Source: Dehalococcoidia bacterium
Lineage (GTDB): Bacteria > Chloroflexota > Dehalococcoidia > Dehalococcoidales > RBG-16-60-22
Assembly: GCA_003141235.1 (NCBI GenBank)
Contig: PLLL01000092.1
Location: 1,891 to 65,890 of the forward strand
Length of the DNA stretch: 64,000 nt
Reading direction: 5' to 3'
Shown: positions 1 through 64,000 of the stretch, piece by piece
How the letters are laid out: every line of letters starts with the position of its first letter
How positions within the stretch are numbered: the first letter of the stretch is position 1
Position numbers and translations under genes: made by a program
The notes under the pieces: model-generated
What the model was told of the DNA's origin: nothing
Databases searched by the model: none
The model's input: the letters and a program-made list of their open reading frames with translations, nothing else

Positions 1-513
1 TCCGTCTGTCTGGCCACCGATAAAGATGATGTTATCCTGGTAACGCGTAAGGGGCAGTCAATCTGCTTTGGCGTCTCCAGTCTCAGGGCCGCCTCACGGA
101 CAAGTGGTGGTGTGCGCGGCATGCGCCTATCCGAAGGCGATTCCATCATCAGCATGGACCGGATTGACCCGGAGAGTAACCTGCTGGTGGTTTCCGAGAA
201 AGGCTACGGCAAAATTACGCCGCTATCTGAATACCCGCGGCAGCACCGCGGCGGCGGCGGCGTGAGAACCTTCAAAATCGTTGATAAAACTGGTGCCGTA
301 ACTGCCGCCAGGGTTGTCAATGAAAAAATGCAGGTGATGCTGGTCTCCGCCGAGGGCATGATTACCCTGACCCCGATTAAGGAAAAGGACCCGCGGCAGG
401 GCATCACTACCCAGGGCCGGAGCACGCAGGGCGTCCGGGTCATGGCGCTCGATGAAGGCGATAGACTGGTAGCTATTACCACCCTGGTAGCTATTACCGC
501 CTTTGAAGAGTAA
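1..513 (+). CDS. gyrA: DNA gyrase subunit A, C-terminal beta-pinwheel region (5' end cut by window edge)
   Basis: Frame 1 is open from base 1 (SVCLATDKDDVILVTRKGQSICF...GVRGMRLSEGDSIISMD...SEKGYGKITPLSEYPRQHRGGGGVRTFK...) to the stop at 511-513. The repeated GyrA-CTD blade pattern is present. No start codon lies in the window. Confidence 0.85.
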   Translation, partial: SVCLATDKDDVILVTRKGQSICFGVSSLRAASRTSGGVRGMRLSEGDSIISMDRIDPESNLLVVSEKGYGKITPLSEYPRQHRGGGGVRTFKIVDKTGAVTAARVVNEKMQVMLVSAEGMITLTPIKEKDPRQGITTQGRSTQGVRVMALDEGDRLVAITTLVAITAFEE

Positions 514-540
514 ACCGCTTCACATCAGGTTGATGAAATC

Positions 541-562
541 CCTCTCCCACGGTGGGGAGAGG
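541..562 (+). terminator. GC-rich hairpin downstream of gyrA (weak terminator candidate)
   Basis: CCTCTCCC(541-548) pairs with GGGAGAGG(555-562), about 28 nt after the gyrA stop. No clear U-tract follows. The hairpin belongs to the CCCCTCTCC/GGAGAGGGG motif family seen elsewhere in the window. Confidence 0.3.
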
Positions 563-591
563 AGAGTAGCGGATTGTCTTTCAGGAGAACA

Positions 592-782
592 TTTGCTTGC
601 CTGCTGCGTAAAGCTGGGGTGATACTATGACCATAAAAGACTTGGGTAGATGGGAAAGTCTGGAAATGGTGCAGAGATATACGAGGTCGGTTAGTTTTCA
701 GGATAGCTTGAAGTTTTATAAAGCACCTTTGGGGGCATCTTTTCCTGACGTATTAGCTGCCACAAGAGGTAGAATCCAATAA
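592..782 (+). pseudogene. tyrosine recombinase (integrase) C-terminal remnant
   Basis: 592-627 reads FACLLRKAGVIL. After a frame change, 627-782 reads MTIKDLGRWESLEMVQRYTRSVSFQDSL.... Together these resemble the extreme C-terminus of XerC/D-type integrases (LL.aGv.l..I..lLGH.sl.M..rY), including the catalytic-Tyr context RY. No upstream catalytic domain is present, and the remnant overlaps the 3' end of the 691..1269 gene. Confidence 0.5.
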
Positions 783-1269
783 ACCAAAAGAAAACTGAAA
801 CAAAACCAGGGAATAAATTACTGCGAATTAATTCAAGGACGCTACTTGGTAGTTCAGGAGAGATTCGGCTCACGTCTGGGTCGTCTGGCAAGTACTTCAC
901 CTCGACTGGATAGGGCTGTGTAAGTGTAAGAGAGCGGAGCTCTTGTTTTAATAGTCTATCACCTTCCAGTGTTCCGGCAAATTCTCGACCATCGGAAAGC
1001 TGATATGTATATGACCCACCATATAGCCAATGCAAGCCTCCGCTATCCATAGGTTCAACATCTTCCCATGTGTCGGTGATATAGCCTACGGTAGTTTCGC
1101 CTCTATATATAAGTTTGAACTCGTCCCACACATTGACCACTCCAAAATAAAAGAGGTAGCTGCCTATACCAAGCAGAACAAATATAGCGACAACTAATTT
1201 CCACCGAGCGAGAAGTCTGCTCCTAGTAGGTCGTTTCTCAACCGCATTATTAACAGCAGTTTTGGTCAT
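691..1269 (-). CDS. membrane protein, DUF3592-like architecture
   Basis: 192-aa ORF with an N-terminal TM (LVVAIFVLLGIGSYLFYF), a beta-rich middle and a C-terminal TM (LFPGFVSVFFWFIGFYLLW). It overlaps the upstream ORF by 4 bp (operon). The region is AT-richer than the core genes. Confidence 0.6.
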   Translation of the reverse strand: MTKTAVNNAVEKRPTRSRLLARWKLVVAIFVLLGIGSYLFYFGVVNVWDEFKLIYRGETTVGYITDTWEDVEPMDSGGLHWLYGGSYTYQLSDGREFAGTLEGDRLLKQELRSLTLTQPYPVEVKYLPDDPDVSRISPELPSSVLELIRSNLFPGFVSVFFWFIGFYLLWQLIRQEKMPPKVLYKTSSYPEN

Positions 1270-1595
1270 GTCGTGTTTGATTCCTTGCTTTTAACGTTAC
1301 TCGACAAGAATAACATACTCAGTCCAAAGATTAGGGCACAAGCCAAATCAATAGGCTTCCAGATTTCTTTCGTGAGGTATATAGGAACAATCGGGTTGAA
1401 TAATACTGCAATAGAAGCAAACAACCATGTTGCCCATGCTTTGCCCCAGCGATAGGCACTAACGGCTGTAAATATTCCTGTCCCACACACGACCCAGCGT
1501 AAAAATTGATAATAACCGTAGGGCAAAGATGCTACAGCACTAAGTAACATTATCGCAACAATCAGATTTGGTATCAGATGCGGTTTATGTCTCAT
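1266..1595 (-). CDS. small polytopic membrane protein (DUF6804-like)
   Basis: 109-aa ORF with three to four hydrophobic helices (LPYGYYQFLRWVVCG...LFNPIVPIYL). It is the first gene of a two-gene operon behind the promoter at 1627-1655. Confidence 0.6.
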   Translation of the reverse strand: MRHKPHLIPNLIVAIMLLSAVASLPYGYYQFLRWVVCGTGIFTAVSAYRWGKAWATWLFASIAVLFNPIVPIYLTKEIWKPIDLACALIFGLSMLFLSSNVKSKESNTT

Positions 1596-1626
1596 ATACC
1601 AGCACGCTTGCCCCTCTTGTTGTCAA

Positions 1627-1679
1627 ATTCTATCCTTCGCTTAGCATTGAGTCAAGTACCCCCACGAACCCCATGAGAG
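1627..1679 (-). promoter_or_regulatory. sigma70-type promoter plus conserved 29-nt upstream box (copy 1)
   Basis: On the minus strand: TTGACT (1650-1655), 17 nt, TAGAAT (1627-1632). The 29-mer GTCAAGTACCCCCACGAACCCCATGAGAG (1651-1679, plus-strand text) is identical to 2500-2528. Confidence 0.6.
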
Positions 1680-1743
1680 CAACTGGCATGGGAAGATAAA
1701 GATGGGTGTTTAAATTTGAAAAAGTGCCTTCAGCTTACTAAAA

Positions 1744-2454
1744 CTACGCTTCTGTATTCTCCCTAAATCTTTGCATAATTCTAGGTTCCGAAAGCAATTC
1801 TTTTGGAGTGTTCACCAATGGTCGCCTATCAGACACGAAGCTTTCTACCATTTGCTCACAGTTATTATAGAAATCCGCGTTTGTCGCCCATGCATACTTA
1901 GGAGAAATCTTTAAACCATGCGATATCCAAAATGGCGCTTGTTGTTCGTAATAAATTCGTTCCATGTCTGATGCCTTCTCTGCTTCTTTTGGATAGAGTA
2001 ATCCCCAAATGAGTCCTTGTGCAAACGCCCCTGTGTAGTGAGGGGCTAATCTAGGATCACCCAGAGATTGCCACGGAATAGATTCCCGGCCCATGTCTGC
2101 CAAAGAAGGTGGCGCAATTGCTTGACATGGTCGCTTATTACAATTGGTTACAATGCGTTGGTTCGGGTCAATAGAGTTGAGAAGCTTAGTAGCACTATCT
2201 CCTGACCAGTCACGCAATTGAAAACTATCGGCAAGTGCGTGTACTGCTAAAGCTGGCCGTCCAACTCCGAGACCGATACCAATCTGAATTAAAATCTGTA
2301 CTGCAGAGTCTACCGCCCTTGTATTAACTTCTGCTTTTTTCCCGAACTTTTTTTGAGGAAAACCCATATTCCGCAATAACTGTGCTAAGATGAATTGTGC
2401 CAAGACGTATAGAGATGTGATTGAAGCGTGTTCATTTTTGATGTCTGATACCAT
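1744..2454 (-). CDS. hypothetical protein (236 aa)
   Basis: Long ORF with its own promoter. I recognise no family. It lies in the same AT-richer island as 691..1595. Confidence 0.6.
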   Translation of the reverse strand: MVSDIKNEHASITSLYVLAQFILAQLLRNMGFPQKKFGKKAEVNTRAVDSAVQILIQIGIGLGVGRPALAVHALADSFQLRDWSGDSATKLLNSIDPNQRIVTNCNKRPCQAIAPPSLADMGRESIPWQSLGDPRLAPHYTGAFAQGLIWGLLYPKEAEKASDMERIYYEQQAPFWISHGLKISPKYAWATNADFYNNCEQMVESFVSDRRPLVNTPKELLSEPRIMQRFRENTEA

Positions 2455-2475
2455 AACGACCTCTTCAGATACTTA

Positions 2476-2528
2476 AATCTACAACTCGACTGTAGTGTTG
2501 TCAAGTACCCCCACGAACCCCATGAGAG
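2476..2528 (-). promoter_or_regulatory. sigma70-type promoter plus conserved 29-nt upstream box (copy 2)
   Basis: On the minus strand: TTGACA (2499-2504), 17 nt, TAGATT (2476-2481). The 29-mer at 2500-2528 is identical to 1651-1679. Confidence 0.6.
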
Positions 2529-2622
2529 TTTCCCCAGAAGGATATATTACAGGGTATCTTCTAATTTGAAAAAAAGGCGTTAAATCGGTTTGTTTTTGTA
2601 GCTAAATTGATGCCTTTGAAAC

Positions 2623-2667
2623 GTGAGTTTTGAACCTAAAAGTGGGGCTTTGCCCTCGCAATGACGG
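2623..2667. repeat. palindromic intergenic repeat (GAGAT...CGCAATGAC family), divergent copy
   Basis: GTGAGTTTTGAACC...GGGGCTTTGCCCTCGCAATGACGG. It shares its ends with the copy at 24146-24215 and sits 6 nt after the radical SAM stop. Confidence 0.45.
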
Positions 2668-2672
2668 TGTTT

Positions 2673-4484
2673 TTATCCCCGTCGCTTATTCAGGCAACTT
2701 TCTGTTTGCTCCAGGCCGCAGGTGTTACAGGCGCTTATACGGCAATCGGGAGTATCCCGTTCTTCTAAAGCGCGCCGGAGTTCCTGTTTCAAGAATGCTT
2801 CACTTACTCCCGCATCGATATGAGACCAGGGGAGTACTTCGTCCGTGGAACGTTCGCGGTAAGCGTAGAAACCGGGTTCCAGTCCGGCATCCGCAAAGGC
2901 TTGCAGCCATTTTTCGTGGTTATAGTGTTCCGTCCACGCATCGAACCTGCACCCCAGTTCCCAGGCGCGGTATATCGCTTTACCGGTGCGCCGGTCGCCT
3001 CGTGACAGGGCGGCCTCCAGCAGGCCGATTCTGGGGTCATGCCAGGAAAACTTGACGCCTTTGATGTTAAGTCCCTGGCGTAGTATTTCCAGCCTGGGAT
3101 GTAACGCCTGCTCATCCAGACGGGCGGCCCACTGGAAGGGTGTGTGTGGCTTGGGGACAAACGTGGATACGCTTACTCTTATCATCGGTTTTTTGCCGCT
3201 GGCCTTTTTACCCTCGGCGCGCACCTTATCCACCAGGGCGACGATGCTCTGGACGTCCTCGAGGGTCTCGGTGGGCAGGCCAATCATAAAATAGAGCTTG
3301 AGGCTGGTCCAGCCGCGCGTGAAGGCGGTGGCGGCTGTTTTTAAAAGACTTTCGTCCGTGATGTTTTTATTGATGACGCGCCGCAGTCTCTCGCTGCCCG
3401 CTTCGGGGGCGAAGGTAAGCCCGGTGCGGCTGCGCGTTGGGAGCGACTCGACGAGCTTGATGGAGAAATCATCTAATCGCAGGCTTGGCAAAGACAGGGT
3501 TAAATTCGGATAGCGCTGGTTCATTTTGGCCACGAGCTTATCGATATCGGCGTAATCCGTGGTATTCAGTGAGACCAGCGAGACCTCGTCATAGCCGCAG
3601 TTGGCAACAAGCTCGCCGGATGCGTCGATTACCTCATCATGGGGACGCTCGCGCACCGGGCGGTAAATCATACCGGCCTGGCAGAAGCGGCAGCCGCGAC
3701 TGCACCCGCGCTGGACCTCGATGGCGGCGCGGTCGTGGACGACCTCGATAAAAGGCACAACCGGCCGCGTTGGGGGCGGCGGCAGTTTGGTGACGATGCG
3801 CTTTTGTATGCGCGGGCTGGCCTCGGAAACGGTGGGGGTAACGCTTTTAATCAGACCGTCTGAATGATATTCGACTTGATACAGGGAGGGGACATAGACG
3901 CCGGGAATCGCCGCCAGCTTTTTAAGAAGTTGTTGCTTCGCTACGCCTTTTCCCTCGCGGTAGGCATCGAGGAACTCAATCAGGACTTCCTCTCCATCGC
4001 CGATAACGAAGGCATCGATGAAGTCGGACATAGGTTCGGGGTTATGACAGCTGCTGCCTCCGGCGATTATCAGGGGGTGGGAGTCGTCCCTATCTACAGC
4101 GCGGACGGGTATTCCGGCCAGGTCGAGCATGTTGAGGACATTGGTGTAGGAAAGCTCGTAGCCGAGCGAGAAACCGATGATATCGAAGTCTTTGAGGGGG
4201 CGCTGGTTTTCCAGGCTGAAGAGGGGAATGCCGCGCTGTCGCATTAAGGCTTCCATGTCCACCCAGGGAGTGTAAACCCTCTCGGCGAGAGTGTCCGGCT
4301 GGCGGTTGAGGATATCGTAAAGGATGGGGACGGCCATGTTAGACATGCCGATTTCGTACGTGTCCGGGTAGGCGAGGGCTATCCTGACGGGGGTTTTAGC
4401 CCAGTCTTTGACGATGCTGTTCCACTCGCCGCCGGTATAGCGGGCGGGACGGTTGACCTGGTGAAGTATCTCGTTGTTGAGCAA
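2673..4484 (-). CDS. B12-binding-domain radical SAM protein (TIGR03960-like)
   Basis: 603 aa with the N-terminus LNNEILHQVNRPARYTGGEWN typical of this family and the CxxxCxxC motif QRGCSRGCRFCQAG. TTG start with a GGAGG 7 nt upstream. Confidence 0.85.
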   Translation of the reverse strand: MLNNEILHQVNRPARYTGGEWNSIVKDWAKTPVRIALAYPDTYEIGMSNMAVPILYDILNRQPDTLAERVYTPWVDMEALMRQRGIPLFSLENQRPLKDFDIIGFSLGYELSYTNVLNMLDLAGIPVRAVDRDDSHPLIIAGGSSCHNPEPMSDFIDAFVIGDGEEVLIEFLDAYREGKGVAKQQLLKKLAAIPGVYVPSLYQVEYHSDGLIKSVTPTVSEASPRIQKRIVTKLPPPPTRPVVPFIEVVHDRAAIEVQRGCSRGCRFCQAGMIYRPVRERPHDEVIDASGELVANCGYDEVSLVSLNTTDYADIDKLVAKMNQRYPNLTLSLPSLRLDDFSIKLVESLPTRSRTGLTFAPEAGSERLRRVINKNITDESLLKTAATAFTRGWTSLKLYFMIGLPTETLEDVQSIVALVDKVRAEGKKASGKKPMIRVSVSTFVPKPHTPFQWAARLDEQALHPRLEILRQGLNIKGVKFSWHDPRIGLLEAALSRGDRRTGKAIYRAWELGCRFDAWTEHYNHEKWLQAFADAGLEPGFYAYRERSTDEVLPWSHIDAGVSEAFLKQELRRALEERDTPDCRISACNTCGLEQTESCLNKRRG

Positions 4485-4809
4485 AGTGCGCCTCCAAACC
4501 TTTTAAGTATAGGGGGAAAAGCAGCTAGTGACAAGTATCAAGCAATAAGGGAAAAAGCCGTTTACAGGAAACGAATCCGTAGCCAGTTGAATGTGAATCG
4601 TTTTTAGGGTTATGTTAAATAACTATGACGTTATGTAAAGGTTTGAGGCTAGAGGGATGACAAATAACCAGACATAATATTATAAAACAAATAGAGGGAA
4701 GGATGGGAAGGGGATTTTGGCGGGGAACCTCTCCCCCTGTGTCCCTCTAGGGGTGGAAGCATGATTACACAGAAGCACGTAATTGCGTAAGAAAAAAAGG
4801 AGTATGATA

Positions 4810-5244
4810 TTATTCCCGAAGCATGGACTTTATGCGCGGTGCTATTTGGTTACTAGCTAATACACCATTTCTTAGGGTATCTACTAACTTAGGGTCCATC
4901 TCAGGCTTAATCAATAACTCATTACTTTCATATTTTTTCATGATTAAATCAATACTTTTCCTGAATATGTTATTGCAGTTGAATATTGAGGGGACGCGAA
5001 AACCACTATATTCTTCTGGTTTGATGATAACCAAAGTTTTAGCGAAGCAATTTTTATAGATTAATTTAACATGAGCAATTTGAGACGAAGCACAAACTAG
5101 AAGTATAATTTCATCTGTGTGTGGGTTTCTATTAATTACTACAAAATAGTGTTTTTCGGTTGATTGGATGTTCTCTTCGCGAAAGTAATATACAGAGCCG
5201 GGTTTTATGCTTGCTTTGATAATCTCCGGAGGAATACGGGACAA
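4810..5244 (-). CDS. candidate toxin partnered with the Panacea-domain antitoxin (possible MazF/PemK-like core)
   Basis: 144 aa. TTG start 2 nt after the upstream stop, with a GGAGG 5 nt upstream. PGSVYYFRE...KHYFVVINRN...IILLVCASSQ loosely resembles the MazF/PemK pattern (GDI..v.....RP.vVvs...vi..piTs). The fold assignment is inference only. Confidence 0.55.
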   Translation of the reverse strand: MSRIPPEIIKASIKPGSVYYFREENIQSTEKHYFVVINRNPHTDEIILLVCASSQIAHVKLIYKNCFAKTLVIIKPEEYSGFRVPSIFNCNNIFRKSIDLIMKKYESNELLIKPEMDPKLVDTLRNGVLASNQIAPRIKSMLRE

Positions 5245-5246
5245 AT

Positions 5247-5858
5247 CTACCTCCAGAGCGCTTCAAGGTGGGTGAGTTCATCCAATTGTTTAAGACGAAG
5301 CTCACGTTCTTCGTCGTTTAATTCGTAACATTTGTCGACGGTTTCATTTTCAGGGTCTTCAAAGAAATCTGCTAATATAATATTCTCGACTTTGGAACCT
5401 GAACGTAACGATTCTTCATGTTTTTTCCATTCAGGATAGTGGTGAGTGAAGTCTGAGAGTGACCATTTCTGGTAGTGCCCGAAATTATCCCACGCAAAAT
5501 TGAGAGCTTCGATGTCGGAATCGGAAAAATAGCTGTAATCGACTGGGTGAACTGACTCTAAACGGAGGCCTCCATCTAATGCTTTGATAAATCTAGAGGC
5601 ATAGTCTTTGAAAGTATCGTTTAAATATTCATCGGATTCAGCAATATCCATAATAGTGGAAGGGACTGGTCCCAATTTCATCGCGACATAACAATCGTCA
5701 GATACGAGTCGACAATATTTTCTTAAATGGTAGCGGTCAGAAAGAAAGATCAGCTTGAGAGCTTTCATTTTATTGATTTTACCACCGGCTTTTATAGAAA
5801 AAAAATTGAGGATTTGAGTTGCTTTTTTGTGGTCAAAATTGAAAGGATTACGCGGCAC
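5247..5858 (-). CDS. Panacea / SocA-like antitoxin domain protein (DUF4065)
   Basis: KMKALKLIFLSDRYHLRKYCRLVSDDCYVAMKLGPVPSTIMD and ...WSLSDFTHHYPEWKK match the DUF4065 signature (KL.KLlY.ad...g.p.....y.a...GPV; ...tH....W). A tightly coupled downstream ORF follows. Confidence 0.8.
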   Translation of the reverse strand: MPRNPFNFDHKKATQILNFFSIKAGGKINKMKALKLIFLSDRYHLRKYCRLVSDDCYVAMKLGPVPSTIMDIAESDEYLNDTFKDYASRFIKALDGGLRLESVHPVDYSYFSDSDIEALNFAWDNFGHYQKWSLSDFTHHYPEWKKHEESLRSGSKVENIILADFFEDPENETVDKCYELNDEERELRLKQLDELTHLEALWR

Positions 5859-6020
5859 TTTTCAACTCCCCTGGCCCTTATTTTATGTAAGGAAGTTAAT
5901 ATCATTATATAATGTGTGTCAACAATAAGCAATCAAAACTTGACGTAATCATGTTATTGACGGCTTATCACCGATGTATAATGGGAAAAGGAAGAGGGAG
6001 GGGCTGCTGACCACCCCTCC

Positions 6021-6073
6021 CTGAGATTCTTCGGTCGTCCCGATTGTATTGGGACTCCCTCCAGAATGACAGG
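6021..6073. repeat. palindromic intergenic repeat (CTGAGATTCTTC...CAGAATGACAGG family)
   Basis: CTGAGATTCTTCGGTCGTCCCGATTGTATTGGGACTCCCTCCAGAATGACAGG. ATTCT/AGAAT and GTCCC/GGGAC can pair. Related copies lie at 13495, 18346, 24146 and (divergent) 2623. Confidence 0.65.
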
Positions 6074-6110
6074 AAGGGGAAAAGAAAGAGGGGGGCTTTA
6101 ACCCCCCCTC
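6070..6110 (-). terminator. intrinsic terminator of the hrcA-grpE-dnaK operon
   Basis: The stem GAGGGGGG(6088-6095)/CCCCCCTC(6103-6110) is followed, on the minus strand, by TTTCTTTTCC. It lies 45 nt downstream of the dnaK stop. Confidence 0.6.
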
Positions 6111-6154
6111 CCGAATCAAACCAAATAAAAAGTTTAGTTTAGTAAAGTATAGAA

Positions 6155-8098
6155 CTACACCTCGCGGAACTCGCCTTCCACGGTGCCTTCGTCTTTAGGG
6201 GCTTCGCCGCCCTGGCCGCCCTCGCCTCCCGGTGGGGGAGGAGGAGCCTGCTCGCCGCCGGGCGGAGGTGGCGGTGGCTGCTGCTTGCTGTAAATGGCTT
6301 GCCCAATCTTCTGCATGGACTCGTTCAGGGCCTGTGTCGCGCTCTTGATAGCGCCAGTGTCCGCGCCCTTTAAAGCTTCCTTGACCGCGGCAACCTTGCT
6401 TTCTACTTCACTGTTAAGGTCGGCGGGAATTTTATCCTTGTTTTCGCGCAGGGTCTTTTCCGCCTGGTAGGACATCGTGTCGGCCGTGTTCTTGGACTCG
6501 ATATCATCCTTGCGTTTGACGTCTTCCGACGCGTGCAGTTCCGCCTCTTTCTGCATCTTGTTTACTTCTTCTTTGGAGAGGCCGCTGGAGGCGGTAATCG
6601 TTATCTTCTGCTCCTTGCCGGTGCCTTTGTCCTGGGCGCGCACATTAAGAATGCCGTTGGCATCGAGGTCGAAAGTGACCTCGATTTGCGGCACACCGCG
6701 CGGCGCCGGTAAGATACCGTCGAGCATAAAGCGCCCGAGCGTCCTATTATCATTGGCCATAGGCCGTTCGCCCTGGAGCACATGGATTTCCACACCCGGC
6801 TGGCTATCTGCCGCCGTGCTGAAAATCTGGCTCTTGGCGGTGGGGATGGTAGTATTGCGCGGGATAAGCGGCGTGGCTACCCCGCCGAGCGTCTCGATGC
6901 CCAGGGTCAGCGGCGTCACATCGAGCAACAGCACGTCCTTGACCTCGCCCTTGAGCACGCCACCCTGAATAGCGGCGCCGATGGCTACCACTTCGTCCGG
7001 GTTGACGCTCTTGTTCGGCTCTTTGCCGAAGAACTGTTTCACTTTATCCTGCACGATCGGCATACGGGTCTGTCCGCCCACGAGGATGACCTCGTCAATC
7101 TGGGCGGTCGTCTTACCGGCATCGGTCAGCGCCTGCTTGCACGGCCCCAGGGACTTTTCCACCAGGTCCAGCACCAGCTGCTCCAGCTTGGCGCGGGTCA
7201 GATTGATATTGAGATGTTTAGGGCCGCTGGCGTCGGCGGTGATAAAGGGGAGGTTGACATCCGTCTGCTGGACGCTGGAAAGCTCAATCTTGGCTTTCTC
7301 GGCGGCCTCTTTAATGCGCTGTAAGGCCATTTTATCTTTGCTGAGGTCGATGCCCTGGTCTTTCCTGAACTCGGCAATCAGCCAGTCCATAATCCTCTGG
7401 TCAAAGTCGTCGCCGCCCAGGTGGGTATCGCCGTTGGTGGACTTCACCTGGAAAGTGCCTTCGCCCAGTTCGAGCACAGATATATCGAAAGTACCGCCGC
7501 CGAGGTCGTAGACAGCGACGGTTTCGTCCTTCCTCTTATCGAGTCCGTAGGCCAGCGCCGCCGCTGTGGGCTCGTTGATAATGCGCAGCACGTTCAGTCC
7601 GGCGATGGCTCCGGCGTCTTTAGTGGCCTGGCGCTGGGCGTCGTTAAAGTAGGCCGGCACGGTAATGACGGCGTCAGTCACCTTTTCCCCAAGATAAGCC
7701 TCGGCATCGGTCTTGAGCTTTTGCAGAATCATCGCCGAGATTTCCGGCGGGCTGTATTCCTTACCGCCCATCAGCACTTTGACTTCATTGTTGCCGCCTT
7801 TGGTCACTTTATAGGTCTTGCGCCGGGCGTCTTCCTCAACGGGCAGCTCGCGTCCGGCGGGCTCGCCCCATTTGCGTCCCATAAAGCGTTTGATACTATA
7901 GATGGTGTTTTCCGGGTTGGTGATGGCCTGCCGCTTGGCTATCTGGCCCACCAGCCGTTCGCCGTTTTTACTGACGGCCACTACCGAAGGGAAAAGGCGG
8001 CTGCCTTCGGAGCTGGTAATAACGACCGGCTCGCCTCCCTCCAGAATTGCCACCTCGCTGAAAGTAGTACCTAAATCAATTCCAACTGTCTTTCCCAT
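6155..8098 (-). CDS. dnaK: molecular chaperone DnaK (Hsp70)
   Basis: [16 protein letters not shown]..., [10 protein letters not shown] and [11 protein letters not shown] are canonical Hsp70 motifs. 647 aa with a Pro/Gly-rich C-terminal tail. Confidence 0.97.
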
Positions 8099-8183
8099 TT
8101 AATCTGCCTCCTTTGGCTCATCCATGAATAATATAGAACAAAAATCTTAATAAAGATGTGACAAATATCTAAAATAAACGAAA

Positions 8184-8735
8184 TTATTTCTTATTAACTT
8201 GTTCATCCCCGTTGCCGACCACCACTTTGGCGGCACGGAGAAGTTTATCGTTTAAGGTATAGCCTTTTTGAAATTCCTGAACTACCGTGCCCTCCGGCCC
8301 TTTATCCTGCTTGATTGCTTCGTGAAAATTGGGGTCGAAGGCCATTCCCAGCGTTAACATCGGCTTGACGCCCTGTGCTTCTAGGCTGGACTTGAACTTG
8401 CGCTCCACCAGCTTGACGCCTTTCACCCAGTCGTGGCCGTCGAACTTGGGCGGAATCGAGGCGAGCGCCCGATCCAGGTCGTCGAGGACGGGTAAAAGAC
8501 TGAGAAGCAAATTGGCGTTGGCGTACTTGTTGAACTCCAGCCTTTCCTGCTCCGAGCGCCGTTTGTAGTTAATAAAGTCGGCCTGCGACCGCTGCCAACT
8601 GGCAAGGTATTCTTCAGTTTTCTTCTTTTCCGCAGCGAGAGCCTGCTCTATTTCTGATGTTTCCGGAGCGCCTGCGGCTTCCGGTGTCTCGGGTAAAGGC
8701 TCGCCGTTATTCAAATTATCGCTATCATTTGGCAT
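8184..8735 (-). CDS. grpE: nucleotide exchange factor GrpE
   Basis: 183 aa with ...LASWQRSQADFINYKRRSEQE...LLPVLDDLDRAL...FDPNFHEAI typical of GrpE. It lies between hrcA and dnaK. Confidence 0.93.
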   Translation of the reverse strand: MPNDSDNLNNGEPLPETPEAAGAPETSEIEQALAAEKKKTEEYLASWQRSQADFINYKRRSEQERLEFNKYANANLLLSLLPVLDDLDRALASIPPKFDGHDWVKGVKLVERKFKSSLEAQGVKPMLTLGMAFDPNFHEAIKQDKGPEGTVVQEFQKGYTLNDKLLRAAKVVVGNGDEQVNKK

Positions 8736-8759
8736 ATAAAAATAGATTTTCCTTTGAAG

Positions 8760-17411: not shown

Positions 17412-18183
17412 GCAGCACCTCTTCAGTAAATAATCGGTAGGCGTCGGCCCCTTCGGATTTGGGGGCATAGGTGAGTATGGATTCCCCGGCGGCCGGGGCT
17501 TCTTTAAAGCGCACGCTGATGGGGATGGTCGTCTCGAAAACCCTGATTTTATCGCCGAAAGCCCGCTTGGTAACCTCGATAACTTCGCGGCTGTGCAGGG
17601 TGCGGGAGTTGGTCATGGTAAACAGGATACCCAGAATCTCCAGAGAAGGATTGATTTTCTCCTGCACGCGGATGACGGTGTTTAAAAGCATGGCCAGTCC
17701 CTTCATCGCCAGGAAATCGGCCTGTAAAGGTATGAGGACGCTATCGGAAGCGGAAAGCGCGTTGATGGTCAGCAGCCCCAGGCTGGGCAGGCAGTCGATG
17801 AGGACATAATCGTACTCTTTCCGTACCGTCTTGAGCATTTCCTTCAGCATCAGCTCGCGGGTAAAAGCGTTGACCAGGTCAAGCTGCGCCTGTGAAAGCT
17901 CGACGTTGGCCGGGACGAGGTCGATGCCGGGGATGCCGGTGGGGATAATGGCATCGCGCATGGAGACCTTGCCGCTGTTCCTGATGACACTCGTTAAAAC
18001 ATCGTAGCCCGTAACCTTGAGCGTCTCCGGATTTATCCCCAGGCTGATAGTAAGGCTGGCCTGCGGGTCCCAGTCCAACAGGAGCACGCGCTTCTTGTGC
18101 TCGCTCAAGCCATGGGCGAGGGCCACGGCGGTAGTCGTCTTGCCGACGCCGCCTTTTTGATTAGCGATACAAATAACCGGCAT
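17398..18183 (-). CDS. ParA/Soj-family partition ATPase
   Basis: The deviant Walker A motif ICIANQKGGVGKTTTAVALA is present. 261 aa with no N-terminal HTH. Confidence 0.9.
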   Translation of the reverse strand: MPVICIANQKGGVGKTTTAVALAHGLSEHKKRVLLLDWDPQASLTISLGINPETLKVTGYDVLTSVIRNSGKVSMRDAIIPTGIPGIDLVPANVELSQAQLDLVNAFTRELMLKEMLKTVRKEYDYVLIDCLPSLGLLTINALSASDSVLIPLQADFLAMKGLAMLLNTVIRVQEKINPSLEILGILFTMTNSRTLHSREVIEVTKRAFGDKIRVFETTIPISVRFKEAPAAGESILTYAPKSEGADAYRLFTEEVLHEKS

Positions 18184-18345
18184 GGTTGAAACTCCCGAAC
18201 GATTATAGAGGAATTGCGTAACTGCGTCAATTTTATATAGAGGGTATAGGGTAGAGGGAGAAAAAATGGGGGAAAGGAAAAAGGGACGAGGCAGCGGGCT
18301 GGATACCGGCTTTCGCCGGTATGGTTTTCACTATTACCCCCCGCC

Positions 18346-18378
18346 CTGAGATGCTTCGCTTCGCTCCAGCATGACAAG
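18346..18378. repeat. palindromic intergenic repeat (short copy of the GAGAT...ATGACA family)
   Basis: CTGAGATGCTTCGCTTCGCTCCAGCATGACAAG. Confidence 0.55.
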
Positions 18379-18612
18379 ATGAGTAAGGGGAGAGGAAACC
18401 GGAAGGGCGGTTATTACCTCACCCTAAAACGGAACGCAGGAGAAATCGTGTGCTATTTTGTTTGGAGAGGGGGGATTATTGTTAAGAGGGGTGCAGTGAC
18501 CTGCCCCTTTGAAATAGGGGGGCATACGGGAATTTTGCTCTTGCATTCCTTGCCAAAGTAGGCACAAACCTTTATACTGTTCCCAATCCATTAAAACACA
18601 GGAGGTCCAGCC

Positions 18613-19986
18613 ATGACGCCTAGCGTATACCCCAGGGGCACCACCATCTACTATCCGGATAAATGCTGGAATGGCTTCACCCTTTTCCAGGCCACCCTTT
18701 TCCAGAAAAACGATGTCGGCGCTGTCCTGATAGACATGAACGGCGGCGTGGTCAACCGGTGGCGCGGGCTGGATGGCATGCCCAATAAAATGCTTCCCGG
18801 CGGCTCGGTTATGGGCAGCACCGGCTGTAGAAACCCTAAATACGGTTACCAGGACATGCTTGACCTCGTCGAAGTGGACTGGGAAGGCCGCATCGTCTGG
18901 CAGTTCGATAGGTACGAGCGCGTCAAAGACCCCAGCCAGCCGCCGCGCTGGATGGCCCGCCAGCACCACGATTATCAGCGCGAGGGTAATCCAGTCGGCT
19001 ATTACGTCCCCGGCATGGAGCCACGATCTTATCGGGACGGTAAGACGCTTATCCTCTGCCATAAAAACCTCACCGACCTGCGCATCAGCGGACATCCGCT
19101 GGTGGACGACACGATGATTGAGGTGGATGAAAAGGGTAAAATTATCTGGGAGTGGACTTGCAGCGAGCACTTCGACGAGTTGGGCTTCGACGAAGCAGCG
19201 AAAAATACCCTTTCGCGCAACCCCGACCTGGTATTAAACAGTAGCGCGGGCGACTGGATGCACATTAATTCGATGTCCACCCTGGGGACAAACCGCTGGT
19301 ATGACGCCGGTGATACCCGTTTCCACCCGGATAATATCATCTGGGACAGCCGCCAGGCGAACATCATCGCCATCATTGATAAAAAGACGGGTAAAATCAT
19401 CTGGCAATTAGGCCCCTATTTCACCGCTACGGAAGCCCTCCGTAAGTTGGGCCAGATAATCGGCCAGCACCACGCCCACATGATTCCCCGCGGTCTCCCC
19501 GGCGAAGGCAATATCCTGGTTTTCGATAACGGCGGCCGGGCCGGCTACGGCGCTCCCAACCCCGGCGCTCCCACTGGTCTTAGCAACGCTATCAGGGACC
19601 ACTCGCGCGTGCTCGAGTTTAACCCGCTGACGCTGGAAATCGCCTGGCAGTACCCGCCCCGCGGGTCCGGCTCTTTATACAGCAGCTTTGTAAGCTCGGC
19701 GCAGCGCCTCCCCAACGGCAACACCCTCATTACTGAGGGTCAAGGCGGCCGCCTTCTTGAGGTCACGCCGCAGGGTGAAATAGTCTGGGAATACCTCAGC
19801 CCATACACACAAAAGAAGCGCCCCATGAACATGGTTTACCGCGCCTACCGCGTGCCTTACGATTGGGTCCCGCAGGTTGAAAGACCGCTGGAAACCGCTG
19901 TGCCGCGTTTGGATAATAATATATTCAGAGTGCCCGGATCTACGCTTAAAAAGCCGTTAAAAGTGACGAAAGTAAGCAAAAGGTAG
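18613..19986 (+). CDS. arylsulfotransferase (ASST)-family beta-propeller protein
   Basis: 457 aa. Motifs such as DWMHINS, repeated W/G-rich blades and NGNTLITEG are typical of the aryl-sulfate sulfotransferase family. There is no signal peptide. A TTGCCA-17-TATACT promoter lies upstream. Confidence 0.6.
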   Translation: MTPSVYPRGTTIYYPDKCWNGFTLFQATLFQKNDVGAVLIDMNGGVVNRWRGLDGMPNKMLPGGSVMGSTGCRNPKYGYQDMLDLVEVDWEGRIVWQFDRYERVKDPSQPPRWMARQHHDYQREGNPVGYYVPGMEPRSYRDGKTLILCHKNLTDLRISGHPLVDDTMIEVDEKGKIIWEWTCSEHFDELGFDEAAKNTLSRNPDLVLNSSAGDWMHINSMSTLGTNRWYDAGDTRFHPDNIIWDSRQANIIAIIDKKTGKIIWQLGPYFTATEALRKLGQIIGQHHAHMIPRGLPGEGNILVFDNGGRAGYGAPNPGAPTGLSNAIRDHSRVLEFNPLTLEIAWQYPPRGSGSLYSSFVSSAQRLPNGNTLITEGQGGRLLEVTPQGEIVWEYLSPYTQKKRPMNMVYRAYRVPYDWVPQVERPLETAVPRLDNNIFRVPGSTLKKPLKVTKVSKR

Positions 19987-20163
19987 CTTCATAACATTGG
20001 TTACTATGGCAGAGGGGGCAGGTCAGATACCCCTCTCCGCAGGCTATTCCCCGGAAAAACGTTCATAACGGATAACAGCAACGTAAACTCATTATTATAG
20101 CGCGTAAGATGCGCTCGGGGATAAAGGGAGGGAAAATAGAGGGGTGGGGTATAAGCATTTTGG

Positions 20164-20556
20164 TCAGCCGGATATTAATCTCACGATAAAATAAATCAGC
20201 AGGCCGAGCCAGGCTAATCCCAGTAGAACAGCTACCGCGAGGGAAAATATCGTCCAGAGTATAATCCGCTTAACGCTTGTCTGCGCCCTGGCTCTCTTCC
20301 CCACGATGTCAAAGCCCGGGGTAAATACCCTTATCAGAGCCAGCCCGAGCGGAACAACAATGATATCGTCCAGCCAGCCCGCGAAAGGAATGAAGTCCGG
20401 GATTATGTCGAACGGGCTGATTACATAGGCGAGGATAACGGCCAGCCCGATGACCGCGCGCCATTTCACCGAACGCGGTATGGCCGGGTCTTTAAGAACG
20501 AGGTAAATGGTATACGGTGTGGTTAGCCAGTCTGTAATCTGAGAAATAAAGCGCAT
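20164..20556 (-). CDS. DUF1232 (YkvA-like) membrane protein
   Basis: YVISPFDIIPDFIPFAGWLDDIIVV is the DUF1232 signature. Confidence 0.85.
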   Translation of the reverse strand: MRFISQITDWLTTPYTIYLVLKDPAIPRSVKWRAVIGLAVILAYVISPFDIIPDFIPFAGWLDDIIVVPLGLALIRVFTPGFDIVGKRARAQTSVKRIILWTIFSLAVAVLLGLAWLGLLIYFIVRLISG

Positions 20557-20701
20557 GAGATAATAAACCTCTCAAAATTATATTACCACGAAGTAAATGG
20601 ACCTGACCTGATAAAGAGGCCTGTATATTAACGATTTTTGATAAAATCCTTAAGAAAATCAATTTATTTAAACCATTTTCTAAAAATAATTGAGAAAGGT
20701 A

Positions 20702-20730
20702 TTGACAATATCAATATGCGGCATTATAAT
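20702..20730 (+). promoter_or_regulatory. consensus sigma70 promoter of the DUF2089 operon
   Basis: TTGACA (20702-07), 17 nt, TATAAT (20725-30). Confidence 0.75.
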
Positions 20731-20779
20731 ATGTTAAGAAAATTAAGTCGGACATTAATAAAGTTAAGGTTGATGCAAA

Positions 20780-21142
20780 ATGGCTAAAGAGTGGCAGGAA
20801 CTAACCAAGATGACCCAGGGCAAAGCGATAACGGTAGAGCGCGTCCGCCTGGTGGATACCGATATCGCCATTGAGGGGAGCTTCACGCTGCCGCCCCTGG
20901 CCAATCTCTCCGCCGAGGACCAGTTCTTCGTGATGGCGTTTGTCCGCTGTCGCGGCTCCATTAAAGAAATGGAAGAGATGTTCGGCATCAGCTATCCCAC
21001 GGTGAAAAATCGGATTAACCGCATCGCCGGGCAGTTTGAGTTCGTTGAGAATGTAAAAGTCACGCCGCAGGAAGAAGTCCTTTCCGAGCTTGAGCGCGGT
21101 GAAATAAACGCCGCTGAGGCGATAAGGAGGCTGCAAAAATGA
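20780..21142 (+). CDS. DUF2089-family DNA-binding protein (lacks the usual Zn-ribbon cysteines)
   Basis: LSAEDQFFVMAFVRCRGSIKEMEEMFGISYPTVKNRINRI matches the DUF2089 HTH core. The N-terminal part has no CxxC pairs. Confidence 0.75.
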   Translation: MAKEWQELTKMTQGKAITVERVRLVDTDIAIEGSFTLPPLANLSAEDQFFVMAFVRCRGSIKEMEEMFGISYPTVKNRINRIAGQFEFVENVKVTPQEEVLSELERGEINAAEAIRRLQK

Positions 21143-21414
21143 CCTGGCCCCCCATGTTGATGAAAATCCATGTCAAAAATGAAACCCACGATTTCGGGTT
21201 CTGGCTGCCGATATTCCTGGTGCTGCCGGTGGCGCTGGTGGTTTTGATTATCTTGTTGCCACTAATAATTGTCGGCATGATTATCTTCTGGGATAGCTGG
21301 GGAGTGTGGGCGCTTAAAGTCCTGTGGGCCGCTATCGTGTCCTACTGGTCGCTGCACGGTCTTGAGGTAGATGTTCAAAACGGCAATAAATACGTCTATG
21401 TTTCCGTGGTATAA
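21139..21414 (+). CDS. small membrane protein
   Basis: 91 aa with two or three TM helices. Its ATGA start overlaps the stop of the previous gene. Confidence 0.6.
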   Translation: MTWPPMLMKIHVKNETHDFGFWLPIFLVLPVALVVLIILLPLIIVGMIIFWDSWGVWALKVLWAAIVSYWSLHGLEVDVQNGNKYVYVSVV

Positions 21415-21436
21415 ACGGGTATAGGAGGCAAATATA

Positions 21437-21925
21437 ATGAGTGAGAGTCAGAAAAAAATACTGGAGATGCTGGCCGAGAACAAAATCAGCGTCGATGATG
21501 CCCACCGGTTACTTAGCGCCCTTGGCGCCGAGGAGGGAGCGCATACCGGGAACAAGAATACCGGGCAGGATGCGGCCGGGAATCTGGTAAACAAGGTTTT
21601 AAGCAGCCGCAAATACCTGCGCGTCACCGTTACGCCGCCCGAAGGGGGGACCGATGATAAAGGGAACCCGTTCCATGACGGCAATGTGGGGCGGGTAAAT
21701 GTCCGCATACCGATGTCTTTAGTGCGCGCCGGCATCAAATTAACCTCTCTGATACCCGCCGACGCTCTGGATAAGGCCAACAGCGCCCTGAGGGAAAAAG
21801 GCATCAAATTCGATGTGCGCAACATCAAGCAGGAAGATATCGAAGAGCTCATCGACGCGCTGGGGGACATGCAAATCGACGTAGAGGGCGGCAAAGGCGA
21901 AAAAGTAAAAGTATTCGTAGAATAA
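21437..21925 (+). CDS. SHOCT-like domain protein
   Basis: The N-terminal ILEMLAENKISVDDAHRLLSALG is the SHOCT-like helix pair often found with DUF2089. AGGAGG lies upstream. Confidence 0.55.
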   Translation: MSESQKKILEMLAENKISVDDAHRLLSALGAEEGAHTGNKNTGQDAAGNLVNKVLSSRKYLRVTVTPPEGGTDDKGNPFHDGNVGRVNVRIPMSLVRAGIKLTSLIPADALDKANSALREKGIKFDVRNIKQEDIEELIDALGDMQIDVEGGKGEKVKVFVE

Positions 21926-21947
21926 AGAATTAACGAGGAGGAACAAA

Positions 21948-22148
21948 ATGGGTTACTTTAGAATTCTGGCAGCCATTCCGGGTTTTTTCCTGAGCGCTTT
22001 TTTACTAATGCTCATCTGGGGGTGGCTGATTACGCCCGAATTTGGTCTGGCCACTATCAGTTATGTGCATTCGATGCTGATTACGATTGTCCTCTGGATA
22101 ACCGTCGCGCCCCTGGCCGCAGGCGGACGATGGCATCATCATCATTAA
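21948..22148 (+). CDS. small membrane protein with natural C-terminal HHHH
   Basis: 66 aa with two TM helices, ending ...GGRWHHHH. GAGGAGG lies upstream. Confidence 0.55.
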   Translation: MGYFRILAAIPGFFLSAFLLMLIWGWLITPEFGLATISYVHSMLITIVLWITVAPLAAGGRWHHHH

Positions 22149-22179
22149 AGAAGTTAACGCGGGGCTGGTGAAGACAGGT

Positions 22180-24099
22180 TTACTTTGCCAGTCCCTGCTT
22201 TTGCAGGTCGGCGGCGATATCGCCGAGCTGCAGCTCTTCCAATCTGGCTTTGGTCGGCAGGCCGTTTACATCCCAGCCGCGTAACGCGTAATATTCATCC
22301 TTCATCTTTTCAAAAGCTTCCCGTTCGACGGTCTTTCCCTCGCGGGAAAGCACTTCTCCATCGCGTCCCGGCGTCAGGCAATCCCTGGAAATGAACAGCT
22401 CGCCCTTGCGCAGGGGCACTTCAAAAAGATAATCCAGCAGGCGGTCGTCTTTGCGCCCCGCCCATCCCTGGCGGAGCTGTATCGCCCTCTGGAGATTGAA
22501 GATTTTTTCACCGATTTTAATGAAACCGGCTTCGTCCGTTTCTTTTCCCGTAATCGCCGTATAAATCTGGTTTTCCAGGGTGGGGTCGCCGACATGCCCG
22601 CCTTCGTATTTTGCCCAAATCATCGGCCACCTGAAATCACACAGGACGAGGCTTTCCTTGGTGTAAGTGCGGTCCTGGATTTTTTTGGCTGCCAGGGCTT
22701 TGCCGGCGTAGGTCGAGAAGTCAGCCGCCAGTTCGCTGCCCCAATACCTTTTGGCGGCCTCGCGGAAATCAGCGGTAGTGAAAAAAGCGTTTTGCTGCTT
22801 CCCCAGCCAGCCGAGCCACATCCTTAAAATATTGCTTTGCTCATGCAGCTGCTGTATCGGCCTTCTCGACTCGGTGGCATAGAGCAGCCCCGAGGTAATA
22901 AAAAGCCTCGGGTCGTAGTCCTTGGTCTCGCTCCCACGTGTGGCGACGAACTCGCTTAAAAGTTTTTGCGCGCCTTCGCCGAGGGATGCTGCCGTAGCAA
23001 TAGTGCCCCGAGCCAGCGTATCCCCGAAACCTTCACGGAAAGCTATCTTTCCGGTCAGCGACTCAATAAACTCTGCGCTACCGAACTTCGACAGCGGCAG
23101 GCAGGCTGCCTCTTCACTTAAAATGCCTTCGCGGTAACACGCGCCGACTAAATCGATAAGGCCCTGCATCACGGCGGAATCGAGTCCGTAAGCGTCGCAA
23201 AGTTGAGTGGCCAGCTGCTGCACCTCTATTTTGGGGCCGGAGTAAGCCTTGACCGGTTGTTCGTAGAGGATAGTCGCCTGGCACAGCGACTTGTAGCTGC
23301 GTCCATCTTTACCGGAATACACCTGGCGGTCACACCCGAGGCCGCACCCGTAGCAGGCCTGGGGCCTGGTCACTCCCGGGATTTCCCACGGCCTGGGACC
23401 AGCTTTGTAATCCCGCATCTTCCGGACATGGTCGGCGAGAAGTCTCAGCGCGGCCGGGTCGGCGGCGGACGGCTTTTTTTCACCGGCTACCACGATAGCT
23501 TTCAGGTTTTTCGAACCCATAGTGCTGCCGATGCCGCCGGAGCCGGAAGCACCCTGTTCCGCGAAAATGGTAGCAAAAGCGATACCGTTCTCCGCGGCGG
23601 GGCCGATAGTCAGCACGCTGGCGCTTTTGCCGAGTTCCGCTTTCAAGAGGTCAACCGTTTCAAAGGTGGTCTTGCCCCACAGGTGAGAAGCATCTTTAAT
23701 TTCTACAGCGCCGTCATGTATCCAGAGATATACAGGTTTCTCCGCTTTACCCTGCACGGCGATGCCGTCATAGCCGGCGTATTTGAGCCGGACGCCCCAC
23801 CCTCCGCCCAGGTTGCTGTAGGTAAAAGCTTCCTGGTCTAATAGGGCCGATTTACCGCAGGCAACCCAGCGGCCGCCGGCAAACCCGGGAAAACCGGCTA
23901 CGGGGCCGCTGGCGCAGATAAAGCAGTTCTCCGGGTCGGCCACTTTAGCGTTGGGCGGCACCATTTCCCAGTAGAGCCGGGCGGCGATACCGCGCCCGCC
24001 GATATACTTATCCGCATAATTGGAGGTAGGTAATTTTGTTATTTTACCATCGGACAGGTCAACTTTTAATATCTCTCCGGCGTAGCCGAAATCAGGCAT
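22180..24099 (-). CDS. aldehyde:ferredoxin oxidoreductase (AOR) family tungsten/molybdopterin enzyme
   Basis: The N-terminal GYAGEILKVDLSDGKI...YIGGRGIAARL and the 4Fe-4S ligand motif CYGCGLGC are typical of the AOR family. 639 aa. Confidence 0.9.
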   Translation of the reverse strand: MPDFGYAGEILKVDLSDGKITKLPTSNYADKYIGGRGIAARLYWEMVPPNAKVADPENCFICASGPVAGFPGFAGGRWVACGKSALLDQEAFTYSNLGGGWGVRLKYAGYDGIAVQGKAEKPVYLWIHDGAVEIKDASHLWGKTTFETVDLLKAELGKSASVLTIGPAAENGIAFATIFAEQGASGSGGIGSTMGSKNLKAIVVAGEKKPSAADPAALRLLADHVRKMRDYKAGPRPWEIPGVTRPQACYGCGLGCDRQVYSGKDGRSYKSLCQATILYEQPVKAYSGPKIEVQQLATQLCDAYGLDSAVMQGLIDLVGACYREGILSEEAACLPLSKFGSAEFIESLTGKIAFREGFGDTLARGTIATAASLGEGAQKLLSEFVATRGSETKDYDPRLFITSGLLYATESRRPIQQLHEQSNILRMWLGWLGKQQNAFFTTADFREAAKRYWGSELAADFSTYAGKALAAKKIQDRTYTKESLVLCDFRWPMIWAKYEGGHVGDPTLENQIYTAITGKETDEAGFIKIGEKIFNLQRAIQLRQGWAGRKDDRLLDYLFEVPLRKGELFISRDCLTPGRDGEVLSREGKTVEREAFEKMKDEYYALRGWDVNGLPTKARLEELQLGDIAADLQKQGLAK

Positions 24100-24145
24100 A
24101 AACGGTTATCTCCCCCTCGATTCAAGCATTGGTTTAAAGCAGCGA

Positions 24146-24215
24146 GTGAGATTGCCACGTCGCTCGCATTTATTGAAAACGTGTTCTGTAAAAGGGACGC
24201 TCCTCGCAATGACAG
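24146..24215. repeat. palindromic intergenic repeat (GAGATTGC...CGCAATGACAG family, long copy)
   Basis: GTGAGATTGCCACGTCGCTCGC...GGGACGCTCCTCGCAATGACAG with imperfect inverted ends. It lies between the co-oriented SDR and AOR genes. Confidence 0.6.
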
Positions 24216-24231
24216 ACCCATGTTATATCCT

Positions 24232-24999
24232 TTACACCATCACGCTGCCGCCGTTGACCACGATGTATTGCCCGGTGACAAAATCAGAGTCCGCCGAAGC
24301 TAAAAATACCGCCGTGCCCGGCAGGTCGGCGGGTTCTTCACGGCGCTTAATGGCCTGCGCCTCTATCGTAGCTTTGGTGGTGTTTGCGTTGCTGCCCTGT
24401 CCCAGGCTCGCCTCCGTAGCAGTGTACCCCGGGGCGATGCTGTTGACGTTGATGCCGGAAGGCCCCAGCGCCCGGGCCAGGCATTGCGTCAGCGTATAGA
24501 CGGCGGACTTGCTGCAGGCGTACGGCAGGAAATTAAAGCCCCCGGCCACTTTAAAGACATCCGAGGCGATATTAATTATTTTGCCTTTGCCCGCCTTGAC
24601 CATGAGGGGCGCGATAGCTTTACAGCACAGCCAAGTCCCGCGCACATTCACCTCGAACATGTGGTCCCATTCTTCTATAGACCAGGCGTCCCAGTCTTTA
24701 TGTTCAATTCCATAGTAGATGGCGGCGTTATTGAGGAGGATATCCACCCGCCCGTATAATTTTTGAACTTCGGCGGCTATTTTTTGCGTGTCTTTTTCGC
24801 TGGAGATATCGGCCAGCATAGCGGCTGCCTGACCGCCTTTAGCTTTAATTTCTTTCGCGGTGGCCTCGGCGCGCTCCAGGCTGATATCGGGGAGTAGCAG
24901 TTTTGCCCCTTCCGCGGCGAACCGCAGCGCGAAGGCTTTGCCCAGGCCGCGTCCGGCCCCGGTAATGATAGCGACCTTATCCTTCAATACGGGTGACAT
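24232..24999 (-). CDS. short-chain dehydrogenase/reductase (FabG-like)
   Basis: TGAGRGLG cofactor motif, NNAA, and a YxxxK catalytic pair (YACSK). 255 aa. Confidence 0.9.
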   Translation of the reverse strand: MSPVLKDKVAIITGAGRGLGKAFALRFAAEGAKLLLPDISLERAEATAKEIKAKGGQAAAMLADISSEKDTQKIAAEVQKLYGRVDILLNNAAIYYGIEHKDWDAWSIEEWDHMFEVNVRGTWLCCKAIAPLMVKAGKGKIINIASDVFKVAGGFNFLPYACSKSAVYTLTQCLARALGPSGINVNSIAPGYTATEASLGQGSNANTTKATIEAQAIKRREEPADLPGTAVFLASADSDFVTGQYIVVNGGSVMV

Positions 25000-25065
25000 A
25001 TGGGCCTCCTCGGAAGTATTTAAAAGTACTCTGTAATCGTGATTCTACAACTATACCGTTATATC

Positions 25066-25083
25066 GTCAATGTACATATTGAC
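25066..25083. promoter_or_regulatory. palindromic operator candidate overlapping the -35 box of the second AOR gene
   Basis: GTCAAT-GTACAT-ATTGAC has 6-bp inverted arms. It overlaps TTGACA (25079-84), which is followed after 17 nt by TAATCT (25102-07). Confidence 0.4.
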
Positions 25084-25151
25084 AATCAGAGAATCCCATT
25101 GTAATCTTATATTGCTCGCAATACAACGTATTTATAGCTAAGGAGGCGCAC

Positions 25152-27008
25152 ATGGCACATGGTTTCATGGGTAAAATTCTCTGGGTAGACCTTACTAAAA
25201 AGAAAATCAAGGAAGAAGAGCTTGACGAGAAGATGTGGCGGGATTATCTGGGCGGCTACGGCCTGGGCGCAAGGATTCTGTTCGACCGGCAGAAACCCGG
25301 CGTCGACCCGCTGGGGAAGGATAATATCCTGGGACTGGTGACGGGCGTGCTGACCGGCACTCCGGCGCTCGGCGGTTCACGCTATATCATGGTCGGAAAA
25401 TCGCCGCTGACCGGCGGCTGGGGCGATGCCAACTCCGGCGGCAATGTCGGGCCTGCCCTGAAATTCGCCGGCTACGATGCGGTTTTCTTCACCGGTAAAT
25501 CGGATAAACCGGTCTATCTCTTTATTAATAACGGCAAGGCCGAGATAAAAGACGCCGCTAAAATCTGGGGCAAAGACACCTTCGAGACCGAAGATATTTT
25601 AAGGGCTGAACTGGGTAAAGACGTCGAAATCGCCTGCATCGGCCCGTCGGGTGAAAAGCTGGCCCTCACCGCCGCGGTCATGAACAATAAAGGCCGCGCC
25701 GCCGCGCGTTCCGGCCTGGCCGCGGTCATGGGTTCCAAGAAGCTCAAGGCCATCGCCTTAAAAGGCAACATGAAAATACCCATGCCTGATGAGCAAAAGG
25801 CCAGCGAAATGAGGAAAAACCTCATCGCGAATATGAGACCAAGCGCAAAATTCGTGAGCGATTTCGGCACGCCGGGCATTTTCAATCCGTGTGTTGAATC
25901 CGATGACGCCCCGTGCAAGAACTGGGCCGGTGTAACTACCATCGACTTCCCACAGTATAAGGACATCGGCGGCCAGCCGACGATTGCTAAACAGGAAAAG
26001 AAATACGGCTGCTGGCATTGCCCCATCGCCTGCGGCGGGCACATGAAAGCCAGCACCGGCGAATACAAATATGAAGCCGGCGCCCATAAGCCCGAGTACG
26101 AAACGCTCGCCATGTTCGGCAGCAACCTCCTTAACGATAACCTGGAATCGATTATCAAGCTCAACGATATCTGCAACCGCTACGGCCTGGATACCATTTC
26201 GGCGGGCGCATGTATCGCCTTCACCATCGAATGCTACGAGAATGGCATTCTCACGAAGAAAGACACCGATGGACTGGAGATGAAGTGGGGCAATACCAAA
26301 GCCATCGTGGCCATGACAGAAAAGCTGGCCAAACGAGAAGGTTTCGGCAATATTCTGGCTGACGGCGTTAAAATCGCCGCCAAGAAAATCGGCAAAGGCT
26401 CGGAAAAGTATGCCATGCATGTCGGCGGCGAAGAGATTGCAGCCCACGATACAAGAGGAGGCCCCGGCTTTGCCATCGGCTACGGCGCGGAGCCGACCCC
26501 GGGGCGGCATACCCAGGGTGGCGAAGGCCCGCATCCGCCCGGCGTGATGATTGAACCCCCCGGCTTTGACCGCGGCGCCTATAAAGGACGCGGACAGTAC
26601 CATAAGCGCGGCGCCTGCGTATGTGAAGTATATAACGCTGCAGGCATCTGCATGATTGTCTTCGGAGATGGCTACGGCAATCTAGGCCAGTTTGTCGAAG
26701 CGATGCAGACCATCACCGGCTGGGATATAACCATGGATGAACTCCTCAAAACAGGTGAAAGAATATATAACATACGGCTGGCTTTTAACGCCCGCGAAGG
26801 CCTGAAAATACCGTTCGAACTACCTGAAAGGATGATGGGTATACCTCCCAAGAAAGTCGGCCCGCGCGCCGGCATCACCATGAACAAAGAGGATACGTTT
26901 AACGAGTATCTCGAAGCGATGGGTGTGGATTTAAAGGCAGGCAAGCCGGGTAAGAAGAGGCTCGAAGAGCTAGGTATGGCGGATGTCGCTAAAGTGCTCT
27001 GGAAATAA
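25152..27008 (+). CDS. aldehyde:ferredoxin oxidoreductase (AOR) family enzyme, second paralog
   Basis: GFMGKILWVDLTKKKI...YLGGYGLGARI and the motif CWHCPIAC. 618 aa. Confidence 0.9.
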   Translation: MAHGFMGKILWVDLTKKKIKEEELDEKMWRDYLGGYGLGARILFDRQKPGVDPLGKDNILGLVTGVLTGTPALGGSRYIMVGKSPLTGGWGDANSGGNVGPALKFAGYDAVFFTGKSDKPVYLFINNGKAEIKDAAKIWGKDTFETEDILRAELGKDVEIACIGPSGEKLALTAAVMNNKGRAAARSGLAAVMGSKKLKAIALKGNMKIPMPDEQKASEMRKNLIANMRPSAKFVSDFGTPGIFNPCVESDDAPCKNWAGVTTIDFPQYKDIGGQPTIAKQEKKYGCWHCPIACGGHMKASTGEYKYEAGAHKPEYETLAMFGSNLLNDNLESIIKLNDICNRYGLDTISAGACIAFTIECYENGILTKKDTDGLEMKWGNTKAIVAMTEKLAKREGFGNILADGVKIAAKKIGKGSEKYAMHVGGEEIAAHDTRGGPGFAIGYGAEPTPGRHTQGGEGPHPPGVMIEPPGFDRGAYKGRGQYHKRGACVCEVYNAAGICMIVFGDGYGNLGQFVEAMQTITGWDITMDELLKTGERIYNIRLAFNAREGLKIPFELPERMMGIPPKKVGPRAGITMNKEDTFNEYLEAMGVDLKAGKPGKKRLEELGMADVAKVLWK

Positions 27009-27033
27009 AAAAATAATCAGTCCGGTAATGTTT

Positions 27034-27060
27034 CGAGGCCTCCTGCATAAGGGGGCCTCG
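27034..27060 (+). terminator. terminator hairpin after AOR paralog 2
   Basis: CGAGGCCTCC(27034-43)/GGGGGCCTCG(27051-60) with a 7-nt loop, followed by CTGTTTAATATT. Confidence 0.55.
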
Positions 27061-27080
27061 CTGTTTAATATTGAAGACGA

Positions 27081-27109
27081 TTGAAAATCATAGCTATTTA
27101 TGATATAAT
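27081..27109 (+). promoter_or_regulatory. promoter driving the fluoride riboswitch leader
   Basis: TTGAAA (27081-86), 17 nt, TATAAT (27104-09). Confidence 0.7.
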
Positions 27110-27117
27110 ATATAAAG

Positions 27118-27188
27118 TGGCGATGAAGCTCGCCCAGGACTGTTGACAGCTTCCTGAACCGCTTAAACAAGGCTGATAGCTTCTACTG
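27118..27188 (+). promoter_or_regulatory. fluoride riboswitch aptamer (crcB RNA motif)
   Basis: GGCGAUGAAGCUCGCC...GGCUGAUAGCUUCUACUG parallels the Thermotoga petrophila aptamer GGCGAUGAGGCCCGCC...GGCUGAUGGCCUCUACUG. The pseudoknot pair co-varies (GAAGCU/AGCUUC here, GAGGCC/GGCCUC there). The central helix is longer than in the reference and I could not fold it confidently. Confidence 0.75.
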
Positions 27189-27213
27189 ACCCCAGTACGG
27201 TAGAAGCTTTTTT
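27178..27213 (+). terminator. riboswitch expression-platform intrinsic terminator
   Basis: AGCTTCTAC(27178-86)/GTAGAAGCT(27200-08) is followed by a run of T through 27213. The 5' arm is the same sequence the aptamer needs for its pseudoknot, so the two structures are mutually exclusive. Confidence 0.75.
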
Positions 27214-27259
27214 ATTGCCTGCCGTTGCGGGGTATTCCGAAATAACGGGAGGCAACAAA

Positions 27260-28453
27260 ATGAGTGATAGTCTCATCCCTCTAGTCATGGGAGTCATCGT
27301 TCTCGCCGCCAGTCTCGTTTCGCTAAAATTGGGATTATCAGTAGCCATCATTGAGATTATTCTTGGAGCAGTCGGCGGTTCTCTAGGTCTGCATACGCAG
27401 GACTGGATGACCTACTTGGCAAGCTTCGGTGGTATCATTCTAACTTTTCTTGCGGGCACCGAGATTGATACCAAATTAATGAAAGAGAAGTTCAAAGAGA
27501 GCTTTCTCATCGGTATTTTTTCCTTTTTAGCTCCTTTCGTGGTTGTAGTCGGGTATACCTACTTCATTGCTCATTGGAGTCTGCAAGCGTCTTTACTGGC
27601 GGGAACAGCCCTTTCCACAACCTCGTTGGCTGTTGTCTATTCCGTACTGGTAGAGACAGGTCTGGCAAAGACTCAAGTTGGCAAATTGCTGATGGCTTCT
27701 ACATTCGTTACGGATATGGGTACAGCACTGGCGTTGAGCATTATATTTATTAAGCCCACGCTATATACCCTGGTATTCATCGTTGTTTCCATTGTGGTTA
27801 TAGTCTTTGCCACCAAGTTCTCTCATCTGGTATTTGATAATCCAAGGCTCAAGAATAAGGTCGTGGAGCCGGAAATCAAGTACCTGTTCCTACTACTGCT
27901 TGCTTTTATGTATTTTGCCCAGATAGGCGATGGTCAGGCTGTCTTGCCTGCATTTATCCTAGGACTGTTAATGTCGCCTCACTTCAGGGAGTCATCGGGC
28001 ACGAAGTCGGTCAGAGACAAGCTGCGCACTGTAGCCTACGCTATAATCACGCCGATTTTCTTCATTGTTGGTGGTTTAAGAGTCTCTTTCCCATTGATTT
28101 TCTCGGCTTTGGGTCTTTTCCTGATTCTGTTTGGTCTGAAACTGGCAAGTAAGTTCGTTGGTGTGTTCTTCCTGTCTAAAAAATATATTCCCCAAGGGGC
28201 TATGTATACAACCCTTTTAATGAGCACTGGTCTTACATTTGGTACTATTGCCAGTGTCTTCGGGCTGACCTCCGGAATCATCAACCAGGTACAGTATTCC
28301 TTGCTGGTTGGCGTGGTCATCGCCAGTGCTGTGATACCCACGTTTATTGCTCAAAAGTGGTTTATGCCAGCGCATTCTGAAGACTTGGTGGAGTTAAATG
28401 GCAACGAAAACAGCGGTGGAAATGACAGCAAGCGGGTTACAGACAACATTTAA
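27260..28453 (+). CDS. cation:proton antiporter (Na+/H+ exchanger family)
   Basis: About 11 TM helices and the typical CPA N-terminus (LVMGVIVLAASLVS...GAVGG). I place the start at ATG 27260 (GGAGG 7 nt upstream) rather than TTG 27215, which lies next to the terminator U-tract. Confidence 0.8.
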   Translation: MSDSLIPLVMGVIVLAASLVSLKLGLSVAIIEIILGAVGGSLGLHTQDWMTYLASFGGIILTFLAGTEIDTKLMKEKFKESFLIGIFSFLAPFVVVVGYTYFIAHWSLQASLLAGTALSTTSLAVVYSVLVETGLAKTQVGKLLMASTFVTDMGTALALSIIFIKPTLYTLVFIVVSIVVIVFATKFSHLVFDNPRLKNKVVEPEIKYLFLLLLAFMYFAQIGDGQAVLPAFILGLLMSPHFRESSGTKSVRDKLRTVAYAIITPIFFIVGGLRVSFPLIFSALGLFLILFGLKLASKFVGVFFLSKKYIPQGAMYTTLLMSTGLTFGTIASVFGLTSGIINQVQYSLLVGVVIASAVIPTFIAQKWFMPAHSEDLVELNGNENSGGNDSKRVTDNI

Positions 28454-28628
28454 GAAAAATCATTAATATAAATAAATGCACCAGCTATAATAAGGCTGGC
28501 ATTCTATTCAATAAATATCGGGCTCCCGCTGAGCTCAAACTGGAGCTTCGTTGTAACACAAATATCGCGGTGATATAATACTTCTATTGTGCTACTAAAT
28601 ATTAGTCGAGAATAACCGGGGGTAAGGT

Positions 28629-29378
28629 ATGGCTGAGGAATTCATGATTGCAAAAGACCTCCATAAAAGCTTTGGTGATTTTAAGGCTGTTAACGGCGTT
28701 TCTTTCTCCATCAATAAGGGAGAAATCTTCGGTCTCCTCGGGCCTAACGGCGCGGGAAAAACGACCACCATCCGCATGCTGTCCACCGTCCTCGCGCCGG
28801 ATAGCGGCCAAATAATCATCGGCGGCCATTCCATGAAAAGCGAAGCCGAGGCTATCCGCAGCATTATTGGCGTCTGCCCGCAGGACCTGGCGCTTTATGA
28901 AGACCTTTCCGCCATCGATAACATGATATTTTTCGGGCGGATGGCGGGATTAAATAGCCAGGACGCCCGCACCCAGGCTATGGCCAACCTCAAACTCATG
29001 GGGCTGGAAGAGCGGGCCAAGGGGAAAGTAGCCAAGTTTTCCGGAGGCATGAAGCGCCGCATCAACCTGGCTATCGCTTTGATGGGCAACCCGCAGCTTC
29101 TCTTCCTTGACGAGCCGACCGTCGGCATCGACCCGCAATCACGCAATAATATTTACGAGAACATTCTTGGCCTACAAAAAAAAGGCATGACCGTCCTGTA
29201 TACTACCCACTACATGGAGGAAGCCGACCGCATCTGCCAGCGCGTCGCCATCATGGACGGCGGTAAGATTATAGCCATGGATACCCCGTATCAACTAAAG
29301 TCGCAACTCGGTTCGCCGGATAAAGTCACCCTGGAAGACGTGTTTTTAAAGCTGACCGGCCGCAGTTTGCGCGATTAA
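28629..29378 (+). CDS. ABC transporter ATP-binding protein (ABC-2/DrrA type)
   Basis: Walker A GPNGAGKTT, signature FSGGMKRR, Walker B LLFLDEP. Confidence 0.92.
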   Translation: MAEEFMIAKDLHKSFGDFKAVNGVSFSINKGEIFGLLGPNGAGKTTTIRMLSTVLAPDSGQIIIGGHSMKSEAEAIRSIIGVCPQDLALYEDLSAIDNMIFFGRMAGLNSQDARTQAMANLKLMGLEERAKGKVAKFSGGMKRRINLAIALMGNPQLLFLDEPTVGIDPQSRNNIYENILGLQKKGMTVLYTTHYMEEADRICQRVAIMDGGKIIAMDTPYQLKSQLGSPDKVTLEDVFLKLTGRSLRD

Positions 29379-29385
29379 CCGGCAT

Positions 29386-30576
29386 ATGAAAAGAGCTTTA
29401 TTAATCACCCTGAATGAAATACGCCTGTTTATCCAGGACAAAGGCGACCTGGCCTTCGGCATTCTCCTGCCTATTGTGACCTTCGCCCTGATGTACGGCG
29501 CTTTCGGGGGACAGACCTTATTTACGGCCACTGCCCGCGTCGTGGACGAAGATAAAGGCGCTTACTCCACGATCCTTATCAATCAGCTGGATCAGGTCCA
29601 GGGCATCAGCATTGAAAATCTTACCCTCCAGGAAGCCAACTCGAAGCTGGAAAGGTCCGATTTAACACTGGTGCTGTATATACCCGCCGGGTTCTCGGAC
29701 ACTCTGGCGTCCGGCGGAAAAGCCGAGCTGACCTTTATGCAGCGGGGCAACGGCGGCCAGGACGGCCAGATTCTGGCGAGCATTATCCGCGGCGTGGCCG
29801 AACGGATGAATCAGCAGTTCCAGGTAGCTTACCAGGTGAGCAACCAGGTTACGAATAACCTCGGAAATAACGTAGTCTCTCAAGGCCGCATCAAAGCTGT
29901 TGTCGCGGAAATGCTGAACGAAGAAAATAAGCAACCCACGGTAGCCGTCACCGAAGAAGTGACTGGCGGCAGCCCCGACTTCGTCAATCAGTACGTACCC
30001 GGCATCGTTACGATGTACGTCCTCTTTTCGCTGACCTTGAGCGCCCGGGCGATAGTCGAGGAGCGTAAGCGGGGCACCCTGGAGCGTCTCTTGACCACCC
30101 GGCTCAGCCCGGGGGAGCTGTTCTTCGGCAAGTTCCTGGCCAGCATCGGCCGGGGATTTTTACAGACCGTCATTCTCATGAGCCTGGCTTACGCTGTTTT
30201 CCAGGTATTCACGCCCCTGTCTTTCCTGGCGTCTATCTTTGTCATACTTATTTTTGCGGCGGCGGCCTCGGCGGTGGGCATGATTATTGCCTCGGTCGCC
30301 CGCACTGAAGACGCGGCAACATGGATTGGCGTTGTTTTCACGATGTTAATGACCATGCTGGGCGGCACCTTCTTCGCGGTGACGAAAGGCTCGGTGCTGG
30401 AGATTATCGGCAGGTTCTCGCTTAATACCTATGCCAATGACGCTATCAGGACGGTAATTAACAGCGGCGGCTCTCTATCCGGCACCGGGCGGGCGTTTAT
30501 AGTGATGGGCGGCGTCATCGTCGTCGGGCTGGTGGTCAGCCGCCTTATATTCAGGGCTGTTCCGGGGGGTAAGTAA
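29386..30576 (+). CDS. ABC-2 type transporter permease
   Basis: An N-terminal TM, a large extracytoplasmic loop and a C-terminal six-TM bundle (EERKRGTLERLL motif). Confidence 0.85.
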   Translation: MKRALLITLNEIRLFIQDKGDLAFGILLPIVTFALMYGAFGGQTLFTATARVVDEDKGAYSTILINQLDQVQGISIENLTLQEANSKLERSDLTLVLYIPAGFSDTLASGGKAELTFMQRGNGGQDGQILASIIRGVAERMNQQFQVAYQVSNQVTNNLGNNVVSQGRIKAVVAEMLNEENKQPTVAVTEEVTGGSPDFVNQYVPGIVTMYVLFSLTLSARAIVEERKRGTLERLLTTRLSPGELFFGKFLASIGRGFLQTVILMSLAYAVFQVFTPLSFLASIFVILIFAAAASAVGMIIASVARTEDAATWIGVVFTMLMTMLGGTFFAVTKGSVLEIIGRFSLNTYANDAIRTVINSGGSLSGTGRAFIVMGGVIVVGLVVSRLIFRAVPGGK

Positions 30577-30581
30577 AAGAT

Positions 30582-31835
30582 ATGAAACAGCTTGAGCGTG
30601 TATGGCTTATCGCCCTGAAAGACCTGAAGATATTCATGAACGACCGCACTGCTGCCTTCTTCTTTATCATTTTCCCTTTAATGTTCATTGTCCTGTTCAA
30701 CACAGTGATGAAAGGCATCGGCGGTGAGGACACAAGGCTGGAGCTGCATCTGGCTACACAGGAGGCCGCCGGCAGCCTGAGCTACCATATACTCGGCGCC
30801 ATGGAGACCACGGACGAGTCCCTCCTTAAACCCGGCGACCCGAAAATAGTCTGGGACAAAGACTATGATGCGGCCCGCCAGGCCGTGGAAAACAAGAAAC
30901 TGGCCGGCTTCATCGCTTTTCCGGCTGATTTCACTCAAGCGCTGAGTTCCGGCAACAGCACTAGCCTCGAAGTTTATGCCGATGCCGGGAATATTAACGC
31001 CCGGGCGGCCCTGAACGGTCTGGCCGGAGCTATCTCTTCCCAGATAGGCACGAACGAGGTCATCATCAAGGCCAGTGTCGCCCTTCTTATCGAAGGCGGC
31101 GTCATTTCACCCACAGATTCGGCGGGTATCAATAAAGCTGTCCAGCAGATGATGACCGGGTATTTTTCCGGTGCTACTAATACCGGGGCATCTTACATCA
31201 CCTTCAAGACGGACAAGGTTGGTGAGGTCGTGGCGATGAACCCGTCTAACTACGTTGTCCCCGGCTATCTGGTGATGTTCGTTTTCTTTGCTTCCGCCAT
31301 TATGGCGGAGTCAATCGTCCGGGAGCGCAAGAACCACACCCTTGAGCGGCTGCTGGCCAGCTCGGTCAGGCGGGAGGCTATACTGGGGGGTATCTTTACC
31401 GGCGCGGCTATCAGAGGACTGATTCAGATAGTGATATTCTGGGGGGTGGGTATCCTGGTGTTTCACGTGGATATGGGGCTTTCGCCGGCTGCGGTGATTA
31501 TCCTCTCCATCCTCATGGTGATAATGTCTGCGGCGTTTTCCCTGATGCTGGCGACTCTGGCCCGGACGCAGCGCGCCGCCGGTTCTCTGGCGGTCATTAC
31601 TTCGCTGGTGCTGGCGCCCCTCGGCGGGTGCTGGTGGCCGCTTTTCCTTTACCCGCAGTGGCTGCAGAATATCGCTAAAATAACACCCCACGCCTGGGCG
31701 ACGGACGGATTCAATAAGATAATGGTTTTCGGGGCCGATTTCGGCGCCGCCGTGCCGAGCATGATAGCGCTGCTGGCCTTCGCGCTGCTATTCGGTTTGA
31801 TAGCCGTCTGGCGCTTCCGCACCAGTGCTACGTGA
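30582..31835 (+). CDS. ABC-2 type transporter permease (paralog)
   Basis: Same architecture as 29386..30576 (RERKNHTLERLL motif). Confidence 0.85.
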   Translation: MKQLERVWLIALKDLKIFMNDRTAAFFFIIFPLMFIVLFNTVMKGIGGEDTRLELHLATQEAAGSLSYHILGAMETTDESLLKPGDPKIVWDKDYDAARQAVENKKLAGFIAFPADFTQALSSGNSTSLEVYADAGNINARAALNGLAGAISSQIGTNEVIIKASVALLIEGGVISPTDSAGINKAVQQMMTGYFSGATNTGASYITFKTDKVGEVVAMNPSNYVVPGYLVMFVFFASAIMAESIVRERKNHTLERLLASSVRREAILGGIFTGAAIRGLIQIVIFWGVGILVFHVDMGLSPAAVIILSILMVIMSAAFSLMLATLARTQRAAGSLAVITSLVLAPLGGCWWPLFLYPQWLQNIAKITPHAWATDGFNKIMVFGADFGAAVPSMIALLAFALLFGLIAVWRFRTSAT

Positions 31836-31843
31836 AGGAGTCC

Positions 31844-34696
31844 TCAATTACCGGATATAACGTAGTGATCGGTACTGCCGATGACGGTCTTGCTGCGCAC
31901 GGAAATAATGATATATACCAGGTTCCAGGCATCCTGGCCGGAATAAAAATCCAGGTGCAATCTGGTATCATTCGGCGTCAATATGTTTTCGCTCCAGAGC
32001 ACATCGAAGGTATCAACGTCCACGCCCTGATAGCTCAATCCCGGTGACGCCGAGTTCCACACGTTGTATGCAGGGCTCGCACTATTGGAAAGGTATTTGC
32101 TTAACCCGGACTGCTGACCTGTAATTAGCAGACAATCTGTATGCGCTGAATATGGTGTCTGAGTACTGTATAGCCACTCATCACCTTCGCCGACGAAGCA
32201 GGTAATCCTGGCGGCCACCGTTTCCGTGATGGCGCCCTGCCTGTTCCTTATCGGTTCCGGGATAATGAAGTTGGTAATGTCCCCGCCCGCCACGCCGTCG
32301 CCATCGAAGTCCAGGTCGGTATATCCCGGGTTGTAGGAGAACACATCGCGGAGGTAGAGGTAATGCCCCGCCGTCTCCGGGCTGAAATAGATGACGATGA
32401 GAGACCAGCCGGCATAGGAAACCTGCTCGCCGGGGTCTGCCTGCACATCACCGACAGTGTACTTAGAGTTACCGGTGTGGTGCTGTTCTTCGGCTACAAC
32501 CGGGTACTTTTTTACCAATTTGGATACATCCTGGTGACACGCATAGGAAAAGCCGTACCCCGGATTAAGCATGACGGAGGAATCAGAGGCTGTCAGCAGC
32601 TGCGCGCCCGCTTGGGGGTCGCCGTTAGCATCCAGGTAGACCCGCTGGTCGTTGATGCTGAAAGTAATTGATGTATCAGGAGCCCTGACAATTATTTTTA
32701 TATTATCAATATTACAATATTGACCGGCGCCGCTCATGCCGACCAGGTAAAACCTCATTTTGAAATTGTTTGTTATTATCCCGCTGGAGATAACGTATTT
32801 TAATGTAGTTGGAGAGCTGGTAAGATTAGCACTGGTGCCGGCGATGATATTGCTGCTCCAGGCGCTGCCGTCGTAATAGGCGAAGTCCAGACCGTCGCTG
32901 GCGGAATATTGAGGAGTTATTGTGATATTGTCGAGATAGCAGTATTTCCCGGAGCCAAAACCATCAAGGTAAAACCGGATTTTAAAACCGCTGGAAAAAT
33001 AACCGGTAGGGACGGCGAAAGTAAATGTCGTTTGGGTGGTAGTAAGATTAGCGCTGCTGGCGACGGTGTAATTGCCGCTCCAGGATGTCCCGTTATAGAT
33101 ATTAAAATAAAGATGGTCGCCGGAGCCTAAAGCAGTGCTGCCTCTCCATTGGTCCCAGGAAACCGTTGCGGCAGCGTAGCCGTTCAGGTTTGCGCTATTT
33201 GTCAGGGTCAGGGTTCTCGCCGCGTCGCCCACGCTGCTGTATTGACCACGAAAACTGTTGGAGTGGACACCCCAGGCTGTGGGGCTGCCAACAGTCCAGT
33301 TGGTTAAGCTGGAGCAGCCGTCGGATAATATATCTGTTAGAGAAGCCACCGACTGATCCCAGGAGATTTCATACGCCGTCCCCGAGGGGGAATCTATACT
33401 GTGGCTCATGGTGAGATACCTGCGGGAGTCAGCCCCGGTGTGCTGCCCACGATAAGTATTGGAATAATAGGCCCAGTCACCGCCGTTAGTCCATGAGTTG
33501 GTCAAATTGGTGCTGGTGCAGGCGTCTGAAAACACCTGGTTGTCATTCCGGAACCCTGACCAGTAGAGGTAGGCGGCAAGCACATCGGCATCAGCGGGAA
33601 TACTCGAAAGGGTGGTATCGCTGGAAGCATGCCAGGTGTCTTTAACATGGTTGACCCATGTGCGGGTGCTGCTGTCCCACTCGGCTACATCATCTGTCAT
33701 CAATGAGTTCCCTATCGCCACATAGTCTCCGGCTACGGCATTGTTCAGGTCGCGCAGTTCTAGCTTGGATGTGTAGGCTTCAACCTTGGTGCCGCCGGCT
33801 ATCGAGGTGATTTTATAAATTCGCGTATCCACATCCCAGGAAATAGGGACATCGTTAGACTTTTGAACACCAAAAGCGTCGGTCATTTGCGTCGTTACCC
33901 ACGCGATGCCGGCGGGCATTTTAGTAGGGTCGGTCGAAGGCGGCGTGTAGTTGAAGCTGATGGTGGAGGTCAGAGTTCCGTTATCGGAGACGAAGTTGGG
34001 GAAGAGAGTGAAAAGCGGATAATCGGGGGGGTTGTAGCTCCAGACGATAGCCTGACCGCCGCAATGGTCTGAAACGCTGACAGAATCCGGGTGACAATCC
34101 GCGAAGATACTTGCTTGTTCCAGACTGCTGGAGCCGGTCACGTAGGTGAATCCCTGCGGCAGCCAGACTCCCACTGATTTAATCGTTAAATTATCGGTAG
34201 CAGCCGGAACGAAGTCTATCTTGATATGATACGGCTGGCCGGGCACAGCCCCGGCCGTGTCTGATACCGCCAGCTTCCCGGATTCAATCATGGTCATGGC
34301 CTGGTCGGCGCTTAAACTAAAACTACCCAGCGTTGCATTACTCGGTATCCAGACATTTTCGATAGTCACGTTTGTCGTCAGGCCGTTTACCGGGCCGGCT
34401 AAATCGTACGAAGCGTTGGTGCTGAAATCGTAATTGTAGCTATCCTCATCGAATAATGGCTCTAGCCCTTCGTATTTTATCCGCCATATTCCGTCCTCAA
34501 TCCCGGCATCGGCGGCGTAAAGCGCTTTGGTTTTATCCTCGTATTTAACACCGGTCTTGAGAGATGTCCCGATTTGATCCAGGACCGGGATCAAGGTGAG
34601 ACTGCCCAGGAGAAGAAATATCAGCACCAGTATCAGTGCCTGACCTGTTTGGCCTGATAGCAACCTGGCCGGAATAATACCTGCTCTTCTTTTCAT
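31844..34696 (-). CDS. 950-aa pilus-associated modular protein: PilX-N-like anchor, repeated beta-sandwich modules and a large C-terminal domain
   Basis: The N-terminal GQALILVLIFLLLGSL...ALYAADAGIEDGIW resembles the PilX N-terminal domain. Internal repeats include ...FKIRFYLDGFGSGKYCYLDNITI / ...FKMRFYLVGMSGAGQYCNIDNIKI, plus two W..Y.G....R.LT....SWDQ modules. The C-terminal part contains AGWSLIVIY and DFDGDGVAGGD. It is the last gene of the pilin operon. Confidence 0.65.
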   Translation of the reverse strand: MKRRAGIIPARLLSGQTGQALILVLIFLLLGSLTLIPVLDQIGTSLKTGVKYEDKTKALYAADAGIEDGIWRIKYEGLEPLFDEDSYNYDFSTNASYDLAGPVNGLTTNVTIENVWIPSNATLGSFSLSADQAMTMIESGKLAVSDTAGAVPGQPYHIKIDFVPAATDNLTIKSVGVWLPQGFTYVTGSSSLEQASIFADCHPDSVSVSDHCGGQAIVWSYNPPDYPLFTLFPNFVSDNGTLTSTISFNYTPPSTDPTKMPAGIAWVTTQMTDAFGVQKSNDVPISWDVDTRIYKITSIAGGTKVEAYTSKLELRDLNNAVAGDYVAIGNSLMTDDVAEWDSSTRTWVNHVKDTWHASSDTTLSSIPADADVLAAYLYWSGFRNDNQVFSDACTSTNLTNSWTNGGDWAYYSNTYRGQHTGADSRRYLTMSHSIDSPSGTAYEISWDQSVASLTDILSDGCSSLTNWTVGSPTAWGVHSNSFRGQYSSVGDAARTLTLTNSANLNGYAAATVSWDQWRGSTALGSGDHLYFNIYNGTSWSGNYTVASSANLTTTQTTFTFAVPTGYFSSGFKIRFYLDGFGSGKYCYLDNITITPQYSASDGLDFAYYDGSAWSSNIIAGTSANLTSSPTTLKYVISSGIITNNFKMRFYLVGMSGAGQYCNIDNIKIIVRAPDTSITFSINDQRVYLDANGDPQAGAQLLTASDSSVMLNPGYGFSYACHQDVSKLVKKYPVVAEEQHHTGNSKYTVGDVQADPGEQVSYAGWSLIVIYFSPETAGHYLYLRDVFSYNPGYTDLDFDGDGVAGGDITNFIIPEPIRNRQGAITETVAARITCFVGEGDEWLYSTQTPYSAHTDCLLITGQQSGLSKYLSNSASPAYNVWNSASPGLSYQGVDVDTFDVLWSENILTPNDTRLHLDFYSGQDAWNLVYIIISVRSKTVIGSTDHYVISGN

Positions 34697-34711
34697 ATCA
34701 ATTCCTGTTTT

Positions 34712-35239
34712 TTACAATTGAGGCCGGGCGGTCATTTCGCGTACCCTGGTTACATTAACAACTTTAGAACCTTCGCCGACGCTGCTGGTAATTGTTAAAA
34801 TCAGTGTCCCGTTATTTGATGTGCAATTAGTCAGATTTGGATTGGAGTTGATGTATCCGGCAACCAGAGTATCGGTGCTCTGGCCGTTAACCGTATAGGT
34901 ACGAAGGAGATTGCCGTTTTGCAGAGAGTAGGTGGCATTATATGAGCTGTTATTCCAGTCTTCCCAGGCCAGAGAGAGGTTAGCCGTTTGAGGAAAACCT
35001 GCGGAGCCGCTGACAGTCTGTGCCATCTGGGCGTCCCGGCCTATCCATAATGCGGCATTCATCGCGTTACGGCTGGCGGCGGTATAGTCATTATTCCTGG
35101 AAGTCTCATTAAGCACCTGGAAGATGCACGTAGCAGCGCCGAGCCCGATGAAACCCGTAATCGCCAGGCTGACCATTACTTCAAGCAGCGTAAAGCCTGA
35201 CTTGTTTTTATAGAATAGCTTTGTTTTATGGAATATCAT
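34712..35239 (-). CDS. prepilin-type N-terminal cleavage/methylation domain protein (minor pilin-like)
   Basis: Leader MIFHKTKLFYKNKSG followed by FTLLEVMVSLAITGFIG (class III signal). Confidence 0.8.
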   Translation of the reverse strand: MIFHKTKLFYKNKSGFTLLEVMVSLAITGFIGLGAATCIFQVLNETSRNNDYTAASRNAMNAALWIGRDAQMAQTVSGSAGFPQTANLSLAWEDWNNSSYNATYSLQNGNLLRTYTVNGQSTDTLVAGYINSNPNLTNCTSNNGTLILTITSSVGEGSKVVNVTRVREMTARPQL

Positions 35240-35580
35240 TGCCGGTTCACCTTATAGCTCTCAAGCGTTAAGATCTCACGGCCACGACGCTGGACGGCGA
35301 TAGTTATATCCTGGATATTGTTATTCTCCACCGTGGTAACATTGGCGGTATACCCGGCAAACTGACTGGGTATCGTAGGGGTGTACGAGGGATCATAAGG
35401 CTGTTTCTTAATATTGTCCATGAGGGTTTCGGCCAGGGTTTTCCCGGAGGCCCTTTCATCAGCGGTAACGCGCGCCGTAGAGGTTGCCGCTAAACCGCTC
35501 ATGAAGGACGCGCTGATAATGCCCAGGATGGCCAGGGCCAGCACCGTCTCCAGCAGCGTCATCCCTTTTTCGCCTCTCAT
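35236..35580 (-). CDS. prepilin-type N-terminal cleavage/methylation domain protein (minor pilin-like)
   Basis: I place the start at MRGEKG (35580), followed by MTLLETVLALAILGI. A 4-bp overlap joins it to the next pilin gene. Confidence 0.75.
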   Translation of the reverse strand: MRGEKGMTLLETVLALAILGIISASFMSGLAATSTARVTADERASGKTLAETLMDNIKKQPYDPSYTPTIPSQFAGYTANVTTVENNNIQDITIAVQRRGREILTLESYKVNRQ

Positions 35581-35780
35581 TGTTTCCTTTTCCTGCGCCG
35601 AAAAAGCCATTACGTAAAAAAACATAATAGCTTTGGGTAGAAGTACCCTGGATTTATTATTCGCCGGCGGGTGTCCGGCGTATATAGTAAATTCGTCACA
35701 CCATACCGGTTACTAAGGTCATACCGGAGCTGTTTACTGTGCTTAGAGATTGTTCAAAAATATTCTATCTTGTCCCGTCT

Positions 35781-36800
35781 CTAGGCTTTTAATGAATTTA
35801 CTATGGGCGTTTTAAGGAAAGCTTTCACCACAGCCGGGTCAAACTGGGTGCCGGCGCAGCGTACAACCTCGGCAAGAGCTGCACTTATCGGCATGGAGGA
35901 CCGGTACGGCCGGTCTGATGTCATCGCATCGAAGGAGTCAGCGGTAGCCAGGATTCTGGCGCCGAGGGGTATATTTTCACCGGACACTTTCTGGTTGAGA
36001 CCGCTGCCGTCATAACTGTCATGGTGATGTTTAATAACCTCGATTATTTTATCGTTGACCAGCGGCTGAACGATGCTGGGGCCGATGACGCAATGTGTCA
36101 GGATAATATCATATTCTTCCGGGGTAAGCACGCCCGGTTTATTCTGGATATTCGGATCAATACCTATTTTCCCTATATCATGAAGGAGGGCGGCCCAGCG
36201 TAAATTGTCCAGGTCCTCGCCTTTCAGCCCCATCGCAATCGCTGTTTCCATAGCTATCTTGGTTACCCGGCGTGAATGACCGGCGGTGTATTTATCCTTG
36301 GCCTCCAGGGCGCTTACCAGCGATTCGACCGCATCGATGAAGAGTTTCTGGAGTTCTTTGGCCTGTTCTTCAATTTTACCTTCCAGTACCTGGCTTTTCG
36401 CTCTAAGGTTTAACTCCAGCTTTCTCTTTTCCAGCGCCATGTTGATATTGCTCACGAGCTCATCGATATCATAAGGCTTGGTGATATAGTCGTGCGCCCC
36501 GTTCTTCATGCATTTCACAATCGTATCCGGCTCGACGACGGCTGTTGCCATGACAACGGCTGTATCCGGGTAAGACTTTTTCAGGCGGGGTAGAAAGTCA
36601 CTTCCTGAGGTACCCGGCATCATGATATCCAGAATCACCAGGTCTGCCGGTTTATTTTTCAGCGACTCCATCGCTTCGTCGGCGCTGCCGGCTTCGGCGC
36701 AGGAAAAACCTCTAAGCGTCAGGCACCTGTTAAGGCCTCTCCTCACCGTTTTTTCATCATCGACGATGAGAATATTCTCTTTCTGAAGTGTTATAACCAT
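35781..36800 (-). CDS. response regulator with HD-GYP-like (HD superfamily) output domain
   Basis: A REC domain (ILIVDDE...DLVILDIMMPG) plus an HD domain (GHSRRV...LLHDIGKIGI...HHDSYDGSGLNQ...DAMTSDRPYR). The GYP triplet is replaced by GLN. Confidence 0.8.
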   Translation of the reverse strand: MVITLQKENILIVDDEKTVRRGLNRCLTLRGFSCAEAGSADEAMESLKNKPADLVILDIMMPGTSGSDFLPRLKKSYPDTAVVMATAVVEPDTIVKCMKNGAHDYITKPYDIDELVSNINMALEKRKLELNLRAKSQVLEGKIEEQAKELQKLFIDAVESLVSALEAKDKYTAGHSRRVTKIAMETAIAMGLKGEDLDNLRWAALLHDIGKIGIDPNIQNKPGVLTPEEYDIILTHCVIGPSIVQPLVNDKIIEVIKHHHDSYDGSGLNQKVSGENIPLGARILATADSFDAMTSDRPYRSSMPISAALAEVVRCAGTQFDPAVVKAFLKTPIVNSLKA

Positions 36801-36833
36801 TTTTCTCCCTTCATGGCCGCCTGGATTCCGGTT

Positions 36834-39800
36834 TTATTGATTTGCTATCGGCATTCTGATGGTGAACGTAGTACCCTGACCAACCTGGGTTTTCACAGTT
36901 ATTTTCCCGTTATGTTTCACGATAATCCCGTAGCAGATGCTCAGACCGAGCCCGGTGCCTTTACCGATTTCTTTAGTGGTGAAGAATGGGTCGAAGATAC
37001 GGGGCAGAACCTGCTTTTTAATCCCGCACCCGTTATCACTGAAAATGATATTGACGTGATTATTGACCCTCTCCGTGGTTATCGTTAGCGTACCCGGCCG
37101 TTTAGCTTCTTCGATCGCCGCTTCGGCGTTTAATATGATATTCAAGAAGACCTGCTGGAGCTGATACTTGTCCAGCTGAATCTCGGCCAGGTTATCCTGG
37201 AAATTGGTCACCACATTGATGTTCTTCATCTTGTCTTCATGTTCGCGCAGCCGCAGCACTTCTTTGACCACTTCATTTGCGGATGAGGTACCATTTTCAT
37301 AGCTGTTATTACGGGTAAACAACAGGACGTTTTTCACGATGTTGGCGGCGCGTTTGGCTTCACTATAAACACATTGCAGGTCCTCTTTTTGCTCAGCCGG
37401 CATATCACTGTTAACCAGCAGCTGGGATAAAGTAAGGATGCCGGTAAGAGGATTATTTAGTTCGTGCGCCATGCCGGCCGCCATTTCACCCAGTGAGGCC
37501 AGACGGTCACTGAGATATAGTTTATCTTCCTCTTCTCTTTCCCGTGACACATCGGAAAAGATGAGCAGCATCCGCTCGCTATCCATCTTGATGATGCCGC
37601 TGGTGATTATCTTTTCCGTGTCTTTAACCTTGTACCTGAATTCCAGCGAATGAACATCGGTATTGCCCGTCTTGATAGATGTATAAAGGTCAAAAAGCTG
37701 CTCTACACCCAGGACATCATTTAGTAATTTAGTTTCGATGATTCTCCTGCCGGTACGGAAAATCTTACGGAAAGATTCATTGGCCAGTATGATGAGGTCG
37801 GAGCTATCGGTGACCAGCACGCCCTCCGGCATGGAGGTTAAAATACTTTCGACCATCTTCTTTTGGGCCTGTAATTTAGCCTCGGTTTCTTTCTGCTCGG
37901 TGATGTCACGGTAAACGGCGATGTACGATACGAGACAGCCGTCTTCGTCAAACAGGGGGGAGCGCCGGCAATCGCAGAGGAATGTGCTGCCGTCTTTGTG
38001 CCGCTTGGTTAAAACCGCGGTCCAGGTTTTACCCAGGTTAATGGCGTTGCGGATATCTTTCCGGGATCTCTTGCTAAAAGGCACACCGTCAAAGAGACTG
38101 ATATTCTTACCCATAACTTCATCAATAGAATAGCCAAACAGGTTCTGCGCTGCTTTATTCATGTAGGTTATTTTAAAGTCCGGGTCATTAACGACGATGG
38201 AATCTGTTACCTGCTGGGTGACCGAGCTCAGCAGCCTCAGGTTTTCCTCCGCCTTTTTTCTCTCGGTAATATCGGTTATCATTACAATGCGGCACGGCTC
38301 ACCCCCGATGTTTATTTTATCCGCCGAGTAAAGACCGATACGTATCTCGCCCGACTTTATGCGCGAACTGATCTCCTGGTTATATGCTCTGCCTTCAGCC
38401 TGTAGTGTAGCTCCCCATTTTTTCAGCTCTTCCTCATTAACCCAGAAGTTGAATTCAATGGCGTTGTGACCGATTAGCTCCTCACGGGAATAGCCGGTGA
38501 AACGGGTGAAACTCTCGTTAACCTCAATAAAGAGGTTGGTTTTAAGAGAAGTGATTCCTATCGCATTAGCGCTGGCATTGAAAGCTTTAGAGAACTTTTC
38601 TTCAGAATCCTTTAACGCTTCCTCCGCTTTCTTACGCTTGGTGATATCGGTTATCACTATCATCCGGCACGGCTCACCCCCGATATTAAGTGTTTCGATT
38701 GATGACAGACCGACGCGTATCTCGCCTGACTTGCAGCGGGAACTGAATTCCTGGTTATATACCCGGCCGTCTTTCTCCAGTGCCTCCATGCCTTTTTGTT
38801 GCTCTTCTCGCTTCACCCAGAGGTTAAGTTCTCCGGCATCATGGCCGATGACCTCGTCATGGGTATAGCCGGTAAAGCGTGAGAAGCTTTCATTAGCCTC
38901 AATAAAACGGCTGTCTTTAATTCTATTGATACTGATGGCATTAGCGCTGGTATTAAAGGCTTTAAAGAACTTTTCCTTTGATTCCCGTAATGCCGACTCC
39001 ATTTTCTTGCGCTCGGTAATATCCTGCACCACGATAATCATGCGCCGTTCGCCGCCGACGTTGATTGACTCGGAGGAAAAAAGACAGGTACGAACATCAC
39101 CCGATTTCGTGCGGAAGGCGAACTCTTCGTTGTTCATGTGACCTTCGTCTCTCATGAGATGCAGCATCCGTGTACGGTCTGCCGGGTTGCCCCACATATT
39201 AAGTTTATCGGCATCGCTGCCTACTAATTCCTCCTGGGAATAACCGCTCAATTTAATATAATGGTCATTGACTTCAAGAAAGGTACCGCCGTATGAGCAG
39301 ATAGCCATGGCGTCAGAAGCAGCGCTGAACGCCTTGGAGAATTTTTCCTCTGAGTCATGTGTGGCTTTCTCCGCCTGTTTGCGGCCGGTGATATCCTGTG
39401 CGGTCATGATATATCCGTATTTTTTATCGCCCTCTTTCATCACCTGGATAGTCGTATCGACCCACACTGGCCCGCGCGGCGTCATATAAAGCAGCTCGTT
39501 CCGGGAATATCCCTGGGTACTTATTTTTTGAATTCGTTCCTGGTCTTGCCCGGGATATTCTTCCACCGGCTTAATGACATCCTTTAATTTTCGGCCGATA
39601 GCCTCGGAAGCGGTGATGCCGAATAGCTGTTCACTGATATTATTAAAATATGTGATAGTTCTGGCATTATCCACGGCGATGACGCTTTCATGGATGGATT
39701 TGAAAGCCGCATCGGAGAAACGCAGCGCCTCTTCCATCTGCTTGCGCTCGGTGATGTCCACCCAGTTTATCAGGATATATTTAACCGCTCCGTCTTGCTT

Positions 39801-41342
39801 GATAACTTTTGGAGTAAGCTCAACCCAGAAAGTCTCCCCGCTTTTCTTCCGGTAAGACATCTCTCTTTTTAGGTTGCTCATGGATGTGCCCAGTTTTACG
39901 GTGTTATTTATTTCTTCCTTTGATTCTTCCGGCCACCACGGGTACGGGGTTTTCATACCCACGACATCCGTCATGTTAAAACCGGTCAGCTTTTCAAAAG
40001 CGGGATTCACATATTTTATAGAGCTATCCGGGTTAGCCACGAATATAGGAATGGGTGTATTCGTCAGCAGGCTGGAGGTGAACTCTTCGCTTTCTTTCAG
40101 AGCGTCTTCCGCCCACTTTTGCTCGGTGATATCGGTTACCACGAGTATCATGCATAATTTACCTGAAATATTAATAATCTCGGCGGAGAACAGACCGGTG
40201 CGTATCTCTCCCGATTTCGTGCGGGAGGCAAATTGGTGGTTATCCATCCTGCCCTTTTGCATTAAAATGCTTTGCATGGTTTTCAGGTCATTTTCGTTTA
40301 GACAGAGGTTGATTTCTTTCGAGGTATGGCCGATTGTCTCTTCGCGGGTATAGCCGGTAAACCGTGAATAACTCTCGTTAATATCAATGAAAGTCTCACC
40401 TTCGATGCTAACGATACAAATCGGGTTGGGGCTGGCCTGAAATACTTTAGAGAAGGTTTGCTCTGACTCACGCAGCGCTGCTTCGTTCTTTCGGCGCTCG
40501 GTGACGTTGCTAACAAGGGAAACGGTACCATCTATCTTCCCGTCTTTTTTAATGATGGCAGAATTCACATCTACAATAATTTTATTCCCATCTTTGTCTT
40601 TGGTCTCTAATTCTTGATGATAGTTTGTAATTTTCCCCCTGAGTATATCGCTGAATGATATAATCAGGTGCGGCAAGTCCTTAATTGAAAGTATGCCAAG
40701 TTTGGAAAAGTGTTTCCCAATAAGGTACTCACGGTTATAGCCGAAGAAATTTTTAACTTGTGGATTTGCTTCGATAATCCTGCCGGATTTATCAATACGG
40801 ATAATTACTTCATTAATATTGTCAAAAATTGTCTTATACTTATCTTCACTTTCGCGCCGCGCTTCCTCCGCCTGTTTTTGACTGGTGATATCATGGATGA
40901 TGCAAATAACCCCGTCCATTTTGCCGTCTTTTTTTACAATGGAAGAATATAATTTAATTAAAATCTTATGGCCGTTTTTATCTATGGCCTCTAATTCATC
41001 CGAATAGGTGTTAATCTTGCCCTTGACGGCATCGCTGAATAGTTTCATCAGCTTGGGCAGTTCCTTCATGCTGAAAACACCAAGCATGGCAAAATGTTTG
41101 CCGATTATCTCTTCACGTTTGTGGCCGAAGCAATCCTCCGCTTTTGCATTTGTTTCAATTATCTTTCCGTATTTATTAAGACGGACAATTACGGCGTTAA
41201 CATTATCAAAAATCGTCTTTAAACTATCGTCGCTCTCGCCGGACGACTCCTCGATATAAACAACTTTTTTCGGGTGGCCGTTATCCGGCTCCCGGTCTTC
41301 AGCAAGAAGGTCTTTTTCAATCTCGGGTGGGTTGCTTTCCAT
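36834..41342 (-). CDS. sensor histidine kinase with about ten tandem PAS domains
   Basis: 1502 aa. The PAS module ending ...DITERK/DITEQK/DITGRK recurs throughout. H-box [12 protein letters not shown], ATPase DNGCGI...GTGLGLS. Confidence 0.9.
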
Positions 41343-41590
41343 ATTTGCACCGCCTTATTTGAATGTGGAAGTTGAGGTCCATCTCACACCTTGCGCCCTT
41401 CGGAATTTCACTGTATGGAGAAAATGTACTATTACTTAAGGTAAAAATTGATAAACATTCAGGTTTCATATGTAAAAAATTCGTAAACAACTCACTTTAA
41501 CTCCGGCGGCAAGGCTATTTTTTGACAACGTTTCCTCCCCGGCGGATAATTAGCTTGTTCCTTAAAGCCTGCTAAGGGGAGCGATTTAGG

Positions 41591-42034
41591 ATGGCTGAAT
41601 CTACAGAAAATAAGAGCCGGTGGTATCCTGACCATCCCTGGGTGGGGGTGGGAGTGGTGGTTATCCGGGACGGGCGGCTACTAACAGTAAAGCGCGGTAA
41701 AGAGCCCAATAAAGGGAAATGGAGCATTCCGGGGGGCGGGGTAGAGCTGGGAGAGACTGTTTACGAAGCAGCCGTGCGCGAAACTCTTGAAGAATGTTCG
41801 CTACATGTTGAGATATTGAAAGTCATTGATACCGCGGATAACATCGTGCAGGATGATAGCGGCCGTATAAAGTATCACTTTACCATCATCGACCTGCTCG
41901 GCAGGTATGTAAGCGGGGAGGTTAAAGCGCAATCGGACGCCGCAGAGTGCCGCTGGGTGGTTTTAGAAGAGATAGAGAGTCTGGATATTACCGCCATACT
42001 GCGTGAAATGCTGAAGCGGAACGGGATTATCTAA
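41591..42034 (+). CDS. NUDIX hydrolase
   Basis: Nudix box GGGVELGETVYEAAVRETLEECSL. Confidence 0.9.
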   Translation: MAESTENKSRWYPDHPWVGVGVVVIRDGRLLTVKRGKEPNKGKWSIPGGGVELGETVYEAAVRETLEECSLHVEILKVIDTADNIVQDDSGRIKYHFTIIDLLGRYVSGEVKAQSDAAECRWVVLEEIESLDITAILREMLKRNGII

Positions 42035-42882
42035 AACTCATCCAGTAAGGCTCCGATCCTCATCGGGTCGATGGGCTGTTTCACCAGCGGCATTGCTTTA
42101 AGCTGCGGGAGCTGTTCTTCAAAAACCGGCCGTTCCTGCCGGTAGATAATCCCAATCGGTATCCGCTCGCCCCACTCCTGCGCTTTGATAAGTGCGGCGG
42201 CTTTATCGGCGTGATTGTAGCCTTCACTTTCTACCTTATAGACTCGCTCTTTATACCATGCGAAGGTATTGGTGTGGTTGAAAGAGACGCAGGGCTGCAG
42301 GATGTCGATGAGCGCAAAACCGCGGTGCTGTATCCCCGCCTGTATCAGCCCGCTCAGGTGCTCGATGTCCCCGGCAAAGCCTCTCGCCAGAAAGCTGATA
42401 TCCGAAGCCAGCGCCAGCATCAGGGGATTTAGCGGGAGGCCGGCCCCGTTCGGCGTGGTCTTGGTGATAAAACCTGTATCGCTGGTGGGTGAGGCCTGTC
42501 CCTTGGTCAGCCCGTAGACCTGGTTATTGTGCACCAGGTAGGTCATATCGATATTTCGGCGACTCGCCGCCAGTAAGTGGCCGACGCCCTCGCCGTAAGC
42601 GCCGCCGTCGCCGTCGATGCCGATGACGGTCAGGTCGTGGTTGGCGATTTTCGCGCCGGTAGCCGCGGGTAAAGTGCGGCCGTGCAGACCGTTGAAGAGA
42701 TTGCCCCTGGTATAGTGAGGCAGCTTGGGCGCCTGCCCGATGCCGGAGACGAAAAGCACGCGTTGCGGCTCCAGATTCAGCGCTACCAGCGCTTTTTTTA
42801 CCGCCTGGAGTATGCCGAAGTTGCCGCAGCCCGGGCACCAGGCTATGGGTACCGTTGACGCATAATCGTTAAGCGTTACCAT
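42031..42882 (-). CDS. 2-oxoacid:ferredoxin oxidoreductase beta (TPP-binding) subunit
   Basis: WCPGCGNFGIL...GDGGAYGEG is typical of kor/oor-type beta subunits. The substrate is not assignable from sequence. Confidence 0.85.
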   Translation of the reverse strand: MVTLNDYASTVPIAWCPGCGNFGILQAVKKALVALNLEPQRVLFVSGIGQAPKLPHYTRGNLFNGLHGRTLPAATGAKIANHDLTVIGIDGDGGAYGEGVGHLLAASRRNIDMTYLVHNNQVYGLTKGQASPTSDTGFITKTTPNGAGLPLNPLMLALASDISFLARGFAGDIEHLSGLIQAGIQHRGFALIDILQPCVSFNHTNTFAWYKERVYKVESEGYNHADKAAALIKAQEWGERIPIGIIYRQERPVFEEQLPQLKAMPLVKQPIDPMRIGALLDEF

Positions 42883-44609
42883 GCCTTGACCTCCTCGTGC
42901 AGACGGCTGATAATCTCTGCCGGGGAAAAGGGGCGGCCATCGTATTTCAATATCGAGGCATCCGCTTTAATACCTGTCTCGCGCCGGATTAATCCGGCCA
43001 TCTGCGCCGTGGCGTTACCCTCAATAACGATGTTTTGCTTGCTTTTACCCAGCGCCACTGCTACAGACTCCGCCGGGAAGGGCCAGATTTCGCTTAAGTG
43101 GAGGGTATTAACCGGATGTCCGTCTTGTTTAAGGATATAGGCGGCCTCGCTTATCGCGCCGTAAGTGCTGCCCCACCCGATGAGCGTTGCCCCGGCGCCG
43201 GGTGAAGTTTTAAGCTCCGGCCCTGCAATCTCGCGGCGGAGGCCGGTTAACTTGCGCAGTCTTTTCTGGACCTGCATATTGCGGGTAGCGGCGTCTTCTA
43301 TCATGTGTCCGGCTTCATCGTGCTCATCAGAGTCGGTCACCACCAGCGCCTTGCCCTGCCCCGGCAGCGCCCGCGGTGAAATACCGGAGGCTGTTACCAG
43401 ATGTCTTTTATAATCTTTCATTTTACTGACTTCTGTATCTGAGAGAAGCTCACCACGGTCGATTTTAACCTGACTCAAGTCGAACCTGTTGACGGTGGTG
43501 TAAGAGCTGGCCAGGTGATGGTCGGTCAGAATAATCACCGGCGTCTGGTACTTTTCAGCCAGGTTGAACGCTTTAATGGCGGCGTAAAAGGCTTCTGCGG
43601 CGGTAGACGGCGCCAGTACCGCGCGCGGGAACTCGCCGTGTCCGGCGTGCAGGGCGAACCAGAGCTCCGCCTGCTCCGTCCGGGTGGGAAGCCCCGTTGC
43701 CGGGCCGGGGCGCTGCCCCAGTACCGCCACTACCGGCGTCTCGGTCATGCCCGCCAGGGCCAGTGCCTCGACCATGAGGGCGAAACCTCCTCCCGATGTC
43801 GCCACCATGGCCCGGACGCCTGTGTAGCCGGCGCCCACGGCCATATTCATGGCGGATATTTCGTCTTCTACGTGCACCATGACGACGCCGTATTGCCTGC
43901 CTTTATCGGCGATGTATTCCAGGATGGAACTTGAAGGCGTCATCGGATATCCGGCGACGAACTTGCAGCCGCCGGCCATCGCGCCGAGACATAAAGCATC
44001 GTTGCCGTTAAGCAGCAGCCTGTGCAGGTTCCCGATTTTTGGCTGCAGTGAGGGAATATTCAGGCCTGCGCCGCGCTCCCGCGCGAGCTTATATCCGGCC
44101 CAGGCCGCGGTAATATTGTCGTTAACTATCTTTTCACCGTGCCGCGCAAATTCGCTTTTCAGGATAAACGCCAGCAGGTCGAAATCGTAGCCGATTAAGC
44201 CAAAAGCTGCCCCGGCGGCCACGGTATTGGCCATGAGCTTGTTTTTAACCGTGTCTTCAGCCAGTTTTAAGAGCGGGATGTTGATGTATTTTTTACTGTC
44301 AGCCGGAGTTTTTATCTGCTCCCCGTCGTAAATAATGACTCCACCGGTTTTTAGCTCTTTCTCGTGCAGGTCTATCGTCTCGCGGTTGAGCGCCACCAGT
44401 ATATCCAGTTCCGGCGAAAAAGCCAGCACCTCGCTGTCTTTTACCCTGACCCGGAAAAAGTTATGCCCGCCCCTTACGCGGCTCTCATAGTCCTGGTCGG
44501 CAAACACATGAAAATCGCCGTAGGCAAATGTTTTCGCCAGTATCATGCCCACGGACTGTACGCCTTGCCCCGCCTCCCCCCCGACCAGAATATTAAAATC
44601 GACTGCCAT
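42876..44609 (-). CDS. 2-oxoacid:ferredoxin oxidoreductase alpha subunit with fused gamma domain
   Basis: The N-terminal ILVGGEAGQGVQSVG (gamma-type) is followed by an alpha domain (GYPMTPSS...). 577 aa, overlapping the beta gene by 7 nt. Confidence 0.85.
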   Translation of the reverse strand: MAVDFNILVGGEAGQGVQSVGMILAKTFAYGDFHVFADQDYESRVRGGHNFFRVRVKDSEVLAFSPELDILVALNRETIDLHEKELKTGGVIIYDGEQIKTPADSKKYINIPLLKLAEDTVKNKLMANTVAAGAAFGLIGYDFDLLAFILKSEFARHGEKIVNDNITAAWAGYKLARERGAGLNIPSLQPKIGNLHRLLLNGNDALCLGAMAGGCKFVAGYPMTPSSSILEYIADKGRQYGVVMVHVEDEISAMNMAVGAGYTGVRAMVATSGGGFALMVEALALAGMTETPVVAVLGQRPGPATGLPTRTEQAELWFALHAGHGEFPRAVLAPSTAAEAFYAAIKAFNLAEKYQTPVIILTDHHLASSYTTVNRFDLSQVKIDRGELLSDTEVSKMKDYKRHLVTASGISPRALPGQGKALVVTDSDEHDEAGHMIEDAATRNMQVQKRLRKLTGLRREIAGPELKTSPGAGATLIGWGSTYGAISEAAYILKQDGHPVNTLHLSEIWPFPAESVAVALGKSKQNIVIEGNATAQMAGLIRRETGIKADASILKYDGRPFSPAEIISRLHEEVKAW

Positions 44610-44718
44610 TTTGCCGCCTCGCTCCAGACTGGAACGCTATTGACCTATTTTATATTTTAATGGCGGGCAGCCGATTTTAATGTAATCTATGTCACGTTTA
44701 AGCCGGTGTAATTTTCAA

Positions 44719-46071
44719 TTACTTTTCTTCTTCTATGTCTTTTACCCTCTCCGCAATTCCGTGCCGATTGAAAAGGAGGCTGAAAGCGCTTAATTTAGGC
44801 ACATTACGCACTTCATGGAGAGTACGCAGCAGCAGAATCACGATGACAGCCCGCAGGACACCGGAAATGGTAAACAGCGTGCGCATCTGATAGCCAAGAA
44901 AATGCGGAAGATGTGGAATCAGATAACCGCCGACCAGAGCGCCGAGACAAATAGCGAGCCATACAATCGAGTTAAACACCGCTAACTGTTTTGTCCGATT
45001 GCCGGGTTCTGAGGCATCATAGACAAAGTTGACAGTAGACAGGGTGAATCCAGACCAGGTAATCCCGCTGAAAATATTGGCGCAGACTAAAAACACAGGA
45101 TTGGCGCTGATAAGCCAGAGCAGCGACACAAAAGGCATCATACATGACGTTATCCGGACTATTTTAATGTTGCCGGCACGGTCAGCCCGGCGGCCCCAGA
45201 ACGGCAGGAAAAGGATGTTGGCTACGATAGTGGCCGAGACAACAATAGTAAAAGACAGGTAATTAAAATGCAGGTCCCGCAGCATAAAGACAGAGAAAAA
45301 CGGGCCGGCTATCATCGTGCCGAAGTACATCAGTGCTATGAACACCATATATCTGCCCAGGTTCGAGGCGCCCAGGGCCTTTACTATTTGAATCACGCTC
45401 GGCGCATTTTCCCGTTCACGGGTGACGGGCGGTTCATACATCCGTGAGACAAAGAAAAATGAGAACAAGCGGAAGACCGTCGCCCCGCCGAAGAGGATAG
45501 CAAAGCCGAAGAACACATTACCGGTGTAAATCTGGAGTATCCCGCCGGCGAGGAGAGAGAAAACCAGCGTGATGAAAACAGCAATTCTTCCCCGGAAGCT
45601 GAAATACCGGCCCCTTAGCTCCTCGGGCACCAGGTCCGCCATCATACTCCCCCAGGGAGGAAAAGAAAGGGAATCGGCAACATAGCAGATGGTAACCAGC
45701 CCGATGAGCCACCATACCCCTGCGGAGCGGAAAAAATAAGGAATAAGAAAAACGGGCAGCCACATCAGGGCATGGATGAAAATTGCCGGCAATATCATGC
45801 GCTTGCGGCTGCCGGCCCACTTGGCCAGACCGGGCGCAGCCAGCTGTGTGAACGCGGTAGCAATACCGGGAATGCTGGATAGAAAGCCTATTTGCATGGT
45901 GGTGGCTTGCAGCACCAGGGCGAAGGGGGTAGTAAAGTTCTGCGTGAGGCCCAGCATAGCGGCATAAGCGCTGCCGTCCAGCACGCTCAATTTTAAACTT
46001 TTTCTTACCCTTTGTCTTGACTGGTAGTTATGGTTTAGATGCCCGGAGGCATCCTGATTATTGTTTACCAT
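44719..46071 (-). CDS. MFS transporter
   Basis: 450 aa with 12 predicted TM helices and an MFS loop motif (GRRADRAGN). Confidence 0.8.
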   Translation of the reverse strand: MVNNNQDASGHLNHNYQSRQRVRKSLKLSVLDGSAYAAMLGLTQNFTTPFALVLQATTMQIGFLSSIPGIATAFTQLAAPGLAKWAGSRKRMILPAIFIHALMWLPVFLIPYFFRSAGVWWLIGLVTICYVADSLSFPPWGSMMADLVPEELRGRYFSFRGRIAVFITLVFSLLAGGILQIYTGNVFFGFAILFGGATVFRLFSFFFVSRMYEPPVTRERENAPSVIQIVKALGASNLGRYMVFIALMYFGTMIAGPFFSVFMLRDLHFNYLSFTIVVSATIVANILFLPFWGRRADRAGNIKIVRITSCMMPFVSLLWLISANPVFLVCANIFSGITWSGFTLSTVNFVYDASEPGNRTKQLAVFNSIVWLAICLGALVGGYLIPHLPHFLGYQMRTLFTISGVLRAVIVILLLRTLHEVRNVPKLSAFSLLFNRHGIAERVKDIEEEK

Positions 46072-46093
46072 ATATTCCTCTTATACAATAATT

Positions 46094-46120
46094 AAGCCCG
46101 GGGTTTTTTCTCCCGGGCTT
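46094..46120 (-). other. strong hairpin in the MFS 5' leader (terminator-like)
   Basis: AAGCCCGGG(46094-102)/CCCGGGCTT(46112-120). On the minus strand it is followed by AAUUAUUGUAUAAGAGG and then the ATG 23 nt later. Confidence 0.45.
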
Positions 46121-46288
46121 GAAGTGTATTCTGCGCTGAAACTGAAGTTAAGTCGTTAATGAGCAAAAGGCACACCAAGCCCCTGGCATAATGCCGCTGT
46201 GGACAGCATTAATAAACCTGTTCGGTTTCTGGGTCAGTGTGTACATTAAGCTTACCGTTTCTTTTGATGAAGATTGACCTATTGTATT

Positions 46289-46307
46289 ACAAGCTGAGAT
46301 AGCTTGT
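46289..46307. promoter_or_regulatory. perfect 7-bp inverted repeat, operator candidate
   Basis: ACAAGCT-GAGAT-AGCTTGT overlaps a TTGACA (minus strand) about 220 nt upstream of the MFS start. Confidence 0.4.
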
Positions 46308-46395
46308 CAACACCGTGTCCGGCTCTGCTTAAAATAGATACAAACAGAAAAAACCCATGCCGGGTATGATGATAGCGGTTGCAGGTATGACCGCG

Positions 46396-47889
46396 CTATT
46401 GAAATATCTTCGACCATCTGTAAAAGACGTGCTCGGCGTCTTTCCCCCTGATGGAATGGCCGAGGTGCTGGCTGGTCTGGCTTTCCGGGTAGAACGTATC
46501 CAGCCACCAGTAGCCGTAAGATATTATACCGGTGATATTCGTAGCGGTATTTTTATACAGAGCCCTGAACAAACCTTCGTACACCAGCGCCTGTATCTTC
46601 CAGTCGCGCTGGTACATTCCTTCAGGATAACTCGTGCCCGGCTCAATCCACCCTTTTTGCATCGCCCCGGCATAGCTCGGCATCAGGATATGCAGGAATG
46701 TCTCTTTATCGGCAATCTTTTTAAAACCGGGTTCGCGGAGGACGTTCGTCCACGCCGCCTCGATAGATTCAATGGTTTCATCTGAGTTGCTGAAAACATG
46801 CTGCACGGAACAACTGACGAGTATACAATCAAGTTGCTTGTAGAACGTGAAAACACTATTATCCAGGAACCATATCCCCTGGGGATAGATATCCCACCAG
46901 ACGGCCAGTTTGCCGTGGTAGTTTTTCGCCGCTTCGGCGACCAGCGTGGTATAAAGCTGATTCAGGTGTTCGGTCGGCTCAAATGCATTAAAGTGAGTGT
47001 CCCCGGGATTGATGATGAAGTAGTCCACGCCGGCCTTTTCCGCTTTAGCCGCCTGCTGGCCTATCAGATTTTTCCATTGCGCGAAAAGCTTATCCAGAGC
47101 TTCCGGTGAAGGATTTACGATTTTATCTTTTACCGGCTGGTCGGCCATGAGGTTGGTAATAAACATCACCTTCTGGCCGTTTTGCTTCGCCCTTTCCGCT
47201 ATCTGCTTGAGCTCGTTTTGCCCCATCGTATGCGCTCCGCTCGGCATCGGCTCATAAACGATGGACAGGTCATCCTTAAGCACGGCGAAGTCGGTGACCA
47301 TCACCAGTTCGCTGCCTATTTCCTTCACCCGCTCCATAGAAGCATCGACATAGTACCGGTTGTCTTCCCCATTAGACCGTCCCCAAAGGTCTTGCATACC
47401 GACGCCGAACGCCAGCGATTTTTGGGTAGCGGGAAAAGCGCCGCTGATGTAGTCGAGAGTCTGCGGCTGATAATGCTTCCCCGCTTTCTGGATGGTCGGC
47501 AGATGGTCCGGCAGGGCGGGCGTGGCGGCGGCCTTTTCGCGTATGCAAAGGTCGCGGCAGGGGCCTTCGGGCAGGAGCGAGCAATCCGGGAAATAGTACC
47601 AGGAAAGGATGCCTGATTTATAGTCTTCACAAAGTGCTTCCATACCGGGCGGCGGATTGTCGCAAAGCGCGTCAAAGCAGCTGAGGGACGCTGTAGACGC
47701 AACGCTGGAAACCGGGGTAGTGCTCTGGCCGGGCTTGGTGGCAGCCGCCGGCGAGGTTTTAGCAGGCGCGGTTGTAGTCTGATACGGGGATGGGGATAGG
47801 GATGTTTTGCCGACAGGAGTACAACTGATTTCGAGAGATAAGACAATGAAAATCAGAACGGCAGAGAGAATCGGCCAAAACTTCCTCAT
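46396..47889 (-). CDS. secreted or lipoprotein candidate with S/T/P linker, Cys-rich module and possible TIM-barrel hydrolase-like domain
   Basis: Signal peptide MRKFWPILSAVLIFIVLSLEISC, a low-complexity PSPYQTTTAPAKTSPAAATKPGQSTTP stretch and a six-Cys segment. I do not recognise the rest confidently. Confidence 0.55.
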   Translation of the reverse strand: MRKFWPILSAVLIFIVLSLEISCTPVGKTSLSPSPYQTTTAPAKTSPAAATKPGQSTTPVSSVASTASLSCFDALCDNPPPGMEALCEDYKSGILSWYYFPDCSLLPEGPCRDLCIREKAAATPALPDHLPTIQKAGKHYQPQTLDYISGAFPATQKSLAFGVGMQDLWGRSNGEDNRYYVDASMERVKEIGSELVMVTDFAVLKDDLSIVYEPMPSGAHTMGQNELKQIAERAKQNGQKVMFITNLMADQPVKDKIVNPSPEALDKLFAQWKNLIGQQAAKAEKAGVDYFIINPGDTHFNAFEPTEHLNQLYTTLVAEAAKNYHGKLAVWWDIYPQGIWFLDNSVFTFYKQLDCILVSCSVQHVFSNSDETIESIEAAWTNVLREPGFKKIADKETFLHILMPSYAGAMQKGWIEPGTSYPEGMYQRDWKIQALVYEGLFRALYKNTATNITGIISYGYWWLDTFYPESQTSQHLGHSIRGKDAEHVFYRWSKIFQ

Positions 47890-48002
47890 TTAAAAAATAT
47901 CTTAGCAGATTTACGCAGCGGTTACAAAATATACTTTCGCCGTATATCGCCCGGATATTTGATAGATGTACGGTTATTGAGTTACTATTAAACAAAAAGA
48001 AA

Positions 48003-48992
48003 GTGGTTAGAAAAATGGAAGAAGCTATCGTTCGGAAAATACAAAGCGCCGCGAACAAAGTAAAGGAAAACGTCGAGTGCGTTATCGTCGGCAAGAGCGA
48101 GGTGGTCGAGCTGGCCATCGTCGCCCTGCTTTGTGAAGGGCACATACTTTTCGAGGACGTGCCGGGGCTGGGCAAAACCGTCCTGGCCAAATCGCTGGCT
48201 AAATCGCTCGGGTGCAGTTTCCGGCGCATTCAGTGCACGCCGGACCTTTTGCCTTCGGATATAACCGGCACGTATATCTTTAACCAGAAAACGGCGGATT
48301 TCGAATTCCGCGCCGGGCCGATCATGTCGCAGGTAGTCCTGGCGGATGAAATCAACCGCGCCACCCCGCGGACGCAGTCGGCCTTGCTGGAAGCGATGCA
48401 GGAGCGCCAGGTCACCGCCGAGGGCGATACCAAAATGCTGCCCCGTCCTTTCCTGGTGATGGCCACGCAGAACCCCATCGAGCTTGAGGGCACTTTCCCC
48501 CTCCCCGAAGCCCAACTCGACCGCTTTCTTTTAAAAATACAGGTAGGCTACCCTTCGGCTGAAGACGACCGCCTGATACTGTCCCGCTTCCGCCGTTCCG
48601 ACCCTCTGGAAGAGCTGGCGCCGGTAATTTCCGCCGCCGACCTCCTTAAAATGCAGCAGGAATGCCGTGAGGTGCATGTCGCCGCTGATGTGGAGGATTA
48701 CATCATCCGCCTCATCCATGCCACCCGGAAGCACAGCTCTATTGAGCTAGGGGCCAGCCCGCGCGCCATGCTGGCGCTATTAAATGCCGCCCAGGCCCTG
48801 GCGGTGATAAGGGGTCGGGCTTTCGTCACCCCCGACGATGTAAAATACCTGCTCATGCCCGTATTAATCCACCGCATTATTCCTAAATCCGAGAGCCGGC
48901 TGCACGGCCGTAAGGCCGAACAGGCCTTAAAAGAGATTATGAACTCGGTAGCCGTGCCCGTGGAAGAAGAACCCGTCACCGGGGAGAGGTAG
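48003..48992 (+). CDS. MoxR-family AAA+ ATPase
   Basis: Walker A EDVPGLGKT, Walker B VVLADEINRA and a typical MoxR length. The start could be GTG 48003 or ATG 48015. Confidence 0.9.
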   Translation: MVRKMEEAIVRKIQSAANKVKENVECVIVGKSEVVELAIVALLCEGHILFEDVPGLGKTVLAKSLAKSLGCSFRRIQCTPDLLPSDITGTYIFNQKTADFEFRAGPIMSQVVLADEINRATPRTQSALLEAMQERQVTAEGDTKMLPRPFLVMATQNPIELEGTFPLPEAQLDRFLLKIQVGYPSAEDDRLILSRFRRSDPLEELAPVISAADLLKMQQECREVHVAADVEDYIIRLIHATRKHSSIELGASPRAMLALLNAAQALAVIRGRAFVTPDDVKYLLMPVLIHRIIPKSESRLHGRKAEQALKEIMNSVAVPVEEEPVTGER

Positions 48993-48994
48993 CG

Positions 48995-50218
48995 ATGCGG
49001 GGCGATTACTGGCTTCTTATCGCGGTATTAATCCTGATTGTCAGCTTGGCCATGCAGCAGGTACAGTTGGCCCTGGTTTGTGTGCTGTTCCTGCTCACCG
49101 GCAGCATTGCGCGGCTCTGGAACAGATTTTGCCTTAACCGCATCGAATACCGGCGGAGTCTCAGCCGGAACAGGGTCTTTTTCGGTGAGGAAATCGTCTA
49201 TGAAGTAGAGATAACCAACCGGAAACCTCTGCCGCTGCCCTGGCTGCAAATCGAAGACGAGCTGCCGGAGAGAGTCACCCTCCTCAAGGGCAAAGCCACG
49301 CCGACCACTGAAGACCGCGTTATCCTCAGCAATATGTTCCCGGTAAATATGTACCACCGGGTGAAGCGCCGCTTCCCGATGCAGTGTAACCAGAGGGGCA
49401 CTTTCATTTTCGGGCCGTCGAGTATCCGCTCCGGCGACCTGTTCGGCTTCTTCCGCCGGGAAAGGCGTATCGAGACGCTGGACTATCTCTTTGTGTACCC
49501 CCGCCTGGTGCCGCTGGAAAAGCTGGGTATTCCCTCGCGTCAGTTCTTTGGCGATATCCGTTTAAAACGGCACCTTTTCCAGGACCCGGTGCTCACCGCC
49601 GGTGTGCGGGATTATGTCCCCGGCGATAGCCTGAAACGGATTCACTGGAAGAGCACCGCCCGGCTCGGCAGGCTGCAGACCCGGATTTATGAGCCGACGA
49701 CTACTATCGACCTTAGCCTTTTCCTGGATGTGCGCACGCTTAAAGCGCCGCTTTGGGGGAGCAATTTCCAGCTCCAGGAGCTTGGCATCATCACCGCGGC
49801 GTCTATTGCCCAGTGCGCCCTGGAAGCCGGGTTCCGCGTCGGGCTCTATGTCAACCAGATAACGCGTTTTTCTCAGGGCACGGCGCGGGTGCCGCACAGC
49901 CAGCATCCCGACCAGATGCTGCGTATCCTGGAGGTACTGGCGCAGCTCCACCAGATTGAAAATACACCGATTGCCAGTTTCATCCGCCAGGAAGCCGCCA
50001 ATCTGCCCTGGGGCAGCACGCTTGTGGTCATCTCCGCCCAGCCCACGGATGAACTGCTGGGCGCTTTGCTGTACCTGAAACGGGCCGGGCGCAGCGTGGC
50101 GCTGATTAAAGTGGGCGGTACGGCCCCGGAAACAGGCGCCGGCGCTTTGACCGTTTACCACGTCACGGATAAAGTCGCCTGGGAAGTAGTGCAGGAAATC
50201 GGCCTGAAAGAGGCCTGA
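48995..50218 (+). CDS. DUF58 domain protein
   Basis: GVRDYVPGDSLKRIHWKSTARLGRLQTRIYEP is the DUF58 signature. It follows moxR by 2 nt. Confidence 0.85.
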   Translation: MRGDYWLLIAVLILIVSLAMQQVQLALVCVLFLLTGSIARLWNRFCLNRIEYRRSLSRNRVFFGEEIVYEVEITNRKPLPLPWLQIEDELPERVTLLKGKATPTTEDRVILSNMFPVNMYHRVKRRFPMQCNQRGTFIFGPSSIRSGDLFGFFRRERRIETLDYLFVYPRLVPLEKLGIPSRQFFGDIRLKRHLFQDPVLTAGVRDYVPGDSLKRIHWKSTARLGRLQTRIYEPTTTIDLSLFLDVRTLKAPLWGSNFQLQELGIITAASIAQCALEAGFRVGLYVNQITRFSQGTARVPHSQHPDQMLRILEVLAQLHQIENTPIASFIRQEAANLPWGSTLVVISAQPTDELLGALLYLKRAGRSVALIKVGGTAPETGAGALTVYHVTDKVAWEVVQEIGLKEA

Positions 50219-50252
50219 AGTTAAAAGTATTTAATATGGACACAAATTCGCT

Positions 50253-51752
50253 ATGACCAATAAATTAAAAACTCTCGACTGGCTGGCGGATGTAATTTAC
50301 CCGCTGATTATTGTCCTCATGGAGACCTTCTGGGTCTATCCCTGGCTGTTCTGGCTGGGCAGCTTTACCGGATTTTCCCCGCCGCGCCCGCCTTTGAGCC
50401 TGACTTCGGTATTCCTTACGCTGGCAGCGGCAACTCTCGCGATACGCCTTTTTCTCCGGCAGAAATGGTCGGTACATCAGGTTCAGGCGGCTATTATCGG
50501 GTGCGGACTGGTCGTTATCCTGCTGGCGCTGGGTTCAGAATACGGCGCCGGCTATGGATTTCTCAGCGGACGGTGGTTTACTTACGCCGGACAGGCGTTC
50601 AGCAATATACTTACCCGTCCTGATACTATAGTTATCGCTTTACCGGCGCTGCTGTACCTTTGGTGGCGGGGTATCGGCCTGGGGCAGATGACATTCAATT
50701 TTAAAAATATCTACCGTTCCTTCCTCCTCGGCATCGCCGCCCTTATCGCGCTGATTATTATCTGGCATTTCAGCACATCATCCGGCGATTTCTCCAAGCC
50801 CGGGGCGGGTATCGGGCTCAATGTCCTCGCCGTCTTCTTCTTCGGCCTGCTGGCCATAGCCATTTCTCACCTCTATACAATGCGCAGTACCATGCCAAAG
50901 GAAGAGGCGGCCCTGACTTCCGTCTGGCGCTGGCTGCCGATAATGCTCACCGTCATCGGCGGCATGATCGTGGTGGTTTTCGTTATTGCGGGTGTTTTTT
51001 CCCCCGGATTTTTCGCCGCCGTCGGAAATATCCTGGGGGCTGTCTTCCACTTCTTGGGGAAGATATTCGATTATGTGCTGGTTCCTGTTAACTTCCTGTT
51101 CGAAGGCATCATCTGGGTGCTGCGGTGGCTGATTAGTTTATTGCGCGGTAACCAGGTTCAGCAGCCCAATAGCTCCGGCAATATGTCTTTGAAGGATATG
51201 TTCCCCGCAACGACCCCGGTAGAGTTATCGCCGATATTGTATGCTGTGATTAAGTGGGTGGTGCTCGCGGTAATTATCGCTGCGGTGATTTTTATATTGG
51301 CTAAAGCCGTCTCCCGCTTTCGCGACCGGCGCGCTGGAGAGGAGATAGAAGAAATCCACGAATCGCTCTTTAGCTGGCGCGGCCTCGGTAACGATTTACG
51401 GGAGCTTCTAGGCATGATGGGCAAAAAGTTCCAGCGTAAAGGTGCGCCGCTGGCCGCAGGTTATCCTGATGATGATGAATCACGCCGGATGGATATCCGT
51501 GAGATATACTGGCACCTGCTCCGGGAAGCGGACCGTTCCGGGCATAAACGCAGCCGCCATGAGACACCGGAGGAATACTCAGGACGCTTAGGCCGGGCAG
51601 TGCCGGAAAGCCGTGAACATGTAACACGGCTCACCGACATGTACACGGGCGTCCGCTATGGAGAAACCGGACTGCCGGAAGAAAAGGTGGATAGCGCCAA
51701 TAGCCTGTGGCGGATACTGCGCGCCCTTTTAAGAGGACTAAGGGGAGAATAG
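50253..51752 (+). CDS. polytopic membrane protein with C-terminal DUF4129-like domain
   Basis: Multiple TM helices followed by ...EIYWHLLREADRSGHKRSRHETPEEYSGRL (DUF4129-like). I saw no transglutaminase C-H-D core. Confidence 0.6.
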   Translation: MTNKLKTLDWLADVIYPLIIVLMETFWVYPWLFWLGSFTGFSPPRPPLSLTSVFLTLAAATLAIRLFLRQKWSVHQVQAAIIGCGLVVILLALGSEYGAGYGFLSGRWFTYAGQAFSNILTRPDTIVIALPALLYLWWRGIGLGQMTFNFKNIYRSFLLGIAALIALIIIWHFSTSSGDFSKPGAGIGLNVLAVFFFGLLAIAISHLYTMRSTMPKEEAALTSVWRWLPIMLTVIGGMIVVVFVIAGVFSPGFFAAVGNILGAVFHFLGKIFDYVLVPVNFLFEGIIWVLRWLISLLRGNQVQQPNSSGNMSLKDMFPATTPVELSPILYAVIKWVVLAVIIAAVIFILAKAVSRFRDRRAGEEIEEIHESLFSWRGLGNDLRELLGMMGKKFQRKGAPLAAGYPDDDESRRMDIREIYWHLLREADRSGHKRSRHETPEEYSGRLGRAVPESREHVTRLTDMYTGVRYGETGLPEEKVDSANSLWRILRALLRGLRGE

Positions 51753-51862
51753 GGGTGGATTTTAAACACGCCCCTGCATAAACCTCGTCCGCTAAGACTT
51801 TTTAGCCGGATTTTCTATCACGTTAAGTTAGATTCAGGTCGGGTAGCGCCGTCGCGCAGAAC

Positions 51863-52294
51863 CTATTTTTTATCTCCGCCGTACATGCTTTTCGGCCCGG
51901 TGGAGAAGTGGAAAATCGGCCGGTAAAGCTTGGTTACCCTGAGCGGACAGTGCTTCATGCCTTTGGGGATATAGGCTAAGAAAGTTTTCGTCATTACGTG
52001 TTTTTCACCGTCGAGCCATAGCTCGACCTCGCCCCCAAGGTCATGGACATCTTCCGGGTTGGTCCCGAAGAAACCCAGTATTTCATCGAAATCGTGGACA
52101 TGGGCTTCCGGGCCGGGGCCGGTCGCTTTCCAGAACCAGGTGGTAGCCATGTAGAACGCGCCTTTGACAACTTCGGAATCCAGGTACAGCACGCGCTCAC
52201 GCACATCGGTTTCAGGTACATGAGCTTTGTCCAGAAACTGAATCGGGCCTTCGTTCGCTTTTGTCTCGGTGACGATATACTTATCGGTTTTCAT
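51863..52294 (-). CDS. cupin domain protein (paralog A)
   Basis: HVHDFDEILGFFG and YIPKGMKHCP fit cupin motifs 1 and 2. I place the start at MKTDKY (52294). It is a paralog of 56309..56758. Confidence 0.65.
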   Translation of the reverse strand: MKTDKYIVTETKANEGPIQFLDKAHVPETDVRERVLYLDSEVVKGAFYMATTWFWKATGPGPEAHVHDFDEILGFFGTNPEDVHDLGGEVELWLDGEKHVMTKTFLAYIPKGMKHCPLRVTKLYRPIFHFSTGPKSMYGGDKK

Positions 52295-52436
52295 ATTTTC
52301 CCGTTCCTTTCGCCGCGATTTCGCCTTATTATCTTTCACGTTTTAACATAAGTATGAAGTTTCTGTCAAATGTAAAAACTCCAGAGGTGCGGATATTTCC
52401 CGGAAATATAATCTTGAACAGAGTCACCGGAAACAG

Positions 52437-52465
52437 AAACTCCCCCTTCTTAAAAGGGGGAGTTT
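52437..52465 (-). terminator. bidirectional-type terminator hairpin after the beta-oxidation-like operon
   Basis: AAACTCCCCC(52437-46)/GGGGGAGTTT(52456-65), a 10-bp stem flanked by an A-run and a T-run, 42 nt after the dehydrogenase stop. Confidence 0.65.
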
Positions 52466-52506
52466 GAATTTAATCGGTGCTCTCTTAAATGAGACGGTCT
52501 GACTAT

Positions 52507-53373
52507 TTATTTCTTATACTCGTAAAAACCCTTGCCGGTCTTACGCCCCAGCCAGCCCAGCGCCATCATCCGGGTCAACAGCGGCGGGGGGGCATACTGG
52601 GGGTCATGCAGTTCTTCATACATCGCTTTTGCCCCGCGATAGACCGTATCGATACCGACGAAGTCCAGCGTTTCCAGCGGCCCCATCGCATGGCCCACAC
52701 CCAGCTTAAAAACGGTGTCGATATCCTCCGGCGTGGCTATACCATCCTGGACCAGGCGGACAGCATTCAGCAGGAAGGATGAGAAAATACGGTTGGAAAT
52801 GAAACCCGGCAGGTCTTTGGTCAAGACTACCGTCTTCCCGATAGATGCGCCGAAGCTCTTGCCGTCGGCAATCGTGGCTTCGCTGGTGGCGATGGTTTTT
52901 ATCATTTCCAGTATTTTGGTGACGGGGACGGGATTGGCAAAATGCATGCCCAGCACCTTTTCGGGGCGCTTGGTTGCACCGGCAATTTCCGCTACGCATA
53001 ATACTGAAGTATTCGTGGCCAGAATTGCGTGAGGCGGGCAGTATTTATCAAGCTGGGTAAAGATTGACTTCTTGATGTTCATATCCTCGGTCGCCGCCTC
53101 AATAACGATATCGATAGCGGAGAAATCGGCCATATTTGTCGTGCCTTTAATGCGGCCCAGGATGGCGCTTTTATCTTCCGCCTTCATTTTCCCTTTTTCG
53201 ACCTGGCGGCCAAGCGCGCCGTCAATTAACTTCAACCCCTTTTGCAGCAGGGCATCATTGATTTCCGAGACAATGACATTGTAACCTGACTGCGCGCACA
53301 GCTGGGCGATACCCGCCCCCATAATGCCGCACCCGACGACGCCTACTTTTTTTATTTCCATTTTCCGAGTCAC
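52507..53373 (-). CDS. 3-hydroxyacyl-CoA (3-hydroxybutyryl-CoA) dehydrogenase
   Basis: Rossmann motif VGVVGCGIMGAGIA and the typical HBD C-terminal domain. 288 aa. Confidence 0.9.
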   Translation of the reverse strand: MTRKMEIKKVGVVGCGIMGAGIAQLCAQSGYNVIVSEINDALLQKGLKLIDGALGRQVEKGKMKAEDKSAILGRIKGTTNMADFSAIDIVIEAATEDMNIKKSIFTQLDKYCPPHAILATNTSVLCVAEIAGATKRPEKVLGMHFANPVPVTKILEMIKTIATSEATIADGKSFGASIGKTVVLTKDLPGFISNRIFSSFLLNAVRLVQDGIATPEDIDTVFKLGVGHAMGPLETLDFVGIDTVYRGAKAMYEELHDPQYAPPPLLTRMMALGWLGRKTGKGFYEYKK

Positions 53374-53430
53374 CCCCTTTATGCTTTATTTCTTGAGTAT
53401 GGTCACGGCATATTACCGGCTCTTTGTTAC

Positions 53431-54585
53431 TTACCGCATTACAATATTAATGCCGCAAACGCCTCCCTGTAATCCGCTTACCACGCCTCCCTCCATATGG
53501 GCCACGCCGATTTTAGCACCTTTAACCTGGCGTTGTCCTGCCTGATCGCGCAGGTGCCATGTAAGCTCAGCAATCTGGCGTACTCCGCTGGCGCTTAAAG
53601 GATGCCCCTGAGCCAGCAGACCGCCGCTGGGGTTAACCGGGACTTTTCCACCCAGATCAAAGTGCCCTTCCATAAGGAGGTGGGCACCTTCACCCCGCTT
53701 GCATATTCCCATGTCTTCAATATTGGGAATCTCAACTGAAGCAAAGGCATCATGGAGCTCCACGACGTCTATATCCTTAGGACCTATTCCTGCCATCTCA
53801 TAAGCTTCGGCAGACGCCTGCTCGCCCATGGTGGAGATATCCATGTCTTTTGCGAAAAGAGTGTAATCGCCGGATATGAGCGACGTGCCCACCATCCATA
53901 CAGGTTTAGTGGTGTACTGCTTCACTTTGTCTTCAGCGCAAAGTATAACCGCTGCCGCGCCGTCACTAACGGGGCTGACCATCAACTGTGTCAGAGGTTC
54001 ACAGATCATCCTTGAATTCAGCACTTCTTCCAACGTAAATACTTTCTTGTACATAGCGTAGGGATTCAAGCTGCCGTTAATGTGATTTTTAACGGATACT
54101 TGGGCAAACTGCTCGATAGTGGCTCCGTATTTATGGATGTATCGCTGCATTTGCATCGCGCCGTAAGCGGGCATGGAAAGCCCGAGCTCTCCATCTATGT
54201 CTTTCGCAACGATTGGGCCCTTTGGCATACACGTAGTCATCGAATCGACACCGACGGCCATACCGGTATCCCATCTGCCGGTGGCGATTGCATAAAATAC
54301 TTCCCTTACCGCAGTCGTTCCCCCGGCGCAGGCATTTTCTACTCTGGCCATCTCGCGGCTCACAAGTCCGACCTGCATCGCTATTTGTTGTCCCAGACAT
54401 CCCGTATCACCGAAAGCATTGGCGCAGTAAACTCCTTCGATATTCTTGGGAACTATGCCGCAATCTTTAATTGCCGCAAGACACGCTTCCGTGCCGAGAG
54501 CTACAAGACCTTTTTCCGGCTGTTTACCGAATTTGCTCATTCCTACGCCAATAACGGCTACCCGTCTCAATGGTATCTTTTTCAT
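53431..54585 (-). CDS. thiolase-domain protein (SCP-x / DUF35-partnered type)
   Basis: 384 aa with a thiolase fold (VAVIGVGMSKFGK...NACAGG...NPSGGLLAQGHPLSASG). Adjacent to the DUF35 gene. Confidence 0.8.
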   Translation of the reverse strand: MKKIPLRRVAVIGVGMSKFGKQPEKGLVALGTEACLAAIKDCGIVPKNIEGVYCANAFGDTGCLGQQIAMQVGLVSREMARVENACAGGTTAVREVFYAIATGRWDTGMAVGVDSMTTCMPKGPIVAKDIDGELGLSMPAYGAMQMQRYIHKYGATIEQFAQVSVKNHINGSLNPYAMYKKVFTLEEVLNSRMICEPLTQLMVSPVSDGAAAVILCAEDKVKQYTTKPVWMVGTSLISGDYTLFAKDMDISTMGEQASAEAYEMAGIGPKDIDVVELHDAFASVEIPNIEDMGICKRGEGAHLLMEGHFDLGGKVPVNPSGGLLAQGHPLSASGVRQIAELTWHLRDQAGQRQVKGAKIGVAHMEGGVVSGLQGGVCGINIVMR

Positions 54586-54622
54586 TTAGTATCCCCTTTC
54601 AATAATCTGCTTCCGCCCTGTT

Positions 54623-55009
54623 TTAAACCGGTCTGAATTTGTAACCGATTACTTCATCCTCACCTTTATCCCATAGTTTTTGAATCAACATTTCCATTTC
54701 CATACCGATTTCGAAAGGTTTCCCTTCGATTTTTTCAAGCACGGAAAAAAGCTTGAAACCCTCCGGAAACTCGACATAACCTGTGGAGAATGGAGCTTGA
54801 AAATGTGCAGAGTTCAGGAAGTTAGTAGTAAAGGCGAAAAGCTTTCCACGCTTGCCCAGTGGTATTGGTTCGAGGTCATTTGAAAAGCAATATTGACAGG
54901 TGATGGTCAGTGGGGGAAGCATATGATGACAGGATTTACACTTATAACCCATCAGGTTACCATCAATCCTCTCGGTAAATAAATTTTCTCTAAGCGGTAC
55001 TTTAGCCAT
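54623..55009 (-). CDS. Zn-ribbon OB-fold protein (DUF35)
   Basis: GYKCKSCHHMLPPLTITCQYC zinc ribbon plus an OB fold. I place the start at MAKVPL (55009), with AGGAGG 5 nt upstream. Confidence 0.8.
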   Translation of the reverse strand: MAKVPLRENLFTERIDGNLMGYKCKSCHHMLPPLTITCQYCFSNDLEPIPLGKRGKLFAFTTNFLNSAHFQAPFSTGYVEFPEGFKLFSVLEKIEGKPFEIGMEMEMLIQKLWDKGEDEVIGYKFRPV

Positions 55010-55058
55010 GTACCCTCCTTCCAATTTGATTATTTTTCGCCTTATTAGTAACCTTTAA

Positions 55059-55850
55059 TTATCTACCTTTGAAGTTGGGTTTTCTCTTTTCCAGGAAGGC
55101 CTTCATGCCTTCCTCTTTATCTTCCGAGGTGCTGTCAATCAGCGAGTACATTATCGCCAGCTCCAGGTTGGTGCTGGCATTGACCATGGAAACCTTGTTG
55201 ATGTACCACTTGGAAAGTTTTAAGGCGACCGGGCTCTTGGTGCAGAGCTCGGCGGCCAGTTCCGCGACGGCGCTATCCAGCTTTTCGAGGGGCACGGACT
55301 GGTTCACCAGCCCGATTTCTGCGGCCTCTTTACCGGAGAGGCGCTTACCCGTCAGGACTAATTCTTTGGTTTTGCGCATGCCCACCAGTAAAGATAGCCG
55401 GTAGACGCATCCCCCGCCCCCGAACAGGCCGACATTGATATGCTGGTCGCCGATTTTAGCATCATCGGCGGCGATAACGAGGTCGGTGGCCAGCATCAAC
55501 TCAAAGCCTCCGGCCAGGCAGTGCCCGTGCACCTGCGCGATGACCGGTTTGCTTAAGCCTTCCATCTTTTCCAGCGCCATCTGGTTGCCCAGCCGGAATA
55601 AATCCTGCTGGTCTTGCAGCGTTTTCAGTTCTTCCGAGGCGAATTTAAGGTCGACACCGGCGCAGAAGGCCCTGCCTGCCCCTTTTATCACCACCACGCG
55701 CGTATTAACATCCTGCTCTGCGTCATCCAGGGCCTGGCCTATCTCCAGGAACATCGTCCGGGTCATGGCATTCATGGCCTCGGGGCGGTTTAAAGTAATC
55801 CGGGCGACGCAGTCTTTCTTTTCATAGATAATGGTCTGGAATTTATTCAT
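55059..55850 (-). CDS. enoyl-CoA hydratase/isomerase (crotonase) family protein
   Basis: ITLNRPEAMNAM...VVIKGAGRAFCAGVDL...HGHCLAGGFEL. The likely start is ATG 55850 (GAGGTGG upstream); the track ORF begins at GTG 55859. Confidence 0.9.
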   Translation of the reverse strand: MNKFQTIIYEKKDCVARITLNRPEAMNAMTRTMFLEIGQALDDAEQDVNTRVVVIKGAGRAFCAGVDLKFASEELKTLQDQQDLFRLGNQMALEKMEGLSKPVIAQVHGHCLAGGFELMLATDLVIAADDAKIGDQHINVGLFGGGGCVYRLSLLVGMRKTKELVLTGKRLSGKEAAEIGLVNQSVPLEKLDSAVAELAAELCTKSPVALKLSKWYINKVSMVNASTNLELAIMYSLIDSTSEDKEEGMKAFLEKRKPNFKGR

Positions 55851-55943
55851 CGTTTCCACCTCTATAGTGTGGCATTAATCAATCGGGAAATAAAATCACA
55901 TCGTGTTCAAAGATATCAATCAGAAGATACCCCAAACGACAAT

Positions 55944-55954
55944 ATTATACCACA
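55944..55954 (-). promoter_or_regulatory. extended -10 promoter element (TGTGGTATAAT) for the crotonase operon
   Basis: The minus strand reads TGTGGTATAAT. The same 11-mer occurs upstream of the CocE/NonD gene at 61314-61324. Confidence 0.55.
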
Positions 55955-56015
55955 GGCACGATTTACTGGCGAGAGCCGATATTATTGGCTTTATTTACAT
56001 TTGGTTGGAAAAGCT

Positions 56016-56194
56016 GCCTCACCCCTAGCCCCTCTCCAGCCTGAAGCCGTATGTTGGAGAAAAATACATTTGGCTGGAGAGGGGAGTATAAAAGAGAGGG
56101 GCGAAGCCCCTCTCTTAACTCTTCCCCCTTTCCGAACAGGATATCTCTGCTCATATCAGATGCTCCGTTTGGAGAGGGGGCAAGGGGGTGAGGC
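56016..56194. repeat. nested-palindrome intergenic element (CCCCTCTCC/GGAGAGGGG family)
   Basis: Outer imperfect inverted repeat GCCTCACCCCTAGCCCCTCTCCA (56016-38) / TGGAGAGGGGGCAAGGGGGTGAGGC (56170-94). Inner perfect 13-bp inverted repeat CCCCTCTCCAGCC (56029-41) / GGCTGGAGAGGGG (56072-84). A 10-bp hairpin AGAGAGGGGC-GAA-GCCCCTCTCT lies at 56093-115. Confidence 0.7.
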
Positions 56195-56308
56195 TAGGTA
56201 AATGAAATAACTAAAAACAAACGGAACCCTGTTATCATAATACGAACAGGTGTAAACCATTAACAAAAGTGGTAAGCTAATAAAAAACAGCAAGGGAGGG
56301 ATATCAGC

Positions 56309-56758
56309 ATGGCTACAAGAAAATACGAGAAGCACTTTTTCCCCAACCCGTTAATCAAAGGCACCGGTGTTAAACACCGGATCGTCATGCAGGGCAGCAA
56401 GACCGGCTTTGACGGGCTGATGAAAAATTACTGGCTCCGGTGGAACTGCATCACTAAGCCCGTATCTATGGGCGATCCGCATACCCATGATTTCGATGAA
56501 ATTTTCCATTTCTTCGGCGCTGATGCCAGTGACATCTCGGACTTTCAGGCCGTCGTCGAATTTCATATGGGCGAAGAAGATGAAATTTACAGGTTTGATA
56601 AACCTACGATTGTCTACATTCCCAAAGGGCTGAAGCACGCGCCGATTGATATAAAAGTAGTCAAGAAGCCCATTATTTTTATGAACGTTGCCAATGCGCC
56701 CGGTTTCGTTATGCTGGTTGACGGTAAGCCTGTAGTGCCCGATGACATCAAACCGTAG
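56309..56758 (+). CDS. cupin domain protein (paralog B)
   Basis: GDPHTHDFDEIFHFFG (G..HxH...E.....G) and YIPKGLKHAP (PxGxxH) are cupin motifs 1 and 2. 149 aa. Confidence 0.7.
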   Translation: MATRKYEKHFFPNPLIKGTGVKHRIVMQGSKTGFDGLMKNYWLRWNCITKPVSMGDPHTHDFDEIFHFFGADASDISDFQAVVEFHMGEEDEIYRFDKPTIVYIPKGLKHAPIDIKVVKKPIIFMNVANAPGFVMLVDGKPVVPDDIKP

Positions 56759-56839
56759 CTAACGAGTATGTATTAAAATTTAAAACACATCTTTAAAAGA
56801 CGAATCGTCGCATTCGTCAGAGTAAATGCCTATTGAAAG

Positions 56840-56867
56840 GGGGGTGGGTTTTCCCGCCCCCTTTTTT
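56840..56867 (+). terminator. intrinsic terminator after cupin paralog B
   Basis: A 9-bp GC stem (56840-48 / 56853-61) with a TTTT loop, followed by TTTTTT. Confidence 0.85.
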
Positions 56868-57142
56868 CGCCCCGGAGTAGACCGCATCTTCTGTTTGACT
56901 TAATGTTGCCACTCATATTAATTCTCTCGTTTTCACCCACCCGAATTAAAGATACGCAATATTTATGTTTATCACGCTATTTGTTATCTTAATGAATGCC
57001 GCGATTATTGTGTAATGTTTTTGAGATAACCGGGCCGGATAGTGTGACAAATCCGTGATGGGGATAGTCCATACTGGTATAGTTAGTATCAAACGCTTAA
57101 TTGCGGACAAACAGAAATAATTGAAGGAGCTACCAGGCTAAT

Positions 57143-57730
57143 ATGACACAGCAAAACGCCGCTCCGGAAAAGCCCCCGAAAAAGAAAAAGAAACACATCG
57201 TCGGGAAAATCATTTTATTGGTAATTGTGCTTGTTATCGGGCTGGGAGCGCTTTTATTCTTTAAGGTGCCGCAGAACATCGGCCTGATAAAATCGCCGGC
57301 GGAAAAAATGTTTGCGACGACGCCGGACAGGGAAAAAGCCGCGACAATTATGACCAACCTTCAGCAGGCCGGTCTGAATACAACTGGCGTTGAAGTCTAT
57401 GTGATGCCCGTGGCCGGCACCAACGATAGCGTGGCTTTTGTCGTCCTCGATGCCTCCCTTGGCTTCGATATCAGCGCTTCTAAGTCTGTCGACCCCGTTA
57501 AGGACTTTATAAAAGTAATTTCCGCGGCGCAGGCCAGCGGCGTCAACCGCGCGGCGGTAACCTATTTCAATGAACAGGGGAAAGCATTAATAACGGCCAC
57601 GTTACCCACGGCGGACGCGCTCGCTTTTTCCCAGAACAAGATTACCGCCCAGCAACTTATGAAAAAGGTCGATGTGGGCACGGAAGATACCGCGGCTTTC
57701 GTTAACGAAGTTTTAAAGCAAATTAAGTAA
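57143..57730 (+). CDS. single-pass membrane protein (195 aa), unknown function
   Basis: Lys-rich N-terminus (PPKKKKKH), one TM helix, then a soluble domain. AAGGAG lies upstream. Confidence 0.6.
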   Translation: MTQQNAAPEKPPKKKKKHIVGKIILLVIVLVIGLGALLFFKVPQNIGLIKSPAEKMFATTPDREKAATIMTNLQQAGLNTTGVEVYVMPVAGTNDSVAFVVLDASLGFDISASKSVDPVKDFIKVISAAQASGVNRAAVTYFNEQGKALITATLPTADALAFSQNKITAQQLMKKVDVGTEDTAAFVNEVLKQIK

Positions 57731-57748
57731 GCATAAAGCGAGGCTGCC

Positions 57749-58444
57749 ATGCGTCGAACTATTATCGCGCTATTACTATTAATCGTTCTTTTAATGCCTT
57801 TCTTGAGCTCCTGCGATTCGGGCGACCTCCAGTTGCTCATCGACTACGCCAAGATGTGGGCCATGGTTCATGGTATTACTGATTCCGATGGCCATATCGA
57901 TACAGGCGCAGGGTTGCGTTACGTCGCCGGCGACGCTTTAGGATTCGGCACTACCGGGGACAAGGAAGGTGACGCCGTCATCGATTCCGCGCGCACGGTA
58001 AAGGACATCCGGTATGCGGAGAAAGAGGCCAAGCAAGGCTGGAAAGATCTATACGATGGGAAAGAGGTGGCGACTGTGGTTCTGCCTCATTACAACAATG
58101 CAGTAAATACCCGGGACAAAGATTATTCCTACTATAACGAGCGCGGCATTGCCCATTTGATGGATCTAAACGGGTACAAAAGCCAGGAAGCCGCCGATAA
58201 GGATTTCCAGACGGCGGGTGACATGACATACGACCACTCCTATGTTTATGAGACGATGTACAGGCAACGCGCGGAGAAACTGGAACAGTTAGTACAGCAC
58301 CGCGACGAGGTTTATCACGCGGTGCCCAAACGGCTTTACGTGGCGCTTTCAGATACTTACAGTTGTCTGTACCTGCGGACGGGCTGGGCCCAGTACAAAC
58401 AGCTCCAACAACAGGTAGATACCAAGCTTATGGGATACCAGTAA
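57749..58444 (+). CDS. lipoprotein (231 aa), unknown function
   Basis: Signal peptide with a lipobox (LLMPFLSSC). 18 nt after the previous gene. Confidence 0.6.
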   Translation: MRRTIIALLLLIVLLMPFLSSCDSGDLQLLIDYAKMWAMVHGITDSDGHIDTGAGLRYVAGDALGFGTTGDKEGDAVIDSARTVKDIRYAEKEAKQGWKDLYDGKEVATVVLPHYNNAVNTRDKDYSYYNERGIAHLMDLNGYKSQEAADKDFQTAGDMTYDHSYVYETMYRQRAEKLEQLVQHRDEVYHAVPKRLYVALSDTYSCLYLRTGWAQYKQLQQQVDTKLMGYQ

Positions 58445-58603
58445 AATATACTGGCGTATAAAAAATTGCAGTAAAAGCGGTAGTGTATCAGTTTGAACTT
58501 AACGATTTGCCTTGCCTGTGCAGGACTTTATTCTCATAATAACAATGACTAACGATGTATTGAATTAAGGCATAGCCGTGCTTAAGCTTATAGCGGGAGG
58601 CAC

Positions 58604-59386
58604 ATGGTGAAGGCTAATACAACGTTACTTCGCAGATTCGTGTCATTGGTAAAATTTCTACCAATCATTGCTTTGATTATTGGCCTGGATGGGTGCGCGA
58701 CCATTAACATTCCGCCAAATCCGGCTTCTGCCCCTATCCCATCTCCAGCACCACCAATATCGTCACCTGTAGTTCCCTCAGCACCCGTATCTACTCTCCC
58801 TGTTGCACCTGCACCACCAATATCGTCACCTGTAGTTCCCTCAGTACCCGTATCTACTCTCCCTGTTACATCTACAACACCAATATCGTCACCTGTCATG
58901 AGACTGAGCACAAATGGCAGTAATCTCGGCACTCAGTTGGACATAAAAGGTGCTAACGTTAAATCGAATGCCATCACACCTACAAAATATGATGATGTTA
59001 TAAATTTCTTAGAAAAAGACGATACATATAAAATACTATATAAGCCGGGTCATTTTGTCTGTTGGAATTTCGCCAAACGATTACAAGACCATGCGGTGAA
59101 ATCAGATATAAGTTGTGCTGTGGTTACGTTAGCATGGGGCACCGGTCACAGAAGTCATGTAATCGACGCTTTTAAGACTGATGAAGGGCTTATTTGGGTA
59201 GACGCTACGGGAAGTCATTTAAAAAAAATAATGGGGCATTTTCAAATACAAAAACCGATGGTAAAAGGCGATAATTATGTGTATGAAGAAACAGGAGGAT
59301 TACCGCCAGAAAAAGTTACTTTAAATGCTGTTACTTATAGCTGGCAAGTGGGAGATTCTCCTCCGGCATCTCTCCGCAATCCTTAG
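58604..59386 (+). CDS. lipoprotein with Pro-rich tandem-repeat stalk and transglutaminase-like cysteine peptidase domain
   Basis: Lipobox LIIGLDGC and the repeats PAPPISSPVVPS(A/V)PVSTLPV. The C-terminal GHFVCWNFAKRL...HRSHVIDAF...LIWVDATG fits a C-H-D transglutaminase-like core. Confidence 0.6.
   Translation: MVKANTTLLRRFVSLVKFLPIIALIIGLDGCATINIPPNPASAPIPSPAPPISSPVVPSAPVSTLPVAPAPPISSPVVPSVPVSTLPVTSTTPISSPVMRLSTNGSNLGTQLDIKGANVKSNAITPTKYDDVINFLEKDDTYKILYKPGHFVCWNFAKRLQDHAVKSDISCAVVTLAWGTGHRSHVIDAFKTDEGLIWVDATGSHLKKIMGHFQIQKPMVKGDNYVYEETGGLPPEKVTLNAVTYSWQVGDSPPASLRNP
58745..58896 (+). repeat. 63-bp in-frame tandem repeat, about 2.4 copies
   Basis: Units start at about 58748, 58811 and 58874 (GCACCACCAATATCGTCACCTGTAGTTCCCTCAG...). 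The first two copies differ at only a few positions. Confidence 0.85.
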
Positions 59387-59504
59387 CCATTCACATCAAA
59401 CCGGCATGAATTAGTAACAGAGTATATCTCCAAAAATGAAGTATCGAGTAGCGGAAGTAGCCTAAAGACCTCAAATTGACCCACTACCGTAAAAGCGCCT
59501 GGCT

Positions 59505-61244
59505 TTATTTCAGCTGCATAAATCCCTTGGTTTTCAGGCTGATATCGCCGCCGGACACATAAGTGCCGATGATATTCCCTCTGGTAATCGGCAAAAGCAG
59601 GTGCGAGGGATATTGCGCATTATGGTATACGGTGATGGTATTAGGCGTCTGACTGCTCAGGTGGTTCATCTTTACCTGGGTCAGGTCCTCGGGCACATCA
59701 TCAGTGCTGGCTATCTTCAGCACGATACTGTGGCCCGCTTTGATGAGGGCGGCGGTGGGGTTCAGGTTGATGGTCAACGGGTATACCTGCCCCGGCACCA
59801 GCGGCTGGGATTTAGTGTGGGTATAAACAGCTGCATACGGTTTTGACTTTTTAATATCCAGCTCACGGTGGGAAGCCTTTAAATAGCCCTGTGTCAGGAA
59901 CGTCTCTTTACCTTCGGCATCGGCATCGAACATATTGATGACAAAGTTCATATCCGTGCCGCGGCATGAGGCATAAAGATTCAGGACGATTGGCCCGGCT
60001 ATCTCCGTATTTTCTACCATCGGCGCCGAAGCGTATTTAATATTCCCGTGATTGCCCGGGGCGTCATCGTAAGAAAATGCTTCGGCCTCCGGCCACGGCT
60101 CTATCTCACAGAGGCTGTGGTTCTCATGCAGGTTGAAAGGGATGAATTTCGTGCCGGGGACGGGGAAATCATCCGCATTAAGCCACTCGCCGGTCCCCTG
60201 GACGAAGAGCCTCACATTCGGCTCGTCCATGATGCCGGTGTCCAGTCCCTTTAGCCAGCAGTCGTACCAGCGCAGCAGCTCCCAGCTGAACTGGTAGAAC
60301 GGCCTGTCGGTATAAGCGGGCGGGCAGTTAAGCAGCTTCTTGGGCATTTTCATTTCCTGCCAGTGCAGGAAGGCGCCGGGACGGTGGGCGGCCGCCACGA
60401 TATAAGACGGTATTTTGATTTTGCTGTAATCCATGATGGCGCGGTCTTCCCAGTAGTCGCACCAGGTGGGATGCAGTAATACATCTATCACCGTGCCGTT
60501 CGTGACGACATCCGGGTTCTTCAGGGCGTCTACCAGCTGCGGTTCGGCGCTGATGTCTTTATCGGCCAGCGCGCGGGCGATGGCCTCTTTATAGCCTTTC
60601 TCCCCCAGCTCTTTCAAGGCTACTTTCTCATCGTGGTGCAAATCAAAATTAGCCAGGGAGACGAGCCATCTTAAAAAACCGTTGGCGAGTAAACCACCCG
60701 GGTACCAGTAAAAGTTGTACATATCCCAGAAAGCGCTGACAGGGGCGATACACTTTAGATGGGGCGGCTCCATCAGGGCTACCTGCGCATGATGGGTGCC
60801 GAAGTAGCCGATGCCGGCCATGCCCACGTTGCCGTTACACCAGGGCTGTTTGGCTGCCCATTCCACGACGTCATAAGCGTCTCCGGCTTCCTTGGAACCC
60901 AGGTGATTGTAAGCTCCGCCGGACTTGCCCGTGCCGCGCACCGACCCGATGATATATACGTAACCCCTCCGCACAAAAAAATCGATTGGCCCTGCCTCGA
61001 CTGAAGCATCCGCGACGCCGCGGATACGCCGGCTCCTGGAAGCCGCCGGCCAGATGCGGTCGGACTGGATGTCTTTATTAAAGGCGGACATCGCTACCAG
61101 TGCCGGGAATTTGCCTTTGCTCTCAGGGCGGAAAACGTCCACGCACACTTTAACGCCGTCCCGCGTGGGTACGAAAATATCGCGGTTGGCGACGATTTCA
61201 TGCTCTCTTTTTGATATCTGCTTGTTGCCGAAGATAGCGTCCAT
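59505..61244 (-). CDS. CocE/NonD family hydrolase (X-Pro dipeptidyl-peptidase S15-like)
   Basis: DIFVPTRDGVKVCVDVFRPESKGKFPALVAMSAFNKD, an alpha/beta hydrolase core and a C-terminal beta-sandwich. 579 aa, with GC-rich core-like composition. Confidence 0.85.
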   Translation of the reverse strand: MDAIFGNKQISKREHEIVANRDIFVPTRDGVKVCVDVFRPESKGKFPALVAMSAFNKDIQSDRIWPAASRSRRIRGVADASVEAGPIDFFVRRGYVYIIGSVRGTGKSGGAYNHLGSKEAGDAYDVVEWAAKQPWCNGNVGMAGIGYFGTHHAQVALMEPPHLKCIAPVSAFWDMYNFYWYPGGLLANGFLRWLVSLANFDLHHDEKVALKELGEKGYKEAIARALADKDISAEPQLVDALKNPDVVTNGTVIDVLLHPTWCDYWEDRAIMDYSKIKIPSYIVAAAHRPGAFLHWQEMKMPKKLLNCPPAYTDRPFYQFSWELLRWYDCWLKGLDTGIMDEPNVRLFVQGTGEWLNADDFPVPGTKFIPFNLHENHSLCEIEPWPEAEAFSYDDAPGNHGNIKYASAPMVENTEIAGPIVLNLYASCRGTDMNFVINMFDADAEGKETFLTQGYLKASHRELDIKKSKPYAAVYTHTKSQPLVPGQVYPLTINLNPTAALIKAGHSIVLKIASTDDVPEDLTQVKMNHLSSQTPNTITVYHNAQYPSHLLLPITRGNIIGTYVSGGDISLKTKGFMQLK

Positions 61245-61313
61245 ATTTAACCCTCCACGGTTGCTTTTTTATCGGTGATTCGGGATATTCTACATAGAAG
61301 TACCACGCCACGT

Positions 61314-61324
61314 ATTATACCACA
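61314..61324 (-). promoter_or_regulatory. extended -10 promoter element (TGTGGTATAAT) for the CocE/NonD gene
   Basis: The minus strand reads TGTGGTATAAT, about 70 nt upstream of the start codon. Confidence 0.5.
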
Positions 61325-61437
61325 ACGGTCAATATATCCTAAAAAACCCTGAAAGCGGGGTAGTGGGTCAATTTGACTTGGTTTATACTTATTCCTATTT
61401 GTGTTAAAATAGTTGCACTTCTAAACGGGGGTGCAAC

Positions 61438-61899
61438 ATGGCTAACTGTGCGGATTGCGGATTTATTACTTTAAGAGATGAAAAAACTAGAGGATTTATA
61501 GAGGTAGAAGATATATATCGAAAAACTGGAGCATTTTCTAGGAATGGTCTATTTGGAATATACCCTCTATGCTTTAAGGATATTTATTGTATCCCAAATG
61601 AAGTAGAGACAGCACGAAAGAAAGTCGGAGATGAAGTTAAAGATGATGGGGTGGGCGGCCAGATATTACCGCAATATGCCAAGTATATAAAAGAGGTTTT
61701 AGACACATCAAGAGATTGTAACCATTTTAGAAAGTGGCAACAAGGGTATTCCCCCAAGGAGCATCAAGGAATGATAGATAGAGAACACGAGAGACGTTGG
61801 CATATTATTGAAGTTACTCTTATATTAGTTGTAGGCTTAATAGCTAGCATAGGGAGTGCTTTAGTTGGAGCATGGATAGCTAACGGTAGGCTTCCGTAA
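61438..61899 (+). CDS. hypothetical protein with C-terminal TM helix (IS passenger)
   Basis: 153 aa with an N-terminal CxxC (NCADCGF) and the C-terminal TM LILVVGLIASIGSALVGAWI. It lies between the left inverted repeat and the transposase 3' end. Confidence 0.55.
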   Translation: MANCADCGFITLRDEKTRGFIEVEDIYRKTGAFSRNGLFGIYPLCFKDIYCIPNEVETARKKVGDEVKDDGVGGQILPQYAKYIKEVLDTSRDCNHFRKWQQGYSPKEHQGMIDREHERRWHIIEVTLILVVGLIASIGSALVGAWIANGRLP

Positions 61900-61904
61900 A
61901 AGTT

Positions 61905-62741
61905 CTATTTTGCTAGTTTTACAATATCTTCTACGCTCCAAATTCTATTCGTAATTCCGCTTGCCATAGCAGGTGTTCTAGGATAGGGATTAGCAAGTGT
62001 CTTATGAGGTCTAGCGAAGTTATAGTACATGAAATGGAGTGCTACAGCGTATTCCAGGTTCTCTATCTTCTTAGAAAACGCGTTGGTTAATCTAGTAAAA
62101 CGTCTCATGCTCATTCTCATGGTAAGGTTCTGACGCTCTACAAAGCTCGTAGAGATAAATTTATCATCGGGGTTGCCGCGAATAATTTGTTTTTCTGTTC
62201 CTAGACATATTGCCGGACTATATCGTTTTTCGCCCTCTGATTCTTTGCCGTATAACTTATTAAGCATGGCATAATCAATATCTATACCGAAAGCATCTTC
62301 TACAGTGTTGAGATACGCTTTATTACCATCGGTTGTTAATTGAATCCTGTTTAAAAGTCTATCCTTAGCATCGTTAATAAAATGGGTAGCACATTCAATG
62401 TTTCTTAGGCCGACCAGAAAGCTAACACATAATTTAGTATCAGCGTCCAGAGCGACCCAAGTCCAAACATCACCATAACCGAATTTACCTTGTTTATTTT
62501 CAGGGACGTTCTTTTGTTTGGCATAGCAGAATGACCAAATCTCGTCACATTGAATATGCTTTGAATTGAGGTTAATGAGGGTTTTATCCTGATATAGAGC
62601 GCAAGCCTTACCTACAGACGTTAAGAGACGTGTCACAGTGCCTTTAGCAGTTCCGGTCATTCGGCAAGTGGCACGGATTGAATTACCTTCAACTAGAGCG
62701 GTTATTACCTGCACCTGTTTTTCAATGCTTATCTTATTCAT
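61905..62741 (-). CDS. IS1-family transposase (single fused ORF)
   Basis: N-terminal HTH (SIRATCRMTGTAKGTVTRLL). ...QCDEIWSFCYAKQKN..., ...LTTDGNKAY... and ...ERQNLTMRMSMRRFTRLTNAFSKK...YNF.RPH match IS1 InsAB-type DDE transposases. I place the start at MNKISI (62741), downstream of the TTGACA-17-TATAAT promoter. Confidence 0.8.
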   Translation of the reverse strand: MNKISIEKQVQVITALVEGNSIRATCRMTGTAKGTVTRLLTSVGKACALYQDKTLINLNSKHIQCDEIWSFCYAKQKNVPENKQGKFGYGDVWTWVALDADTKLCVSFLVGLRNIECATHFINDAKDRLLNRIQLTTDGNKAYLNTVEDAFGIDIDYAMLNKLYGKESEGEKRYSPAICLGTEKQIIRGNPDDKFISTSFVERQNLTMRMSMRRFTRLTNAFSKKIENLEYAVALHFMYYNFARPHKTLANPYPRTPAMASGITNRIWSVEDIVKLAK

Positions 62742-62760
62742 ATCTAACCTCACTAGATAT

Positions 62761-62789
62761 ATTATACATGACCGCTCAAGCATTGTCAA
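62761..62789 (-). promoter_or_regulatory. consensus promoter of the transposase gene
   Basis: On the minus strand: TTGACA (62784-89), 17 nt, TATAAT (62761-66). The block 62761-62825 is a diverged duplicate of 63511-63570. Confidence 0.7.
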
Positions 62790-62850
62790 TAGTAAATAGG
62801 TTAATTTGAGATAAATATTTTGTAGGAGCTTTATATGGAATGGATAGGAA

Positions 62851-63111
62851 CTATGTATTTTTCTGACGGGGACGACGTGCTAGAAATGAAACAATTAAAT
62901 GATTCCCAAGTAGTAAAAACGTATGTGAAATTATCTCCCAATGACCACCCCGAACCTCATTTAGATTCTCTGGAAGGAGCATCATAGGCTTATTAAGATT
63001 TAGTGTTATTAACTTGCATAAACCACTGGCATCAAGTTTTGCATCTTCGGGACTAAAATCAATTGCAGTTTGGATAGTTGTGTATTCGTATTTTTTATTT
63101 TGCCCAAACAT
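62851..63111 (-). CDS. hypothetical protein (86 aa, IS passenger)
   Basis: I place the start at MFGQNK (63111), with GGAGGTG 7 nt upstream. I recognise no family. Confidence 0.5.
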   Translation of the reverse strand: MFGQNKKYEYTTIQTAIDFSPEDAKLDASGLCKLITLNLNKPMMLLPENLNEVRGGHWEIISHTFLLLGNHLIVSFLARRPRQKNT

Positions 63112-63134
63112 CTCTATCACCTCCAAAATAATTT

Positions 63135-63308
63135 TTACATAGGGGCTTGTCTTAGTTTTTGTATTATTATAATAGGGGTAACAATAATGCCTATAAGTGC
63201 AGTTAATAGACCGATAGGCCAGAACAATATAGTTAAAAATATACTAAGAATTATACCAAAAATAGAGACAATAATCCCTGCGTATATTACCTTTGCTTTA
63301 TAAGACAT
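63135..63308 (-). CDS. small two-TM membrane protein (57 aa, IS passenger)
   Basis: I place the start at MSYKAK (63308). The body is hydrophobic (IYAGIIVSIFGIILSIFLTILFWPIGLLTALIGIIV). It overlaps the upstream ORF by 11 nt. Confidence 0.5.
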   Translation of the reverse strand: MSYKAKVIYAGIIVSIFGIILSIFLTILFWPIGLLTALIGIIVTPIIIIQKLRQAPM

Positions 63309-63504
63309 TTTTATCCTTCCCCCATCTAGAATTAGCAGCCTTTTTAGCAATCTCTTTTCTTTGTTTCGGTGTTAATTTACTCGCTCTAGCCTTACCACCT
63401 TTTAAACCGCCAAGTCTCCCTAGAGCAACGGCGTTAGGATTTTTAGAAAATTCACCAGTAACTTGTCCAACTATTTTAGAAGCTATTACATTTATATCTT
63501 TCAT
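63298..63504 (-). CDS. small basic protein with GRLGG-KGGKARA...RKEIAKKAA..RW motif
   Basis: 68 aa. The motif is common in small phage- or mobile-element-associated proteins, and I do not know its function. A TTGACA-18-TAAAAT promoter lies at 63511-63540. Confidence 0.55.
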   Translation of the reverse strand: MKDINVIASKIVGQVTGEFSKNPNAVALGRLGGLKGGKARASKLTPKQRKEIAKKAANSRWGKDKNVL

Positions 63505-63577
63505 ACCTTAATTTTACATAAGCGGTCAAGCATCTGTCAATAGTACAGAAATTCAAATTGACCCACTACCGAAAGCG

Positions 63578-63597
63578 GGTAGTGTATCACTATGAAT
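63578..63597. repeat. solo IS1-type left end abutting the IS right end
   Basis: GGTAGTGTATCACTATGAAT resembles the left ends at 9912 and 58479. Together with 63553-63570 it forms an imperfect 45-nt palindrome. Confidence 0.5.
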
Positions 63598-63807
63598 TTA
63601 GTTGTTCAGAATTAGCCTGATGAAAACCCCCAAGTATATCATAACTCCTACTGTCATCCAAACTATGGCCAAAACTTTTAGGGATCGCACTTTTTGTTTC
63701 TTTTTATCTTCCGGCGCTGAAAGATATCTTGCTAAATAAAATAGGGGTACTCCAATAGCAATTAGCACTACTCCCATTGACCAGATAATCAAACTATTGG
63801 TATCCAT
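63598..63807 (-). CDS. small two-TM membrane protein (69 aa)
   Basis: AT-rich ORF starting 2 nt after the upstream stop. Hydrophobic helices IIWSMGVVLIAIGVPLFYL and LAIVWMTVGVMIYLGVFI. Confidence 0.5.
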   Translation of the reverse strand: MDTNSLIIWSMGVVLIAIGVPLFYLARYLSAPEDKKKQKVRSLKVLAIVWMTVGVMIYLGVFIRLILNN

Positions 63808-63809
63808 TT

Positions 63810-64000
63810 TTAGCTACCTCCCTTTGCCGCTTTCAGGTTTTTCCTCAGGGCCGCGGTAGCGGTAGCATCCACCTTGATGGTCTCGGGATTCTTCGGGTCT
63901 TTTTGTATCAGTACCACGCCGTAAACATCTTTCGCTCTTTTGAACGAAACCAGCCCTTCAATAGCGCCAAACCGCACTTTTTCCGGGTCTCTATCCAGCG
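63810..64000 (-). CDS. hydantoinase B/oxoprolinase-family protein, C-terminal end (5' part outside the window)
   Basis: The minus-strand translation ...LDRDPEKVRFGAIEGLVSFKRAKDVYGVVLIQKDPKNPETIKVDATATAALRKNL... matches the conserved HyuB-type C-terminus (RDPE.V..DV..G.VS...A...YGVV...D...T..LR). It is absent from the ORF track because it has no start codon in the window. Confidence 0.75.
   Translation of the reverse strand, partial: LDRDPEKVRFGAIEGLVSFKRAKDVYGVVLIQKDPKNPETIKVDATATAALRKNLKAAKGGS

Follow-up and report, generated by a model that had tools for sequence, protein, structure and literature searches.

The leader of a cation:proton antiporter gene from an uncultured Dehalococcoidia-type bacterium very probably contains a fluoride-activated (ON) riboswitch, a reading to which we assign a probability of roughly 0.88. 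The window, that is the whole stretch of 64,000 nucleotides that was analyzed, carries this antiporter as the sole gene of the riboswitch unit, which is thus monocistronic. Judged by its sequence, the leader RNA is a genuine member of the fluoride riboswitch family, and because of this membership we infer selective fluoride binding and regulation here as well. The riboswitch is one more member of a well-studied class, and its pairing with an antiporter gene is already known in outline. Two aspects are new. The antiporter has, according to the sequence alignments, a Thr-Asp motif in place of the Asp-Asp of NapA, and this motif tracks the presence of the riboswitch. Furthermore, the terminator loop and 3' arm are able to pair with the anti-Shine-Dalgarno (anti-SD) segment in folding models and may in this way gate translation. 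The features of the locus are compiled in Table 1.

Table 1. Positions of the features at the riboswitch-antiporter locus of the window
Feature	Positions	Strand	Details
Hairpin resembling a terminator, belonging to the upstream aldehyde:ferredoxin oxidoreductase gene	27034..27060	+	11 pairs (8 G-C), followed by a T-rich tail
Sigma-70-type promoter	27081..27109	+	-35 TTGAAA 27081-27086; 17-nt spacer; extended -10 TGaTATAAT 27101-27109
Fluoride riboswitch aptamer	27110..27192	+	Rfam RF01734; 43.3 bits, gathering score 34; E 1.1e-08
P1 stem-loop	27119..27134	+	27119-27122 with 27131-27134; loop holds the 5' pseudoknot strand GAAGCU (27125-27130)
Extra lineage-specific hairpin	27135..27156	+	Stem of 8 pairs with an internal bulge; follows P1 and precedes the AACC linker
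P3 stem-loop	27161..27173	+	GCUU 27161-27164 with AAGC 27170-27173; loop AAACA
3' pseudoknot strand AGCUUC	27178..27183	+	These six bases also begin the 5' arm of the terminator
Intrinsic terminator	27178..27213	+	27178-27188 with 27198-27208, then U-tract 27208-27213
Terminator loop and 3' arm, proposed SD mimic	27189..27207	+	Predicted partner of the anti-SD segment while the pseudoknot holds the 5' arm
SD-sequestering long hairpin	27210..27260	+	In the minimum-energy and centroid folds, buries the SD GGGAGG (27247-27252) together with the A of the ATG
Anti-Shine-Dalgarno segment	27215..27233	+	Pairs with the SD region if the terminator is formed; otherwise predicted to pair with 27189-27207
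Cation:proton antiporter gene	27260..28453	+	397 aa; Pfam Na_H_Exchanger; ALSTTS 117-122, VTD 150-152, K298

A cmscan of the whole 64 kb found RF01734 as the only Rfam family at gathering score, and the match was untruncated, spanning model positions 1-64 of 64. The earlier note on this DNA had proposed a crcB/fluoride aptamer; with 43.3 bits against the gathering score of 34, the covariance model confirmed this assignment. GAUG of the P1 loop, AACC of the linker and CUGAU, which precedes the 3' strand, were all present in the cmscan alignment and were invariant or nearly so in an alignment of 71 aptamers located upstream of related antiporters. These three blocks constitute the published ligand-binding site of the fluoride riboswitch. 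Moreover, apart from the covarying pseudoknot, every position in upper case in the Rfam consensus was kept (GAUG, AACCGC, GCUGAU, CUAC). The leader shares P1, P3, a six-pair pseudoknot and the GAUG and CUGAU blocks with the riboswitches of Bacillus cereus crcB and Thermotoga petrophila.

The pseudoknot is formed by six pairs between GAAGCU (27125-27130) and AGCUUC (27178-27183), in place of the common GGAGU/ACUCC of fluoride riboswitches. Pair counts were taken from an end-anchored MAFFT alignment of the 71 aptamers. The pseudoknot pairs were 99.8% paired and five of the six showed changes on both sides, so that the compensatory changes claimed previously do hold. P1 (98% paired) and P3 (84% paired) displayed two-sided changes as well. 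For the whole structure of 14 pairs the observed values were reached by none of 500 shuffles, and sliding of the partners lowered the pairing from 94.7% to 38-62%. At least five paired forms of the pseudoknot occur naturally, among them GAAGC/GCUUC. Five forms were fully paired in 61 of the 71 aptamers, these being the ones that were parsed by regular expressions. A custom covariance model built from 38 canonical aptamers (R1) misaligned the group of the window, and its alignment was not used for the pair counts.

Between P1 and the AACC linker the aptamer of the window contains a 19-nt insertion relative to the RF01734 model in cmscan, which folds as a hairpin (27135-27156) and sets the window apart from the B. 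cereus and T. petrophila type. It had previously been taken for a longer central helix. P3 is in fact an ordinary helix of 4 bp, and the added length belongs to this separate hairpin of 8 bp. All leaders of the window's group possess the inserted hairpin with altered stem sequences (for example CAGGA/UCCUG, CAGGU/ACCUG and GGAAUC/GAUUCC), while most other aptamers are devoid of it. A second copy of AGCUUC within the inserted hairpin (27148-27153) was considered as a decoy for the pseudoknot; it was found in 3 of 18 leaders and is probably coincidental.

Insertion and rarer pseudoknot might also be read as signs that the aptamer has decayed, or has become a variant of altered specificity, and has lost its response to fluoride. 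Indeed, with 43.3 bits it scores below most relatives and falls in the low part of the range of 35-67 bits found among aptamers of related antiporters, an effect mainly of the hairpin insertion and of the rarer form of the pseudoknot. Decay or altered specificity is nevertheless highly improbable in our opinion, since the consensus outside the pseudoknot is complete, the pseudoknot itself is fully paired and 17 related leaders retain the same variant, with a covarying inserted stem, along with its promoter, terminator and gene. Additionally, GAAGC/GCUUC is not restricted to the window's group. A metagenome scan for GGYGATGAAGCTCGCC yielded 120 stretches with 8 full aptamers, none of which preceded the antiporter, and this pseudoknot form thus occurs in unrelated fluoride aptamers too.

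On its 5' side the riboswitch unit is bounded by a terminator-like hairpin that follows the end of the upstream aldehyde:ferredoxin oxidoreductase gene at position 27008. The promoter next to it matches the consensus at 11 of 12 positions and has a TG upstream of TATAAT; the positions of -35 and -10 were kept in 7 related leaders. From this promoter, transcription is predicted to start at about 27116, approximately 3 nt 5' of P1. The layout of promoter, aptamer, terminator and gene start was conserved in 7 related Chloroflexi/Dehalococcoidia loci.

The TTG at 27215 given by the open reading frame list is located just one base 3' of the U-tract. The ATG at 27260 is preceded at a distance of 7 nt by GGGAGG (27247-27252), and gene predictions made independently on matching contigs from metagenomes gave a protein of 397 aa starting at this ATG. 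The earlier note was therefore right to move the start from 27215 to 27260.

The terminator stem comprises 11 contiguous pairs, or 13 if a bulge is included. The overlap with the 3' pseudoknot strand and the U-run agree with what had been claimed for it, whereas the stem is 11-13 bp and not 9 bp long. Taken alone, the hairpin had a folding energy of -16.2 kcal/mol (z -5.7), which was equalled by none of 200 shuffles; it also appeared when the whole leader was folded to minimum energy, and it was kept in 17 related leaders. A simple terminator scan of the window did not list the hairpin 27178-27208.

Terminator and pseudoknot share the bases 27178-27183, exactly as in the published architecture, in which the pseudoknot strand overlaps the terminator (PMC11077080). 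The leader thereby follows the ON logic of the transcriptional B. cereus and T. petrophila type. In the absence of fluoride, AGCUUCUACUG (27178-27188) would pair with 27198-27208 and transcription would stop at the U-tract. With fluoride, provided that binding occurs as in the characterized relatives, the first six bases of this segment would pair with the P1 loop and be locked in the pseudoknot, the terminator could not nucleate and RNA polymerase would continue into the antiporter gene. As the 3' pseudoknot strand forms the base of the terminator, fluoride binding should block termination.

Unlike the B. cereus and T. petrophila type, the leader of the window has a conserved SD hairpin 3' of the terminator, and the two elements are perhaps coupled. 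The pairing of SD and anti-SD was kept in most related leaders. When the 5' arm of the terminator was withheld from folding, the minimum-energy fold contained a helix of 16 pairs between 27189-27207 and 27217-27233. The predicted cost of opening the ribosome-binding region of the window dropped from 15.6 kcal/mol with the terminator formed to 5.5 kcal/mol; shuffled controls gave 12.1 +/- 3.0 kcal/mol, and 4 of 100 were as low as 5.5. Among 18 leaders the mean opening cost was 8.8 with the terminator formed, 3.2 with the pseudoknot strand blocked and 7.7 for shuffled sequences, the pseudoknot being represented in these folds only as a block of 7 nt.

Based on these models we slightly favor a relay by which the single aptamer would gate both termination and translation. 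With the 5' arm held in the pseudoknot, the SD-like segment 27189-27207 would pair with the emerging anti-SD segment (27217-27233) and the ribosome-binding site would be left open. A purely transcriptional switch, to which we give somewhat less than even odds, would instead have a constitutive SD hairpin, serving for example mRNA stability or the damping of translation. The complementarity would then be a by-product, because the arm has to pair with the conserved CUAC after the pseudoknot strand and because arm and SD are both purine-rich. For the fluoride riboswitches characterized as transcriptional, a terminator is the only platform described (PMC11077080), in line with such a switch.

The comparison of the 18 leaders bears on both readings, although these leaders are related and the tests are for this reason not independent. 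In 11 of the 18 the drop of the opening cost was individually unusual, with the native terminator segment outperforming shuffles of the same composition, which argues against a purely transcriptional switch. The other 7 showed no significant effect and the leader L215 lacked the SD hairpin, as would be expected if only transcription is controlled. The terminator segments also preferred their own anti-SD over those of other leaders: 26 of 5000 permutations were as low for the loop only and 1 of 5000 for loop and arm together. Using the loop only, each of the two most divergent leaders ranked its own anti-SD partner first. This preference for the own partner speaks for the relay, as do the unusual conservation of the terminator loop within the group and the matching anti-SD differences in the window and the leaders L205 and L211. 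RNAalifold, on the other hand, gave a weak consensus for terminator loop and anti-SD, with no shared long helix and no compensatory pairs called, which would again fit transcriptional control. In the window, moreover, part of the SD is taken up again by a weak local hairpin, and the unpaired probability of the SD rises only from 0.17 to 0.23.

A third arrangement would be a kissing contact between the terminator loop and the SD hairpin in the OFF state, resulting in a tighter OFF state with no exchange of strands in the ON state. In the leader L205 of Dehalogenimonas alkenigignens the segment complementary to the loop, ACAGAUACC, is located in the loop of the SD hairpin, and the geometry would permit such a contact. 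In most relatives, as in the window, the bases complementary to the terminator loop belong to the stem of the SD hairpin and not to its loop. Furthermore, the complementarity continues (CGGUAG with CUGCCG) into the 3' arm of the terminator, and this arm is paired in the OFF state. Both points make the kissing contact improbable.

The relay, if true, would be a compact case of one aptamer controlling two steps. Dual action from one aptamer is known for the lysC riboswitch of E. coli, which acts on translation and mRNA decay. In a comparable manner, one binding event would here set both the completion of the transcript and the access of the ribosome. Unlike in dual-acting riboswitches of this kind, the proposed coupling would not depend on an SD buried in the terminator itself, and a chain of four mutually exclusive pairings is predicted: the pseudoknot, the terminator, SD mimic with anti-SD, and anti-SD with SD.

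The linkage of the aptamer to the antiporter family with the Thr-Asp motif is conserved across genomes. Of 78 related loci for which upstream DNA was available, 70 had the aptamer immediately 5' of the antiporter. The loci were distributed over many bacterial and archaeal lineages; for archaeal loci the proportion was 17 of 18. The custom model R1 detected no aptamer in the 8 loci lacking an Rfam match. Among 11 further close relatives, 8 had an upstream aptamer at gathering score, including the isolate D. alkenigignens. An aptamer was found in 69 of 73 loci with the Thr-Asp motif versus 1 of 5 in a sister group with a swapped motif. Between distant lineages of bacteria and archaea the antiporters shared 64-90% identity, and the family was recognizable at 38% identity on enterobacterial plasmids. 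Among the plasmids with a homologue is p027_SK3a. The E. coli plasmid homologue, despite an identity of only 38%, was likewise under an aptamer and located in an island encoding crcB. We also considered the antiporter as a replacement for the fluoride exporter; the position of the plasmid homologue beside crcB argues against a replacement there.

The aptamer of the window is located on the same strand in the leader of a gene class known from fluoride regulons (Na_H_Exchanger). Na+/H+ antiporters are the next-most common gene class of fluoride riboswitches after the fluoride exporters (PMC11139923); their earlier characterization as a minor associated class is thus to be corrected. As reported by papers citing Baker et al. 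2012, antiporter genes were noted already when the riboswitch was discovered. In the searchable literature we found no functional test of a riboswitch-linked antiporter, in agreement with the earlier statement that the role of these proteins in fluoride resistance was untested. In Clostridioides difficile, the operon CD0656-7 combines a CLC and an NhaP-type antiporter under a fluoride riboswitch (PMC11477304). The antiporter of the window has in common with riboswitch-linked antiporters such as this one that a PF00999 protein is placed under a fluoride aptamer, presumably for pH and ion homeostasis during fluoride stress. Unlike the C. difficile gene it stands alone in its unit and is not a passenger behind an exporter. 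The two also differ by annotation, the C. difficile gene being annotated as NhaP-type and the protein of the window being NapA-like with Thr-Asp.

The regulated protein is a PF00999 antiporter and not an exporter of the Fluc/CrcB or CLC-F type, and a crude six-frame signature search revealed no CrcB-like or CLC-F-like motifs in the window. It matched PF00999 (Na_H_Exchanger) with 133.2 bits against a gathering score of 26.2 over residues 14-361; according to Pfam, its 397 aa contain this membrane domain only and no extra regulatory domain. The score for NCBIfam TIGR00932 (CPA2 subfamily) was 96.7 bits, below the cutoff of 238.3. NapA of Thermus thermophilus was the only solved structure matched (E 4e-10 with the sequence alone and 2e-12 with the clade profile), with no other solved structure at E 0.01 or better in either search. 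The alignment with NapA (PDB 4bwz, 5bz2, 5bz3) covers residues 18-364. The TM10 lysine is kept, and the unwound TM4 segment is conserved as ALSTTS compared to ALVATS in NapA. An AlphaFold model from a 25-sequence alignment was too poor to use (mean pLDDT 50.4).

Thr151-Asp152 aligns with the Asp-Asp ion site of NapA, which is an electrogenic Na+/H+ antiporter of the CPA2 type. The Thr at the position of the first Asp was invariant in 81 of 81 family members, and Lys298 was invariant as well. [quoted passage not shown] The family has the Lys but departs from this rule of electrogenic CPA2 proteins (NapA/NhaA type) by Thr-Asp instead of Asp-Asp. Given its single carboxylate at the ion site, this rule leads to the prediction that the NapA-like antiporter should be electroneutral.

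Public records often annotate members of the family as KefB-type or potassium transporters. Like some Kef-type K+/H+ antiporters (CPA2) and CHX proteins the family lacks the first Asp of the pair, and its unwound TM4 segment contains residues that are small and polar, a feature that has been linked to K+ selectivity (PMC6181914). Unlike Kef/CHX it carries Thr at the ion site and not the cited Gln or Asn.

The likely task of the antiporter would be to correct the imbalance of protons and cations that results from the entry of HF. A more far-reaching view would regard proteins with STTS, Thr-Asp and Lys not as generic Na+/H+ antiporters of pH homeostasis but as a dedicated transporter family for fluoride defence, of which the protein of the window would be the founding example, horizontally spread over many lineages of bacteria and archaea and to enterobacterial plasmids, almost always wired to an aptamer and specific for fluoride stress, with the four-helix relay for termination and translation as the form found in Dehalococcoidia. 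As one possibility under this view, electroneutral K+/H+ exchange would lower the pH gradient and thereby reduce the trapping of fluoride as a weak acid. Taken in full, this view is tentative and in our estimate rather unlikely. In either case the antiporter family offers a concrete protein with defined residues for studying how cells deal with protons and cations under fluoride toxicity, which bears on the engineering of microbes that release fluoride from organofluorine compounds.

In-frame stops seen in several of the antiporter homologues were true C-terminal stops overrun by the tblastn alignments. The exception was the homologue L080, with a stop at residue 23.

RF01734 was the sole family at gathering score in the 64-kb window (whole-window cmscan, Rfam 15). 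The untruncated match covered model positions 1-64 with 43.3 bits (threshold 34, E 1.1e-08). The fluoride riboswitch proposed in the earlier note thus passed the covariance-model check; the observation is confirmed and its reading supported, with three minor corrections. The novelty of the riboswitch is low, that of the antiporter-family pattern and of a predicted relay to translation moderate.

Coordinates of features in the window and, where a locus handle is given, in related antiporter loci from other genomes
Feature	Position	Strand	Basis or remark
Aldehyde:ferredoxin oxidoreductase-like gene	22180-24099	-	639 aa
Aldehyde:ferredoxin oxidoreductase gene, upstream neighbour	25152-27008	+	618 aa; Pfam checked
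Terminator-like hairpin of the 618-aa gene	27034-27060
Promoter	27081-27109	+	11/12 consensus positions, extended -10 TG
Fluoride riboswitch aptamer	27110-27192	+	RF01734 cmscan
P1	G27119-G27122 with C27131-C27134	+	sequence read against model alignment
P1 loop	AUGAAGCU	+	sequence read against model alignment
Pseudoknot, six pairs GAAGCU/AGCUUC	G27125-U27130 with A27178-C27183	+	sequence read against model alignment
Extra hairpin, 8 pairs, between P1 and AACC linker	27135-27156	+	fold
Second AGCUUC copy	27148-27153
P3	G27161-U27164 with A27170-C27173	+	sequence read against model alignment
3' block of aptamer	GCUGAUAGCUUCUAC	+	sequence read against model alignment
Terminator hairpin, then UUUUUU	27178-27208		leader minimum-energy fold
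Long hairpin burying SD and first base of start codon	27210-27260	+	leader fold
Shine-Dalgarno (SD) GGGAGG	27247-27252
Antiporter gene	27260-28453	+	397 aa
Extra GC-rich hairpin	L002:2937-2960, L003:2918-2973, L207:540-563		approximate
Island of E. coli plasmid p027_SK3a (L221)	NZ_CP067312.1 151812-166951		record positions; aptamer at locus 6777-6837
Three fluoride aptamers	L214:288-363, 453-535, 1896-1975	-, +, +
Second fluoride aptamer	L044:2688-2749, L053:2690-2751	-, -
Fluoride aptamer	L035:992-1062	+
Second fluoride aptamer	L043:140-209
DUF6062 genes	L043:251-712, L043:3597-4274, L212:1-538	,, -
DUF190 gene	L205:4182-4523	-
DUF3800-X RNA (RF02984)	L009:1200-1271, L051:678-751	-, +

The good promoter described ahead of the aptamer was found again, and transcription therefore likely starts about 3 nt before P1. 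Ahead of the start codon the leader folded at minimum energy into P1, the extra hairpin, P3 and the terminator. The terminator hairpin by itself reached -16.2 kcal/mol (z -5.7; 0 of 200 shuffles were as stable). Its stem, previously put at 9 bp, has 11 contiguous pairs, or 13 if a bulge is allowed. The 3' pseudoknot strand does form the first six bases of the terminator 5' arm, as in transcriptional fluoride riboswitches, where a six-pair pseudoknot and the terminator base share one sequence tract (PMC11077080). Without fluoride the terminator would form and transcription would end at 27213. With fluoride the pseudoknot would hold 27178-27183, the terminator could not nucleate and the polymerase would read through. 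Judged by this anatomy and by characterised family members, a fluoride-dependent ON switch is most likely.

The alternative start TTG 27215 begins one base past the U-tract. The SD sits 7 nt ahead of ATG 27260, homologue alignments begin at the Met of this codon, and the gene called on each of four matching metagenome contigs encodes the same 397-aa product, all of which agrees with the relocation of the start to ATG 27260. The genes flanking the antiporter vary in nearly every genome and the ABC transporter downstream in the window comes with a promoter-like site of its own; riboswitch and antiporter therefore appear to be a self-contained monocistronic cassette. Just upstream of this unit, a short-chain dehydrogenase gene lies between the two aldehyde:ferredoxin oxidoreductase-like genes, whose products have 639 and 618 aa; among these upstream genes the Pfam check covered the 618-aa protein and the dehydrogenase. 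A gene of the oxidoreductase family also adjoins the antiporter in the related locus L219.

Compensatory change in the pseudoknot had been claimed by comparison with a single reference and was borne out in an end-anchored alignment of 71 aptamers. Pairing in the six-pair pseudoknot was 99.8%, and five of its pairs vary on both sides. Across all 14 pairs of the structure, 0 of 500 shuffles reached the observed values, and pairing dropped from 94.7% to 38-62% when partners were slid by 1-3 columns. Sequence patterns parsed 61 of the 71 aptamers, all 61 with a fully paired pseudoknot. At least five strand pairs occur, namely GGAGU/ACUCC (38 of 61), the window's form GAAGC/GCUUC (9), GGCAU/AUGCC (5), GGGGU/ACUCC (5) and GAGGU/ACCUC (4). 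The window's form occurs too in unrelated fluoride aptamers ahead of other genes.

Relative to the RF01734 model the aptamer carries a 19-nt insertion in the cmscan alignment. The extra length noted earlier is therefore present, but not as a longer central helix: P3 has the usual four pairs and the addition is a separate hairpin. Among the 71 aligned aptamers, a single locus outside the window's group had such a long insertion. Within the group its stem varies yet stays paired (CAGGA/UCCUG, CAGGU/ACCUG, GGAAUC/GAUUCC), and it appears to be a genuine, lineage-specific accessory helix. The inserted hairpin contains a second copy of the 3' pseudoknot strand, AGCUUC. A role as pseudoknot decoy was considered, but the repeat is probably coincidence, since a reading of 18 related leader sequences found it in only three.

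The linkage of aptamer and antiporter was followed through a genome collection with 80 loci encoding relatives of 64-90% identity. By record titles these belong to Chloroflexi/Dehalococcoidia, Deltaproteobacteria, Gammaproteobacteria, Planctomycetes, Bacteroidota, Ignavibacteria, Acidobacteria, Nitrospinota, Omnitrophota, Spirochaetes and other bacteria, and to Methanoperedens, Methanobacterium, Halobacteria, Woesearchaeota and other archaea. Rfam scans of all loci found RF01734 immediately ahead of the antiporter in 70 of the 80, including 17 of 18 archaeal loci. Two of the ten others have no upstream DNA, and a more permissive custom model found no aptamer in the remaining eight. Eleven further close relatives included eight with an aptamer at gathering score directly upstream, among them the cultured Dehalogenimonas alkenigignens; by sequence inspection, two of the other three carry recognisable variants and one none. 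Antiporters had been called a minor associated class, whereas Na+/H+ antiporters are described as the next-most common genes under fluoride riboswitches after exporters, with the presumed role of offsetting cytoplasmic acidification caused by HF entry (PMC11139923). An operon of CLC and NhaP-type antiporter is listed under a fluoride riboswitch in C. difficile (PMC11477304). A literature search found no functional test of any fluoride-riboswitch-linked antiporter.

The antiporter matched Pfam Na_H_Exchanger with 133 bits. Sequence searches among solved structures found one relative, Thermus NapA (E 4e-10; 2e-12 with a clade profile), and the structure model was poor (pLDDT 50). In the alignment Thr151-Asp152 take the place of the ion-binding Asp-Asp of NapA, and Lys298 that of its TM10 Lys. 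Both Thr and Lys are invariant in 81 family members, the residue after Thr being Asp in 73, Glu in 3 and Asn in 5. TM4 reads ALSTTS in 76 of the 81; Glu in TM4 (SETS) occurs in exactly the five sequences that have Asn, so that the ion-site carboxylate appears to have moved in them. By published motif rules, CPA2 proteins require two acidic residues and one basic for electrogenic transport (Masrati et al., PMC6181914); as Thr-Asp lacks the two-acid motif, these rules predict an electroneutral family. The polar TM4 segment would lean towards K+. The ion-site motif tracks riboswitch presence: the aptamer was found in 69 of 73 STTS/Thr-Asp(Glu) loci vs 1 of 5 SETS/Thr-Asn loci (Fisher p 2e-4).

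This SETS sister subgroup (L051, L059, L064, L073, L080) differs at residues equivalent to window 117-122, 149-154 and 295-301, with Asn in place of the Asp in TM5 and a Gln preceding the Lys of TM10. A fluoride aptamer is missing from four of the five members, and in L080 an in-frame stop interrupts the antiporter at residue 23.

A homologue of 38% identity retains STTS, VTD and the Lys, with an RF01734 aptamer (59.4 bits) upstream. Related antiporters were found on 39 plasmids, mostly enterobacterial and 19 of them from Klebsiella. On p027_SK3a, aptamer and antiporter head an island, followed by UspA and two MutS-like genes; the other strand carries a HAD-type P-type ATPase, crcB and gpmA, and IS30 and a group II intron adjoin. 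The island resembles the fluoride-resistance island of Enterobacter cloacae FRM (PMC5533749). Since crcB lies within the same island, the antiporter accompanies the Fluc exporter instead of replacing it, at least on this plasmid.

A second layer of control probably acts on translation. The segment 27189-27275 was folded with the terminator 5' arm omitted, which mimics its capture in the pseudoknot, and 27189-27207 paired with 27217-27233 over 16 pairs. Terminator loop and 3' arm (27189-27207) would thereby capture the anti-SD (27217-27233) and leave the SD open. The order of synthesis would fit, as the anti-SD would emerge beside its free partner before the SD is made. The ensemble free energy to open the ribosome-binding region was 15.6 kcal/mol in the window (mean of 18 leaders 8.8) with the terminator formed, 5.5 (3.2) with seven pseudoknot-strand bases blocked, and 12.1 +/- 3.0 (7.7) when the terminator loop and 3' arm were shuffled as well. 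As few as 4 of 100 shuffles were as low as native in the window, and at most 5 of 100 in 11 of the 18 leaders. Against the relay count the seven leaders without clear effect, one leader without any SD hairpin, the partial local re-pairing of the window's SD, and the failure of RNAalifold to recover a shared relay helix. The SD hairpin might instead be constitutive and its complementarity to the terminator segment incidental. An alignment-free co-variation test, however, favours the pairing: loop plus 3' arm bound their own anti-SD partner with -22.3 vs -19.7 kcal/mol for those of other leaders (1 of 5000 permutations as low). The loop alone gave -10.0 vs -8.7 kcal/mol (26 of 5000), and the two most divergent leaders, those of the window and D. 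alkenigignens, each ranked their own partner first of 17. In the latter the loop GGUAUCUGU is exactly complementary to the downstream ACAGAUACC. A rival to strand exchange would be loop-loop contact while the switch is OFF. The tests of the relay are not independent, because the leader sequences are related. On balance we put the chance that strand exchange gates translation alongside termination slightly above even. In three related leaders the terminator U-tract and the anti-SD are separated by an additional GC-rich hairpin, GCCCUCGGGC or longer.

Further elements were seen around the related loci. In D. alkenigignens (L205) a DUF190 gene and the antiporter are convergent, with the former beginning 12 nt past the antiporter's stop; the DUF190 family often adjoins crcB, and no crcB-like ORF was seen in the gap beside the gene. 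DUF6062 genes repeatedly adjoin the antiporter, in L043 with one copy after a second fluoride aptamer and another after the antiporter. DUF3800-X RNA lies near antiporter loci on Methanoperedens-type archaeal contigs. In L035 the gene immediately ahead of the riboswitch-antiporter unit belongs to the dihydroxy-acid/6-phosphogluconate dehydratase family and has a fluoride aptamer upstream. Besides the aptamer of the antiporter, two Phycisphaerales genomes (L044, L053) have a second fluoride aptamer in divergent orientation to it; the one in L044 precedes the gene of a 619-aa dynamin-family GTPase, which is not a usual associate of fluoride riboswitches. The metagenome contig L214 holds three fluoride aptamers within 2.4 kb: one points towards a MutS-family gene, another lies before the antiporter, and the third lies past it and is followed by a 73-aa ORF and a gene for pyruvate phosphate dikinase.

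Follow-up and report, generated by a model that had tools for sequence, protein, structure and literature searches.

A probable cargo-carrying insertion sequence of a single-ORF IS1 clade, with a conserved KGG-motif gene and variable cargo bays

The insertion sequence IS1 of E. coli (IS1A) is 768 bp long, carries a small basic-protein gene (insA) just inside its left end with a promoter beside that end, and expresses its transposase by a -1 frameshift between insA and insB'. The IS1A termini read GGTGATG and GGTAATG, and IS1 target duplications are described as 8–9 bp. ISfinder also retains single-ORF groups inside IS1, and in one of these, the ISMhu11 subgroup, sizes of up to about 4.6 kb occur, a range that would accommodate the present element. 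Passenger genes are known from occasional members in the families for which they have been described. Elements of the latter type, known as transporter IS (tIS), have their own ends and transposase, with genes unrelated to transposition inside (PMC3129680, PMC7986276); examples are the passenger-carrying IS1595 members and ISDsp3 of IS6, a family for which its review mentions a single member with passengers. The element described here (nt 61359–63570 of the 64-kb stretch of DNA that was analysed, hereafter the window) resembles both, and it is very probably an intact cargo-carrying IS (tIS) that belongs to a very large clade of single-ORF IS1 elements.

The unit spans 2212 bp and is bounded by two copies of the terminal inverted repeat GGTAGTGGGTCAATTTGA, one at the transposase-downstream end (nt 61359–61376, plus strand; IRR in the orientation of the transposase) and one at the end next to a small gene with a KGG motif (nt 63553–63570, minus strand; IRL). 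The two arms are identical at 18/18 nt, or at 20/21 nt when extended. Immediately outside them, direct reading finds identical 8-bp copies of a target-site duplication, GAAAGCGG (left copy, nt 61351–61358; right copy, nt 63571–63578). An earlier, sequence-only reading of this DNA had claimed perfect 18-bp ends of the GGnnnTG type, an 8-bp duplication and a size more than twice that needed for the transposase, and all of this is borne out. Both termini are GGTAGTG, which agrees with the GGnnnTG pattern of the IS1 family and with the GGT..TG ends of IS1 itself, and the duplication lies within the IS1 range. Sites resembling the end 18-mer (three mismatches or fewer) number five in the window, compared with 0.04 expected from shuffles, the further ones being at 9912, 58479 and 59471–59488. 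The GC content of the element is 37.1%, against 50.6% in the remaining window.

The element was compared with a set of 64 loci that have both ends and come from at least 10 phyla. These are 1961–4532 bp in length (median near 2990 bp), none is of minimal size, and all are terminated by GGTAGTGGGTCAATTTGA or variants with 1–3 mismatches. The ends are almost invariant, GGTAGTG(GGT/TAT/TCT)CA(A/G/T)TTTGA, and nearly unchanged across Dehalococcoidia, Acidobacteriota, Nitrospira, Proteobacteria, Planctomycetota and archaea. Exact copies are frequent in viral contigs, and short end pairs of 129–616 bp occur in both relatives and viral contigs. Perfect 8-bp duplications lie at the outer ends in 55/64 relatives. 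It is extremely unlikely that the outer repeats of the present locus fail to delimit one element and that the apparent 2.2-kb unit is a chance or composite product of a roughly 1-kb minimal IS, the host DNA beside it and a solo end strayed from another copy. Solo family ends do exist in the window (9912, 63578), but a search between nt 61376 and 63553 found no internal end-like sequence, the GC content is uniformly low (31–40%) throughout all 2.2 kb, the duplication brackets the outer ends, and the long layout is common to 64/64 relatives.

The transposase (278 aa, nt 61905–62741, minus strand) was identified from the ORF list and by profile searches, and has an N-terminal helix-turn-helix (HTH) followed by a DDE core (D66, D138, E202). 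A single continuous ORF covers both parts, as the sequence-only reading had proposed, unlike the insA/insB' frameshift pair of classic IS1. IS1 was the top match in both the Pfam library (PF03400, 23.7 bits, just under the cut-off of 24.1) and the NCBIfam library (IS1, 49.7 bits, below the cut-off of 100), and PF03400 was matched by 31/31 members of the transposase family. When an alignment of these 31 members was compared with E. coli InsB (hhalign), the probability was 89.6% (E 1.9e-6), and D66, D138 and E202 aligned with the InsB motifs MDEQW, TDGW and ERHN; in the family enzyme the stretch from the second D to the E is about 40 residues longer than in InsB. A weak match, in the expected order, placed residues 10–45 against residues 54–89 of InsA, which include its C-terminal HTH (hhalign probability 68.6%, E 4.6e-5). 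The InsA zinc finger is absent, as the alignment begins at InsA residue 54, and within its first 46 residues the transposase has only one Cys and lacks any CxxC pair. All family-invariant residues, including D66, D138 and E202, are retained.

Database searches returned more than 8000 transposase homologs, mostly of 278 aa, and this clade of transposases is one of the more abundant in environmental genomes. Hundreds of these proteins, also of 278 aa and with 71–85% identity, are named 'IS1 family transposase', and a 73%-identical protein is labelled ISNisp5 by NCBI, the sole ISfinder name encountered. The present element thus falls in the same transposase clade as ISNisp5-like single-ORF IS1, a comparison made via the protein name only; neither ISNisp5 nor ISMhu11 was mentioned in the literature searched. 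An origin of the transposase in another DDE family (IS1595, IS6 or IS481), with convergent IS1-like ends, is very unlikely. NCBIfam IS1595 (21.3 bits), IS481 (21.7 bits), IS6 (16.5 bits) and Pfam rve_3 gave weak matches, and PF13610 (IS240/IS6-type DDE) was matched by 24/31 members, but IS1 scored best in both libraries with all 31 members matching PF03400, the InsB and InsA profile alignments span the HTH and DDE core in IS1 order, the ends and 8-bp duplications agree with IS1, and the names given to relatives by other sources point the same way. Judged by its sequence, this is an IS1-family DDE transposase encoded by one ORF, with an InsA-like HTH and an InsB-like core, and without the zinc finger. 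The earlier assignment of the locus to an intact IS1-family element is upheld by the profile matches and alignments together with the ends and the duplication. From this anatomy and the biology of the IS1 family, the transposase would bind the conserved ends via its InsA-like HTH, and the DDE site would cut and join them into target cuts staggered by 8 bp; cuts so spaced would account for the GAAAGCGG duplication.

In this element a backbone of about 1.2 kb comprises five parts: the left end, the KGG gene with its near-consensus promoter, a perfect-consensus transposase promoter whose spacer holds a palindrome, the transposase gene, and the right end. The KGG gene (nt 63298–63504, minus strand) encodes a basic protein of 68 aa whose motif is GRLGGLKGGKARA..LTPKQRKEIAKKAA..RW. 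A homolog is found in 61/64 elements, on the transposase strand in 59 and with its start no more than 100 nt from the left end in 50, and the gene is therefore assigned to the backbone and not to the cargo. Comparison with L099, the closest relative, whose transposase is 85% identical, is consistent with this. Homology between the two is confined to element positions 1–261, 746–1666 and the last 19 nt, and the KGG gene and its promoter fall inside a common block. The closest transposase partner was within the top five KGG partners in 22/55 elements (5.1 expected), and all element pairs with at least 83% transposase identity ranked 1–5 as KGG partners; over all pairs, KGG and transposase identities were not significantly correlated (rho 0.08, a value reached by 83/500 permutations). 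The partner ranking shows that at shallow evolutionary depth the gene is co-inherited with the transposase, and it is therefore part of the conserved backbone.

The sequence-only reading had counted four passenger ORFs. This stands for three of them, which vary between relatives and lie in segments unmatched in L099, and fails for the KGG ORF, which is conserved. It is accordingly very improbable that the locus is an ordinary single-ORF IS1 that picked up four unrelated passengers with the KGG protein among them. Pfam and NCBIfam assign no family to any of the four ORFs, and the element has more than twice the length its transposase needs, as such an account would have it; against it are the fixed position and strand of the KGG ORF in its many relatives, its place with its promoter in the L099 homology block while the other three ORFs are in non-homologous segments, and the co-inheritance with the transposase at shallow depth.

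Candidates related to the KGG protein are numerous in databases: 7865 matches were found among 8000 scored candidates, every one named hypothetical, and its profile matched 12,046 cluster representatives. No Pfam domain and no relative in the PDB was found in searches with this protein, and its sole family match was PHROG 2384 (E 1e-7). An AF2 model consists of three helices and is of moderate confidence (pLDDT 71). As in IS1, this is a small basic-protein gene just inside the left end with a promoter beside that end; unlike InsA, to which it is unrelated, the protein lacks cysteines and is in no case fused to the transposase. Tentatively, and by analogy with the position and size of InsA, the KGG protein may be an element-encoded DNA-binding regulator or cofactor, a proposal we rate as somewhat less than evenly probable. 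Such a protein would act at a palindrome found in both promoters, at the ends, or at both, and its existence would explain how IS1 relatives do without the InsA zinc finger. In current annotations the KGG gene is labelled "hypothetical", and gene callers disagree on the cargo ORFs.

The best two sigma-70-like sites in nt 61250–63900 are located upstream of the transposase and KGG genes. The predicted transposase promoter (nt 62761–62789, minus strand; promoter scan) is TTGACA-17 nt-TATAAT, with 12/12 consensus positions, and homology with L099 begins 84 nt upstream of the transposase ATG. Its spacer contains the palindrome GCTTGA-N4-TCAAGC, here GCTTGAGCGGTCATGT (nt 62766–62781). A palindrome of this kind was found in the 70 nt preceding the transposase gene in 29/61 relatives, against about 6.7 sites in shuffled DNA of the entire elements; since no more than about half of the relatives have a recognisable copy, this counts against the preferred reading. 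The predicted KGG promoter (nt 63511–63540, minus strand; promoter scan) is TTGACA-18 nt-TAAAAT (11/12), and a degenerate copy of the palindrome, GCTTGACCGCTTATGT, is present in its spacer. The -10 hexamer is separated from the ATG by 6 nt, which suggests a leaderless KGG mRNA.

The remaining sequence forms two bays, bay 1 extending from the KGG stop codon to the transposase promoter and bay 2 from the transposase stop codon to the right end. In this copy they hold three small, lineage-specific ORFs, which, like the transposase and KGG ORFs, are all present as first described. Bay 2 holds a 153-aa ORF (nt 61438–61899, plus strand) that is convergent with the transposase gene and specifies an N-terminal CxxC motif and a C-terminal transmembrane (TM) segment. 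Searches of Pfam, NCBIfam, PHROG and PADLOC gave no match to it, and a homolog search of 5.8 billion proteins returned only the protein itself. Its region has no homology with L099; pairwise alignment gave full-length identity of 26% (E 9e-14) with an ORF of 155 aa that likewise lies in bay 2, in another relative (L026). In bay 1 there is an 86-aa ORF (nt 62851–63111, minus strand; 91 aa from a TTG start) with GGAGGTGA 6–7 nt upstream, overlapped by a 50-aa antisense ORF (nt 62835–62987, plus strand). It is likely that only one of the two is real; annotation pipelines differ on which is called, and neither homologs nor family matches were found for either. Also in bay 1, a 57-aa ORF (nt 63135–63308, minus strand; 71 aa from TTG 63350) has two predicted TM segments and overlaps the end of the KGG gene by 11 nt. 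It has no family matches, and no homolog among the other loci. Two of the three cargo ORFs are without a homolog anywhere, and may therefore not be genes. No toxin‒antitoxin (TA)-like pair was recognised among the 57-, 86-, 50- and 153-aa ORFs using Pfam, NCBIfam, PHROGs and PADLOC.

Recognisable TA pairs are present in the same bays of relatives (Gp49 + HTH_3, HicB, PemK). Other Pfam matches to relatives' cargo include HTH + Peptidase_M78, NYN, dCTP-deaminase-like, SDH protease, P63C, KilA-N, STAND/AAA NTPases and DNA methyltransferases, while PADLOC identified PDC-S42 (4e-72), HEC-09 (8.5e-45), PD-Lambda-5_B (3.8e-41) and BstA. Comparison with the relatives thus supports the view that, family-wide, the bays hold mostly TA and anti-phage-type genes. 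The cargo changes faster than the backbone: relatives with 85–96% identical transposases carry unrelated cargo, and two pairs of loci (L046/L047 and L017/L018) have syntenic flanks (79–88% identity), the same duplication and homologous backbones with unrelated bays. From these patterns we infer that elements swap cargo through recombination in the conserved segments of their backbones, with replacement in place at the syntenic loci, although the same-site cases could instead be independent insertions into a preferred target.

The presence of three ORFs in segments without homology to L099 gives the element non-transposition genes between its ends, as in the described tIS. It departs from them in that cargo is carried by 64/64 sampled elements, occupies two fixed bays, differs even where backbones are almost identical, and comes with a conserved accessory gene; IS1, at 768 bp, has no such bays. 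A conserved mobility backbone with fast-changing cargo of TA or defence type is also seen in Tn7-like transposons and integrons, an analogy in function only, as the present elements have no integrase, attC-type sites, TnsABCD-type machinery or targeting module, and are ten-fold smaller. Their cargo exchange, compared with those systems, would proceed by homologous recombination across backbone segments. A composite transposon was also considered, and rejected on the grounds that there is one transposase gene only and that internal ends are lacking.

A more far-reaching proposal is that the KGG protein is an obligatory DNA-binding partner of this zinc-finger-less transposase and replaces InsA, working at the promoter palindrome and/or the ends, and that the elements are a miniature two-bay platform refilled with TA and anti-phage genes by backbone-guided recombination, making up a so far undescribed IS1 subgroup that shuttles defence genes between phyla. 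We regard this as doubtful. If it were true, the clade would comprise the full sets of transposase homologs and KGG-profile clusters given above, in bacteria, archaea and viral contigs, and the two-TM peptide and CxxC/TM protein would be membrane-acting effector or immunity genes. Should the bays be slots for defence genes, the elements would be small and easily handled models for the spread of such genes, as well as a source of new candidates for defence or toxin functions, among them the three ORFs of this copy. On its own, this copy is a matter of routine annotation, another IS1-family element; it is the wider family that merits attention.

Two relics and a cassette of the same family also occur in the window. 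An older relic begins directly at the element, with a solo end of the GTATCA variant (GGTAGTGTATCACTATGA, nt 63578–63595) that overlaps the right duplication by 1 nt, followed by a low-GC 69-aa two-TM ORF (nt 63598–63807, minus strand). The present copy very probably arrived by horizontal transfer, inserting directly beside the end of this decayed relative. A truncated sister element (nt 9912–11115, minus strand; end at nt 9912–9929) carries an NYN-domain ORF as cargo (nt 10033–10887, minus strand) and the 3'-terminal 31 codons of a transposase gene (nt 11023–11115, minus strand). Only 1.9 kb from the element is a non-autonomous cassette of 1010 bp (nt 58479–59488, plus strand) with hybrid ends, GGTAGTGTATCAGTTTGA and GGTAGTGGGTCAATTTGA, the latter (right) end being identical to that of the element. 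It is flanked by an intact 8-bp duplication, GTAAAAGC (nt 58471–58478 and 59489–59496), and carries a 260-aa lipoprotein-like ORF (nt 58604–59386) for which no family matches were found; the cassette has no similarity to the transposase or KGG genes. With family ends and a duplication around a non-transposase gene, and no transposase, it is of the MIC type (e.g., MIC231). Similar hybrid GTATCA/GGGTCA ends are found in full elements with target duplications (L049, L103). Unlike MICs and MITEs, the main element is predicted to be autonomous, having its own transposase gene, the only full one in the 64-kb window, and it could plausibly serve the cassette and the relics as their source of transposase.

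No second intact copy was found in the window. Fifteen population contigs from several samples span the whole element with 0 differences, and no empty site was seen in any contig holding the neighbouring peptidase, nor was any polymorphism found. Such fixation at one locus, the presence of just one full transposase gene and the adjacent relics, which indicate decay of the family here, would suit a dead or domesticated copy, that is, one correctly classified but no longer moving, and kept by virtue of recent arrival or useful cargo. This is possible but unlikely, and the copy may still be mobile: the 18-nt ends are perfect, the transposase retains every family-invariant residue, both promoters are consensus or near-consensus, the GC content (37% versus 50.6%) argues for recent arrival, and the cassette nearby has a right end identical to that of the element and a duplication that is intact.

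The element occupies 61359-63570, a unit of 2212 bp with a GC content of 37.1% versus 50.6% for the remaining window. Its two arms, GGTAGTGGGTCAATTTGA, lie at 61359-61376 (+) and 63553-63570 (-), are identical over 18/18 nt (20/21 when extended), and are abutted on the outside by an 8-bp duplication, GAAAGCGG, at 61351-61358 and 63571-63578. The reconstructed empty site reads ...CCCTGAAAGCGGGTAGTGTATC.... The 18-mer end occurs at five sites in the window when up to three mismatches are allowed (0.04 expected). A 278-aa transposase (61905-62741, -) and a 68-aa basic protein with a KGG motif (63298-63504, -) are encoded on the same strand. Bay 1, which runs from the KGG stop codon to the transposase promoter, carries a 57-aa two-TM ORF (63135-63308) and either an 86-aa ORF (62851-63111) or an antisense 50-aa ORF (62835-62987), a choice on which gene callers differ. 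Bay 2, from the transposase stop to the right end, carries a 153-aa CxxC ORF with a C-terminal TM segment (61438-61899). The element described by the sequence-only reading is real, as the 18-nt inverted ends, the 8-bp duplication and every ORF listed there are present, and it belongs to an established kind of element, the IS1-family transporter IS. Neither Rfam families nor tRNAs were detected in or near it.

The transposase finds its best matches among IS1 models, but below the curated cut-offs (PF03400, 23.7 bits with a cut-off of 24.1; NCBIfam IS1, 49.7 with a cut-off of 100). A profile of family alignment A2, comprising this transposase and 30 relatives, was compared with the IS1A proteins of E. 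coli K-12 (NC_000913). With this 31-member profile, residues 65-234 matched InsB (probability 89.6%, E 1.9e-6), D66, D138 and E202 coinciding with InsB motifs, while residues 10-45 matched the HTH of InsA (residues 54-89) with a probability of 69%. PF03400 was matched by 31/31 family members. The protein differs from IS1A InsB in having about 40 extra residues ahead of the E, and the zinc finger of InsA has no counterpart in it; the element ends begin GGTAGTG, whereas those of IS1A begin GGTGATG and GGTAATG. Databases hold more than 8000 relatives of the transposase, mostly of 278 aa, named "IS1 family transposase" or, in one case, "ISNisp5". The profile matches to InsB and InsA, the PF03400 hits across the family and the GGTAGTG ends uphold the IS1 assignment made earlier from the sequence, and membership in the single-ORF form, also proposed then, is supported. 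No mention of ISMhu11 or ISNisp5 was found in the literature searched.

Scanning one genome per species gave 80 related loci, with transposases 56-74% identical, in Dehalococcoidia, Actinomycetota, Acidobacteriota, Nitrospirota, several proteobacterial classes, Planctomycetota, Verrucomicrobiota, Patescibacteria and two archaea. Both ends could be located in 64 of these, and 55 of the 64 are flanked by perfect 8-bp duplications. The end consensus is almost invariant (GGTAGTG, then GGT, TAT, TCT or CAT, then CA(A/G/T)TTTGA). The elements measure 1961-4532 bp (median near 2990 bp), and there were no minimal-size elements among the 64. A palindromic target preference, hinted at by L017, L018 and L024, is not general (mean symmetric pairs 1.07, with 1.0 expected); the duplications favour C at position 1 and G at position 8 only mildly. 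The exact end GGTAGTGGGTCARTTTGA is also present in at least 120 stretches of IMG/VR viral contigs (L106-L185), where some inverted end pairs are MITE-like (290-616 bp apart) and others resemble full elements (1.8-4.7 kb). Phages or prophages may help explain the spread of the element family across phyla.

When all ORFs of the 64 elements were clustered, two families proved near-universal: the transposase, and small proteins related by homology to the 68-aa KGG ORF. The small KGG-family ORF is found in 61 of the 64 elements, on the transposase strand in 59 and beginning no more than 100 nt from the left end in 50; a GGxARA motif is present in the KGG ORF of 57 elements, and in two of the three elements that lack the small ORF a larger protein carries the motif N-terminally. 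Four passenger ORFs had been proposed for this copy: three of them are indeed cargo, in two defined bays, but the KGG ORF is a conserved core (backbone) gene. Of 8000 scored candidates, 7865 were hits to the protein; all bear the name hypothetical and lack a Pfam domain. A profile search returned 12,046 representatives of 50%-identity clusters (E ≤0.001). Its AF2 model consists of three helices (pLDDT 71); Foldseek returned no match in the PDB, and PDB sequences searched by profile yielded nothing beyond a chance-level match. The sole family match was PHROG 2384, which seems to correspond to P63C-domain proteins, a name with only unrelated uses in the literature searched. These proteins carry the same motif at their N-terminus and are themselves frequent cargo, for example as proteins of about 340-365 aa in L011 (286-1380), L017 (156-1235), L044 (280-1338), L080 (206-1225) and L090 (1417-2514; all in element coordinates). 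Their N-terminal motif, KGG/ARA..LTPEQR..IA.KAA..RW, is that of the KGG protein, and L017 and L080 have either no small KGG gene or one without the motif, which is therefore a portable module common to backbone and cargo. A nearest-neighbour test of KGG and transposase was positive at shallow depth, while global co-divergence of the two was not significant.

Alignment to L099, the closest relative (85% transposase identity), delimits the bays of this copy. Counted in transposase orientation, the two elements are homologous over three segments: 1-261, which holds the left end, the promoter and the KGG gene; 746-1666, which begins 84 nt ahead of the transposase ATG and runs to the stop codon; and the final 19 nt. 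No homology joins them across 262-745 (bay 1) or 1667-2193 (bay 2). Conservation of the passengers, left as a check by the sequence-only reading, was found in part: neither bay is shared with L099, but the 153-aa ORF has a relative in bay 2 of another element, L026. In a local comparison this 155-aa ORF is 26% identical over the full length, with CxxCGF, PxCF and PKEH..M.DR motifs and a C-terminal TM segment in common; in a large database the 153-aa ORF found no relative but itself. The 153-aa ORF is accepted as a gene, and the 57-aa ORF and the 86-aa or 50-aa ORF are putative genes. None of this copy's cargo matched the defence and TA libraries or any family library searched, and no TA-like pair was detected there among its own passengers.

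Near-identical backbones with different cargo occur repeatedly: L035/L036 (transposases 95% identical), L046/L047 (96%), and L099 and the present element (85%). The members of two pairs from related genomes, L046/L047 and L017/L018, share the same site and the same duplication, with syntenic flanks 79-88% identical (elements compared with 1.5-kb flanks); their backbones are homologous at roughly the identity of the flanks, and both bays are unrelated. The simplest reading, suggested by these alignments, is that each pair represents an old insertion in which the cargo was replaced in place through recombination with another family member; independent insertions into a preferred site are the alternative account of the shared site and duplication. 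One cargo set, present at 18 loci, is HTH_3 plus Peptidase_M78 with a 160-aa partner. Other relatives carry Gp49 plus HTH_3, HicB, PemK/MazF, NYN, dCTP-deaminase-like proteins, an SDH-type protease, P63C, KilA-N/BstA, STAND and AAA NTPases, and D12 and C5 methyltransferases, and PADLOC returned the candidates PDC-S42, HEC-09 and PD-Lambda-5_B. Judging from these families, the elements mainly move TA and defence-type genes. The combination of a fixed architecture, a conserved accessory gene, fast cargo turnover and TA/defence cargo is a variant that was not found described in the literature searched; part of this variant may already be recorded in the ISfinder entry for ISNisp5.

The two best sigma-70-like sites in 61250-63900 are both on the - strand. 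One precedes the transposase gene (62789 to 62761; TTGACA, 17 nt, TATAAT) and the other the KGG gene (63540 to 63511; TTGACA, 18 nt, TAAAAT), ending 6 nt ahead of its ATG, so that the KGG transcript is predicted to be leaderless. In relatives (L011-L090), signals were read from two stretches per element, the 90 nt preceding the transposase gene and the opening 80 nt. The conserved transposase promoter of relatives carries a palindrome in its spacer, GCTTGA-N4-TCAAGC, which in this copy lies at 62766-62781. Of 61 elements, 29 have it no more than 70 nt ahead of the transposase gene and 16 near the left end, compared with about 6.7 sites in total when all element DNA is shuffled. Many transposase genes seem to lack a leader (TATAAT-GGTCAGT-ATG), and the start GGTCAGTaTG resembles the inner end portion GGTCAGTtTG. 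The common KGG start, ATGCCTAAGCGGTCAAGC (MPKRSS), comes close to the palindrome in sequence; a DNA signal may therefore account for some of the N-terminal conservation of the KGG protein. Such conserved non-coding features call for a binding protein, for which the KGG protein, the transposase HTH, or both are candidates.

Other members of the family have left traces nearby. A solo end of variant type, GGTAGTGTATCACTATGA, starts at 63578, overlaps the right-hand duplication by 1 nt and is followed by a 69-aa two-TM ORF (within 63578-63807; GC 37%) that starts 3 nt past the hydantoinase B stop. As the solo end directly follows the duplication, the element inserted right beside an older relative's end, and 63578-63807 is probably the remnant of an earlier insertion. 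Insertion beside a relative's end is also seen in L038, L068 and L069; in the last, 8 nt separate a 129-bp MITE from the left end. A 16-nt inverted match links 61343-61358 (AAAACCCTGAAAGCGG), in the left flank of the element, with 63827-63842 (CCGCTTTCAGGTTTTT), in the 3'-terminal codons of hydantoinase B. The match may be a coincidence, or its arms may be the two sides of an old terminator hairpin that the insertions broke apart.

A truncated sister element (9912-11115) retains a GTATCA-type end (9912-9929), a 284-aa NYN-domain ORF (10033-10887, -; Pfam NYN, E 9e-13) and the 31 terminal codons of a transposase (11023-11115, -), which share 71% identity with the intact one; NYN genes occupy the same bay, bay 2, in L036, L042 and L083. 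The 1010-bp unit at 58479-59488 has one GTATCAG-type and one GGGTCAA-type end, is flanked by the 8-bp duplication GTAAAAGC (58471-59496 overall), and fits the PMC3129680 definition of a mobile insertion cassette. Hybrid ends of this sort are shared by two full elements, L049 and L103. The cassette encodes a 260-aa lipoprotein-like ORF with proline-rich repeats; in population contigs this ORF is called at 259 aa, at 238 aa or as two pieces of 162 and 103 aa. The S15 peptidase gene lies between the cassette and the element, whose outer ends (58479, +, and 63570, -, respectively) have the right orientation to move it as a 5.1-kb composite; there is no sign that this composite moved, because the flanks differ (GTAAAAGC and GAAAGCGG).

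Exact-protein look-ups placed the transposase and the neighbouring S15 peptidase only in contigs of the same arrangement, namely hydantoinase A/B, the 69-aa ORF, the element and then the S15 peptidase. Neither an empty site nor an insertion polymorphism was seen among contigs with either protein, and no second intact copy is present within the 64-kb window. Fifteen contigs span the entire element with 0 differences, which precludes dN/dS for the cargo. The intact ends, the intact genes and the gap in GC content argue for a recent, potentially active copy.
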